In this document: piece by piece, positions 1 to 64,000 of the stretch
Layout of the letters: the number at the start of each line of letters is the position of its first letter
How positions within the stretch are numbered: position 1 is the first letter of the stretch
Assembly: GCA_965603825.1 (NCBI GenBank)
Contig: CBFDEM010000013.1
Coordinates: forward strand, 248,001 to 312,000
Direction: 5' to 3'
DNA: 64,000 nt
Origin: Blepharisma stoltei ATCC 30299
Taxonomy: Eukaryota; Protista; Ciliophora
Translations under genes and position numbers: made by a program
The notes under the pieces: model-generated
Told to the model about the DNA's origin: nothing
Databases searched by the model: none
Seen by the model: only the letters and a program-made list of their open reading frames with translations

Positions 1-354
1 CATATGAGTAAACTCTGTATTGAAAAATAGTCCAAGGATGAAGCATGGGCCAAGAAGGTATTTCCAGTACTCAAAGTTGTCACCTCTGGAGTCATAAGTT
101 TGCTTGTATATTTTAGCGAACCTCATCAGATATATCAGATAGCCCGTTAAACATATAAAGGTTATTTTCATTAGTGTGTTGTAAGCTGACACGTAATATG
201 TAAAGAGGTCCAAATATCGGGCAACAAATACAATGAAATATAACTCTTGGGTTTTGCATGATATTCCAACACAACTCTTGGTCTTTCTGATTCTGAAAGC
301 CAAGATGAGGAGTGATGCTACATGCAACATATCGCCCATAATCCGGAAAAACAT
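1..354 (-). CDS. ERD2: ER lumen protein-retaining (KDEL/HDEL) receptor, 5' part; runs off the window edge
   Basis: Not in ORF track. Manual translation from ATG at 354: MFFRIMGDMLHVASLLILAFRIRKTKSCVGISCKTQELYFIVFVARYLDLF, matching the ERD2 N-terminus (FR..GD..H, SC.GIS.K.Q, RYLDLF). Confidence 0.93.
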   Translation of the reverse strand, partial: MFFRIMGDMLHVASLLILAFRIRKTKSCVGISCKTQELYFIVFVARYLDLFTYYVSAYNTLMKITFICLTGYLIYLMRFAKIYKQTYDSRGDNFEYWKYLLGPCFILGLFFNTEFTHM

Positions 355-787
355 CTTTTATAAACCATTAGCGATTATTAAAATTTTAGAAGCCTTTTAA
401 AACACTATGGCAGGATTAATCGTTTACATTGTTATTTATACTTTTGAGGGATTTTAAATAGAAAATATAATATTGTATAGAGGAAATAGATAGCAATAAA
501 ATTAAATTAACTGAAAGAAAAAATCTTTAATTTTTAATTTTTTATAATTTAGTTTAGAAAATTTCTGCAATAAAAATTTCAAAGGTAATTTAGAATTAAG
601 GCTTCTACTATGGCATGCACTTAGATCTAAATAAATTTTATTTTAATAAATTAAATCTATACAATTTTTAATTATTCAATTAGGAGATGAAACAATGCTA
701 TCATAAATTCGCCGTAATTTTATTAATTGAGCAAAGATATCTGTAAAATTTTTTATGCTATTAATTTTCATAATTTATTAAACAGTT

Positions 788-1460
788 ATGGAGGACAGCA
801 AAGTTGATAAATCTCTTACTCTTCAAGCTATGAAAAGAGACAAGAAACAAAGAGAATTTCGAGAATACCTTGCTGATAAAGGAATTGTGCTTGCAATGGT
901 TAAATGTATTTTTTACCTTAGTTCTCTTAGCTTTGAAGCAATCAGATAACCCACCAAATTCCCCTGCTGAATACATTCAGCAATACTTTGGTGTTTATAA
1001 AGATCCAATGTGGGACATCGTTGATAATATGAAAGCTGATATAGAAGGTATGAAAACTTCTATAGAAAATAAACTAAACGAAATTCAAAACCTCAAAAAC
1101 GAAATTACCAAGGCAAAACGATCAAAACTTGTAAGAGAAACTTTTGCAGCGCTTGGCCCAGATGCTCAAGGTATTTTATCGACAAAAGTTTTAGTTCAAA
1201 AACTAAGTGGCCAGCCAAGGTTTGATACAGACTTAAAATTGAACCAAATGAACTTTGTCAATTTTATTATGGAGCATTTGATTTCTGGAGCAAATGAAGA
1301 TGAAAAAGAAAGGTTCTGGACAATGTGCTTTTTACCGTTTAGAGAAATTGGAACTCTTGGAGAGGATGGGAAACCTAAGCCAGCTCCTTTTGTGGGAAGA
1401 TTAGATGACCCTTCATATGTGCGTATTTTAGAAAAAATAAGATCCTATGTTCTTAAATAA
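788..1460 (+). CDS. MYCBP/AMY-1-like protein, 218 aa, one 16-nt intron (906-921)
   Basis: ATG at 788; removing gtattttttaccttag joins it to ORF 870-1460, giving KQREFREYLADKGIVLAMVKFLLALKQSDNPPNSPAEYIQQYFG followed by a coiled coil, like c-Myc-binding protein (FR.YL...G.......L..L.....P). Confidence 0.7.
906..921 (+). other. 16-nt spliceosomal intron
   Basis: gtattttttaccttag; removal restores the reading frame. Confidence 0.9.
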
Positions 1461-1590
1461 TCATTTGGCTTAGAAATTTAATATGATTTATTCAGAGCTA
1501 ATATATTAACACTGCTCGTTAGGTTTTAATTCATTAGTAAATAAGAATAAGTCTTTAAAGTTTAATTAGTTCCAATTTAAAATATCTTTG

Positions 1591-2607
1591 CTAATTATGA
1601 GACTTCCTTACTGCTCTCATTATATTCCCATTATTTTTAATAAGTGTAGGCTTTAAGCTTGGATTACTGTAATTTCTAATATGTTTTGTCTGATTGATGA
1701 CCCTTTTAATTTTATCGTGATATTTTTCAATATTCTCTGTCTCCTCAATCAAATTTTGTCTAGATGTTTCAATAAATTTGCTTATTGGTGTAATTTCAGG
1801 CATACTTGTGCTTCTATACATAAATCTCCTGCTTGATATTTTTTCATCAATACTTGAATCTTTTAGCTCGTCCATCATTTTTTCATTATTTTTCTCAAAA
1901 TTTGTCTCTTCTCTTTCAAAAACTCTAGGCAGCTTTATTCCTTTAATCCTTATTTTTTCTAATTTTTTGGCCAATTCTTTAGATTGTATTGATTTATTCC
2001 AAGACTCAGTCAACATTTCTTTATGAAACTTTTTCGTCTCTAGCATTCTTATTTTTTGATTATCTAGCTCATTATTTGCATCAGAAATAATTTTATTCTC
2101 TAATTTTAGATTTTCCTGCTTCTGATACTCATGATTTTTTGCTTGGAATTCCATTTGCTCGTCGAGATCTTTTTTAAAGTATTTTTGTAAAGACAGTTCT
2201 CGTTTTCTTTTTTCTTTTTTAGGTGTTTCAGGGATGTTTGGGTATCCGTGGAAATTTTCAGAGATCCCTGGCTTTAAAAATTCAAGTTTTAAACATTTTT
2301 GCTTGGCTTCTTTTTCTTCAATTTGTCGCTGCAAAAATGCAGCGTGTTGTTTTTTCCGTTTAAGTCTTTCGGCTTGTTTAAGTTTATCTTTTTCAACTTC
2401 ATCCTGAAGATATTTTTTAAAATTAATTTCTTTGAGTTCTTGCTCGTGGATGCTTCTGTTAAGCTCATTTAACAATTTTTGATATGCTAAATTGTGACTT
2501 GAATCGCTTGGACTGATTGAAAGTCTTGGCCGTGACGTAGATATTGATGGAAGAGTATAGTCGCTTTTTGGAATTTCGTTAAATTTTAGGAGTTCTTCTT
2601 TGATCAT
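1591..2607 (-). CDS. Hypothetical coiled-coil protein (~338 aa)
   Basis: Long K/E/Q-rich ORF; first ATG at 2607 (the track start at 2697 is a non-ATG codon). Confidence 0.75.
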   Translation of the reverse strand: MIKEELLKFNEIPKSDYTLPSISTSRPRLSISPSDSSHNLAYQKLLNELNRSIHEQELKEINFKKYLQDEVEKDKLKQAERLKRKKQHAAFLQRQIEEKEAKQKCLKLEFLKPGISENFHGYPNIPETPKKEKRKRELSLQKYFKKDLDEQMEFQAKNHEYQKQENLKLENKIISDANNELDNQKIRMLETKKFHKEMLTESWNKSIQSKELAKKLEKIRIKGIKLPRVFEREETNFEKNNEKMMDELKDSSIDEKISSRRFMYRSTSMPEITPISKFIETSRQNLIEETENIEKYHDKIKRVINQTKHIRNYSNPSLKPTLIKNNGNIMRAVRKSHN

Positions 2608-2990
2608 AACGCTTAAGTTTTGAGATGCGAAATTAATAGTAAATGGTGTTGAAATATTATTTTTAGATATTGGGTATTTAGGTATATGAGATATCACTTG
2701 GGAAATTAAAAGAAATGAACTACAGGGTAAAATATTCTAAAAACAAAATATTTAGTGAAATGGACAAAATTTGAGAAGAAAATATATCTAAATATAAATT
2801 AATATTTAAAATATTGGGAATTCTGAATGCTTTTTCATATTCTTATGCAATGGATTTTAAACATTTTTTCATAAAGCTTTAAATAACCTTCAGCCATTAT
2901 TTCGATTTAAAATTGTTATTCTCAAAATCCACATTAATTTATTTTCCTGACTGTTCAATCTAAATTATTTTTAGCCTACCATTTTATTAA

Positions 2991-4907
<1,917 letters not shown>

Positions 4908-5016
4908 ACATATTTAATTTTAAATAAAATCAAAAATAAAAAAATTGTTTTTGTTTATTCTTTATCATAGCTTGCTAATTGCAAAATTTTATTTTATTTT
5001 TTTCCTATTTTTTGGC

Positions 5017-7804
5017 TTATCCTTTAAATATCTGTTTAAGTATTTCTTTTGAGTTTCCAGCTCTTGTCAATTCTTCTAGCTTGCTATGAGCCCAGGAAAA
5101 GAGTTTTAAAACTTCCTGTATCCTATATGAAGATCTTGTTGTATTATTTTCTAGATTAATCGGGTCAATTGTAACTGTGATTTCATAATTGTTTTCTTGC
5201 AGGCTGTAAAATGCGCTAAATAAAATTTACCCTCCGTTGATGACATTAATTCCTGTTTTCTTTGGATCGAATTTATTTCCAAAGAAATCGAGAAATCCTA
5301 GCAAAGTTTCCCCTAAATCTTCTTTCAACCCTGAGCTATTCATATATGCAGCAATCCACAGCGTCAAACTATAAGAACTCAAACCTCCTGAATATTAGTT
5401 TACCATGATAAAGTGAGTTTAATGAATGGGAATATAGCAATTTCTTCAAAACAAGCGCAATTTCTCTGAAATGTGGATAATTTCCTACAAGACTTTGTGT
5501 CATCATAAGTGAAGACAGCCCTAAATGAGTCCCCATATTTGTATCATAGGAATCATCAAAAGTGACATCGACCATTATTCTCCCTTCTTCTTGGTCTTCG
5601 CATAAATATTTAGGGTTTACTTCAAGTTTTACAACTGGAATAGTCGCCGTTGTAATGGCTGTGCATTTAGAAACCCAAGGGGTATACATAAGAGATTCTC
5701 CAAGCTGTGCACATGCTTGCTGGATACTTGCTCTGTCAAATAAGCCTACATTTGTGATGGCTAGGTCAATATCGCTATCATCTAAGGCTAATCCACTTCC
5801 ATATGACCCAAAAAGCTGAACAGTGGCAACTGGGAACATTTTTCATGCCCATTCATTGAGGTTATTCATTAAGGTATAAATGACTGGGGATTTCGCGTTG
5901 GTGAATTTTGTGATTTCTTTGCCGAATTTTATGATTTCTTGGTGGAGTTTGTGTTTTACTTTGGGGCTGATGCAAGAAGAAGTAAGAGGAGGGAACTCAA
6001 TGTCGCTGGAAAGAGTGGCTGATTGAGCCGTGGTTGTTGGAGATTGCCATTGGAAATTCTTCTTAGGAGATTGCTGCTTGTTTTTGGGGGAAGATTTATT
6101 GTATTTGTTTTCGGAAGACTGACAATTAGGTTTTGTAGTATTAGGTCGCTTGTGGTTATTTTTTTTGTATTTTGGTTGCTGCTGTTTCTTAGCTTTTTTC
6201 TTATGGATTTCAACTCTTTTAAACTCTTCTTTTTGTGATTCATCCATGTGGGCCTCTTTGAATTCAAGAGGCTCATCGGTAACCTGTGTATCTTCTGAAT
6301 CATTTGAAGCAGAATTCGAATTTAATTCAATTTTTTGGATTTGTGCGTATAAAGTCTCCATAATATTTTCCAAAAGATTTTTCACTACTTCAGATTCTTC
6401 GTCTTCTCTATCACTTTTCTCAGCCTTTTCTGCTTGCTCTGTTTGCTCTATTGTCTGAGCATTTTGCTGCTGCTTAGCCTTATTATGTTTTTTCTTTTTT
6501 TTCTTTTTCTTCTTGTTTTCATCACTTTTTTTCCCTTTGACTGTTTGGTTTTCTTCTAATTTAAGCAAATCTTCAGCATTTTTTTCTGTTAAAGCACTTT
6601 TTATGCGAAGCAAAACTTTTCTTGTGACGATGTCTAGATAAGTGACAGCTCTGTCAAGAGGTGAACTTGATAAAAATTCAATAAATTTCTCTGGAGTGTC
6701 TGACTGAAGCTTTTGAATAATAATTTCTACGCTTTTAGCAGTTTGATAGTACTGGATTTTATTTCTCAATGCATTTATATGAAATCCTCCCATAAGAGGA
6801 TTGCAATATGCAAAAATCCCAGTTGCCATTGAATTAAAATATGGGAATCTTGCAATCTGCGGATAAGCCCACGTATTAATTTGGTCTTTGCTTAAATTAG
6901 CTAGCTCTGATTTTACTGCAACAAAAATTTTTGTAAGCTCATCTATTTCCCCTACAACAGAAAATTTAGTTTTGTCATTTAGCTGCCCAATAAACTCAGT
7001 AAGTCTCAGTTGATTTTGCTGGCTGTCTTCTCCTACAGCTTCCTCAGCAACAAAATTTTGGGTTTCTCCTTGTTTTCTAGGATCAAGGCCATTAAGCATC
7101 CAATATTTCATTCAAATTGCCCTTTCAAAGCCCGCAGAAACCCACGATGCTAAAGAGTTATAAGAAGTGGAAGAAAACCAAGATGGATATTCCCACATTC
7201 ATCTTTTCAAAGAGCTATCTCAAAAGCAGCGGCAAGGGACGATAAATGCTTGTTTATTTGATATAGACTTAATAAGATCGATTAGTTTTTCTGGGTATTT
7301 GGCCATTTCTGGGTCTACAGTCAGAGTGTCTAAATATTCTTCTGTGTCCGTAAGCCGAATAATCTGTTCGAAATTTTTTTCAGCCTGGAATTTTGGATCT
7401 GTATATGAATAGCCTTCAAATGGTTTTCTGCGAAACAAAAAATGATCTTCTGTGATTTCTTGATCATATTGTTTTGGTATATTATCAACCATTGCAAATT
7501 CATAATCTCCTTCGGTGAGCTTTTTTATATACATTTGACGGATAAAAGTAGAAGTGAAGCTATTTTGAAGAGAAAGAACATTAAGTCTAGATGGGACAGC
7601 CAGTGAGCAAAATCATGATAGCATGCAGGCAGATAGCTCTAAATCGTCTTCAGACTGGCTTGCAGATTTGCTTATTTCTAAAAGGTGGCTTTTCTTTATT
7701 CGCCTTTTTCTTGAAATTTGTGAAGGGGCTGTGGAATTTATGTGTAAGCTGTCAGATAAGGCCTTGATGATGGAATTTGTATCTGGGCTATACATAGTCA
7801 CCAT
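5017..7804 (-). CDS. Trf4/PAPD5-like non-canonical poly(A)/terminal nucleotidyltransferase with long N-terminal extension, ~918 aa, 2 introns, 5 TGA=Trp
   Basis: LFGSYGSGLALDDSDIDL catalytic motif, ATIPVVKL and VDVTF. GGLSSY appears after splicing 5388-5403, and the PAP-associated segment IDPINLENN after splicing 5216-5230. Four track ORFs join in frame via TGA. Confidence 0.88.
5216..5230 (-). other. 15-nt spliceosomal intron
   Basis: gtaaattttatttag; retention gives an in-frame TAA. Confidence 0.9.
5388..5403 (-). other. 16-nt spliceosomal intron
   Basis: gtaaactaatattcag; removal creates the conserved YHGGLSSYSL motif. Confidence 0.93.
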
Positions 7805-8397
7805 TAATTTTACCAATATTCACTTCTAGACGTGAAAGATTATTCTTATATTGTTGGAATCTGGGTAGCTGGTGGATGATAAATAAGTTAGATAAAAAGG
7901 ATTAATATTATGAAAGTCTCGGATAAATTTTTATCATGTGGGTCGTTTCTTATAGAGGGAAGTTTAGTATTTGAATATAAATAATTCAGATTTGGCAGTA
8001 ATTATGGTTGCTTATTTTGTCTAAGAACTTTTTAAATAAAGAAAATTTGTTTTTGATATTTATGGAGATTTTTCTTAACTATCTGATCACCTCCAAAATG
8101 TGTGATTTAAAAACATTGTTTTTCAAGATTTTTTAAAACAGAAAATTAAGTCATTAGACAAATGCTTTGAATATATTCGCTTCCTAAGCAATTAATTCAA
8201 TGTTGTTGGCTTCATTAAAATCCACATTTAATCTAAAATCAAGAATTGCTTAGCAATAACGATCATTATATCGCAGATATAGAAAATTTTGAACTAGGCA
8301 TTTCTAGCTATGAAAAGTTATATGAAAATTAATCCTTAAAGATTGCTTCTGTATATAACTAATATATACATCATATATTTTTAATTACTAGATTAAG

Positions 8398-9306
8398 CTA
8401 ATCCAATATAACTCTATGCCAATCTAAAGTAGGAATTCCTTTGAATTTTGAAGGACCATACACATCTGATAACTTCGTTGTTCCAGTCTTAGTCGGAGTC
8501 GGCAATAAATCTCCAGACAAAAGTTTGTAAAGTTGAACATAATGACTAGGGTAAATTAAGTCCCCAAATTTGCTGCAAGACCCTAAATAGCTTGACATTC
8601 TATGCCCAAACCCTTCATGTGATGGCTCATTTACATTTGCATATTTACTTAGTGTTTCAACAATTTCTTTCCAGGTCATTACTTCAGGTCCTGCCAATTC
8701 TGCAGCTTCTCCTGCTTTAAGTTCTTTAAATGCTTTCAGCACATCAGCTTCATGAACTGGCTGGAATTTGCTGGATCCTTCTTTTGCTGTCACAATTGTC
8801 TGTGAGTTAGCTAGTGATTCAAGCGCTTTATGAATCACTAAGGATGTGCAGTTCTCTCCAAATATTAAATTGGTTCTCAAAATAGAAAATTCAGGTATCA
8901 GCAGTCTAACCTTATTAATAGTTTCTTGAATCAAAGCTTCTGGATTGCCATCAAGATCATTTAATTGGTCAAGTTCATGAGGCCCAACCCATATGAATTT
9001 TTTGATTCCTGCATTTTTTGCATAACCTGCAGCTTTTTCAAGATAAAAGTTTTTCCCAAAAGCTAATTTAAAATAGTCATGAGTGACCACAATTACATCT
9101 TTAGAGCCTTCAATGCACTGACGGAGATTTAATGAATAATGAAGTGGATGTTTTGTTATCTTGTCACCAATTTCTTCTTGCAGAGCATAAACTGATTTGC
9201 GGTAAGGGTACATATCAGCAAGACGTATTTCAGAATATTCTCCTGCTAAGGCTCGGATAAGATATCTTCCTAAGAAGTTTGCTCCTCCAATCACTGTCAA
9301 TGCCAT
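8398..9306 (-). CDS. NDUFA9: NDUFA9-like atypical SDR (complex I 39-kDa subunit family), 302 aa
   Basis: LTVIGGANFLGRY Rossmann start, LIFGE, FQPVHEADV, ELAGPEVMT. Confidence 0.7.
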   Translation of the reverse strand: MALTVIGGANFLGRYLIRALAGEYSEIRLADMYPYRKSVYALQEEIGDKITKHPLHYSLNLRQCIEGSKDVIVVTHDYFKLAFGKNFYLEKAAGYAKNAGIKKFIWVGPHELDQLNDLDGNPEALIQETINKVRLLIPEFSILRTNLIFGENCTSLVIHKALESLANSQTIVTAKEGSSKFQPVHEADVLKAFKELKAGEAAELAGPEVMTWKEIVETLSKYANVNEPSHEGFGHRMSSYLGSCSKFGDLIYPSHYVQLYKLLSGDLLPTPTKTGTTKLSDVYGPSKFKGIPTLDWHRVILD

Positions 9307-9622
9307 TTTTATGGCTTTGAGGATTCTTATAAAAATTGAAAATTTAATTGTTCATGATCAGGCTATTATTCTATTGTGGAGGAGCTTTTTATTTTATGAT
9401 TTTAATGAATAAAATATATACTAGCATTATGAGACTGCTTGGCTTTTACAATTAATTAATGCTAATTTAAATATCATAATAAGCGCATAATATAATTAAA
9501 GAAACAGTTTATCTGTATTTAATTAATTTTGATCCTAAAAGGAATAAGTTCTTATCAATTGAAAATGAATAGAGGAAAATTTGAAAATCCATTTTATTAC
9601 ACATGGTAATTAGAATTTATAT

Positions 9623-10054
9623 CTATCCAAATGGCACATAGCTTTTTCCTCCAGGAGGGTTTTTCACCTTCACTGAGGTTTTCGTTGTCTTTTTCCTTTC
9701 TTCAGCTTTTCTCTCTTCACCAACTCTAAATCTTCTTAAAATTTCTTCCTCAGCTTTTTTTCTTTGATTGGTTTCGTCTAAGTTCTTTTTTTCTTCTTTG
9801 ATAATTGGATTATTGCTAATAATATCAGTATTTCTTGTTTCTCTTCCCATTGATGGCGGCAGTACTCCTGCTGGAGTTTCGCCTCCTTTTTTAGTTTCTT
9901 CTACATGGATTATGCTATTTTCTTTACCTGTAGGCTTTGCAGAGGCATTGTTTTCATTGCTCCACCCAAATGCAAACGATGAACTTCCACCAGGCGGCTG
10001 TTTGACTTTTAATGACGCAAATTGAGCTTGGTAATTTTTCTCTGCTCTGTTCAT
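9623..10054 (-). CDS. Small disordered protein with two PPGG motifs (SPIRAL1/Jupiter-HN1-like, putative microtubule-associated), 143 aa
   Basis: SLKVKQPPGGSSSFAFG near the N-terminus and TSVKVKNPPGGKSYVPFG at the C-terminus; ATG at 10054. Confidence 0.7.
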   Translation of the reverse strand: MNRAEKNYQAQFASLKVKQPPGGSSSFAFGWSNENNASAKPTGKENSIIHVEETKKGGETPAGVLPPSMGRETRNTDIISNNPIIKEEKKNLDETNQRKKAEEEILRRFRVGEERKAEERKKTTKTSVKVKNPPGGKSYVPFG

Positions 10055-10205
10055 TTTATAATTTAAATAATTTTCGAAAAATATATTTAAAATACTTATA
10101 GCTAGCAATAACCTAAATCGCTGATAGACCTAAAGAGCATTTTATGCATAAATAAAATAAATATTTCAAACAAAATATGAGAGAAATGTTATTTGTACCA
10201 TCAAT

Positions 10206-11240
10206 ATGGAAATTCATACTGACCCAGTTAATGCCTCTCTCGACAATATCCCTACAGCTTCTGTGCTTTCAGAAAATCTTTGGTCTAAAAAATCAATCAT
10301 AGAATCAGAAAATTCAAAAACTCCAAATCTAATAGAAAAATCTGGCTGACTTCAAAAGAAATCTTCCCATTTAATAAAAAGATGACAGTGAAGATTTTTC
10401 GTGCTTAAAGATCACAAACTATTATACTTTCACAGCCAGACCGAAAGATTGCCATCTGCTACAATAAATTTTAATCAAGTCACAATCAATATCCAAGTTT
10501 TAGAAACCAAAAATAGCCCAGAATTAATTTTAATACCACTGAACTCAAAAAGAATTTTTCACCTACGAGCTTCTTCAATGGATGAAATTTTGCCTTGGGC
10601 AACTGCAATAATTCAGCATATTGAGCATTCTAAAGGAAATTTACATACTTTATCCCATATCAGTTCACAAAAGAAGTTTTGAAGAATTGCTCGGATTTCA
10701 CATCAAGAATTTTTAGATGAAGCAAGCAGTGGAGATATTTTATTATTTCAAAGCAAAAGTCTCCCATCTACAATTCAAAGAAAGCTTGTAGGGAGTAAAT
10801 ACGATCATGTTGCGTTAATTATAAACCTTAAAGGAACAATTATGATATTAGAAGCAACAAGGGTGCTAGGTGTAAATGTTCTTGTATGAGATGAATTTAT
10901 TGATAAAAACTGGCACCTTTTATATTCAAAAATTGTTTATAGAAAACTATCTGTGGAAAATCCAGAAAAAGTCCATGACAAAATTGCTGAATTTTGTGAT
11001 GAAGTCGTCGGTAAAAAATTTAGATTTAAATTAACAAAAAGAAGAAAAAAAAATAACGGGCAAGGACAAGAAGGCTTTTTTTGCTCGGAATTAGTAGCGG
11101 CAGCTTATCAAAGGATTGGAATAATGAAGAGCGATGTAATTCCGTCTTATTTTTGGCCTTCATATTTTGCGGATGATAAAAAGCTGCCTTTAATTGATTG
11201 TGCATTATCTCAGGAATTTATTATTGATTTTGATCTGTAG
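10206..11240 (+). CDS. PH domain fused to a permuted NlpC/P60 (YiiX/YaeF-like) papain-fold hydrolase, 344 aa, 5 TGA=Trp
   Basis: KSGWLQKKSSHLIKRWQWRFFVL...FHLRASS..E...W (PH), then SGDILLF..SKYDHVALI..ILEAT..FFCSELVAAAY (His before Cys). Confidence 0.85.
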
Positions 11241-11303
11241 TTTTCCACAATGAGTAGAAGCTAATATTTATTTAAATATCTCATTAATTTATAAATAATC
11301 GCA

Positions 11304-12197
11304 ATGTTCAATGTATTTTCGTATGATCAAAAATTAAAAGAAAGAACAGAAAAAGAAAAAGAAATTCAGAAAGCATATAAACTTAGACAAAGAAATTTAA
11401 AAATAAGGAAAAAGCTCAACGATAATTATGATCATAGAATCAGCCAATTTATTGTCAGTATGGTAAAAAATCCTATACAAATCAATGTTTATCAAAAACC
11501 CCTTGAAACGGCTGGACGAACAACAGATCCAGCTAAGTTTAAAGGTCACGCTCATCTTATACTAAAAGGCTATCAATCTGAAAGGCAAAGACTCGCCAAT
11601 TCTATGAGGCATAACCAATTTTTAAGCTCAGTTCCATTAAATCTCTTAGAAAAATGGCGAGATAGAGATGAAGAGAAAGAGCTCAATGAAAGAATGTATT
11701 TTAAACCCAGAACTAATTTAGAAAGGGTTAAAGATGAGCTAATGACAAGGCATATAGATATCAGAGAAATAGGCGATGAATATAAAAATAAACCCAAGCC
11801 AAAGCTAGAGTTAAAAAAATCAGTTTCAAGTGAAGAAGAACAAAAAAATGAGAAAATTGAAGAGCTGGTAGGGCCAAAAGAAATATTTGCAAGTCTTCAC
11901 TATAAAACCTATTTCAAAAGTGTAAAAAGCATCTTAACCACTAGAAGTTTGAATAGCTTGAGCAATAGTTCTCCAGAATTCGATCCTAGAATCATTAAGG
12001 AAATCAGAAAAGCAATGAAACCAAGTGATCTTAAACCTCAAGAACTCCCTATTTTAGCTGCTGAGTGCTTGAAGTCATGCGATGTACAGAAAGAACCTAA
12101 AGAAGGGTTTTTAAGAGCTGGGCAAGGGAAATTGGTAGGAAATCCTGAGATTTCTGTTTATGAGACATATGAACTTCTTAATCGAATTTCTAAATAA
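11304..12197 (+). CDS. Hypothetical protein, 297 aa
   Basis: Intact ATG-TAA ORF with motif-like blocks (FKPRTNLERV, LHYKTYFK, GFLRAGQGKL); family not recognised. Confidence 0.8.
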   Translation: MFNVFSYDQKLKERTEKEKEIQKAYKLRQRNLKIRKKLNDNYDHRISQFIVSMVKNPIQINVYQKPLETAGRTTDPAKFKGHAHLILKGYQSERQRLANSMRHNQFLSSVPLNLLEKWRDRDEEKELNERMYFKPRTNLERVKDELMTRHIDIREIGDEYKNKPKPKLELKKSVSSEEEQKNEKIEELVGPKEIFASLHYKTYFKSVKSILTTRSLNSLSNSSPEFDPRIIKEIRKAMKPSDLKPQELPILAAECLKSCDVQKEPKEGFLRAGQGKLVGNPEISVYETYELLNRISK

Positions 12198-12313
12198 TTT
12201 ATAATTATTTAAAAATAGTTTTGACATATTGTTATAAATAAGCCAAAGATAAATTATGGGTAAACAGTTTAGATGATAATTTCGTATTAATAGACTAGCC
12301 CTTTTGAGATAAT

Positions 12314-13822
12314 ATGGAAGAAGCCTGCTCATATCCTGATTGTAAAGTATCTCCCACATTTAGGTGCAGATGCAGCAATAATTTATTTTGTGCAGCTCAT
12401 ATAGGTGAACACATGCTAAAGCCTGGCTTATTGCATCTCTCAGAGACTCTATATATAAATATTGATCCTGAGACTAAAAACCATCTTATATCAAAATTAA
12501 AAGAGATAACTTCAAGCCTCCTTAACATGGAAACACAACTATTTAGCACCACTAAAGCTATGATAAATTCAATAGAACAAATTACTTTGAAAAATCTAGC
12601 ATTTATAAACGAATTGTATAGAAAATGTAACAAAATTATTTTATACTGTGAATCTGTGAATGGCATTAATAAAGCATGTGATATAGGGAAATTGGATTAT
12701 TATTTAATTAAAAGGCCTGAAGAAATTATTTGTGAACTAGCTGACTGAGAAATCCCTAAAGTGACCATAAAGCTTGATGATTTTACTAAGACTATTGACG
12801 GCTTAATCAGTTATAGCTCAATTTCTACAATTTTGCAGGGAAATATTATTGAAGAAAAACTAGAAATTGAAGAAGTTTCAGGATCTTATCAAGGAGAGTT
12901 TTGCAATGGATATCGGCATGGAAATGGAACATTAATCACACCAAATAATGATAAATATGTGGGTAGCTGAGAATTAGGCCACCGATCTGGAAGAGGAATA
13001 TGTACCTATGCAGATGGCAGTGAATATAATGGTGAATGGCAAAATGATCTAGAGCATGGCCAAGGCACAAAAACTTGGAAAAATGGAGATATTTACATTG
13101 GAGGTTTTAAAAATGGCTCAAGAGAAGGGCTTGGAGAGATGATCTATGATAGCAAAATGAAAAACTATAAAGGAGAATGAATAAATAACAGAAAAGAAGG
13201 AAAAGGAGTGCTTAAAGTCACTGATGACTATGAATATGAAGGAGAATGGGTTGATGATTTCCCAGATGGCTCAGGAATTAAAAAATGGATTAAATCCAAA
13301 AATGTTTATAAAGGAGAGTTTTGCTATGGAAATATGACTGGAAAAGGAATTATGAGCTATGGGAATGGAGATTACTATGAAGGAGACTGAAGAGATTCAA
13401 TGAGACACGGAGAAACAGGGATCTTTGTATTTGAGGGTGGAGTTTATACAGGATCCTGAAATAATGATAAATGGCATGGAGAAGGAAAATTGGCACTCCC
13501 TGATAAAAGCTGTTATCAAGGATTGTTTAGAGAAGGGCTTAGAGATGGATACGGAACATTAGAAACAAATGAAGGATGCACATATCAAGGTAACTGAGTA
13601 AAAGATAAAAAGGAAGGTTTTGGAATATTAAATGACACAAAAACAGGAGAAAAGTACGAAGGAAAATGGGTGAATGATAAAATGCATGATATTAAAGCAA
13701 AAGTAATCATGCATGGTGGAATTATTTTAAAAGGAGAATATAAAGAAGGAAATAGAGTTGGTAAATGGGAAATAGACTATCCAAACGGAAAAAAGAAAAT
13801 TATTCGAATGAAAGCCAAATAA
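12314..13822 (+). CDS. Cys/His (B-box-like) N-terminal domain plus MORN repeats, 502 aa, 6 TGA=Trp
   Basis: CSYPDC..CRC..FCAAHIGEH, then many Y.G.W....hG.G repeats; TGAs sit at MORN Trp positions; TAA at 13820-13822. Confidence 0.88.
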
Positions 13823-13864
13823 TCTGAAAAATTGTTAATATATAAATTCTAATTTTTATTCTAA

Positions 13865-14926
13865 TTATACAGGCTTATTGAAGTACTCTTCCCCTGTGTC
13901 ATTATGTGAACTCCTATTATAAGCTTCATTTAGCAGTGTATTTACCCCTTTTTCGTCAATTTCTCTCTTTTCTGCTGCCTTGGCCAATTTTTGCCAGTTT
14001 AGCTTTTCTTTTCCTTTTTGGAGAGTCTTCACAAAAAGTCGCCAATTTTTTGGAGAACTTTGATAAGGCTTCAGAGGTGTCAAAATATTCACAACATCAT
14101 CGCATGATAATAATTTTTCTTGCAATCTATCAAGAATTTCAATTACTAGCTTGTAAAAGAACGTTCATTTTAACTCAAAAAATTTTCCAAAAATCCAGTG
14201 TGATTCTTCAATAGGGACGAGACTGGTAAAAAGAGTAAAACATCAATCAGTTGCAAACATTTGAACTGATACTCCATTCTGAACAAAATGGCTATATAAG
14301 TTTGGAAGCTGTTCAATCATTAAGAAATCCAAAATATGACAATGCTTTGCAAGCCCTGGAAATCCAGTCAAAAAGCTTTCCCTTAAATCATAATCTTCAG
14401 TCAGCCCTACAAAGAGCCAGAATGCATCGATTTCATTTGAGTGCCAAAGAAGCGTCGCAGCGATGAAATTCATTCCTTGAACATAACCAATTGTTTGGTT
14501 GTATTTTGAAAACGCAGTTAGAAGCCTTTTTAGCACAACTTTCCCATCTCCTCCAGTAAAATACTCATTCTCAGGAAAGGTTCTATTGGCATCTAACTCA
14601 ATTTGTCGAACTGATGAGTTTAGGCTGGGTGTTTCGAGTGAAATCTGGATCAACGTCGTATAAAGTTCTTTTCCGTTTTCAGGCATATTAAGGTGCTGAG
14701 TCCATTGTTTAGCAAATGGACACGAATCAACAATATCGGGATTGTAAGAGGATGAATTCAATTTTTTCTTAGAAAAAGTTTTCTGGCTAGCTTTGCAAGA
14801 GCATTGAGGATAATGAACCGGCTTTAAGTGGTCTGGCTCAGGAAAAGAAAACGTTGAATATTTGCTGAGAGTGTAGTCAGACTTTATGCCACTATAAGAT
14901 GAAAGCTCAATATCTGGGTGGTCCAT
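13865..14926 (-). CDS. TBC-domain Rab GTPase-activating protein, 353 aa, 2 TGA=Trp
   Basis: QIELDANRTFP (Arg finger), IGYVQGMNFIA (Gln finger), MFATD-W(TGA)-CFTLF. Confidence 0.93.
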
Positions 14927-15322
14927 AATTTATTTAGATTTCGCATGCAATGGTTTAAATTAATTTCCTTTAAATTTAAAAATTATTATCAAAGCAAGAT
15001 TCTACATCATTGGAATGACGGCTCTGCTTATTTTATTGTCATTTACAATAAATAATATTAAAAATTCAAATTTGATATGTTAAAAATCTTTGCATCAAAA
15101 CAAAATTAAAAGAGCTCTGGAAAAAACAAAGCTAAGCTTACCTTAAAGATATAGGCTTTGTAGCAGCTTTTCCTGCTGAGCCAATTTGAATTTTCACTTA
15201 TCATAATCCCGTCCATTTTGATTATAATTATTAGTCATATGCCCGTTTTTTCTTATCAGGCATTTATTTAATTCTCTATCTTATAAATACAATTTCTATT
15301 AAAAACCAATAAATATCATTAA

Positions 15323-16411
15323 TTATTTCTTTATTTTCTTTGTAGAACCCCTTAGTGCTGATAGCGACAAAACTCCTCCAACTTCATGTCTTTTTCTCTT
15401 CAGATCAGTCATAGCTTTTCTTTTAGCTGCCAGCCTTGCACTTCTCCTCAAATAAGCTCCTTTTTCTAATTCTTTCTTATCTGTCTGAATTGCTATTGAT
15501 TTTCTTTCAATTTTTGGGGTAGAGCAGTCTCAAACTTGGCTTCCATCATCTGAGCATGCTTGTGTATTACTTTCCAGTATCATTAAATCTTCAGCAACTG
15601 CTGATTTAATAGCAAAATCTGATTCTTCAGTCAAAACAAAGTGATCAGAATACTCTTCTTCATGCCTTTGCTTTTTGACTGAGTCTATCTTTAATTTCAC
15701 TTCAGTTCAAGTCAAATCAGGGCACTCTTCCCCTGATTCTTGAATTTTCACCCTTCTTGCAGATCTTTTAATTTGTTCATCTAAACTCATTCCTGAGTAT
15801 TCTATATTTCTAAATAAAGGGTCTTCAGATTTCAAAGGTGTATGGTTAATGCTCTCCTCAGCATTAATATTATCCTTATTTTCAGACTCTTGCTGAGAAA
15901 AATCCTTATTATGATTCCATACAATAGATCCAGGTGGGTGATTAGGAGGTGTAGGTGGCAATTCATATTCTTCGATAGGAAATTCCTGCATCTCTTTTGG
16001 CTCCAAACTTTCTAAAATTTGATCTATTGTGTAGGTATCCATGTTTTGGCGGCACAATTCATTTTGGCCAATAATTTGATTTGGGGAAGCTGAAGTAAGG
16101 CTTTTTGGGGAATCGACTTCTAGCACAGGTGACATTAAAGATCCTAAAACTTCTTCTTGTTGCGAAGTATGCTCATCAAAATCAATTGTTATTTTATTTT
16201 TTAAAAAATTGTCTGCACTAGAAGACCTTCGAAAACTTTTCAGGGTTGTTTGGATATACCCAGGAGAGCCTTGTAGATGGCTTGCTCGTTTAGTTTTTGG
16301 GGCTTTTTTCGCCTTTTTTGCCATAATGGAGATGCTGATTTTGTTCTTTTTGATAAAATCAACTTTTACAGTGTTTCCTTGGGATAAGCTGCGCAATTTC
16401 TTTGTATTCAT
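15323..16411 (-). CDS. Hypothetical low-complexity protein, 362 aa, 2 TGA=Trp
   Basis: Track ORF extends through TGA 15707 to TAA at 15323; C-terminal LRRSARLAAKK basic motif. Confidence 0.75.
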
Positions 16412-16504
16412 AATTAATTAACTGAAAAATTAAATTTGTACGATTTAAAATACAAAGGACTTATTTAATAGGCAAGAATACTATAACGGAACAAAGGATA
16501 TCAG

Positions 16505-18175
<1,671 letters not shown>

Positions 18176-18208
18176 TCCAATGATATTTTAAGTAAGTAAG
18201 AATAATAA

Positions 18209-20356
18209 ATGTCCAAGAAGAACTTTACTAAGCTTCTTTTCGAGTCTCCTTCAGTTCTAAATGGTGAAGAAAAAGAATTAACAAGAAACGATTTTGACTT
18301 TGAGCGCAGGCTTGGAGAAGGAGCTTTTGGTCAGGTCTGAAGAGTTCGGCATAAACTGACCTCAAAGCAGTATGCGCTAAAACAAGTTCTTAAAGAAAAG
18401 GTAACTAAAATGATACCGCAGTTTAGAAGAGAGGTCTTAATTATGTATGAACTAAATCATCCTCATATAATAAAGCTTTACAATCATTTTGAGGATGAGA
18501 AATCTTTTTATCTTATAATGGAAATGGCTGAAGGTGGAAACTTATTCCATAGGCTTTATAGAGAAAGAACCTTTTTAGAGCCAGTTGCTGCTCAATATTT
18601 TAGAGAAATTATTTTAGCCGTTGAATATTTGCATTCTCATGTCCCAGCAATTATACATAGAGATATAAAACCTGAAAATATTTTGTTAGATAAAGATGGA
18701 CGTCTAAAGTTAACTGATTTTGGATGGTCTAATTATTATTCTGCTGAAAGCGGAGCACCAAGATATACTACTTGTGGGACATTAGAATATTTACCACCTG
18801 AAATCGTTTCAGAAACTGGCCATAGTACAGCTGCTGATATATGGTGTATGGGGATTTTGCTATATGAAATGCTCACTGGAGGTACTCCCTTTAAATCTGG
18901 AAAAAGAGATAATATGTTAGCCAGCATTGTGCAAGCTAAAGCAAAATATCCTATGAATATGTCTCCATTGGCTAAAGATTTAATATCGCATTGCTTAGAA
19001 AGAGACCCATCAAGAAGGCCAACTGCAACTGAATGTAAAGAGCATAGATGGCTATTAGAGCACCCTCCTATACGAGAAACTATTACCCAAGATGCTATTC
19101 CAAAGGTTTTACCTGAAAATATTGATGCCCCAAAAATCACTTGCGGCTATGAAGTTATAAATAAGCAAGAAGATACAAAAGAAGCCAAAGAAGAAATTTC
19201 AGAGCCTGATAAACCAATTCCTGATTCTTCATATAAGAAAAGTATTCATATGCTGAAAGACAATATCTCAAATAAAGCTGAAGACCTTCAAAAAACAAAA
19301 TCAATTTTAAATAAGCAAATTCAAGAAATAGCACAAGCTAATACAAGAATCAAAGAATTAGAAGATAAGATACAAGAAGGGAAAAATGAATTTTCAAGGC
19401 TTGTGGTTTCAGAAAAAGAATGCCTACTTAAAATATCTGATTTAAATTTGGATCTTGAGAAATATGCAAGCTCAACAGATATGACGAGCTTAGTTGAGCA
19501 AGTAAATAGCAAAAATAAAGAATTTATAGAAAAAGCACAGCAGGTTAAGCTATTCCAAAAAACATTAGAAAATACTAGAGAAAGTGTGAAAACAAAAACT
19601 ATTGAAGTTAGTGAGAAAGAAAAAGAGCTACGTGCATGTGAGAGTTATCTTAAGAAAATCAAGGAGGATTCAAGTGTCTGCAAAATAGAAAAACATTCAG
19701 AGATTTCTAGTTTAGTGACTAACGCAGAAGTTCTTAGATCACAAGTTGAAAGAAAATATCAATCTCTGCATAGCCTTGGCAAAGAAGAAAGCTTAATTGC
19801 AAGAGATTTAATGAATTATGTACAAGAAAAACTGGATGACCTTAATGGCACTTCTAAACATGCTATTGACAAAAAGTTGAGTGAAATTATGGAAGAAGTT
19901 TTAGAAAAGGAACAAATGCTATTAGAAGCCAAGCTTGAATATGATGACAAAAAAGCTAAAATAATTCAAAGCATCAGAAATAATAAAGAAAACCTTATTA
20001 AAGCCGCTAAACAAAATACAGAAAAAGCAATAAAGTCAAAAGCAGAAAAATCTGAAATTTTAAGAGAAAAAATAAAAGAAAAATTAAACGAAGCTAGAAT
20101 TTCTGAGCTGAAATTTTATATAGAGCCTATACAGATTGATCACGAAAAAGAAAAAATAAGGGTATTTATTATGTAGAGCATGAAAAGAGCGCTGAAAAAG
20201 CTCAATAAGTCAATGGAATCAATAACTGAAGAAAGAAAAATGCTGAAAGAAGTGACTGAAAAGAAAAGAGCTGAAGTAGAAGACATTGAAATGGAAATAG
20301 GAAAAGCAAAGGTAGCGCTTTTAGATAAAGGCTTATTTTTATTGATGAAAAAATAA
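18209..20356 (+). CDS. Aurora-like Ser/Thr kinase with long C-terminal coiled coil, 710 aa, one intron (20162-20176)
   Basis: ATG 18209, LGEGAFGQV-W(TGA), HRDIKPEN, DFGWS, TCGTLEYLPPE; splicing gtatttattatgtag extends the frame to TAA at 20354-20356. Confidence 0.92.
20162..20176 (+). other. 15-nt spliceosomal intron
   Basis: gtatttattatgtag; contains the apparent TAG, and the downstream frame stays open for 59 coiled-coil-like codons. Confidence 0.88.
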
Positions 20357-20402
20357 TTGATATCAGCTTAAAATAATAGAAAATTTAGAAATAATTTAAT
20401 AA

Positions 20403-20939
20403 ATGTCATATATAATAGACGTCAACTTAAAAGAGAACCATCCAGCTATCCTTCGAAGAGATATAGCAAAAGATAAAAAAGCAATGATTGAGGCCTGCAG
20501 TGACAAAAATATTATAAAATTTCTTTCTAAATCTTTTGCAAATAAAAGCAAAAAAATAGAAAATAAAGAAGAAATTGATGACAGTGATGAAGATATTTTT
20601 CAAAATGCAGTGTATGATGGTGAAATCAATGATGAAGTTAGTATGATTGGAGAAAGAGATCCAGAAGAAGTAATCAAAGAATTGAGGTCAAAAGAGATTG
20701 AAAATTTTGATACAATTAAAGATGATAAAAATAAACTTATATTCAGCCCTGTAATGATATTTGATAGACAAAATGAAATTAAGCTTGCCCAAAAACAATA
20801 CGAAGAAGAAAAGAAAAAAATACCTTTCAAAAGGCCAAATCCTTATAATCCAAATTATTCTAGAGCATCAAACGACTTCAAAACTCCTCAAAATATCAAA
20901 GAAGACAGAATAAGTAAAAAACCAAAATTGAAAGAATAA
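20403..20939 (+). CDS. Hypothetical protein, 178 aa
   Basis: Intact ATG-TAA ORF bounded by AT-rich spacers. Confidence 0.75.
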   Translation: MSYIIDVNLKENHPAILRRDIAKDKKAMIEACSDKNIIKFLSKSFANKSKKIENKEEIDDSDEDIFQNAVYDGEINDEVSMIGERDPEEVIKELRSKEIENFDTIKDDKNKLIFSPVMIFDRQNEIKLAQKQYEEEKKKIPFKRPNPYNPNYSRASNDFKTPQNIKEDRISKKPKLKE

Positions 20940-21116
20940 AAAATTTTTAATTATTGCAGTCATAAAATACTTACTTAATTCATAATATAACTAAATTATA
21001 TTAATTGATTCTGAATTAAAAGTTCTAAATGCATTAATAAATAGCATTTGCATGAGTTTGACAAGAGTTACATGATAGTTGCCTAATATAAAATATTCAT
21101 TTTGGTTGATATAATA

Positions 21117-21485
21117 ATGTCTGAAGAATCTATATCAAAATTCACAGAAAGGATAACTGAAGGCATAAACACGCTAAAAACTGAGATGAGAGAACTTCGA
21201 AAAAGTATCCAGGGGTTTGATTACGAATTAAACGTAATCTCTTCAAAAGATATTGATATAGCATTTCTTCCAAATATACCAAATCAAATGGCTAAAGAGA
21301 TCGAAACAGATTTTTCTTACCAAAATCAGCGACAAGAAGGAGTTTTTGAGTTTCTTAAAAAGCAAATCAAAACTATGACATTAGAAAATTCTGAGCTAGA
21401 GCAAAAATGTGCAAGCATGAACTCACAGCTCGATATCTTAAAAGAAAAAATCGGGAAAAAGAGATTAAATAGTTTTGCATCATAA
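21117..21485 (+). CDS. Small coiled-coil protein, 122 aa
   Basis: First ATG at 21117; heptad-like pattern. Confidence 0.7.
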   Translation: MSEESISKFTERITEGINTLKTEMRELRKSIQGFDYELNVISSKDIDIAFLPNIPNQMAKEIETDFSYQNQRQEGVFEFLKKQIKTMTLENSELEQKCASMNSQLDILKEKIGKKRLNSFAS

Positions 21486-21515
21486 TTTTTTATATAACCA
21501 TAATTTATAATAATT

Positions 21516-22172
21516 ATGAGCACCCAACAATTTTTAGAGTTTTGCATCACAGGAGATGTCAACTCAATAAAGCAGCTCAAATCTTCCAATGACCCACGAA
21601 ATTTTATATACGCTTGCGATCCTCAAGGCCATAATGGTTTACATCTTGCCGTTCTTAATGGTCACTGAAGCCTAGCAATGCATTTACTTCGTGATCTTCA
21701 TATTTCACCTCACAAGCTAACAGAAGATGGTGAAAGTATTTTTCATTCCATTGCAAGAGGCCTAAAAGTGAGAGAAGCAACTGATCAAGATTTCGCTGAG
21801 GTCAGAGAGCTAAACTTGAAATATTGGCAGGAAGAAAAAGAAAGAGGTCTTAAAAAAATTGAGGAGAGAAAAGCCGCGCATCCTGATCTAAAAGCACCTG
21901 AAAATTTAGTCTTAAAAAATGTTGAAAAAGAAGACGAAAACTTGTTTGGGAACCCAAATTTGACTGTTGCTAAATATATTTTGAGGAAATATCATGTTGT
22001 GCTAAAGCATAATAACTCGATGGGGCATTCACCTGCAGATCTTGCCGAAAGTCTTCAGATTCAGGACTTAGCAGAATATTATAGGCTGGAGCTGACTCCA
22101 CACATGATAAGAAGAAGACTCATTGCTGGACTTAATGAAAACTTGTTCAGAGAAATTGTGCTTTGCCTTTAA
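21516..22172 (+). CDS. Ankyrin-repeat protein, 218 aa, 1 TGA=Trp
   Basis: DPQGHNGLHLAVLNGH-W(TGA)-SLA, DGESIFH, NSMGHSPADLA; ATG 21516 is in frame with the track ORF. Confidence 0.8.
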
Positions 22173-22326
22173 ATATAATAAAATTACTAATAAAACTTAT
22201 TTGTGCGTATAAAAGTATTCCAGATAATCAGCAATATGGCTGAATATTTTGAAATTTATGTGAAGTTATATTAATAGTCATAAGATTAATAATAATTTCT
22301 GAAAAAAGAAGTTTGCCGTTATAATA

Positions 22327-24219
22327 ATGGAAAGGACTCAAGAAGAAGGAGGACCTAGGACCAAATTATCAAAACAAAGCCGTATTATTTGCAATATCGC
22401 TTTCACTAAATATGAAATTGTGAAGCACGTTGCAGGAACCTTATTTAAATGGGGTTTATCTAATGATAAACTTGATGAAAATTGAGATATTATGTGAACA
22501 GATTCTGCAGTCCCACCTGATAAATTGTCAAATATGAAGCAATATCAAAAAATTAATCATTTTCCTGGCATGTACAATGTATCAAGAAAAAATTATCTTG
22601 CATATAACTTAATGAAATTGAAAAAACTCTTCCCAGACGAGTATGATTTTTTCCCTAGAACATGGGTGGTTCCTTGTGATATGGGAGATTTAAAAGCATA
22701 TATGCAGCTAAAGAAAAATTCGTATTTTATTGTAAAGCCAGAAGCTTCTTGCCAAGGTCGAGGAATTTTTCTAACAAAAAGATTTGACGAAATCGACTCT
22801 TCTGAAAAGCATGTCGTTCAAGAATATATAGAAAAGCCTTTTCTTATAGATGGACTTAAATTTGATTTAAGAATCTATGTATTAGTTACTGGTTGTGAAC
22901 CTCTTAGGATTTTTATCCATGATCAAGGTTTAACACGTTTCGCAACAGAAGAATACAAAAAGCCAAATGAAGGAAATTTTGAAGACATGTGCATGCATTT
23001 GACGAATTACGCAATTAATAAAAATAACCCAAATTTTATACACAATGAAAACTCTGAAGAAGACGACATCGGCCATAAAAGAAGTCTTCAGTCGACTTTC
23101 GACTATTTAGAAGAAAACGGTTACGATGTAGTAAAACTAAAATCAAAAATTGATGATATGATAATAAAAACGCTATGTTCGGTGCAGCCAAATTTAAGAC
23201 ATCATTACCATTCTTGTCAGCCTGATGATTATTCTAATAGTATGTGTTTTGAACTTCTAGGATTTGATGTAATTTTGGACCATAAATTGAACCCATATGT
23301 TCTTGAGGTAAACCATACGCCTTCATTTTCAACTGATTCTCCTTTAGATTGAAAAACCAAAGAAATCGTAATAAGCGAAGCTTTAGTACTTATGAATATT
23401 TCCAGCAAAAATCGAAGAATTTATATAAAAAAGCAAAAACAAGAATTAAATAAAAGAGCGCTAACAGGAAAAATTGAAAGGGACAGCAAATCTGTGAGAG
23501 AAGAGAAAAGGGTTAAGTTTATAATAAGAAGAGATAAATGAGAAGAAAAACATCGTGGAGGATACAGAAAAGTCTACCCAGTTAATGACGAAAAGTATGA
23601 AAAAATGATAAAGGCAGCTGATGAGATTTACCAAGAATGAACAGGGACTAAAATAACAAGAATAAAAAAAGCTGAAGAAGAAAAAATTCCAATCATTAAA
23701 AAACCTCCAAAAATTGAAAATAAATTGCCATTAAATAAGATAGAAAACAGTATCCCAAAAAGATGCCCAACAGCTACTCTTCGAGATATGGAAAGCCCAT
23801 CAACTGTTTCTCTACTAGAAATCGAGAAGAAAAATCCTTTAGAAGTCTTCGAAAGGTTAAGCAAAGTTCCAATAAGAAAGCCAACCCTCCCTTCATCATA
23901 TCAAAATATCCCAGGAATAGTATACCATGATGACCGTCGATCTCATTATTTATATGGAAATAAATATTGCTTGACATTCCACCACAATACCCCTGAGCAC
24001 AATTTAAAATTTTCTGAAAAAAATGCAGAATCACAAAGCGAAGCCAAAGGAAAAGTTTCACTAATAAAAGCAACACCAGAATTATTAAGAAGAAACAGCA
24101 CAAAAAACACACTTGCAAGTTTCTTGAAATCTACAAGTGGAAAACAATTAATTACGTCCAAAGCGCTCGCTTTTGGGCACAGTGGAGCTAAAGAAATATT
24201 AAAAAAATGGAATTTGTAA
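22327..24219 (+). CDS. Tubulin polyglutamylase, TTLL6/TTLL13-like, 630 aa, 5 TGA=Trp
   Basis: N-W-DIM-W-TD (both TGA), YQKINHFPGM, IVKPEASCQGRGI, KFDLRIYVLV, MHLTNYAINK, CFELLGFD, LEVNHTPSF, GGYRKVYP. Confidence 0.93.
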
Positions 24220-24253
24220 TAACTTGTAATAATCTTTTAATTAACCTGAATTA

Positions 24254-27200
24254 CTATTTTCTACGGGCTGCTTTAACCACTCTTCTTATTTCTGTATTTT
24301 CCCCTGGCAGGTCGTTAATCTGTATACGCTTTGATTGGACAATTTCTACAAGCTGCTGCCCTCTTACAGGACTGAGATTTCTTGTTAGATTTACCATGAA
24401 ATCTTTATTAGTAGCATGTAGCTGGCTAACCATGGTTCTAAAAACATTATATTCATCAACAACAAATATAGGACTGAATAAATTCACTAAAATTGAATTC
24501 GCTTCTTTTTCTTCCCTTTCGCCAGGGGCATCTTCTCCACTGCCTCCATAAATCAGCTTTGTTCCCTTCACAAAGATTTCAGAATCAAAGCTATCTTCAT
24601 CAGAGTCAAATAAATTTTCCATAAGCATGTCAATTGGACTTTTCTGTTTAGTCTCCTCTTCTGTAGGCTTTTTGTAACTGAGAATTACTATGACTGTGTC
24701 AAAGATCTTGTCAATTAATTCATAAATGTCATTATTCATCTGTGGCATCATAAATAAATGGCACAGGCCAATAACTGCGACTCTTTTGTCGTATTGGTGT
24801 GTGAATTGATTAGCCATTTTTATGATTTCAAGGAGGGAAAAGCGGAGATAGGAAATTCCTTCAGCTGTCTGGGTAGCGGAAAGAATGTTGGCAGTTAGAG
24901 TAGCGTTGTAAGTAAATGAGGATAGAATGGTGTCAAGAAGGCGGACTTTGAAGAAATTATTTGTGGTACTTTGGGCATAGCGCATAAACGTGTCAGTTAG
25001 GATTTTATCCATATATTGATCTAATTGTCCAGGGAATGTTTGGAATAGTAAATGGTATAAAATTGCTCCCTCGCAGTTCAGACCTTCTCTAATACGGCCT
25101 TTTGGCTGCGCAAATAATGCTTTTCCTGCCATTTCTACCACTTGGGCCATTCTTTGAGGTGAAGTTGCGAAACTGTCTTTTCCGAATCTGAGATATGTAT
25201 TAAGCAGTTTAAAAACAATTTGCAAGGTATTTTCTTGCTTAGCCTGAAGTACTGGCAAATGATTAAAGATTTCCCATTGAAGCGCTGATATAGACTTCGC
25301 TTTTTTTTGTATCAATTGGATAATGCTAATTATGTCATCGAAAAAGGAAACTTGATCGGGATACTGTATATAATTAATAATTGGTAATAAAAGTTTTTCA
25401 AGTTCTTCAAGATCGGCTCCTGATACTGAGATTGAATTTATTAGTGATCTTATAATATTCCATGACTTGATCACTATAATTGAATCTTTTTTATTATTAG
25501 CAATCTGGCACTGAACTTCACTTTGAATTTTTCCTACTAAGGCTATCATTAATGGTACAACTTTTCTGTCAAGTGACTCTCCGAAATTTTGGACTATTTC
25601 AACTAGAGCTTCATAAAACGATTTTTCTTTTTGGTTTGGAATTGCTTCTATAACTTTATCAACAACTTCACCCATAAATGGTTCAAGTCTAAACATAAGT
25701 TCATCTTCTTGCATTATATAAGAGAAAGTATCACAAGCTTGTATACATACAGCTCTAGACGACTGCTGTAAAATACAGTCCAAAATATAAAGCATCCATC
25801 TTTTGAAATACTCTAACTTGTCTTGGAAAATATGCTCAGAAAAGCAGTATAAAAATTGGCAAACTCTTTGGTGAATAATCATAGATGAGCTTGTAGAAAA
25901 GAAAGCTGTCATTATTTTTTCTAACAAGTTATTGATACCATTAAGAAGATCAGACCTTCGGGATATCCCAAATGATAAAATACTGAGCATCATAAAAGCT
26001 GTAGCTACTTTATTTTCGTTATCTGAAGCCATGAAGACAGTGTTTGCAAGCTCCTTGATTAAAGGGTATTCTTTATTAATTTCAGGATTTATAATGGATT
26101 CTATCAACTCAAAAGCAAAATATGCAGAAAATGGCAATGCTCCATCAATGTTATCACACATAGTTTCCAGAAGCTGGGCTGATACAGTTTTTACCGTCTC
26201 AGATTCTTGCCGTTCACATATATCTTGGCAAATGTTGACAAACTCATCAGGCTGTGTATCAAATAATTCTTTATCGCTTTCATTAAGCCTTAAAAACTGC
26301 AAAATTATATCAGTAATAATTTGCTTATAAAATTGCCCAAAGATCCCGTAAAATCTTGACTCTGAGCTGCATTTGTGAAGCAAATTTAATGTTTCTATAA
26401 CAATTTCAGATAGCCAGCTTTGTATGATGAACTGGTCAACGTCTGGATGAACACATATAGCTAATAAAGAAATAATCAGAGGCTCTAGGACAGCATTAAC
26501 AGAGTCAACAAATGGGGAATCTGGAATAGCAGCGCCTATAGTGGAGATGACCTTTGCCCCCATCTCTTCATAGATTTTCTTTTTACAGTCCATAAAGTAC
26601 TGTATCACAATATTCAAGCATTTAATTATATTTGCCTTTATTTGGTTCATTAAATTTGTCACTGTCCCACTTGATAAGTTTATAACAGCGTTTACATTAG
26701 GAAGCCTGAAATCAGGTATCCTAATATTTATTGTGTTTGTAAAGATGGATGCTATTTCTGTGTGTTCCACAAATTCTTTGATTCCTTTATTGGAAACCAC
26801 TTCAAAATGTTCAAGAATTTGTCTGAGAGATAATGACCACTCTTCGAATATATAAAGAATTTCTATTGCTAAAGCTTCATTTGAGGATTGCAAAGCTGCT
26901 CCAAGCTGAAAAAAGACTTTATTGCCAACGTCTATCATATGTGGAAGGAGTATTTTAGAATAATCCCCAGCATTGAATTGTGATGGCATGCAGCTGAAAA
27001 TCGTTTTTATTACTGACAAGCTGCCGAAGACTTGATGGGCTTCTCCTTTTAGACCTACAATTGCTAAGGCTGCTAAGCGATTGCAGCATAATCCCATGGC
27101 ATCATCAGATATTAAAGGGTTGAGGGCATAATTTGTGATTCCTCTTATAGATCTATCGATGTTTGGGCTTATAATGGTCTGGAAAATCATTTCTGCTAGG

Positions 27201-27457
27201 TACATGCGGTCTTCAGCTGCAAGCTTACTTGACTCAATGCATTCTCTCATAAAATTGCGGAGTCTGGTTCCTGCAGATTGCTTAAGTTGATGAGGAGAGT
27301 CTTGAGAGGATATGACGGTCAAGAGAAATTGAAAGAAGCCTTTGGTATCTTGGCTGAGGATACGGAGTTCTTCTTCTGCTTGCTTTCGTTCAGTGTCACT
27401 GATGGAAGAATAAGTTTGTGTTAAGAGCTGAGCAGCTCTGCCAAAGGCTTCAGACAT
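24254..27457 (-). CDS. Importin-beta family karyopherin (importin-7/8, Nmd5/Sxm1-like), 1067 aa
   Basis: RKQAEEEL and LKQSAGTRLRN (IBN_N-like), DKELFDTQPDEFV, YDKRVAVIGL, and an acidic loop near the C-terminus. Confidence 0.8.
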   Translation of the reverse strand: MSEAFGRAAQLLTQTYSSISDTERKQAEEELRILSQDTKGFFQFLLTVISSQDSPHQLKQSAGTRLRNFMRECIESSKLAAEDRMYLAEMIFQTIISPNIDRSIRGITNYALNPLISDDAMGLCCNRLAALAIVGLKGEAHQVFGSLSVIKTIFSCMPSQFNAGDYSKILLPHMIDVGNKVFFQLGAALQSSNEALAIEILYIFEEWSLSLRQILEHFEVVSNKGIKEFVEHTEIASIFTNTINIRIPDFRLPNVNAVINLSSGTVTNLMNQIKANIIKCLNIVIQYFMDCKKKIYEEMGAKVISTIGAAIPDSPFVDSVNAVLEPLIISLLAICVHPDVDQFIIQSWLSEIVIETLNLLHKCSSESRFYGIFGQFYKQIITDIILQFLRLNESDKELFDTQPDEFVNICQDICERQESETVKTVSAQLLETMCDNIDGALPFSAYFAFELIESIINPEINKEYPLIKELANTVFMASDNENKVATAFMMLSILSFGISRRSDLLNGINNLLEKIMTAFFSTSSSMIIHQRVCQFLYCFSEHIFQDKLEYFKRWMLYILDCILQQSSRAVCIQACDTFSYIMQEDELMFRLEPFMGEVVDKVIEAIPNQKEKSFYEALVEIVQNFGESLDRKVVPLMIALVGKIQSEVQCQIANNKKDSIIVIKSWNIIRSLINSISVSGADLEELEKLLLPIINYIQYPDQVSFFDDIISIIQLIQKKAKSISALQWEIFNHLPVLQAKQENTLQIVFKLLNTYLRFGKDSFATSPQRMAQVVEMAGKALFAQPKGRIREGLNCEGAILYHLLFQTFPGQLDQYMDKILTDTFMRYAQSTTNNFFKVRLLDTILSSFTYNATLTANILSATQTAEGISYLRFSLLEIIKMANQFTHQYDKRVAVIGLCHLFMMPQMNNDIYELIDKIFDTVIVILSYKKPTEEETKQKSPIDMLMENLFDSDEDSFDSEIFVKGTKLIYGGSGEDAPGEREEKEANSILVNLFSPIFVVDEYNVFRTMVSQLHATNKDFMVNLTRNLSPVRGQQLVEIVQSKRIQINDLPGENTEIRRVVKAARRK

Positions 27458-27751
27458 TTATTATAAGATTAACAATAAATTTAATAAGTAATGCTATATG
27501 GAATTAATTATAATTATTTTGATATTTTCTCTAATGAAAATTTAATTCATTAGTTTGCAAATTTACAATCTATAAATAATAAATAATAGCAAGATATAAA
27601 ATTTTGATTTTGATGGCTATTTGATATATGTGAAAATTCTATATAAAATTTAACTATATTTCACATGAAAAAAACAATTTTTAAATTTAAAGAAGGTATT
27701 TAATTCTAAACTTGCACTTCTTTTGAAAAAAATCAAATTTATAATTTCAAA

Positions 27752-28696
27752 ATGGATAAAGAAAACTTGAATTCCGCCAAAATTGGATCGCAAGCTTTTA
27801 AGCCAACTGCAGCCTTCTCTAATAAAAATTCGCCAATTAAAGCTCAAGCAAGCTCCACTAACGCAATTTTACTAGCTCAAAACCAAAACATCCCTAAAAC
27901 TTTTGAACCCAAATCAGACCAAAAAATGACCTCTCTATTGGAATCTGCTAGTAAAGAAGGCTCCTATACTTCTTTTTGCTATGAGCTATCTCCAGATGAT
28001 GACAAAACAATCATGAGCTCCGAAGATAGCATAGTTCAAAATTTAAATATATCCGATGAAACCAATCACTCATTCAGTCAAATAAATTTTAAAGATACCA
28101 AAATAAGCGTTCTTACAAGAAAACTTGCATTAGCTGAGGCTTCCTTAAAAGAATTCCAGTCCGCTCTTACAGACGCACATATTGAATGTGACAATTATGT
28201 CGAAAAATTTAATTTAGTAAATGCAGACAAAGAAGCCCTTGAAATTAATTTAGCTGCTGCAATAGAAGAAAGAGATTATCACAAAGAGAGGTCTGAATCT
28301 TTATATCAAGAATTAATGAAAGTTAAAACAAGCTTAGAAATTAGAGAAAAGCTATTCAAAATGCAAGAAAAAGAATTAAAAAAAAAGGAAAATTTAGCGG
28401 CTGAAGTTATAAAAGAAACTCAAAAAAATGAGAAAGAAAATAGCGAATTTACGGAGGATATATATAACGAGTTAATTGCTAGAGAATATATGAAAATAGA
28501 AGAGATAAGAGCAGAGTTGGAAAAAGAAAAAATTAAAAATGAATTAGTTAAAAATGAAATTAAAAAAGAGAAAAAAGATTTAGAAAAAAAGCTGCAAAAG
28601 AATGCGATGTTTGAATATAAAAAGATTCAAAATGTTTTTCTGGTGCTTATTTTTGCAATTGTGATTACATTTTTACTTACAATTATTCTAAAATAA
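27752..28696 (+). CDS. Tail-anchored coiled-coil protein, 314 aa
   Basis: Coiled coil ending in a hydrophobic helix, VFLVLIFAIVITFLLTIILK. Confidence 0.8.
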   Translation: MDKENLNSAKIGSQAFKPTAAFSNKNSPIKAQASSTNAILLAQNQNIPKTFEPKSDQKMTSLLESASKEGSYTSFCYELSPDDDKTIMSSEDSIVQNLNISDETNHSFSQINFKDTKISVLTRKLALAEASLKEFQSALTDAHIECDNYVEKFNLVNADKEALEINLAAAIEERDYHKERSESLYQELMKVKTSLEIREKLFKMQEKELKKKENLAAEVIKETQKNEKENSEFTEDIYNELIAREYMKIEEIRAELEKEKIKNELVKNEIKKEKKDLEKKLQKNAMFEYKKIQNVFLVLIFAIVITFLLTIILK

Positions 28697-28805
28697 TTGG
28701 CTTTAATAATATAAAATTAGAGATAAAATTAAATGAACATTGCAATTTAAATTATGTAAGGTTAAAGTTTTTGAATTTCAACAATGTGAAGTTTCATAAA
28801 GAAAT

Positions 28806-31304
28806 ATGTTACTAAGAAGAAAAGAAATTGAAAATTCATGAAATAAACTAGAAACAAGTTTCTCAACAAATCGAAGCCCAATCATAACAACACCAAGAGA
28901 TATGAGGCCAGTAAGCACGCAGCCTTCTAAGCGCACTAAAAACACAACTGAAAATGATATTTCTTTCACATCAAATCGCTCCAACATTGTTATCCAAACT
29001 AAAAATGAGGCATCCTTAAATGAATCAGCGCCTCTATCCTTTTCACCTAGGATTCCCAGACCAAAAAGCACACAGCCAGCTAAACGAATGAAAAACAAAC
29101 TTGAAAATGATGCCAAATTTATATCATCAAATCGATCAAATAATTTTATTCCTATTAAACTCGACTTAAATGACTCTGTTATATATTCAACACCACGACC
29201 CTTAACTGCTCTATATTCAGCTTCCCCAATCAATAAAACATTAGCTTCATTTTTACCTCAAGAAGCTGTCCAGGGGCTCACTTTAATGCAACTTCACCAA
29301 ATTTATGAAGCGAAATGCAGTGATTTAAACATTCCACTACTTTTTGACCAAGAAAAACGATTTTTCAGCTGTTGCTTTAAACATTTTATGAATAGAAAAA
29401 TTATTTTAGAAGAAACCGGAATTGGTCCGAATGCTGCCAAAGCAATTGGTGAAACTTTGAGAAATAATACTGAGTTTGCTTACTTATATTTAGGAAAAAA
29501 TTTGATGGGAGACATAGGAGTCATCGTTTTAGCTAGGCTTCTTTGTAAAAATATGTCAATCGTGCATTTGGATATTAGCAGTAATGATATTACTCCTGAA
29601 GGAGCAGCAACTGTAATTAATTTGATAGCAAACCATTGAAGCATTACCAGTTTAAATATTTCATCACACGAAGGATTGCATAGAAACCGACTTGGGGCAT
29701 ATGGTGCTGCAGCAGTTAAAAGAGCATTAACTTGTAGCAGTGTTTTAGGATTTTTAAATATCGCTGGAACATCTATTGGAACTGAAGGGTTTGAGTATAT
29801 TATAGAAGGATTAAAAAACAATAGAAGCCTTGTTTCCCTAAGCATTTCAAATAATAGTCTTGGCCCAAATTTGATGGAAAAATTTTCACAATCTATAGTA
29901 AATTCTAATTTGCAAATTTTAGATCTTTCGAGCAACCAAATAGGAAATGAAGGTTCTGAAAAAATAGGAAACATGATCATGGGTGCTTATAATGGTGCCT
30001 GCCCAGTAAAAACTTTAAATTTATCTAAAAATGATATATCAACTAGAGGAGCTTCATATATTTTTAGTTCTTTAAGAAGAAATAGCACATTGAAAACTTT
30101 GAATCTTGGAAATAACCCTATGGTTTATGGACCATCTCAACAATTTTTTGCATTTTTGACAGATAATGTATGTCTAAACTCATTAAATCTGTCAAACTGC
30201 GAGCTTAAATCAGAAGGAATTCATATGTTTGCAGAAGGATTGGCTAAAAATCAAGCATTAAAAGCCTTAATACTCAGCGGAAATGAAATTAATGACCAAG
30301 GCACTGAATCAATTTCTTATGGAATAGCTAGAAATACAAATTTAAAATTCTTAGATTTGAGTAGCAATAAATTAAAAAATAAATCAGGCATTGCCCTAGC
30401 TCAAGCCCTAAAATTGAACCAAACCCTATCCGAACTAAATTTACGAGAAAATAATTTAAAAGATGAAGCAGGACAAATATTAAATGAAGTTTCTAGATAT
30501 AACACAAAAATTTCGCATCTTAACTTAGACCTCAACCCTATAAGCTTCAAATATTTAAATGATATCAAGCTTAACCTGAAGCGCAATCAAGAACTAGGAA
30601 GGAAAAAAATTGTCCCAAAGCTGAAAAAAGAAATAGAAACTATGCTAATGGCTGATGAAACATTGGAAAACGTCCAATGAAAAATCAGAGCAAAAAAAAA
30701 AGAATATGAAGAATGAGAAGAAAAATATGAACAGAAAAATGCCAGATTAGAAGAAATTAGGATAGAAGAAACTGTAAAATACGAAGAAGTGAAGGATGAG
30801 CTGCAAGCTTTAAGAGATATTAATTATCAAATCAGTGAAAATTTAAATAAAATAGCAGGAGAAACTCATACAGAGAAAATTAAAAGTGAAAAAGAAATTA
30901 GCAATTGAGGAGAAAAGATTTTTAAAGTGACCGATGAAATAAAAAAATTTGAAAAACAAAGTAAAAATAATTTAGGACAAAATTTAAAAGAAGAAGCTAT
31001 GTTCAGGCATGGAAAAGTTTATGAGTCTTTAGGAAAGTTTAGAGAGCAGCTAGAGCAAGAAGAATATAAAAAAGCAAGCGCAGAAAAAAGTTTAAAGATT
31101 CTTGTAAACAGACTAGAAAGCAGTAGAAAAAACTCAAGTAGCGTAAGGAGTCCTCATAAATTGCATGAGCCGAAAACCTACTTAGCAAGCGAAAAGCTAG
31201 CATTCGAGAAAAAGGAAATGGCAAAAAGCCCTTTAAAAGAAGTAAACGAGGCAAAGCCTTCAAAATTAAAAAAACCAAGAAGTAAATCACAAAAAACTAA
31301 ATAG
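28806..31304 (+). CDS. RNI-like (28-residue) leucine-rich-repeat protein with C-terminal coiled coil, ~830 aa, 5 TGA=Trp, probable intron 30961-30975
   Basis: Repeated L..L.LS.N.I...G motifs; three track ORFs join in frame through TGA; ATG at 28806. Confidence 0.88.
28905..29210 (+). repeat. Degenerate 153-nt (51-aa) coding tandem duplication
   Basis: RPVSTQPSKRTKNTTENDISFTSNRSN at 28905 versus RPKSTQPAKRMKNKLENDAKFISSNRSN at 29058. Confidence 0.8.
30961..30975 (+). other. Probable 15-nt intron, in frame and stop-free
   Basis: gtaaaaataatttag fits the consensus (A at 10), but retention would simply add 5 aa. Confidence 0.65.
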
Positions 31305-31344
31305 TATATAGTACAAACAAATTAAATAGATTATCATATTTTTG

Positions 31345-34300
31345 TTATTTATAATACGCATTTTCTTTCACTCTTTTCAAGTAATTTCCACAATTTTCCA
31401 ATTTTTTCGAAATTCCTTCCAATCATTCTGCAAGCGTCGGATTTTTTTCCGACAGTTCTCTCACTAAAATATACATTTTATCAGATTTTGGTATAGCTGT
31501 ATATCCCTCCGACTCAAACGAAATATTTATTTTTTCTTCAATAAATCTCAGTAGAAGCTCAAATTCTTTCACTCTATTTTGGAAGCTTCTTTTATTATTT
31601 TCAATTTTTTTCTTTAATTTATTTATTTCGCCTTCCATTTTTCTAATCATTTCAAATTCTTGTCCTTGTGCTGTCGATTTTATTTTTATTTCAAGCTGAG
31701 AAATTATTTCATTTTTTTGTGATAATAGTTTTTCTAGATGATCTGTATATGCTTCTTTACTTGTAATTGAGCTACGCATAATGGATTCCTCGTGGCCGCT
31801 TCTTTCAGTTTCGCTGCGAGATCTTTGATGAAGATTTCTCTGTGTTCTGTCTTGCTCATTTGTGATTCTTTCCAAAGTTTGTCTTAACTCTATGTTTTCT
31901 TTTCGTATATATGTAAGTTCATCTTGCATTTCTTCAATTTTATGGCGATTTGAGTAAGGGATTTCTTTTTCTGGGGCGTCTCTTCTTGATCTGGATAATT
32001 CCATTGAAGATTTGAAAAACTCAAGTTGGCTGACTTCATTTTTTAAGCTTTTAAGAGTCAAATCTTGGGAATCAATTATTTCTTGAAGATTAATAATTTG
32101 GCTTTTATAATCCTTGCTTGCCCTTAAGTCTCCATAAGTAAGATCTAGATCTTCTCTACATCTTCTTAGTTCTTCATCTTTAACTTTGAGGTCAACCAAA
32201 GCTTTTTCTAATGCGCATTGAGCTCCTTCTGATTCTTTTCGAGTTCTTATGAACTGATCTTCTAGAATGTTTTTTTCTTTCATGACTTCTTGTGCATAAG
32301 AGCCTGCTTCATCAAGTTTTAACTTAAGTATGCTTATTTCTTCAGTCACTTGCGTCTTGATTCTTATCTTTTCATCTTTTTCTTTTGCAGCGATATCTTT
32401 TAAATAGCCGCATTCTTTTTCAGACTTTTCGTATTCATTTCTTAAAATCGTATTGTCAGTCTTTATTTTATTAATTTCAGCTCTGATTTCTTCATTATAA
32501 TTTTGCATATTTTTGATGGTTTGTAAAATTATTTTTGTAGGGTCACTGATTTCTTCTAGGTCTGATATTTCTCTTTGCGTCATTTCTCCGCTTACATTTA
32601 ATGATTTTGTAGCAAAAATAGAATCACTTGGGTCAAAGTCTTCTGCATTAGAAAATGATGCATTTCTTTGGTGAACTCTAACAGGAGTTTCTAAGTTCAG
32701 CTGCTTTCTTATGTGCCAAAGATCATTTTTTAATCTGACATAATCCCTTTTTATTGTATCAAGCTCTTTATAAGTCATAAGATGCTGATTTTTTTCATTT
32801 TCGAGAGAAATTTCATTTTCTTCAGCTTGAATTCTGGCAAGATTTACTCTTTCTGTCAGTTCCGCGATCTTTTGATGAGCAGAACTAAGAGTTGACGATA
32901 TAACCTGTTGACTTCTTGGTAGAGCTTCATTTAAAGTATAACTTCTAGCCTCACTCAGTTCAGAAATTAAATAATCAATAAATCCTTGCATTTCTTTTTT
33001 CAACAACTCATATTGTTCTTTTTGTTCTTCCATCTGTTGAGACTTAATGATAATAGTTTTCTTTAAATCTCCAATCATTTTTTTGAAACATACATTAGCG
33101 TTGCCCATTTCTACGAGTTTTTGTTCCATTTCTTCATTTCTCATAATCCATCTTTCTAGCTCTGACCTACATGTGCCTGTGTTTACACCTAAAAGAGCAA
33201 TTCCTCGCTCTATAATATTGGCTTCGTCAGCTATAATTTTATTTAATTGCTTTTGGAGTCTGGCTTCTCTTAGTTGGGCTTCTTCAATCTGCTGCGATAA
33301 TAGATTTGCATTGGAAGATGAAAGTGTAGTTTCAGGGTTTTGGCAATTTTCAGAACCCTTAAGAGAGTCTTTTACTGGAGATTTGCATCGGGTTGTTTTT
33401 TTAACTGAATTTTTAATCTGCATTTCTCTGAGTGGTGGCCTGTTATTGGTGACCTTATTAGCAATTTCAGAAGTCTGCAAATTATGTAAATGTCTGATGA
33501 CATTTTCTGCCTGCCTTCTCCAATGTTCTACTTCTTGATCTCTTGCAGTCTCCTTTGCTTTATTTTCCTCTACGACTAATTTTATTTCATTTTCTTTTCT
33601 GGCTAGAGCTTCTTCAAGTTCTTGTGCTTTATTGCAAGACTGATAAAACATTCCCATTCTTTCTTGGCTCATTTTTTCTATCTCAATAAATTTTTCTTCT
33701 AATTCTTCTAGCGCACCTTCCAAGTTAGTTTTCTCTGTAATAAGCTGCTGAATAGACTGATTTAGGTCATTAATCTGTAAATTTTTGCTATCATTTAAAT
33801 CACTCAGCTTAAGTTTTAAGCTATTTACTTCTTCTCTGAGCCTTTCTTCAGTTTTTTTTGATATTTCAAAATCATTAATTTTTTTTCTGCAGTCAATGTA
33901 ATCTTTTTCTCCATATCTGCTTTCTTTTTTGAGATTTGTGGTTTCTTGCTCAACTTTTCCGAGTTCTTTGGCGAGCCTTTCACATTCGTCATTTAATTTT
34001 TTTATAATTGTTTCAGCCTTATCGAGGGCATATAAGCGGGCGCTGAGTTCTTCTTCAAGTTTGAATGATTTTGATTCTTCTGCGTCTAGTCTTTTCAGCA
34101 GATCTTCATTTGTTTTTTCTAGCTCCTCTTGAAGCTCTTTAAATTCTGCAATTTCTGAAATGATTGCTTCTCTTTCGTCTCCTAAAATCTTTATTTTTCT
34201 AGACTGCTTTTGTATCTTATCATTTAAAATTTCGCAGTTTTCGCAACCTTCATCTATTACTTTTGTCGTTATTTTTTCCTGTAAATTTTTTCTTTCCCCT

Positions 34301-34848
34301 CTTAACCCTTCAAGCTCTTCTTGAAGTTTCTTGAAATCCTGATCCATCATTTTCAATCTCCTTGTCAGTCTATTAACTTTTTCACATTCTTCTTCATATT
34401 TAGAATTTTCTTTACTTTTCCCCATGCCATATTCAAATTTTTGGTTTTTCTCAATAAATCCTCTATATTGTGCTATCATAAAATTTTCCCTATCAAAGAC
34501 TGAATCTAGAGCATTTTTCATTGAAAAAATCAAATTAAAACAAATTCTTCAGGACTCATCCATCTCTTCTATATCAAGATCTTCTATATTTTCTAAACCT
34601 CCACGAGGGGATAGAAATCGAGGAGTTGATTGGCCTTCATCTCCTGTCAGGATTAAAGCTTCTTTTACAAGAGTTTCTTGGGTTTCTGCATGCTCAGTTA
34701 ATTGTTCTTCAATTTTTGAAATCTCTTGGATAAAGAGGTTGACGTTGTGGTTGTTTTCAGTTCGGAAATAGGCTTGCTTCATTCATTCTTTGACGATTTG
34801 CGTCTCTAGATCCTGAATTTTTAGTTGAAGTTCATGCCTTGATACCAT
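31345..34848 (-). CDS. Large coiled-coil protein, 1167 aa, 3 TGA=Trp
   Basis: ATG 34848; frame continuous through TGA at 34783, 34549 and 31423 to TAA at 31345. Confidence 0.85.
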
Positions 34849-35016
34849 TTTATTTAATTTGAATTAAATTGAATTACCACTCAAGCCAATTTCCATTTAA
34901 GTTTTCTCGCATTTTTAAGTTTTAAGAAAAATTCTGTAAGGTTAAATCCTAATATATATGCTGATATTTTATTTAAAAAATCTAAATAAATTATTTTTAA
35001 GGGCTTTGCAATTTAC

Positions 35017-35664
35017 TTATAAGTCCTCTTTCTTTGCTTCCTCAATTTTCTGAGAATTTTGATTATCCTCTACTTTCTCAGGCTCTGAATTTTTTTCACT
35101 TTGTGCTTCATTTTTTTCAGATTTTTCAGCAGTCGTTTCTGATCCACTTTGAGGCTCAGTCTTTGGCTTTTTAGGTGGTTTAGTAGAAGCTGGTGGTGGA
35201 GGTGGACTTTTTGGTTTTTCAGGCTCTTTATGTGTTGGAGCAGCTGCTGAGTTTATCCCATCTCCAGGAACATGCTCCCAGAAAATATCTTCACATGCCT
35301 TTGTATATTCATGACAAAAGTAACGTTCTAAATCTGCATCATTCATGGTTCTGTGAGTAAGGATCCTTTCTAATTCTTCTGCATGGTAGCCAACAAAAGC
35401 ACCGCATCCTTTTTTGAATTCAGGTGGAGGAAAATCATAAGCTGTATATGTCCACATATTGCAAATATCCTCCATAGCTGCAATTACATCTGCTTCATTA
35501 GATCTATGCCTTAATTTCTTCAAAAGCTCTCTTGTAATTCCTTGGCAAACATTGCAATAAAGTTCCCCTGATAAATATCGAGGCTTTGATTTGGCTTTGG
35601 AATCTGGATACTTTTCTTTTTTGGCAAGCACTGCAACTAAGAGTATAAGAAGCAGAAATTTCAT
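35017..35664 (-). CDS. Canopy/saposin-like (DUF3456-type) ER protein, 215 aa
   Basis: Signal peptide, six-Cys saposin pattern (C..C, C, C, C.....C), C-terminal KEDL retention-like signal. Confidence 0.8.
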   Translation of the reverse strand: MKFLLLILLVAVLAKKEKYPDSKAKSKPRYLSGELYCNVCQGITRELLKKLRHRSNEADVIAAMEDICNMWTYTAYDFPPPEFKKGCGAFVGYHAEELERILTHRTMNDADLERYFCHEYTKACEDIFWEHVPGDGINSAAAPTHKEPEKPKSPPPPPASTKPPKKPKTEPQSGSETTAEKSEKNEAQSEKNSEPEKVEDNQNSQKIEEAKKEDL

Positions 35665-35829
35665 ATTTTACACGTGGAAGTTAAATAATAAATCATAAAA
35701 TTAAGTACTGATAAATCTTAATAGAAAACTGCAAAAAAATTATTTTTTCAGCGAATTTTAAATAAAATAACAAATTTTATTAGTTAATTTAGTGTCTTAG
35801 TTGCAAGTATTTGGAAAATTGTTGCAGAA

Positions 35830-36162
35830 TTAATTATACAGCATTTTTTGAGGCTCAGTCATGGTTATTGAAGAGCTTTTAAATAAGCTTCCTTTTATTG
35901 AAATAGGAGGCGAGCTAAGGAAGGCTGACTCTATTCCACTTTGAAAGCCACTCATTGATAGGAAAGTTGATGAAAAAAACCGAAAATTTTCATCTGATTT
36001 AGTAGGATTTGTATCAGGCAGTGAGTCGTTATTTGATAAAATACTTAGTTCAACAAAACTTTCTTCATTCTTCATTTTCAGAGAATTCTTGCAAACATCT
36101 GTCCGGATTTCCATAAATGAAAGTTCTCCAGCCCGGTAGTGAGATGCTTGACAACAGCCCAT
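35830..36162 (-). CDS. Small putatively myristoylated/palmitoylated protein, 110 aa
   Basis: MGCC N-terminus followed by a Ser-rich tail. Confidence 0.65.
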   Translation of the reverse strand: MGCCQASHYRAGELSFMEIRTDVCKNSLKMKNEESFVELSILSNNDSLPDTNPTKSDENFRFFSSTFLSMSGFQSGIESAFLSSPPISIKGSLFKSSSITMTEPQKMLYN

Positions 36163-36376
36163 TATTTTGGTTATAAATTAATTACAGTCACATAAAATTG
36201 GTGAATTATGGTGAACTCATCAGATAAAATGGATTAGAAACCTACTAAATAATTTTTTCATATACAGGCTTCAATTCCTAAATAAGAATGTTTATTAATA
36301 TTTATATATTTTTTAAAAATTCCAGCTCATTACTCAGCTCTCATTATGACGAATTAGCTAAATTAAAATTAAAAAC

Positions 36377-37540
36377 ATGGCGTATTTACACGTGTTTTTA
36401 ACTCTTTTAGGATTCACACAAGCTGCTCTTTACAATTTATCGTCATCAAGTGTTCACATCCTAACAACCCAGAACTTCGATAAGCAAGTTACTAGGAGGA
36501 GAGATAAATGAGTGAGTGTTGTTCATTACTATAAAGAAAATGATGGGAGATCGGAACTTCATGCTGTAGAAATGAACCATTTTGCTGAAGACTGGCAAGG
36601 TGTTTTTATTATTGGCTCTGTTGACTGTGATAAATATTCTGAATTATGTGAAGCTCACGATATAAGAGAGTTTCCATCAATTAAAGTTTACCCACCATAC
36701 CCAGCTCCAGTTAGCCTATATGAGGGTGAAGTCACTTCTAAATCTCTTAGCGCATATGCAGCTAAATATGTCCCTTCGAACGTTATTGAAATTTCTAATG
36801 AAAATTTGCAGACTTTTCTAGACGACAAGCCAGCAGTTCCAAAAGTGATTTTATTCACAGAAAAAGCTGGAAATCCTACTCTCTTCAAAGCCCTCAGTGT
36901 ATCATTTGAATCTAAAATGTTCTTTGGGATTGCTAGAAAAGATGACGATGCTGCAGTAAAGAAATTCAAAATCAAGGATTTTCCAAAAATCATAATTTAT
37001 AAAACAGTAGACCAAAAGCATAAAGAATATTCTGGAGAAATCAAATATCGCTCAATTTTCGAATGGCTTAATGTGTATTCCGAAACTTTTGTTCATGGGG
37101 GAAACGAAGAAAGCTCCAGCACAAAATCTTGGATCATTGAAGCATTGCCTCAAATGCATAAACTTTCAGTTGATGATATTTGCTATAAACAAGAATCAAT
37201 GTGTGGGATTTTCTTTTTAGAGTCACAGCCAGATGAGCATATTATTACAATGTCAAGGGTGCTTGCCAGCAAATTTAGCAATAAAGATAGAGGAATTAGT
37301 GTCAAGTTTATGTGGCTTGATTTAAATACTGATAAAGCCTATGCAGACAAGTTTGAAGGAGTAGAAAAAGATAAGCTTGTGTTTTTGAAATATGGCAAGA
37401 GAAGCAGATTCGTCCTGCATCAAGGAGAGTTAAGTGAAGGGGGTATTGAAAAGACTTTGACCAGAATTGTGGGTGGAGATGGGAAGTTCACAAATATCAA
37501 AGGAAGCTTACCTGAGTTAGCTCCACCCAAAACTAAGTAA
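36377..37540 (+). CDS. Secretory thioredoxin-fold (PDI-like) protein lacking CXXC, 387 aa
   Basis: Signal peptide from ATG 36377, VHILTTQNFDKQV, one TGA=Trp, GSVDCD..LC....IREFPSIKVY, then further Trx-like domains. Confidence 0.8.
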
Positions 37541-37607
37541 TCAGTAAAATAATTAACGAGATTTCACAATTTTTGAGTAGAAAATTATATCGAAAAATAT
37601 AAATTAA

Positions 37608-38615
37608 TTATTCAGTGTAATCCGCAATACCACCTTCAGTAATCATATACGTTGCTTCAGCTTCAGGCAAATTCGGTGAATCGTACACTTTCATGACCCT
37701 GCTATCCCCTCTCCCTTTTCTCAAGGAAAGCCTGACAGTTGATGCATGCGCCATAATATGTCCACCAATAGGCTTTTTGGAGTCCGCTTGAAACATCGCT
37801 CCTCCATCCACCTGTGCTACGACTTGATTTGTGATTAAAACCGCAATCCCAAATTCGTCAGCCAGCCTTTGCAGATTCCTTAAAAACCTCCCAAGATGAT
37901 TTTGCCTTGCCGCAAGCTCTCCTCTTCCTGTGTAATCAGTTCTATATAGTGCAGTAGCTGAATCAACAATTAACAACGCATAATGACTTTCAGCCATTAT
38001 AGCTGCTGCTTGAATAAGCAATTGCAATTGATGATCAGAATTAAAAGCGCGGGCATAGCCTATATTATCTAATGTGGTTTGAGGGTCAAGCCCAAACCGC
38101 TTTGCAATTGATTCTATACGGTCAGGACGAAAAGTCCCTTCTGTGTCAATGTACATAACTTTGCCAGCAGCCCCTCCGTTAGAAGTTGGCAATTGCGAAG
38201 TCACTGCAAGAGTGTGGCATATTTGGGTTTTTCCTGTGCGAAATTCACCAAAAAGTTCAGTTAGCGCACCAGTTTCCAAGCCCCCGCCTAACAATTTGTC
38301 GAGTTCTGTACTGCCTGTTGTGATATAAATTAGGTTTTTACGGATCTCATATTGGTCTGAAGCGGAAATGAAACCCATTGGGTATAGCTTTCTGGCTGCT
38401 TCACTGATTTTGTCAGCTTTTGCTTCAGAAATGCCTTTCACTGCTAAAAGTACTTTTCGCGTTGAAAAGGCAATTGACTCTATAGTTTGAAAGCCTGCAT
38501 CTTGTAGTTTTGTTATGTCAGATTGGTTAATCCCGAAATCCTTTAGTCTTTGTATAGGTATTGGGCCTGATTCAATTTGCATGTTTTCTTTGTCTTCTAC
38601 ACGCTCTACCTGCAT
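37608..38615 (-). CDS. RAD51: DNA recombinase RAD51, 335 aa
   Basis: [11 protein letters not shown], Walker [56 protein letters not shown] (Rad51-type rather than Dmc1-type residues). Confidence 0.97.
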
Positions 38616-38888
38616 TTTAAATATATATCTAAAATATGGGAAACTTTTAATTGTCTTTAGCATTAAATATTTATGGCAGATAAAAAATCATTAATTAAAT
38701 TCAAGCACTCAAGCTATTTGATATTTATGTATTTTTTATTCTTGTGCAAGTATTTATTATAAAATATAGTAATTAATTTTTCCTTACATTAGAGTTGCAT
38801 GCTGACCTGGACATTAAAACTCATTTATTTTTATATAAAGGAGAACTCCAAGCTAGTCGTTTTATTTAAAAGGTAAATAAACTCGAAA

Positions 38889-40313
38889 ATGGACGAAGAT
38901 AAATCAGGCAAAGACAACGATGAAGCTCCTCTAATAAGCAAATCTGATTATAAAGATCCATCTTGGGACGATTATTACAAAAAAAGCTACAAAGATCTGC
39001 TTAACTCTCCAAATGACCTTTGGATGGTTCTTTTTATTAAAACTGTCGGATTTGGTGGATTTTCAATGATTTTGGTCAGTGCATCTATCTATTTATCAGA
39101 AGTCCAAGATTTTTCAGACACCACAGTTGGCTTTCTATATGGAATAGCTGGCATTTTAGCTGCAATCTATACAGTCGCACTTTCAAGTATCCCTGACAGA
39201 TTTGGAATAAAAGTTTCCATGATGATCTCAATGGGTTCTGGGTTTATAGGATTTATGATGCTTATATTTATTACTCAAAAATACATACAACTACTTATAT
39301 TAGGCACATTTGTTTTAGTCCCTCTTGTTCTCAGTCCTCCAGCAGCCAAGCTAGCAGTAAAAAAATACACATCGAGCGACGCAAGAAGCATGGGATTTTC
39401 AGTTTATATGATGGTATTTTATGGCAGCATTGCTATTTCTGCAATAGCAGTTGACATTATTCTCACTATAGGTGATGAGGATCAAGAAACTTTTAGGATT
39501 CTTTTTATCATTTCTGCAGTTTGTATGGGATTTGCATTTTTCCTAGCTTTACTATTAAGAGAATTAGATTACTCTTATAGAGGGCAAGAAATTGTGGCTG
39601 TAGATAAAAATGAAGGCTCGAACTGGGAACATTTACGGTCAATTTTGGTTTTAAAATCTTTTTGGAGACTTGTATTGCTATGTGTAACTCTGTCGTTTAT
39701 TCGGTCTGTATATAATCATCTTAATATCACTTTGCCTCTTTACATGTATAGAGACATTGAGGATGGGGCTCATTTCGGATATATCATTGCGCTTCATGAA
39801 GTACTTATGATTATTTTTATTCCTATTTTGACGATGCTGATATATGTGATGAATAATTACTCTTTGCTTGTTTTTGGGAGTTTTATTACGGCTGCAGCAC
39901 CTTTAGTACTTTTATTTGGAGCTAGTTATTTAACGGTGTGCATTTTTGTGTTTTTTGTGAGCTTAGGGGAAGCGATTCATGCGCCGAGAATAATTGATTA
40001 TACGATGGAGGTTGCTACTAAAGGACGTGAAGGAGTGTTTTTGGCAGTAGCTGCAAGTCCTTTAGCCCTAAGCTTTATTTTTACAGGTATAACAGCAGGT
40101 CCTTTACTTGAAGAATATTGCCCAGAAGATGGAGAAAGGGAGTGCTGAAAAGTCTGGCTATTTGTATCAATAATCGCGTTTGCTGCTACCCTTGTACTGC
40201 TATTTTGCCGAAAGTGGCTAGAGCAGCCATATTTTGAATCACATCCTTATATGTCTTGCTCAAAAGAGGCTAAAGAGGATAGGAAGAGTAAAGAAACCGA
40301 ACAAATTGAATAG
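38889..40313 (+). CDS. Major facilitator superfamily transporter, 474 aa
   Basis: About 12 hydrophobic helices, IPDRFGIK motif A, SLGEAIHAPR; reading TGA 40146 as Trp adds the last TM helix; TAG at 40311-40313. Confidence 0.9.
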
Positions 40314-40403
40314 AAAACGCATTTTTAATTAGTCCACATTTTATAATTTATTTAATTGCTAACCGCAAAACTACAAATCAGTTATATTAACATTTAATTT
40401 TGA

Positions 40404-41330
40404 TTAAATGTGAAGGAGATTCATATAATTCGCAAACATCGCATTTCTGATACTTCTTGTTGGTTTGATTCTTCTTATGGGATTATTTGAATATTTCCCA
40501 TAATAAATATTCTTGGGGCTATCTTTTCCAGTTTGGATATTTTGTGATGTGTCTTTTATTTCTTCAAGCACAGTTTCTAAATGATTTAATTTATCCAAAA
40601 CATGACTATCATTTATAATAGTGGAAGGTTTGTCATTAGCAGTGTTAAGCTCATCAAACAATGAAGGCATATTTTTTGAGCTTGACTCAGAAAACGACGA
40701 ATCTTTTTTCATCACAATTCTTCCTTGAAATGTGCAAGGATCACTGCATAGTTCATTCACATTTGCATTTAATCGCTTAATTTGACACTCAGTTTGTTTA
40801 GATGCATCTAAATAATACTCAATAAGATCTCTTAATTTATTGCCCACATCTAAATTTATTTCCAGGCTTTCCAAACATTTTTCAACAACTTTGCTTTGAG
40901 ATTCAAATGAGTCATGAAATAAGTTAATTTCGTCTTTTAAATCGTCAACAGCTTGCTTAAGCTTATTTGAGATACCCTTAGGTTTTTTAGATTTTATGTT
41001 TATATTGCTAATGTACTGACGCAATTGCATATTTTCCTCATTTAATTTAGATATCGTTTCACTCATAAATTTGTTTTCATCGCATGATTCTCTAAACTGG
41101 TCTGCTGATCTGCATAAAAATTACAATGTCATTTGCTCGATATATTTTTTTCGGTCTTCTACCGCTTCGTTGTATTTAAGAGAGAGTTTCTCTAATTTGT
41201 GCTTTAAGACGACAATTTCTTGTTTTAAAGGAAATTCAACTCTGCTGACTGTCTCATCTTTTCCATCATCGTAACAGGGAGACTCTTTTGGAGAAGGGAT
41301 TGTCAGGCGACGCTCGTTCCGACGAAACAT
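40404..41330 (-). CDS. Hypothetical coiled-coil protein, ~303 aa, one intron (41110-41124); alternative ATG at 41357
   Basis: Splicing gtaatttttatgcag joins the two track ORFs in frame. Confidence 0.8.
41110..41124 (-). other. 15-nt spliceosomal intron
   Basis: gtaatttttatgcag; retention gives an in-frame TAA. Confidence 0.9.
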
Positions 41331-41753
41331 TTGTGATAAATTATTATAAAGTATCATATTTATTTAATTAGGAAGCTTAAAATATTAAACTAAAGGAATC
41401 ACAGCTAAGAAAAATATTTAAAGATATAGTAATGCTATTGAAAATAATTTTATTATGAATTAGGTTTTGAGTGGATTCAGCATTTTTTATTTATTTTAAA
41501 TTAAGGTTAAGGCTGAAATTTTGATACTAATTAATTGATTTTAAGCTTCTGAGTATGTTAGATTATGAAATTTAGAATATCTCTAAATGGCACTATCATT
41601 GATGAATATAATATTTCAGTCAAATTAAAGTCTTAATGCTAATATATTAATTGCTATTTTTTAATAACACTTTAATAATACTTTAATTGCGAGATATTTT
41701 GAATAATTTATTCTTATTTCAATAAATGACAAAAATTATTTAATATTTGTATT

Positions 41754-43001
41754 ATGAACGGGTTTGAAGAAAATCAAGAAGGAAACAATCTCGATCCAGT
41801 TATGTAATATCTATACAGAGCTATTGACAAGCTGAAAAAACAAAACGAAAAGCTCAGGAGCGAGCTAAAAGTTTTAAGTCGAGCACTTGATGAAGCATTA
41901 GACAAACAAAAGAAGCAGGAAAGAGAAAGAGCCAGAGTTCCGCCTCGAGAAGAAGGCAGCACAGAAACCGAAAAAGAGCTTCAAACCTCTCTTGCCCGCA
42001 TAAACAAATACAAAAAAGACATAGCGAATATGAAAAAGCAATTAGATGGAAATCTTAATGAATCTAAAATAACTGACTTAGAAAACCAATCAAAATACCT
42101 CAGCAAACGAATCCAAGAACTTGAAGCTGAAAACGCATCACTCATGAAAATCGAAAAAGAGCAAAAAAAAGCCCTAGATAGTGCAAATAATGCCCAAGGG
42201 TACCCAGAAAAAGTTGAATCCTTAAAACAAGAAATTAAATCACTGAAAGAAAGATATAGAGAGCTATTATCAAGGCAAAAACAAGACGAAAAAATATTGA
42301 AGGAGCAGCATGAAAAATGTGTGGATTTAGAAGAAAAATGCAGAAAAATCAAAGCTATGATAAAACAGAAAAAGCAAGAAGAAGACGAGCCAAAACCTAA
42401 AGAAATCACTGAAAGAGATATAAGGGAATTAGAAGAAAAAATAAAGGAAACTGAACAGAAGAAAAAAGAAGAAGAACAAAAACTGAAAAAAAGAATAAAA
42501 GAGTTAGAATCTCAGGTAAAAGAAAGCAGGTATAATATCAATACTTTGAACATCAAATTGAAAGAAAAAGACCAAGAATGCAGATTAAGTATGCTCAAAA
42601 TAAAAGAGCTGAGGAGAGCAGTTAGACATAATCAGCTTAAGCCAATTCCAAGGCCAGAAAACAATGAAAGTGTGAACAACAGTCGCCAAAAAGTTATGAA
42701 ATCACAAGAGTCAATAAATTCCAAGAATTCAGATGAAAATATAAGATTCAGCAGAGAAGCAAGAAAAATCAAAGATTTGAAATCCAGAAACGAAAAAAGC
42801 CAGGAATCTGGATCTGATATTGATGAATATCAAGGTGAAATTGGCAGAGACACTCCTCAAAAATCATCATCTGTTAGTCCTCAAGGCACACCCCAACAAG
42901 ATTTTTCTGAAAGATTCGAACAGCCTATAGAGCCTGCAAAGAAAGCTGAAGAAGCTGATAAGCCTGCAGTCTTTTCTAAGCCAAACTTTAGACTTCGCTA
43001 A
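41754..43001 (+). CDS. Coiled-coil protein, 410 aa, one intron (41804-41818)
   Basis: ATG 41754; splicing gtaatatctatacag joins it to ORF 42030-43001. Confidence 0.85.
41804..41818 (+). other. 15-nt spliceosomal intron
   Basis: gtaatatctatacag; retention gives an in-frame TAA. Confidence 0.9.
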
Positions 43002-43031
43002 TCATTGATACCTCTAAAAAATTGTTTACAA

Positions 43032-44084
43032 TTATTCTAAATCTTTTACCTTTTTCCCGTCCTGCCAGAGAGCTTTTTTTACTTCACCGTTAGTCAAAAT
43101 ATACGTTCCTTCTCCATGCTGTCTGCCATTTCTCCATCCCCCTTTATATTGTTTTCCGTCAGCCCACGTATAAGTCCCATGCCCATGCTTTTTATCAACA
43201 CTATATTCCCCATCATATTTTCTTCCGTCCTTTCATGTATAAACACCTTTTCCATGCATGTTATTATTTGTCCATTCTCCTTCATACTTTCTTCCATCAA
43301 GCCATGTATAGCAGCCTCATCCGCTGATTTTATTTTCTACCCAATGTCCCACATATCTGCTACCATCACTCCATGCATACAGCCCAAAGCCATTTTTCTT
43401 CCCATTATGATAGAAGCCTTGAAATCTGCTTCCATCAGCCCATTCTTCAACACCATATCCTTCTTGGAGATCATTTTTTCAGTCTCCTTCATAGCATGCT
43501 CCATTTTGGTGACGATACACTCCCTTTCCATTTGTTTTTTCGTCTTTCCACTGGCCTTCGAATATATCTCCATCAGTATGCCAAAATTTGCCATGGCCGT
43601 TTGCTTTATTGTCTTTTCATTCGCCTTCATACTTTGCACCATCTGGCCATATTTGGCAGCCTTGGCCATCTCTATTATTTCCTGTTCACTGGCCTTGGTA
43701 GACTGCTCCACTTTTATAGGTGAAAGGAGGTCTGTGCTCTTTTTGAGCTGAGCTGGAATTGGATATAAATGCTGGTTTGTCTTCAGTTAAAAAATGATTT
43801 CTAGGGGCAGCTTTGTTTTTGGATAGATGGGAGTAAAGCTTTCGTACTTGGTAGCCTCTTCATAAGGCTTGAAGCTTAATAACTGAAGATTCTAAGCTTT
43901 TCTGAAGTGGGCTGGGATTTATTTTTGGGGCGGAAAATGATTTTGATGAGAGTTTGGTGATGTCAGTCTGAAGAGAGCCGAAACTTAAATCGTCGGCTAG
44001 GTTGTCTTGTTTGAGAGCTAAATCGAGATGCAGCTCTGATTCTTTGCTAGTGCATGTGCAGTTTGAACAATTAACTTGACCCAT
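43032..44084 (-). CDS. N-acylated IQ-motif plus MORN-repeat protein, 350 aa, 6 TGA=Trp
   Basis: MGQVNCSNCTC, IQ motif IKLQAL-W(TGA)-RGYQVRK, then about 9 MORN repeats (WPDGAKYEGEW, DGRKYEGEW). The true frame is mostly absent from the ORF track. Confidence 0.92.
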
Positions 44085-44277
44085 TTTAATTTAAGTGAGT
44101 CATCATTCGACAGTTTGGAAAATAAATCATATTAAGTATCAATAATTTAAGTAAATTTATTAATCAGCAAATCAAATAATTAGTTATTATTTTATGAGCC
44201 TTCACGATTCCCTATAAAAACTCAGCAAATATAATTATGCAAGGGATTCTCTTGCTAATTATATAAATTAATCACTA

Positions 44278-45432
44278 TTATTCATTTAAGAATGAAGCAA
44301 TGTCACTGTTACCAAATCCTTCAGGCTTAGGAGGCACTCCCTCTACTTCTATTAGCGCGAAATGGTCAATTTTTAAATTACAAACGTTGACCCCAACATT
44401 TGACAGCATTGTGTCAGTGAAGAAATGCTTCATCTCTTCCCAAGCCCTCTGGCACTCAGCGTCATGCTTGCTTTTCTTACAGCAGTAAATATTGGCTCTC
44501 TTGCAAATAGTTTCAGTGCTTGCCTCTGCGAAAAAGAGTTCAATAAACAGCAGATAAGCTTTTTGAACAGCAGGCTTAGAAAAGTATGACTTCACGTACG
44601 CATTATTCCAACTCTTATGCTCAGCCTCTGCATTTCTTTTGCATTTACCATCTGTATTTGGGCCTGATTCGGTTTTTGACTCTTCTTTCAAGACATCAAA
44701 GTAATCGAAAAAATGCTGCTTTATTTCTCCGATTATCCGGATAATTTCCTGGCTTTTAACGTCCAGATTTTTAATTACCTTGGCAAGAGGTCGATTGTTT
44801 TGAATTTGTCTAAGGACTTTTTTATGCGCTCGAATTAGCTGAGCTCTTATATACTCTTTTTTTGGGTGTTTGGTTTTATCTTTATTATAATATTTCATTA
44901 AGAAAATTGTATCATCATGGTATCGGGTTGAAAAATTTGCTCTGTCAACACTTAGTTTGATTCCAGAAACCGAGCCTTCAGTGACTTTTGAGTTCCTATT
45001 CCTGCTACTATTCATGCTTTGAGCACTGCTTAAACTGCTGCTGAGAATACTGCTATTGACACTTGTAGTAGATTCATATTGCTCCTCATCCATTAAATGT
45101 TCTTCTTCATATCTTCAAGGCTCATGAAAATTTACCCCATTGTAACATAAATTTTGGAAATTATTCTGGTCGGGGTGTTCATCTTTCAGCTCCCATGAAG
45201 GCTCTATTTTATCAAAATCATCAACTTTTTCCTCTTCTATAATAGGAGCCAGAGAATGATCACTAAAATTATTAAAAACTCTTGGATCTAAATAATCAGT
45301 GCTACCATCGGCAAATGGTTCTGTATGAATCGAAGAGATGGTGTCTATTTCTTCAGTTGGAACTAAAGATAAGTTGCCCATTTTGGAGGTAAGAGAAGAG
45401 GTCGAGCTTTGTGAAAAATTTTCTTGAGCCAT
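44278..45432 (-). CDS. Unknown-family protein, paralogue 1 of tandem array, 384 aa
   Basis: Two track ORFs joined by TGA 45115; acidic/Ser-rich N-terminus, then PKKEYIRAQLIRAHKK, KTESGPNTDGK, C...CCKKSKHDAEC...W. Confidence 0.88.
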
Positions 45433-46368
45433 ATTATGAATCTACAGATTAAGTTTAGTTAACTTATTGTATTCCGCATTTTTATTATTGCCATTACAAC
45501 TTCCTGCCAAGTAGTTTAGACCTCCCCATCTGGTTAAAATTGAGCCTACCACCTTTTAATTCTACCAGCTATCTCTTACACATTTCTGACGTGATTTTAA
45601 ATATTTAAATTAGGACATCTAGCCTTCATTGCTAATGTATAGTACATATGAAAAATTTATGCTGAAATCTTATTAGAGATCGAGAAGCTAAATATATTAT
45701 TATCATAGATAGAAGGTTTGGATTTGAATGAGGTAGGGCTTGATTTCTTGAATGGCAACTCATTCATTTTCTGATTGAGGATTGCTGCCTAATTTTTATT
45801 TAGCTTGAAACGCTTTCAAGTGTTTGTTTTCAATTTTTTCTTGCTTTTAATAAGAAATCTATTATTTTTGTCTTTGGAGTCCTTTTCCTTTGAAAATTGA
45901 CTTGATAAAGAACTATATTTTTGGAATATTCTAATTTTGAAAGGCTCACAAATATTTTTAATATATCTTTAAATGTTTAACAAGGCTTTAAATCCATAAT
46001 TTGTTCACGTGTTTGCAATCAATTTAAACAGCAAGTTAGACACAATCCTATAATAAAATAAGCTTTGATTTTATATCTGCTATGCTATGAGAAAACTCTC
46101 TCCAAATTAGCCTTGGTCATTATAAATATTCAAAGTTTTGCTTTAGCGTTTTAGGATAAAATTTAATGGATAAACTTACTCTCTGCAAATTCGATTATAT
46201 TATCCAGTAGAGAAATCATTTTATGCTTATACACCTTATTTTAATTTTATAGAATAGGATAAATTAATAGACATTAATTAATATGAAAATAAGAGGTGGC
46301 AAGTAATCAAGCTATATAGTCAATTTTTTAATTCTAATTCGAAGAAATTTTTATTAGTTAGCAGAGCC

Positions 46369-47391
46369 TTATCTGGTGTAGTCGTTAAGAATTTCCTCAT
46401 TTTCAGCCTTTGGCCGATTTCTCTCGCTTTCTTTTTTTATAAGATCTTCAATAATTGTATCTTCTTGTCAGTATTCTGGAGGAAATCAAGGTGTAACTTC
46501 TTTAAGGTCTCGAATCATATATTTATTCAAATAGTAATGCAAGCTCTGCCATTTCTTAACGCATAGCTCTGAATGCTTACCATCTGGAGCACAACAAAGC
46601 ATTTTAAATCTATTGCACAGCAAGCTAGGGTTTGCTTCAGCAAAAATAAGTTCTATGTACCAGAAATAAGATTCAAGAATTCCTTCTATTGAGAAGTAAA
46701 ATATACAAAATTTATTATTGCAGCTGTTGGCATCACTGCTAGAGACATTTGCTCTTTTTGCTCTGCCGTCAGTTTTTGGGCCATTTTCTGTTTTACAGCT
46801 TTCGCTGATTGTTGAAATGTTCCGTAGGCAGATCGCTCTTAAAACATTTCATATATCTAGACACATACCATTTCTAGAGACAAAAGCATGCAAGCCCTTT
46901 TTAGGAATTTGACCTTGGATAATTTCCCTATTAGCTCTTTTGTGACCTCTAAGAACACGCAACCTTACATACTCTTTTTTTGGCCTTTCTCCTTGCCTTT
47001 TTCTTTTGAACTGCCCTAGGACGAGGCTGTCTGGCCCAAGCCTTCTTCTTTTTTTTTCTGGAACCATAGCAGTAGGTGTTAGATCTACGGCCCCCAATAT
47101 TTGCCCTTCATACGCATTTTCTTCTTGGCTCTGGCTATTTGATACAGAACTCTTATTGCTATACTCAAAGTATGAGCTCGCTTCATCAACACAAATGCCC
47201 TCTAAGTCAATATTTTCGAAGTCTCTTGGGTCTCATTGAGGAGGAATTTGATAAGTCGCAATGTGGTGATGGACAAGGGACTCTTGAATAAAAAAAGTTT
47301 CAGAATCTAGATCAACAGAGTTCTGTTCAGGGAAATTTAGGCCTATTTGATTGGATTTATCTTCTTCATTGCTTTCGCTGTCGTAGCTCAT
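46369..47391 (-). CDS. Unknown-family protein, paralogue 2 of tandem array, 340 aa, 4 TGA=Trp
   Basis: Manual translation from ATG 47391 to TAA 46369: PKKEYVRLRVLRGHKR, KTENGPKTDGR, YFWYIELIFA, LCNRFKMLCCAPDGKHSELCVKKW. Confidence 0.9.
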
Positions 47392-47730
47392 ATTTTGTTA
47401 AGCGTAAAAATGTAGGATCCTTATATTCTACTTTCTGAGGAAAAATCTTCAAAAATAATAATAGGATTTGCAGTCAGAAGAGCAATGATTATGCAAGAAA
47501 AGCAAATATCGAATAAATTCCAAGTAAATATCTCTATTCAAGGCTATAAGAAAAAAAAATTCAGTCTTTTCCCTTTTTGTCATCTTAAATTCTATTATTT
47601 ACTATGAGGATTTCTATATTAGAAAATTCACTAGATGCCAAGAATCCGCGATACTCATATATTGCATTTATGCTATCCAAATGATAAAATTAAGCAAAAG
47701 ATACTGTTTATTGCAATTAAATTGGCTAAG
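47392..47730 (-). promoter_or_regulatory. Conserved 5' flank of paralogue 2 (homologous to 49209-49540)
   Basis: Collinear alignment by eye, e.g. aaaaatgtaggat.cttatattct.ctttctg.ggaaa, aatcttcaaaaataat, tttccctttttgtcatctt.aattcta. Confidence 0.7.
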
Positions 47731-48191
47731 CTTTTTATGTTTTATAAAAATTAGCAAAAACTTTGTATAAAATTGGTATTCATTTTTAAAGATTTCTACT
47801 TGACCAGATAATTCGTATTACGAGCCTAGCAAATAGTAGAGGCTATTAGCATGTGCAATTGATTTACAATTAATATCCGTTGAGTTATGAAGCGAACATT
47901 TTAACTTTAAAAATTAGTAAACAATAATATCGCAACAGCTTCACTATATGCGAAAAAGATAACTATATATTTTAATTTTCTTACTGGTAAACTTAGTAGA
48001 TTGACATATTAATTTAAGTCAACGATATAAGATCTTTTTGATAGATATTAAAATAAAAAATGCTAACAAAGCAAATATTGTCATTAGACTGTTAAGAAAG
48101 CGGCTTAGTAAAAGGAAGCAAAAAGCATTTAAAATAATCTTTTAATATTATAAGAACCAATTTAAGTAGAATTTCTATTATTTAGCAAAAC

Positions 48192-49208
48192 CTATAAAGT
48201 TGATTGCCTTAGAATATCTTCACTTTTTTGCTCATGCTGTAATCTCTCATTCTCAACTTGCTCCAGATATTCAAGTGTGTAATTTTTTTGATGGTATCCA
48301 TCAGGGAATCAAGCTTTCATCACAAGGCCTCTAGTTGTAAGATCTCTAATCATAATATCATTTAAATAAGCATGCAAATACTGCCATTTATTCGTACACT
48401 CATTTGAATGCGGGCCATAACAACAAAACATCTCAAATTTTCTGCAAAGCACGCTAGGGTTTTTGTTCGCAAAGATAAGTTCGATGTACCAGAAGTAAGA
48501 CTCAAGAACTCCTGGGATTGAGAAATAATTCCTGCAAAAATTATTGTTGAAGCTTTTCGCTTCATCACCCGAGATGATTTTCTTTCGGGATTTGCCATCA
48601 GTTGCAGGCCCGCTTTCTGTTTTGCAGCTTTGACTGATTGTTGATTTGTATCTCATGCAGGTTTCTGATAGAATTCTCCATATAAGTGGATACTGAGAAT
48701 TTTGGGTGGGTTCAAAAGCATGCAGAGCGTTGATAAGCGGAGTTTGATTTTTGAAAATTTGTCGATGCGCTTTTTTATGGCCTCTAATAACACGGAGTCT
48801 AATATACTCCTTTTTAGGGGTTTTTTCTGTCCTTGTGAAGAAATTTGATAGGATTAAACTGTCTAGCCCACGCTTTCTCCTTCTTTCAAGGGCTACAGTA
48901 GGTGTTAAGTCTATGTCCCCAAGCATCTGTCCTTCATACACATTTCCTTCTCGACTCTGACTATTTGCTGCTGAGCTCATCTCGCTGCACTCATAGTTTG
49001 TAATCTCTTCATCACCTTCAATGCCATCAATATCAATATTTTCCAAGTCTCTTGGCAATGGGTCAGTAATAATTGGGTGGAAAACAAATTGACTGTGATC
49101 AAGGACATTTTCGATAACTAAAGTTCCAGAGTCCAATCCTGTAGAGCTCTGGGAAGGGGAAAATAGATTTGGTTTGTCTCCGTCACTGCTCTTATCTCTG
49201 CTATTCAT
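48192..49208 (-). CDS. Unknown-family protein, paralogue 3 of tandem array, 338 aa
   Basis: PKKEYIRLRVIRGHKK, KTESGPATDGK, YFWYIELIFA, LCRKFEMFCCYGPHSNECTNKW. TGA 48309 read as Trp (WFP, as in paralogue 2) extends the frame to TAG 48192. Confidence 0.9.
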
Positions 49209-49540
49209 ATTTTGTTAAACCTAAAAATGTAGGATTCTTATATTCTGCTTTCTGCGGAAATAATCTTCAAAAATAATTAATCGAATTAGCAGTCATAAGA
49301 ACAAGGATTATGCCAAGAAATACAAATATCAAATAAATCTCTCTAAAAGTAGCTACAAGACAAATATTTTCAGCACATTTCCCTTTTTGTCATCTTGAAT
49401 TCTATATATTACCATCAAGATTTCTATATATGAAAATTCAGATAATGACAAGATTGAGTGATACTTAAATATTGAGTTTATGATTTCCAGATAATAAATC
49501 TAAGCAAGAGATGCTGCCTATAACAATTAAATAGGCCATG
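49209..49540 (-). promoter_or_regulatory. Conserved 5' flank of paralogue 3 (homologous to 47392-47730)
   Basis: Same alignment as for 47392-47730. Confidence 0.7.
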
Positions 49541-49884
49541 GAATTATTATTTTGTTCAAAACGACGAAAAAAGCTGTTTAGTCTATAATGGTTAACTTAT
49601 AAAATACAACTATTTTATAGCTCTAGAAAGCTTAGAGCCAAAAGAATTCAAGCGCAAATATGAGAATAGAATTTATGCATATATAATTTTAAGTTATGCG
49701 AAAAGAAAAAAATTCATTTTAAATATTTAAATTGAATAAATCGATAGTAATAGCCAAGTTTAAAGAGCTATAATCCAAGAAATTTGCATTTTTGTGAATC
49801 TTAGCTAAACTGTTTCCGTTAATTTTTCAATTAAAATTTTCTTCATGAAACATCCATGAATAATGATAAATTAATTAAATTACT

Positions 49885-50508
49885 ATGGATAGAAAAAGAC
49901 AGCGAAAATTCCAAGGAATGCAGTGGATTTTTCTTAAATCTGAAAAACTCCAACCAAAAAACAATATGAGTATGATAGACAGCATACTTTCCCAGCTGGA
50001 AGAAAACTTTGACGATGATTTTGAAGAAATCACTAATTTTTCATCATCAAATTTTCAAGCTAAAGATACTTCAAGAGCAAAGATAAACGAGACCTCAATA
50101 CGAGATAAATACACTTTAGCTCATATTGATGATGTTCCTTCAAAATTATATAAAAACCCTCACATAGAGCTTGAAGAAATTGAAAATTCATCAAATTTTG
50201 AACAAAAGCCTTTCCACAATTTAAGCTTCACTAGCAAACCAAAAATCAAGAAGAAATATCTCCATTCATCTAGTCATGAAAGACCTAAAACAATGGAGAT
50301 AAGAAAGGTTATAATTCCTCCTAAACAGATTCCACGAATTCCTCAGGTTGGGCAGGATACTCCTTTTAACAGACGAAAAAGTTACGGAAAATGGTTTTTG
50401 CGCCCTCAAGAATGAAATAATTCTTTACATTACTTTTTAGAGCATTCTACGAAAAAAAATAATTCCTTTAGAATGAAATCTCAGGAGATTTATAAAATGT
50501 CTGTATAG
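49885..50508 (+). CDS. Hypothetical protein, 207 aa
   Basis: ORF extended through TGA 50413 (SYGKWFLRPQE-W) to TAG 50506-50508. Confidence 0.7.
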
Positions 50509-50543
50509 AGGAGATAATTTCATAATTATAATATTTAATTAGA

Positions 50544-50690
50544 ATGGTAAATAGTGAGACCTTAGAGGATGCTGTACTGATTGAGTGAATTGTGCTTAAC
50601 TCTATATTGCTTGCTGTAATTGCAGTACTCTTGTTGAAGCATTATCATGAAAAGAGAAAACAAGTCCGTGAAGGATTGCTAAATGGATAA
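50544..50690 (+). CDS. Candidate 48-aa single-pass membrane microprotein
   Basis: MVNSETLEDAVLIE-W(TGA)-IVLNSILLAVIAVLLLKHYHEKRKQVREGLLNG; GC-richer than flanks; acidic-TM-basic layout. Confidence 0.65.
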
Positions 50691-50772
50691 AATGCGATCT
50701 ATAATTAAATAGCTATATTTTTCAAATTTGTTTATTTAATGATTTAGAGAAGCTATGACTTATTTTTATTCT

Positions 50773-51330
50773 TTACTTTCCATTTTGGAAAGAAGGTTTA
50801 AATTCTTGAGCATAAGGATTTAAAGGGATTGATTCCAAAACCTTAGATAAATCATTTGCTCTATTTGCTGGCACTTTTTCATAATTATATGAATTTTTGC
50901 CAGAGATATCTTTTAAATCATCAACTTCTCCATAATTGAAGTTTTCTTTGATTTTGTGATTTAAATGATCAAAGCTATCCCCTAATCCATCAAAAAGTAT
51001 GTTTGATTCTTTGCTAATTCCTTTATCTCCCAAGCCATTATTTGCAAATGCAAATTTTTTTTTATCTTCACCTAAATCTAAGTTATTTTTCTTCAATTTT
51101 GAAGCTTGTGGCCTGAAAGCTTTATTAATTTTTTTCTTTTTGGTAGATTTTTTTATTGTCATTTCTTTGATTGGTTTTCAATCCTCAGGTGGCTTTAAGC
51201 AAATAGGAAGGAGGCTAAGCATGATATTTCTGTTGTAGAACTTTAAGTTAGACTTCTTTCCTTGAACTTTTCATACCAATACCAAGCTGATTACAGCTAG
51301 AATCACATAAAAGGCAATGTGATCAAGCAT
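50773..51330 (-). CDS. Signal-anchored protein with C-terminal PAM2-like motif, 185 aa, 2 TGA=Trp
   Basis: ATG 51330 gives MLDHIAFYVILAVISLVLVWK; C-terminus IPLNPYAQEFKPSF. Confidence 0.75.
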
Positions 51331-51386
51331 TTTTTGAATTTAAATTTTACTATGAAATGATTCATGCTATTTAAATAAACACTGCA

Positions 51387-52766
51387 ATGGCGCACTGGAG
51401 TATACGATCTTCTGATTCTATTTCTCCCCGAGACGATAATTACTATATGACTCAAGTTGACATTATGAAATCCAGCCTTAAAGAAACCGAATTAAGCTTA
51501 GTTAGGTCGCTTGAAAAAAATGCAATGCTAGTCACAAAACTAGAAGAAGCCCAAGATGAAATTGAAAGGAGTCATGACCAATTAGAAAATCAAGCATTAC
51601 TAGTCAAAAGTTTAAAACAACGCTGCCAAGAACTAGAAAGCCAAGCAAGAATTGAAGAGCAGCCTGAAGAATGGGAGATACTTAACTATAAAAAGCAAAT
51701 AGAGGTAAGGGAAAACCAAATAGATGAGCTTGCACAGGTAATAAGATGCAAAGAAAGAGCTATTGAGACCCTTACTTCAAATCAAGTGTTTTCACAAGAA
51801 CAATTTGAAGGAATGAAGCAAGAGTTGGAGGAAAAAACTAAAGAGCTGGAATTATTACAAAGAAGGCTGAGATTTACAGAGAAATCGATTGATAACCTTT
51901 ATTTAAATAATAGGACAGAAGGAGAACTGATGCTGGAAGTTGAGCACATGAGGAATGATAATAAGAGGCTTTTGGAATTGTTAAACCAAACCCAAGAATA
52001 TAAACACTTAGCTCAATATTTAGAAGACAGCAAAGGAGCTCATTACGTTCAATCTTCTAAAAGATCTAAAAAAGGACAAAAGACAGACGAGCTCGAAAAT
52101 TGGGTGCCTCAAGAAATTTTCAAATTAATTGATGTTTACAAAAAGAGCCCAAATGAGCTTACTGATAACGTCCTCCACACACTTGTATTAGAATTAAATA
52201 CAGTTTGAAGAGAACGAGAGCGAACTCAAATCGAAAAATTAAAAAATAAATACAAAACCCAAATTTTGGACTTAAAAAGGCAGCTTTTCATGAGGCAGCC
52301 ATATGATACTATAAAATCCCAAAAGAAAGTTTCTTATCTCAAAACTGAGCTCAAAAAGGTAAATGATGATTTGAAACAAAATTTCTCCTCAAAAACCACA
52401 AAGCTTGGCCCTGGAATTGATAGCATAGAAAGTACCTTGAAATTAATTAGCAAGCTCCAAGAAGAAAATAACAAGTTAAAACGTGAAATAGTTTTGTTGA
52501 AGAAAAAAACAGAAAACAACGATAATAAGTCAAAGCTTATAGAAAGCATGGGAAAATTAGGAGAACAAGTAATACAAGAAAGCACAAAAATGCATCAGCT
52601 TATTAATAATTTATTAACTGAATTTGAAGAAAATCCAGGCGGAGAGAAAGGGAATACAAAGAGAGAATGATTACTGGTAATAGATATGCAGGATAATATA
52701 GAAAAAATTGTAGGAACATTCAGTGGGAATGTGGAGGTGCTAGTTGACAGCACATACAGAGGATAA
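51387..52766 (+). CDS. Coiled-coil protein, ~454 aa, 2 TGA=Trp, probable intron 52677-52691
   Basis: Track ORFs joined via TGA at 52206 and 52668; TAA at 52764-52766. Confidence 0.85.
52677..52691 (+). other. Probable 15-nt intron, in frame and stop-free
   Basis: gtaatagatatgcag fits the consensus (TA at 9-10, YAG end). Confidence 0.65.
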
Positions 52767-52872
52767 TTAATGTTTAATACTAAAAATTTTAATTCATAAA
52801 TGGATGCTTTTATAGGCCATTTAACGTTCTTAAGCATTTTTGCATTTTGATACAGCCATATTATAACGTAAA

Positions 52873-53337
52873 ATGCTTCACGAGCCAGAAATCCTAAACG
52901 GTTGGAAAAAGGAAAATTTTGGAATTCAAAGGAAAAGCCAGACAAAGGCAAAAACAATGCCTGGCTTATTTCCCTCAAGAGGTGCACTATTGAATAAGAA
53001 TCTAAACAGATTTGGTGAAAATAGTGATGATTCTCCAAGTGTTGGGGTTGAAAGAATATCGTTTATTGCTCAAAGCAGAGAAAGGCTGATTGCTAGTGAG
53101 CCTCAAATCAAGTGTGTGCCCTCGTTTTCTACGAAATTCTTAAAAAAACTGCCTAGAATGCATGTGAGGGCAAGCACATTATGCATGCCTCACCCTCAAG
53201 AGTTAAGCAATACAATTGATGAAGCGCCACCTACAGAGCTTTCTGAGATAGATATTAAAACCGAAATTGATTCGATTTGCAAACCTCATGAAACTCGCCC
53301 AAGAAAATTATCACCTTTTACTGCTAAAATTAAGTAA
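52873..53337 (+). CDS. Hypothetical protein, 154 aa
   Basis: Intact ATG-TAA ORF with coding-like GC content. Confidence 0.7.
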   Translation: MLHEPEILNGWKKENFGIQRKSQTKAKTMPGLFPSRGALLNKNLNRFGENSDDSPSVGVERISFIAQSRERLIASEPQIKCVPSFSTKFLKKLPRMHVRASTLCMPHPQELSNTIDEAPPTELSEIDIKTEIDSICKPHETRPRKLSPFTAKIK

Positions 53338-53585
53338 TAGCAAAAGGATCGTCCTTATTTTTGATAATAGATTTCTTAGTAAATTAAATCTCCCTTTTAT
53401 TTTATTTTCCTCCGGCTAAATTCTCAAATTAGCAATGCAATTTGTGAACGCCATAGTTTTAGCCTCAAGTTTCATTAAAATTAATATTACATTTCCTTAT
53501 ATTTTTATCCAAAAGCACCCCACTCACCTATTTATAAAATAGCTGTAGAATTAAAAGAAGCTTGAATTTACTTTGTCTAATAAAT

Positions 53586-54281
53586 ATGGCATCAATTATA
53601 TACACCCTTGTCGCATCAGATGATTCCACAACACCCCTCGCAGAAGTTGCAGTTGCAGAAGGAAACTTCCAACTTCTTGCATTGAAGCTGTTAGCCAAAG
53701 TCAAGCACAATTCTTCAGCTTCATATGCATATGAGAACAAATTCATGTTCCACTATCACAACGAGAATGGCTTCACATTCCTTTGCATGGCTGACGCGGG
53801 GTTTTCTAACAGAACTGCCTATTTATTCCTCTTCGACATAAAGGACCGATTTTATGAGAAATTTGGCGACAAAGCTCGCAATGCAATTGGATTTTCCGCA
53901 AACAAAGAATTTTCAGAGGTCATGAAGCAAAGAATTAATTATTTCAATAGCGACCCGTCTGCTGATAAACTGAAAACTGCAAGGCAAAACATTGACAAGA
54001 CCAAAGATATCATGATAGAAAACATTGATAAAGTTTTGTCAAGAGGGGAAAAAATTGAATTGCTTGTGAGCAAGACTGCGTTTATGAGTGAAAGCGCTGT
54101 TACTATGAGAAAACAGGTAAGAAATATATAGGCTGTCAAAGTGAAAAGGCATATGTGGTGGAAAAATGCAAAACTTACGTTGCTGGTTAGTGCGATTGTT
54201 ATTGTAAGAAATATTCAGATCATTTTATTCTTTGTGATTGTGCTCGCTTGTGGAGGGTTTGGGTTCTCAAATTGCAAGTAA
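53586..54281 (+). CDS. VAMP7: Longin R-SNARE VAMP7/VAMP71-like, 221 aa, two 15-nt introns
   Basis: Longin domain (IIYTLVA, GNF, FTFLCMAD), SNARE motif IMIENIDKVLSRGEKIELLV, MWWKN, TM helix and ACGGF after splicing 54117-54131 and 54204-54218. Confidence 0.93.
54117..54131 (+). other. 15-nt spliceosomal intron
   Basis: gtaagaaatatatag; contains an in-frame TAG. Confidence 0.93.
54204..54218 (+). other. 15-nt spliceosomal intron inside the TM-coding region
   Basis: gtaagaaatattcag; retention would insert VRNIQ into the TM helix. Confidence 0.85.
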
Positions 54282-54439
54282 ATTTATTAATCTAAAGAAA
54301 TATAGAATTGGAATTCTAAATTGGCTGCTTTTATGCATGATTTAGATCGTTAAAATAACTAATTTTATGTGCAAGAATTCCTAATTATTGATAAATTCCT
54401 ATAACACGTGAATTCATTTACATTTAATAATTATTTAGT

Positions 54440-54865
54440 TTAATCAATAAATGAATTGCAAGGAGGCTCAGCTTTTCTCCATCGCTCATCTAATGATTGC
54501 ATATCGCAGCTAAAAACTGGCTTCATAAGCATTTTATTGACTTCGTTATGCATATTGCACATCCAGATAGACAATTTTTCTCGATTTTCTAATTCTGGAG
54601 GCTGGTTTTTCATCATGTATCTGAAGTGGCTGGCACATGATTTGCAAGGATATACTCTTGAGAAGGACTGGATAAATTTCTGGTGAATCTTCTTGCATTC
54701 TTCGCTGGGCTTGTCAGGATAATGGGCAGCCATCGTGTGTAAGAGAGCCCACCCACTTTGCCCTACTATGTTTTTATCAGGAGGGCACTCGACTTCTATG
54801 TCTCCTGAAAAAGCTATGTTTAGAGAAATATGAGTCTCATTGCAAATATCATCTTGACAATCCAT
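54440..54865 (-). CDS. ERV1: ERV1/ALR FAD-dependent sulfhydryl oxidase, 141 aa
   Basis: ECPPD...G..GWALLHT.AA.YP, YPCKSCA, WMCNMHNEVN.ML.KPVFSC, LDERWR. Confidence 0.93.
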   Translation of the reverse strand: MDCQDDICNETHISLNIAFSGDIEVECPPDKNIVGQSGWALLHTMAAHYPDKPSEECKKIHQKFIQSFSRVYPCKSCASHFRYMMKNQPPELENREKLSIWMCNMHNEVNKMLMKPVFSCDMQSLDERWRKAEPPCNSFID

Positions 54866-54951
54866 TGTGTAAATTAATTATGCTATATAATTAATATGGG
54901 CATAACAGTCCCTCCATATCATAAAATGATATTGATTTATTTTATAGAGAC

Positions 54952-55004
54952 TATAGGGTTTGACCTCAACAGCCCTTATCGGGCTATGAGGGTCAAACCC
55001 TATA
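54952..55004. repeat. Near-perfect GC-rich inverted repeat (hairpin), ~24-bp arms, 5-nt loop
   Basis: tatagggtttgacc-tcaacagccc ttatc gggctatgagggtcaaaccctata; the outer 14 bp pair perfectly. Confidence 0.9.
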
Positions 55005-55261
55005 ATAGCTTCCAAAGAATTTTAAAAAGTTTCGTAAAATTAAATATCAATCAAAGTAAAATATCTTGCTATTTTAGTTGCAACTCTAAATCAAAATAAG
55101 TATCATATATTATGGTGATCACTTCTATGCTAGTGCAAAATCAAAAGAGACTTAATTTCTATAGAACAATAGAAATTCCAAAATAGCTTTAATATTACAA
55201 TCTAATAAGAGCTCAGTGATAGAGTGATTTACAGCTCCATTATGCTTTCTTATCTAAAAAT

Positions 55262-57199
55262 ATGGAAATCAAACGTACTGCAAACTGGGCTGAGTCAATT
55301 TCATCAATTCTTCGCAAAACTGAGCTCAATTTACTACGACTCCAACGCACCTCTTATCTACACGACGAATTCACTCGACCTCCATCAACAATGACTCATC
55401 TTGACCTTTCCATGGATCAGCGGCAACGTCCAACCTTATTTGAACCTGACGACAATGCTTCATTAATCCAACAAGAACTCGCAGGAGTCCGTCAAGCAAT
55501 CGAGCGGCTAGTCTCTGAAAAATACAAGCAGCATCAAAATGAAATGCGAACCCTCAGCTCCAGAGTTGCAGATATTGAAGATAAACAAATGGCTTTTGAG
55601 GACATCAAAGACGAACTTCAAAACGCCTTTCTCTCAATTGGGAGGAAATCCTTTGGTGATACTAGAAAATTTGATGAGAATACCAAAAATTATGTGACGA
55701 AAGAAGACTTAAAAACGCTAGAAGAATCATTTCAGAATATTCGACAATCTCAGATCAACCAATTGGAAATACAAATCAGGGATTTAAGGAAGGAAAACTC
55801 AGAAATCAAAGACTTGATTTATGAGATTGTGGACGAAAAAATGAAAGAAACTGCAAAAAAGTCAGTTTCTCCATATGAATTAAAAGCGATTAAAGAAGAA
55901 ATCCAAAGTGACACTAATTTTAAAATAAAAGAGGTGGAAAGAAAGTTGTGTAATGATATTGAAGAAGTATCAAGGCAACACTCGCAGAATAGTGAAGACT
56001 ATAGCAAATTCCTTAAACAAAATATAGGCAATGTTCATAGTTATGCCTCAGAAGAGCTGGGGAAGCTAAAAAAAGAATTAAAATTGCTAGAAAATTCTGT
56101 TGATACACAAGATATTGAAATAGAAATCGAAGGAATAAAGAAACGGCTAGAGCATATGTCAACGCAATCTGCTCAGCAGGATTTATCTATTTTTGTTACA
56201 AGAGAAGAGTTTAATCAGCTCGGCAACATCAGAAGAGATTTAAAGCAGCTAGAAGCAATGATAAATAAACGTGACTACGACAAAGAACTGGAAACGTTAG
56301 GAAAACAAATATCCAATATTCCTCCACCTCAGGATTTATCTATTTTTGTTACAAGAGAAGAGTTCAATCAGCTCGGCAACATCAGAAGAGATTTAAAGCA
56401 GCTAGAAACAATGATAAATAAACGTGACTACGGCAAAGAACTGGAAACACTAAGAAAACAAATATCCAATATTCCTCCACCTCAGGATTTATCAAATTTT
56501 GTAACTATAAACTATTTAAATGAGCAGCTAAACGATGTTCAACAAAATCACGAGGTTTCTAACCAATTTTTAGCTCTTCAGCTTAAAGCAAAAGAGCAAA
56601 ACGAAGTTTCAGCAAAATTAGCGAATAAAGTTGATGATTTAGAACATCGGCTGATCAAGCTAGAAGAAAATGAATCATCCTCAGAAATCAGCTTGGATCT
56701 AGGAAGAGAAGAAGAAACTGTAGTGAAAAAACAAGAGAAACCAATGCTAGAAGTTTTAAAACCAGAAGAAAGCAAAGAATATAGCGGACTAGCGACTTTT
56801 GGAAAAAGTGAAGAAAATAAAGAGCCTGAGTTAGTTGCAATTTCGTTCAATAACTTAGGGGAAAGTGATGATGATAGCCAAGGATTTGTGTCACCAATGA
56901 TATCCCCTATGAATCAAGTTGTTACAGGTCCTATTGGCTCTGCAAAGCCTGCTAAAAAATTCCAGTTTTCTGAGCCTCCAATAATACAAGAAGAGTCGCA
57001 TGAGGAAGAAAGCTCTTCACCCCATCCAAAATCAAGTGAGCCAAGGAAGGATCTTGATGAGTATATTAATGCATTTTCGCAAGAACTGATTCGAACAGAG
57101 CTTGAAGATAGTTTGCTTGTTATAAAAGAAGTCATAGATAGACAGCCAAAGCCGAAGGTTGGCCAAAAGCATGAAAAGCTGCTGCCTAAGAGAAAGTAA
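55262..57199 (+). CDS. Coiled-coil protein with internal 51-aa tandem repeat, 645 aa
   Basis: Long intact ORF; coiled-coil N-terminal two-thirds and acidic disordered tail. Confidence 0.85.
   Translation: MEIKRTANWAESISSILRKTELNLLRLQRTSYLHDEFTRPPSTMTHLDLSMDQRQRPTLFEPDDNASLIQQELAGVRQAIERLVSEKYKQHQNEMRTLSSRVADIEDKQMAFEDIKDELQNAFLSIGRKSFGDTRKFDENTKNYVTKEDLKTLEESFQNIRQSQINQLEIQIRDLRKENSEIKDLIYEIVDEKMKETAKKSVSPYELKAIKEEIQSDTNFKIKEVERKLCNDIEEVSRQHSQNSEDYSKFLKQNIGNVHSYASEELGKLKKELKLLENSVDTQDIEIEIEGIKKRLEHMSTQSAQQDLSIFVTREEFNQLGNIRRDLKQLEAMINKRDYDKELETLGKQISNIPPPQDLSIFVTREEFNQLGNIRRDLKQLETMINKRDYGKELETLRKQISNIPPPQDLSNFVTINYLNEQLNDVQQNHEVSNQFLALQLKAKEQNEVSAKLANKVDDLEHRLIKLEENESSSEISLDLGREEETVVKKQEKPMLEVLKPEESKEYSGLATFGKSEENKEPELVAISFNNLGESDDDSQGFVSPMISPMNQVVTGPIGSAKPAKKFQFSEPPIIQEESHEEESSSPHPKSSEPRKDLDEYINAFSQELIRTELEDSLLVIKEVIDRQPKPKVGQKHEKLLPKRK
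56177..56506 (+). repeat. 153-nt coding tandem repeat, 2 copies plus a partial third
   Basis: caggatttatc starts at 56177, 56330 and 56483; the two full copies differ at about 6 nt. Confidence 0.95.
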
Positions 57200-57547
57200 T
57201 TGTTTATTTTAATTATATAGGATATGAGAGGGCTGCATTTTTATTATTTCTAAAAATGTTATAAAGAATGAAGAGCTGCGAAATTAGAAATGTAGCTTTA
57301 GAAGTCGCAAAATTAAAGCTGCTTATGAAGTAGGTATTCTAAAAATATAAAATTCATAAAGATAATGAGCCAATTGTTTTTGTCGATATCTTATTTAAAC
57401 GGATTATCACTTATATTAAAATAACAGTCCTTAGAAGCTACTTTCTTTATATTAAGTGCTATATTTTCTAGACGCCAACATTTTTGGTTCATTTAAAAAA
57501 GATTTTATTTTGATAAAGAAAATAGTTAAAGAGCCAGAGAGATAAAT

Positions 57548-58565
57548 ATGTCAGAAATAGGTGAGAGACAAGACAGCACCAAAAACCAAAAAATATGTTT
57601 ATATATTATATTTGGACTTTACTTATTACTCTTGCTTATTTGTTTATCAAAAATGCTGAAGGCTTTTCTTCTATACCGATTTTGGGGGCTGATTAGAGCT
57701 AAGATCTCATATTGTATTATTACCACTGTCTTAATCCGTAAATTCCTATATAGTTCGCATCATGTGGGCAGCGGATATATTTTTCAATTACTCTGACTTC
57801 ACTTATGATATGCTTGATGTGCTTCCTTGCGCTACTTTTACACTCCTAGGAACGACTTTTGCCCTATTTTGGATTGAGATGTACATAAATACCAGTGTTC
57901 AGCTTTCAGATACCCAAAAGAGAGCTTATAACTTGGCAGCCTTCTCAGGCTTTATTTTTGTCAATTTTTTGAACTATAGTTCTCACATTTTTATAGTCGT
58001 GATGTCTTATGATGATAAAGGATTTCTCATTTTTGGCAGAGTGTGGCAAAATTTGGTAATCGTCAATGTATCTTTTTTTATTTTTACGACAATTTGTTTG
58101 GCTTTTGCTGGCAAACTTTTGTCAACTCATGTGAAAGATATGTTTAATGGGCCTACTGGTGAGTTTGTATCAAAAAGGATTACATATGTCTCGATATTCT
58201 GTGGAATGTGCTTTATACTAAAATCAATCCTGCCTTTGCTGCTATTTTCAGTTAGCTATTCAACAGGAAAATACCAAGAAGTTGATGATGTTTTTATACT
58301 TTGTTATTATGGGCTTATAGAAATTATTCCTATTACGTTGGCTTTGATATTAATCCAAGTGACTAAACCAAATTATGAAGAAGATGAAGATGATTCTTTG
58401 CCTGAAGGTCTTTTGCCTAACTACGATAATTCTCTTTCTCCCAGCTCTACATGTTCTTCAACTCAGCTTCAACTTAAAAAAAGACTTTTAAGTGTGGGCG
58501 ATGACTCTATCTGCCAGGCTTTTTCAGAGAGGCTTACCGCAACATTTTCATCTTATTACCCATAG
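57548..58565 (+). CDS. THH1/TOM1/TOM3 (GPR137-like) seven-TM protein, 333 aa, one intron (57738-57753)
   Basis: Seven hydrophobic segments; DVLPCATFT...FALFW.EMY, C..CFILKS, YY.LIEIIP. Confidence 0.78.
57738..57753 (+). other. 16-nt spliceosomal intron
   Basis: gtaaattcctatatag; removal joins two frames (LI-LRIM-W). Confidence 0.9.
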
Positions 58566-58663
58566 CTTTTTTCAAGGTAATAGTAAAAAATTAATTCATA
58601 TAATTGTACTATTTAATAGATTTAAATTAAGTGCTCAATTAGGAGAATAAAAATAATTGAACA

Positions 58664-60643
58664 TTATTTCATAGACAAATACTTCCTTTCTACAGCTTCT
58701 ATCATGTCGTCATCTGAAGACTCACTTCCGCTCTCATAGTTTATCTTAGGCACACATATAGTTTTGTCAGAAGATTCTACATTGAGGAGGTTTGGCTTAA
58801 GGATATTGGAAACATTCAGTACTTTGTTGACGCTTGGAGACTCTTTTGGCTTTATTTCAGCTTGTGTTTTGCTGGAAGGAGAAAAAGTGAGTTTGGTTTG
58901 GCAGGTGCTTGATATTTGTACAGTGCTAGAGGCTGGGTTTGTTTTGGTAAGGGGAGAAAACATTAGCTTTGATTTGACTGGGATTGGAGATTCGTCAGGG
59001 GATTCTTGAAATTCAGATGAACTGTTATAGTGGACCATTTCGTGATGATTTTCATTAGAGTCATGCAGCCTGTCCTCTGAGCCTGATGTGATCAGCTTTG
59101 GATAGTTTTTTTTATTACTATATTGTCGTGCACTTGTAGCTTGCTGATGAGGAGGTTTTCCTTCTTTTAGTCTTTTTGATGCCATTTTTGAGGCAAAATT
59201 GGGGCTTTCTTCACAGTGGTGAGGCTCTTCTGGGGGGTTATTGGCAACTATGCTTGTATTGGTGCCTGATGATGCACTTGTTCGTGAATCTGCTACAAAA
59301 TTTAAAATGTTTGGATATGAGCTTTTACTAGGATTTTGAGATTTGAACACTTGCTCTTGTAGTTCATGGATTTGAGCTTGCAGCTGGGCAAGCATTTTAC
59401 TTTGTTGGCTTATTATCCTTTCTGAATCTGGGGAATATTTTCTATAGCTGTCTGAAGATCGATTTCTAGCAGAGCTTGATCTAATTGTCATAAATGAAGA
59501 TCCCTGGTTCCTTAATTGTGACGGTGGCCTAGGAGGACAAGCTATAGGCTTAGGTGACTTTCCATATAAAACTGAATTCTTTATTGTGCTTTTTCTTATA
59601 CTAGCTAATGAAATTTCAAGAGAGCTCACTGATTGGTCTTCTCTTAAAAATGTCACAAAGCATGGAGAAAAGTATTCCCCTTCTTCCATAGGTAATTCTG
59701 CTACAAATGACGTTGTTTTTCAGCTAGAAATTCCTTGACACGAGACTTCGTAATACTTTGGCTTCCCATTAAAATGCAAAAATAAAATTGTCATATCTTC
59801 AGGACTTGGCGATATTTTTTCTCTAATGCTTTTGGATTCAATAAATTGGACACAAGCAGCCCAAACCAGTGGGTGGACAATTGAAGACTGCTTGCTGTTT
59901 TTTGACTCAGGAACCCCTGAAACTCATACCCCTACTAACGGGTACTTGTAGGCTAATGGATCAGTTATTAAGAGCGGCAATGCTCTTCCTGACTGGTCTA
60001 AAGTCAAAAATCCATATTGGTACCTTTCAAGCGAATTTTTCGTCAGCTTAATGCTGAGTGGTGTCGAAACTAGCTTAAGTGGTGCAATTGGAGTAAATTG
60101 AAGGGTGACTGCAGGAAACAGCAGCTCACACTTCAGCAGCAGCCTTTGCCCTTTTTCATCTGCTGAAAAGGCAGCACACACTCGTAGTATATCTAAAGGT
60201 TCTATGAGTTTTTCCCTATTTATTCTTCTGTCTATACTATTCATCATATTTTCAATAATTTTTTCTTCTATATGCAAGTGTTCTGCATTTAGTTCATGCT
60301 GATAAATCAATGGAATTAAATAGTCAGCTATGGGCGTTGGCTCTCCTCGTGATAGCCAGCTGACTTCTTGTGTTTTTAAGCTTAAGTAGTGGGAAGGAGA
60401 GTATTTAAAGGCTGTCATTAGTCCTGAGACGTGCGATTCTGGATTATTCGAAAAGTCTCATAGAGAGCGCAATACATCATTCGTGATTTTGAATTGAGGA
60501 AGAATCGAATTCATTCGCAAAACAAAACGTTTCCCTTGAGGTTGTCTTGGCCAGAGGTCGGACACTACTGCATTGAGATTAATTTCGCGGGAAAAGGGGG
60601 TAAATTCTTCTTGGTATTCTGAAATTCCTTCTATGTAACTCAT
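58664..60643 (-). CDS. STIL: STIL/SAS-5/Ana2-like centriole assembly protein, 659 aa, 3 TGA=Trp
   Basis: YGFLTLDQSGRALPLLITDPLAYKYPLVGV-W-VSG...PLVWAACV...KPKYYEV (STIL_N-like), central coil QQSKMLAQLQAQIHEL, C-terminal PKINY...AVERKYL (STAN-like). Confidence 0.82.
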
Positions 60644-61098
60644 TTTTTAAAATTATTTAGGCAGATAAAGAGCCAAGCATGACCGCGGGCGAGATTATTT
60701 TTTCAATTTTGTGAGAAAATAAGGAGAAGGAAATATTAGTTGTAGAAAATATGAGGACAGACTGTGTGAGAAGGAATAGTTATTAAATTATTATATTGTT
60801 TTAGTTAAAATTTCAAATAATAACGTCTGAGTTCTTTCATAAATATTTTTTTAAAACAAAGTTAATGCTTGACCATTTGGAATATTTAATTAAAATTAAT
60901 TAAATTTCTTGCATATCGCTACTCAGCTAATGCATATCATTTTGTTATTGCAATAAATTCAATTATAATGATCATTATGTTTTATTTATCTAATCAAATT
61001 AAGTCATTTATTAGCGGTATGACAATTAGTTGCAATTCTGCTCCAACATAGGCCATATATTTATTTTGCTACTTTATAATTCAATAGCCTAGTTAAAC

Positions 61099-61947
61099 AT
61101 GGATCTTCAAACAGATGAAATCCAAAATCCAGGTCAAATTTTTGAAAAACCAAAGCAATTTTCAGTTGAAATGCTAATGGACAAAAGTGATGAAGAGCTT
61201 CAAGTCGCCCTTGAAGAGTTAAGGAAAAAAGATCTCCAATACTCAGGAGTTTTACTTCAATCATTATTACCATCTCAAGGAAGATGCCCTGTCTGCACTT
61301 TAAAGGTGCCTTGCAAACACTATTCCTCAATCGACCAAATTCCGAAGCAAAAACCTGTACATGCAAAAAGATCTGTATCACCTATATTAAATTTATCTTG
61401 CAATCTGGAAACGCCTGAATCTTCTAGCTTGTCTGTATATTCAGCATCCTCAGGACAAAAATCACTGCAAATGCGCTTTAGGACTTCTGATGGAACGGTA
61501 TATCAAGATATATTGAACCATCCTCAAAGGCGAAAATCGCTTGAAGAATACAGAAAATTGAAACAAATAGAAAAAATTGAAATATATAGGGAAAATAAGC
61601 TAAGAAAAGAAATTGAAAAGATTGAGGAATTGAAAAGACAGCAAGCAGAAGAAAAGGAAAAGCTAAGGGAAGCAGAAGAGAAAAGAAAGAAATATGCAGA
61701 AAAACAAAAAGCTAAAATCAGAGCCTATAGAGGAGCTGAAATGAATAAAAAGAAACCTGTTGAAGGGGAAACTGAAATAAAAATAAAAAACCGATCAGTT
61801 GATGAGCCGAAACGAAGGCCAAACAACATAAAACTGTTTAGACTGCAAGAGCTTAGACGGAAAAAGAAAAATTTAGATTACATTATTGATTTACAATTTG
61901 AAAATTTAGAGAAAGAAAAGAAGCAAAGAATGAACCAAGAAAAATAA
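61099..61947 (+). CDS. Hypothetical protein with CPxCTLxxPCKH motif and charged coiled coil, 282 aa
   Basis: GRCPVCTLKVPCKHY followed by an E/K/R-rich helix. Confidence 0.8.
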   Translation: MDLQTDEIQNPGQIFEKPKQFSVEMLMDKSDEELQVALEELRKKDLQYSGVLLQSLLPSQGRCPVCTLKVPCKHYSSIDQIPKQKPVHAKRSVSPILNLSCNLETPESSSLSVYSASSGQKSLQMRFRTSDGTVYQDILNHPQRRKSLEEYRKLKQIEKIEIYRENKLRKEIEKIEELKRQQAEEKEKLREAEEKRKKYAEKQKAKIRAYRGAEMNKKKPVEGETEIKIKNRSVDEPKRRPNNIKLFRLQELRRKKKNLDYIIDLQFENLEKEKKQRMNQEK

Positions 61948-62057
61948 AATTATTATGCCTGTATTTAACTTGAATAATAAATAAATCACATATCATATTT
62001 TTATAGCCTATTTGTAATGAAAAATTAAAGTCGATTAAGTTAAATAAATTATTGGAT

Positions 62058-63488
62058 CTAGGAATTTAATAAAGCCTCAGCATCAGCTTCTTTAGATTTC
62101 ATATAGCATCGGACAAGCACTGGAAACATCAAAACTTTTAGCACAAAATCGAAAAAGCCCATAACAAAAGAAAACCGCTTCGCATTAATTGCAGGATCAC
62201 TGTGCATTTCAAACACAAGAAACTCCGAATCACATGCTATTCATAAAACATCAAATAAAATCATAATAGCAAGCATTATTAGCCCTAATCGATACCTTTT
62301 AGTATCCCATCCTTTCACCAACCCCATAAATGCCCAGCAGGCCCAAGTCACATTTCCAAAATCTGGCTTATCAAATGACGTACAAACTCCTAAAAGCGCC
62401 ACCATCAGTATCCCTACCGTTAAAATTGTATCCCAATTTCCAACTTCCTAACTATGTTTTACCTTAAAATGTTGGTCTGTAAATGCATGGACTTCATGGA
62501 CAATTTTGCTTTCAAGGCGATCGACCCAGCTTTCTTTATGAAACATCCCAAGGGGATTTGTACCAAGCTTTCTTAGCTCAGTTTCAACTCTGTCTTTTTC
62601 AGCGACATCTTGTACAATATCGTTGTCCATTCCTGAAATAATTCCTTCTAGATACTCTGTTTGTCGGTGGATTCATTGGATTGCAAGCATTATTCTTGCA
62701 TTTGAGACTCTTCCTGTCAGTTGGTACCATCCTTCATGCTTAGCTTGGTCCCTAAAATCTTGCAAAGGGATAGAGCAAGTTCCTAATAAGTCATCTTTTG
62801 AGACTGTTCCTTTGTTGAAAACTTGGACTAGGAGCTCGCCAGTTCCCATCGTTATTTTAAAGCTAAAAGTTTCGTCCCAATTAGGATTTTTATCAGATGG
62901 TATCGGTTTCGTTGCGATTTGTTGTCTTTCACATATAAGATTGACATAAGCAGTTGGCCTTCCAGTGACCACATTTAAATTTTGTGCTTCAATAACTCTC
63001 ACAGTAAAGGTACTTCCTTCCATGATTCCATAGGTATTCATCCTTTCAACTTTTTTCGCTTCTTCTAACTGCTCTCTCAATGTAGCTAATTCTTTATTTT
63101 TCGCTAAAATAGTTTGGTTATACCTTGCAATGGCTTCTGAAAGGCCGTTGACTTGCTCAAGATACCCATTAATAAATTCATCAATGCTAACTCCTCCGTC
63201 TTTGTTTACATCCATTGATTCAAAAATAGTTTTCACGTAATTTTCGTCAACTTCATCATTGATTCCTCTTAAAAAATTCAAAATTTCTTCAAATGAGATA
63301 GCTCCACTTTGATCTGCGTCAATTTCTTTGAAAGCTCTACGAAGTTCAAGCTGGCGCTCATGAGAAATTCTGGGATCTAAAGCAAACCTGGTGTTTACTT
63401 GAAAAGGAGAAGCTTTAATCTTTTGGTCTACAGATGCCAGCGCCCATTTCGCAAGATTTAGAGGATTCTTAGCTACCTCTTGTTCCAT
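62058..63488 (-). CDS. EF-hand pair + C2 domain + ~4-TM membrane protein, 471 aa, one intron (62448-62462), 2 TGA=Trp
   Basis: DADQSGAISFEE and DVNKDGGVSIDE EF loops; C2 domain VRVIEAQNL..NPNWDETFSF..DDLLG; hydrophobic last exon to TAG 62058. Confidence 0.88.
62448..62462 (-). other. 15-nt spliceosomal intron
   Basis: gtaaaacatagttag; contains an in-frame TAG, and the downstream exon is open for 129 codons. Confidence 0.9.
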
Positions 63489-63516
63489 TTATATGAAAAA
63501 GAATATTTTAAATAAT

Positions 63517-64000
63517 TTATTGAGAGGTCAAGCTTTTAACTAAGGAGATGGACTCAGAAGATAAAATTTCTAAAAAATTCAAAAATCTTTGTCTTAGAAA
63601 AGCGTCCTTTAGAATTTTGCTGAATTCTTCTTGCTTTAGTCCTTTTAGGGATTCTAAATTATGTGTGAATGCTTTTAAATCTCCTTTTTCAAGGGCAGAC
63701 TCAGCTTCTTGTAGAAGAAGCAAATTACCTTTACGATCAGTTTCTTCTTTATTTGAACGGGTAAAGAGATAAGTAAAGCTTGTCGACAGATAACTTCATC
63801 AATTATCAGACTTTAAAGGGGTATTTTTTTTATTGTTATTAGCAAACTCCTTGAATACTTTAAGCAATTGGCTCATAGTTGGGATGCCATGCTCAATTAT
63901 TTCTTTATAGTCATCCTCAATAGATGCTAATACTGAGTTAATTTTTTCATCTTCTTTTGCAAGATCTTTAAGAGCAGCAAGATCATAATTCAAAGTCTCT
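63517..64000 (-). CDS. Mic60/mitofilin-like C-terminal part (5' end outside the window)
   Basis: GIPTMSQLLKVF, N-W-W(TGA TGA)-SYLSTSFTYLF, LLQEAESALEKGDL....NLESLKG resemble the mitofilin domain (G..T..QL..RF; L..AE..L..GDL.....L.G). Confidence 0.6.

Follow-up and report, generated by a model that had tools for sequence, protein, structure and literature searches.

What kind of protein is encoded by three neighboring, co-oriented genes that share a basic domain with conserved cysteines and histidine? The genes lie within a 64,000-nt stretch of the macronuclear genome of Blepharisma stoltei, referred to here as the window, and an earlier note made from the sequence alone had proposed them as candidate lineage-specific DNA-binding regulators. 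To our knowledge, very few transcription regulators are known from heterotrich ciliates, a group with two classic models, Stentor for single-cell regeneration and Blepharisma for mating and genome editing.

Three intact genes share a basic domain of approximately 175 residues

Reading TGA as tryptophan on the minus strand revealed three intact, co-oriented open reading frames of 384, 340 and 338 aa, as first described, which we call P1, P2 and P3. P2 contains four in-frame TGA codons and P3 contains one. In the standard code, the longest piece of P2 is 82 aa, which agrees with the view that this gene is nearly invisible there. The coding sequences and their domains are as follows:

44281–45432, minus strand: P1 coding sequence, 384 aa, stop at 44278–44280; equals database protein P0055
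44383–44916, minus strand: P1 basic domain, aa 173–350, by profile match
46372–47391, minus strand: P2 coding sequence, 340 aa, stop at 46369–46371; equals P0002
46501–47031, minus strand: P2 basic domain, aa 121–297, by hmmsearch with the A2 profile
48195–49208, minus strand: P3 coding sequence, 338 aa, stop at 48192–48194; equals P0001
48333–48863, minus strand: P3 basic domain, aa 116–292, from alignments A1 and A2

Sequence similarity among the proteins is far above chance (E = 3e-85 for P3 with P2 and 5e-30 for P3 with P1), and the domain common to all three spans approximately 175 aa. In P3, it includes a basic helix (K132–R149), a loop (T197–K209) and a cluster of C262, C263, H267 and C271. 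Of the six ordered motifs listed in the earlier note, five occur in order in P1, P2 and P3; the sixth, a Cys/His motif, is found as written in P1 and P3 only, and the three- or four-residue spacing given for it fails in P2, which reads CC-x5-H. P1 is a divergent member of the family, and its N-terminal arm, 172 aa in length, is acidic and Ser-rich. The N-terminal arms of P1, P2 and P3 are indeed acidic, with net charges of −18, −15 and −12, respectively, and pI values of 4.3–4.5. The nuclear localization-like runs reported for P2 and P3 were located at residue 113 (KKRRR) and residue 109 (RRRKR), respectively, and a classical basic run of this kind is absent from P1.

Each gene is transcribed separately downstream of a long spacer

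In four runs, P1, P2 and P3 each lie under their own transcript-like contig, with the spacers uncovered and no joints. Contigs over P1 span 44195/44259–45446, also without joints, those over P2 span 46338–47437, and those over P3 span 48161–49397. The P2 contigs carry a loose poly-T end at 46338, which indicates the poly(A) tail of a minus-strand mRNA; such a trace was seen for this one gene of the three. P1, P2 and P3 are separate, unspliced, intron-less mRNAs. The earlier note had counted a lack of transcripts against a regulatory role, and transcripts exist for all three genes.

The regions upstream of the genes contain the following features:

45433–46368, no strand assigned: P1 upstream spacer, 936 nt, with no open reading frame of 120 aa or longer; contigs stop at 45446 and resume at 46338
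47392–47726, minus strand: P2 conserved upstream module (promoter plus leader), 77% identical to the P3 module
47727–48191, no strand assigned: distal, non-conserved part of the P2 spacer, without a contig at 47727–48160
49209–49536, minus strand: P3 conserved upstream module, transcribed from 49209 to about 49397

The spacers upstream of P1, P2 and P3 measure 936, 800 and 676 nt and are free of open reading frames, which bears out the long spacers noted at the outset; the median is 226 nt for the 37 other genes in the window with a measurable upstream gap. Across the family described below, the median upstream spacer is at least 828 nt long, compared to 226 nt among other genes (p = 1.6e-7). 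Over approximately 335 nt upstream of P2 and P3, identity is 77%, and the synonymous sites of their coding sequences differ with a pS of 0.55. Insertions and deletions between the two modules are not multiples of three, which indicates that the module is non-coding. The transcribed leader of P3 is approximately 185 nt long and contains three upstream ATGs. When upstream regions were compared all-against-all, conservation was detected in three pairs only. A k-mer search of 28 family genes returned no common promoter motif that survives multiple testing and could suggest autoregulation, and an Rfam scan of the whole window identified no RNA genes in the spacers. Because their upstream regions are long and partly conserved, the family genes appear to be tightly controlled.

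The domain defines a large heterotrich family under purifying selection

The array had been described as three paralogues, and while the paralogy is real, the family is not confined to three: the B. stoltei macronuclear genome encodes at least 41 copies, about half of them locally clustered. Stentor coeruleus encodes at least 14 copies, and public data contain 508 clusters at 50% identity (E ≤ 1e-3). Named matches came solely from B. stoltei and S. coeruleus, consistent with the proposed lineage restriction. A word-based protein search with the P1 domain returned the query alone and no longer fusion proteins. In the literature that we searched, the family is nowhere described.

Copies are 33–56% identical, with saturated synonymous sites, and the tree resolves old, species-specific clades that are conserved between Blepharisma species. 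The dN/dS ratio is 0.03–0.13 in unsaturated pairs and 0.36 for P2 and P3, all well below the value near 1 that had been named as evidence against a regulator family. The family is under purifying selection.

A conserved basic helix and a putative zinc site characterize the domain

All 236 members scored have a positively charged domain (median net charge +12), and 163 of them have tails whose net charge is negative. Among the B. stoltei copies, domain pI is 8.8–9.8; the P1 domain has a net charge of +10 (pI 9.3) and that of P2 a net charge of +15 (pI 9.6). The combination of basic domain, acidic tails and long upstream regions noted for P1–P3 therefore extends to the family as a whole. No signal peptide or membrane segment was found in the family, with a signal-like N-terminus in one of 236 members.

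Residue conservation, measured in 237 members, is highest in the basic helix (helix 1), which has an entropy of 1.5 bits compared to 3.2 bits for helices 2–3, and its basic residues are almost invariant across hundreds of paralogues. An IQ-motif reading of this helix was dropped, as inspection showed a misfit at the key positions. As for the zinc knuckle that had been suggested, its CC-x3-5-H-x3-C core is conserved, but fewer than half of the members (48%) have its first cysteine, C255 in P3. Instead, the conserved arrangement is the core plus one of two alternative distal cysteines, C225 and C255, which replace one another (Fisher p = 3.9e-5, a value without correction for phylogeny). Of 237 members, 210 keep the whole CC-H-C core, and 15 have lost at least three of its four residues together. 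From this sequence pattern, the core and a distal cysteine probably form a structural zinc site.

The predicted fold is probably new

Two independent AlphaFold models, of the P1 domain (m3577b615cfff; pLDDT 93.9, pTM 0.90) and of the P3 domain (me2432bcf5f14; pLDDT 89.5, pTM 0.86), show the same eight-helix fold. That no named domain could be recognized holds up, as searches of Pfam, NCBIfam, PDB sequences and PDB folds were all blank. Scans of P3, P1, 31 A2 members, ten long members and four more against Pfam-A and NCBIfam gave nothing near a cut-off, with a best score of 16.7 bits for DUF5677 (cut-off 27.1). PDB sequences searched by phmmer and hmmsearch gave no match (best E = 0.12), Foldseek on the PDB gave no usable relative (best E = 1.4), and VIA-align, in a wide search and a second look, reached a best Z of only 5.5. 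BFVD, searched by Foldseek, and the ESM Atlas, searched by shape and by features, returned no match. The models are confident and have no link to a characterized enzyme, and the Foldseek and VIA-align searches found no structural likeness to a known DNA-binding fold. With no relative in any sequence or structure search, the domain appears to be new, and its predicted fold is probably new as well.

P1–P3 as candidate nucleic-acid-binding regulators

Our best guess, which we hold tentatively and at somewhat less than even confidence, is that the P1–P3 family consists of nuclear nucleic-acid-binding regulators. Charge, conservation pattern and architecture are what point to DNA binding, nuclear location and zinc binding. 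In the mechanism that we propose, an all-helical basic domain of approximately 175 aa would define the family, and zinc would hold it together through CC-x3-5-H-x3-C and one of the two alternative distal cysteines. The nucleic acid bound by the domain would most likely be macronuclear DNA, with the near-invariant N-terminal basic helix (P3 K132, K133, R137, R142, K145 and R149) and the conserved loop T-E-x-G-P-x-T-D-G-K-x-K-R together as chief contact. The variable helices 2–3 and the acidic, hydrophobic-studded tails would then provide paralogue-specific partners or effector function, and the role proposed for the tails is that of transcription-factor activation regions. The family fits the transcription-factor class in architecture only, through its basic domain and separate effector regions. 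The near-invariance of helix 1 counts against a base-reading role, because base-reading positions of diversified factors are expected to vary, and the helix may instead contact a common partner or the phosphate backbone. It is possible, but in our view rather doubtful, that the domain represents a new DNA-binding fold specific to heterotrichs and that its 40 or more genes per genome are a major lineage-specific set of transcription factors.

A somewhat unlikely but substantial alternative is that the proteins have no nucleic-acid role and serve as protein-protein adaptors or as metal- or ion-responsive modules, for example as a helix-loop-helix bundle with a Cys/His metal loop that bears a distant likeness to the EF-hand-pair EC domain of SPARC; the acidic tails would then be linkers or binding motifs. 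The EC domain of SPARC/BM-40 (PDB 1sra and 1bmo) is the best structural match of both models and the sole recurrent one above noise (Z 5.2–5.5 over 115–117 residues, rmsd 4.0–4.3 Å), with the next unrelated row at Z 4.4 (P3 model) and 3.7 (P1 model). The helices come in the same order, a long N-terminal one packing against the helix-loop-helix pairs that follow, and the invariant charged residues and loop would suit a shared partner, protein or ligand, no less well than DNA. However, a Z of about 5 lies under the noise level that the tool states for helical models, identity to SPARC is 5–11%, and Pfam scans of the family gave no match to SPARC_Ca_bdg or EF-hand. SPARC is a secreted, disulfide-bonded protein that binds calcium via EF-hand loops, whereas the family lacks a signal peptide, is strongly basic and has loops that are Cys/His or basic rather than acidic. 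Moreover, a 175-aa domain with a net charge of +12, positive in every member, is unusual for a pure adaptor. Less probable is a post-transcriptional role, in which the proteins would bind RNA and affect the stability, localization or translation of mRNA in these very large cells. The domain is basic with a Cys3His-type cluster, its invariant basic helix suits backbone contact, and paper titles point to mRNA localization in giant heterotrichs; yet Pfam/NCBIfam and VIA-align gave no match to any RNA-binding family or fold, and tails that are both acidic and hydrophobic-rich are seen more typically in activators.

The unusually high number of invariant polar residues, including those of the conserved flexible loop, might suggest a small zinc-dependent enzyme with an active site built from invariant E, Y, R, K, T, D and N and the Cys/His residues. 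We consider this very unlikely, since Pfam/NCBIfam, Foldseek and VIA-align gave no match to an enzyme family or fold, His144 of the RGHK motif is kept in only 66% of members and is L, F or I in a third, and a housekeeping enzyme would not typically expand to 40 or more paralogues whose disordered tails vary. The suggestion that the genes are degenerate or domesticated mobile elements is unsupported and appears highly improbable. Although the copies are many, partly tandem or clustered, and set amid ORF-poor surroundings, the DNA of the 5.8-kb locus is single-copy, the locus has no flanking terminal repeats, and its short inverted repeats are at the level of chance in AT-rich DNA. Pfam/NCBIfam scans found no transposase, integrase or other such domain, and the divergence, saturation, low dN/dS and old clades described above argue against this reading.

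Nucleic-acid-binding regulation, our preferred reading, can be compared with known systems. Retroviral-type CCHC zinc knuckles (PF00098), which have the spacing C-x2-C-x4-H-x4-C, likewise bring three cysteines and one histidine close together beside basic residues. In contrast, the family has CC-x3-5-H-x3-C with the distal cysteine 8 or 37 residues upstream, set inside a 175-aa helical domain, and Pfam gave no match to PF00098. HMGB-type chromatin proteins are small and combine a basic helical nucleic-acid-binding part with an acidic tail, and the family proteins are also small, with a basic helical domain and an acidic tail; they have no match to the HMG-box by sequence or fold. Family size and long, regulated promoters are better matched to specific regulators than to abundant architectural proteins such as HMGB. 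The ApiAP2 proteins are transcription factors of alveolates, expanded in a lineage-specific manner, with a beta-sheet AP2 fold and demonstrated DNA binding. The family parallels them in concept, being clade-restricted, with dozens of paralogues and a single conserved basic domain amid sequence that is otherwise of low complexity; unlike that of ApiAP2, its domain is all-helical and has no AP2 match.

Because it has dozens of expressed members under purifying selection, is clade-restricted by named sequences, and combines an unmatched fold with regulator-like charge and tails, the family is a concrete, testable candidate for the missing heterotrich regulators. If this reading is true, the family would be a functional counterpart of ApiAP2 and would provide a handle on gene regulation in conjugation and single-cell regeneration. 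Even without DNA binding, it adds a well-defined new domain and a probable new fold to the catalog. We also considered SCSG1, a 198-aa "Stentor-specific" regeneration gene, as a family member, and no link could be made. A thin expression lead comes from the regeneration gene lists of an eLife 2022 study, in which one of 11 Stentor ids, SteCoe_1537, appears as one of the genes specific to sucrose shock in cluster 3.

The three genes and their transcripts

Three neighbouring minus-strand paralogues are intact when TGA is read as Trp:

P1: ORF 45432..44281, minus strand, 384 aa; transcript contigs 44195/44259-45446
P2: ORF 47391..46372, minus strand, 340 aa; transcript contigs 46338-47437, poly-T ends at 46338
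P3: ORF 49208..48195, minus strand, 338 aa; transcript contigs 48161-49397

An earlier note had called P2 nearly invisible in the standard code, which we confirmed: because of four in-frame TGA codons, its longest standard-code piece is 82 aa. P1, P2 and P3 each contain the six motifs described there, in one shared order; the sole departure is in the Cys/His spacing of P2, which has CC-x5-H. The NLS-like basic runs KKRRR and RRRKR were likewise found, as were N-terminal arms of acidic character (net charge -12 to -18 across P1-P3). The upstream spacers are as long as had been claimed, with ORF-free stretches of 936, 800 and 676 nt, where the remaining genes of the window have a median of 226 nt.

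Transcript data came from four runs of one 2022 study, which contain approximately 60% of the locus; the RNA label is itself a tool's guess, and we read the runs as RNA because their coverage is gene-shaped and carries a poly(A) trace. Contigs cover P1, P2 and P3 separately, leave 45496-46243 and 47740-48113 empty, and match the locus with zero joints and zero letter differences. Such coverage is what one expects of mRNAs that are polyadenylated, unspliced and monocistronic and that retain their TGA codons.

A conserved basic domain with a Cys/His cluster

Among 237 family members, 86-100% conservation was observed for K132, K133, E134, Y135, R137, I141, R142, K145, R149, G200, P201, N221, F229, F246, C262, C263, H267, C271 and W275 (P3 numbering), with weaker conservation of H144 (66%) and C255 (48%). 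Sequence entropy is lowest in the basic helix (1.5 bits), the best-conserved element, and highest in helices 2-3 (3.2 bits). In each of the 236 members scored for charge, the domain is net positive (median +12). Tails with a net negative charge occur in 163 of these members, and neither signal peptides nor membrane segments were found in this set. The CC-H-C core (C262, C263, H267, C271) is intact in 210 of the 237 members, and in 15 at least three of its four residues are lost jointly. Of the 33 members that lack C225, 28 have C255, versus 81 of the 177 that have C225 (Fisher p 3.9e-5, phylogeny ignored). From this pattern of retention and loss, we infer that the core may form a structural metal site for which C225 and C255 are alternative fourth ligands; the cluster is likely a structural zinc site.

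AlphaFold2 models of the family domain
P3 domain: 31 alignment rows, pLDDT 89.5, pTM 0.86
P1 domain: 77 alignment rows, pLDDT 93.9, pTM 0.90

The two independent models agree on eight helices and a single small bridge. Foldseek searches with the domain models returned no relative in PDB (best E 1.4) or BFVD, TM never rose above 0.41 in the Atlas shape search, and re-examination of Foldseek's own list by VIA-align gave a highest Z of 3.2. We conclude that the domain and its probable fold are previously undescribed.

Across 48,161 representative chains, VIA-align placed the SPARC/BM-40 EC domain at the top of the list for both models (Z 5.2-5.5, 115-117 residues aligned, rmsd 4.0-4.3 A), and the next unrelated row scored Z 4.4 (P3 model) or 3.7 (P1 model). 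The Z of the SPARC match lies below the noise level that the tool states for helical models, and we regard the resemblance as weak and topological rather than as kinship.

Family range and selection

The B. stoltei macronuclear genome is 41 Mb and has UGA=Trp, short intergenic regions and introns of 15-16 nt (bioRxiv 10.1101/2021.12.14.471607). Our own-genome searches used an assembly of 41.46 Mb in 64 contigs, of which the window is G000:C13:248001-312000. Proteins with in-frame TGA entered the searches either as segments free of stops or through their database protein ids. In this assembly the P3 protein matched 41 places, roughly half of them locally clustered: three copies on C39, pairs on C4, C38 and C45, and the P1-P3 trio. 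The DNA of the P1-P3 locus is single-copy. Among 1.84 billion representatives, a profile of 31 domains matched 508 clusters (50% identity) at E<=1e-3, of which 172 reach E<=1e-30; the matches listed are all 125-390 aa, and those with a species name all come from B. stoltei or Stentor coeruleus. Family members have database twins labelled Blepharisma stoltei, two transcripts in MMETSP differ hardly at all from two of the B. stoltei copies, and further members without a species name lie on gene-dense, ciliate-like contigs.

One such member, P0099, comes from a metagenomic contig of 51% GC (L033; region of interest 4380-4480). The CDC50 gene of that contig is interrupted by a GT..AG intron of 15 nt, a hallmark of heterotrichs. 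The family is therefore also carried by a GC-rich organism whose introns are tiny and heterotrich-like.

Tree building places P2 and P3 as sisters (support 99) and groups P1, on a long branch, with environmental forms that have long arms; Blepharisma and Stentor copies fall in mostly separate clades. An alignment identifies P0070 as a B. stoltei paralogue of P1 (41% identity). By the Nei-Gojobori method with TGA=Trp, dN/dS is 0.03-0.13 in family pairs with unsaturated synonymous sites, and family members are functional genes. P2 and P3 (dN 0.35, dS 0.98, ratio 0.36) are evolving fast, yet are still constrained.

Upstream regions

For 28 family genes, the median distance to the next upstream ORF is at least 828 nt versus 226 nt for the window's other genes (Mann-Whitney p 1.6e-7), where gaps run to the next ORF >=120 aa, a crude criterion applied equally to both sets, and many family values are lower bounds. 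Downstream gaps are longer too. P2 and P3 have in common an upstream module of approximately 335 nt with 77% identity (approximately 90% over the last 110 nt), whereas synonymous sites of these two genes differ at pS 0.55; its indel lengths are not multiples of three, and the alignment stops abruptly past -335. Either constraint on promoter and leader or gene conversion at the locus would account for the module.

The long spacers have an exception at G000:C39:518565-526676, where three family genes in tandem (L009, L010, L014) have unusually short upstream gaps of 180-251 nt. Two of its genes are very recent duplicates (dS 0.10, dN/dS 0.12).

Possible functions

Taken together, these results establish a real gene family that is expressed, under selection and restricted by name to one clade. 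Its proteins combine a basic core with acidic tails and lack targeting signals, and its control regions are long and partly conserved. Because of this layout and the likely zinc site, we tentatively predict, in line with the earlier note's proposal of DNA-binding regulators, that the proteins are nuclear nucleic-acid-binding regulators, a reading we hold at somewhat below even chances. Fold searches with the P3 and P1 models found no likeness to any DNA-binding fold, which speaks against this reading, and the near-invariant basic helix counts against it as well, since it suggests a common ligand rather than diversified base reading.

The domain could instead be an adaptor or a metal-responsive module, a role to which the putative metal site might belong and which we consider rather unlikely. 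That the proteins bind RNA is improbable in our judgement. An enzymatic role is very doubtful for a domain whose models matched no enzyme fold. The other explanation in the earlier note, a mobile-element relic, is the least probable for these intact, constrained genes.

Additional features of leaders and transcripts

The P1 leader is at most 14 nt. The apparent P3 leader (49209-49397, approximately 185 nt) is long by this genome's standard and contains three upstream ATGs (49393, 49378 and 49296), the first within the block ATGACAAAAAGGGAAA, of which P2 has a conserved counterpart in its own upstream region, at 47583; this arrangement may reflect translational control. Run X1 alone contains a low-depth 292-nt contig at 47413-47704, ahead of the main contigs for the P2 transcript, and transcription may have a second, more distal start there. 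In run X3, contigs break off inside P1 (at 44852) and inside P3 (at 49050) and run on into dissimilar sequence, which probably reflects chimeric assembly of paralogues or alleles rather than splicing. Elsewhere in the genome, the sister genes L024 and L027 (G000:C33:399480-403031 and C10:486192-489848) have in common a 230-nt far-upstream block of 73% identity, at -753..-527 and -889..-660, which could represent either a regulatory element acting from a distance or a small gene missing from the annotation.
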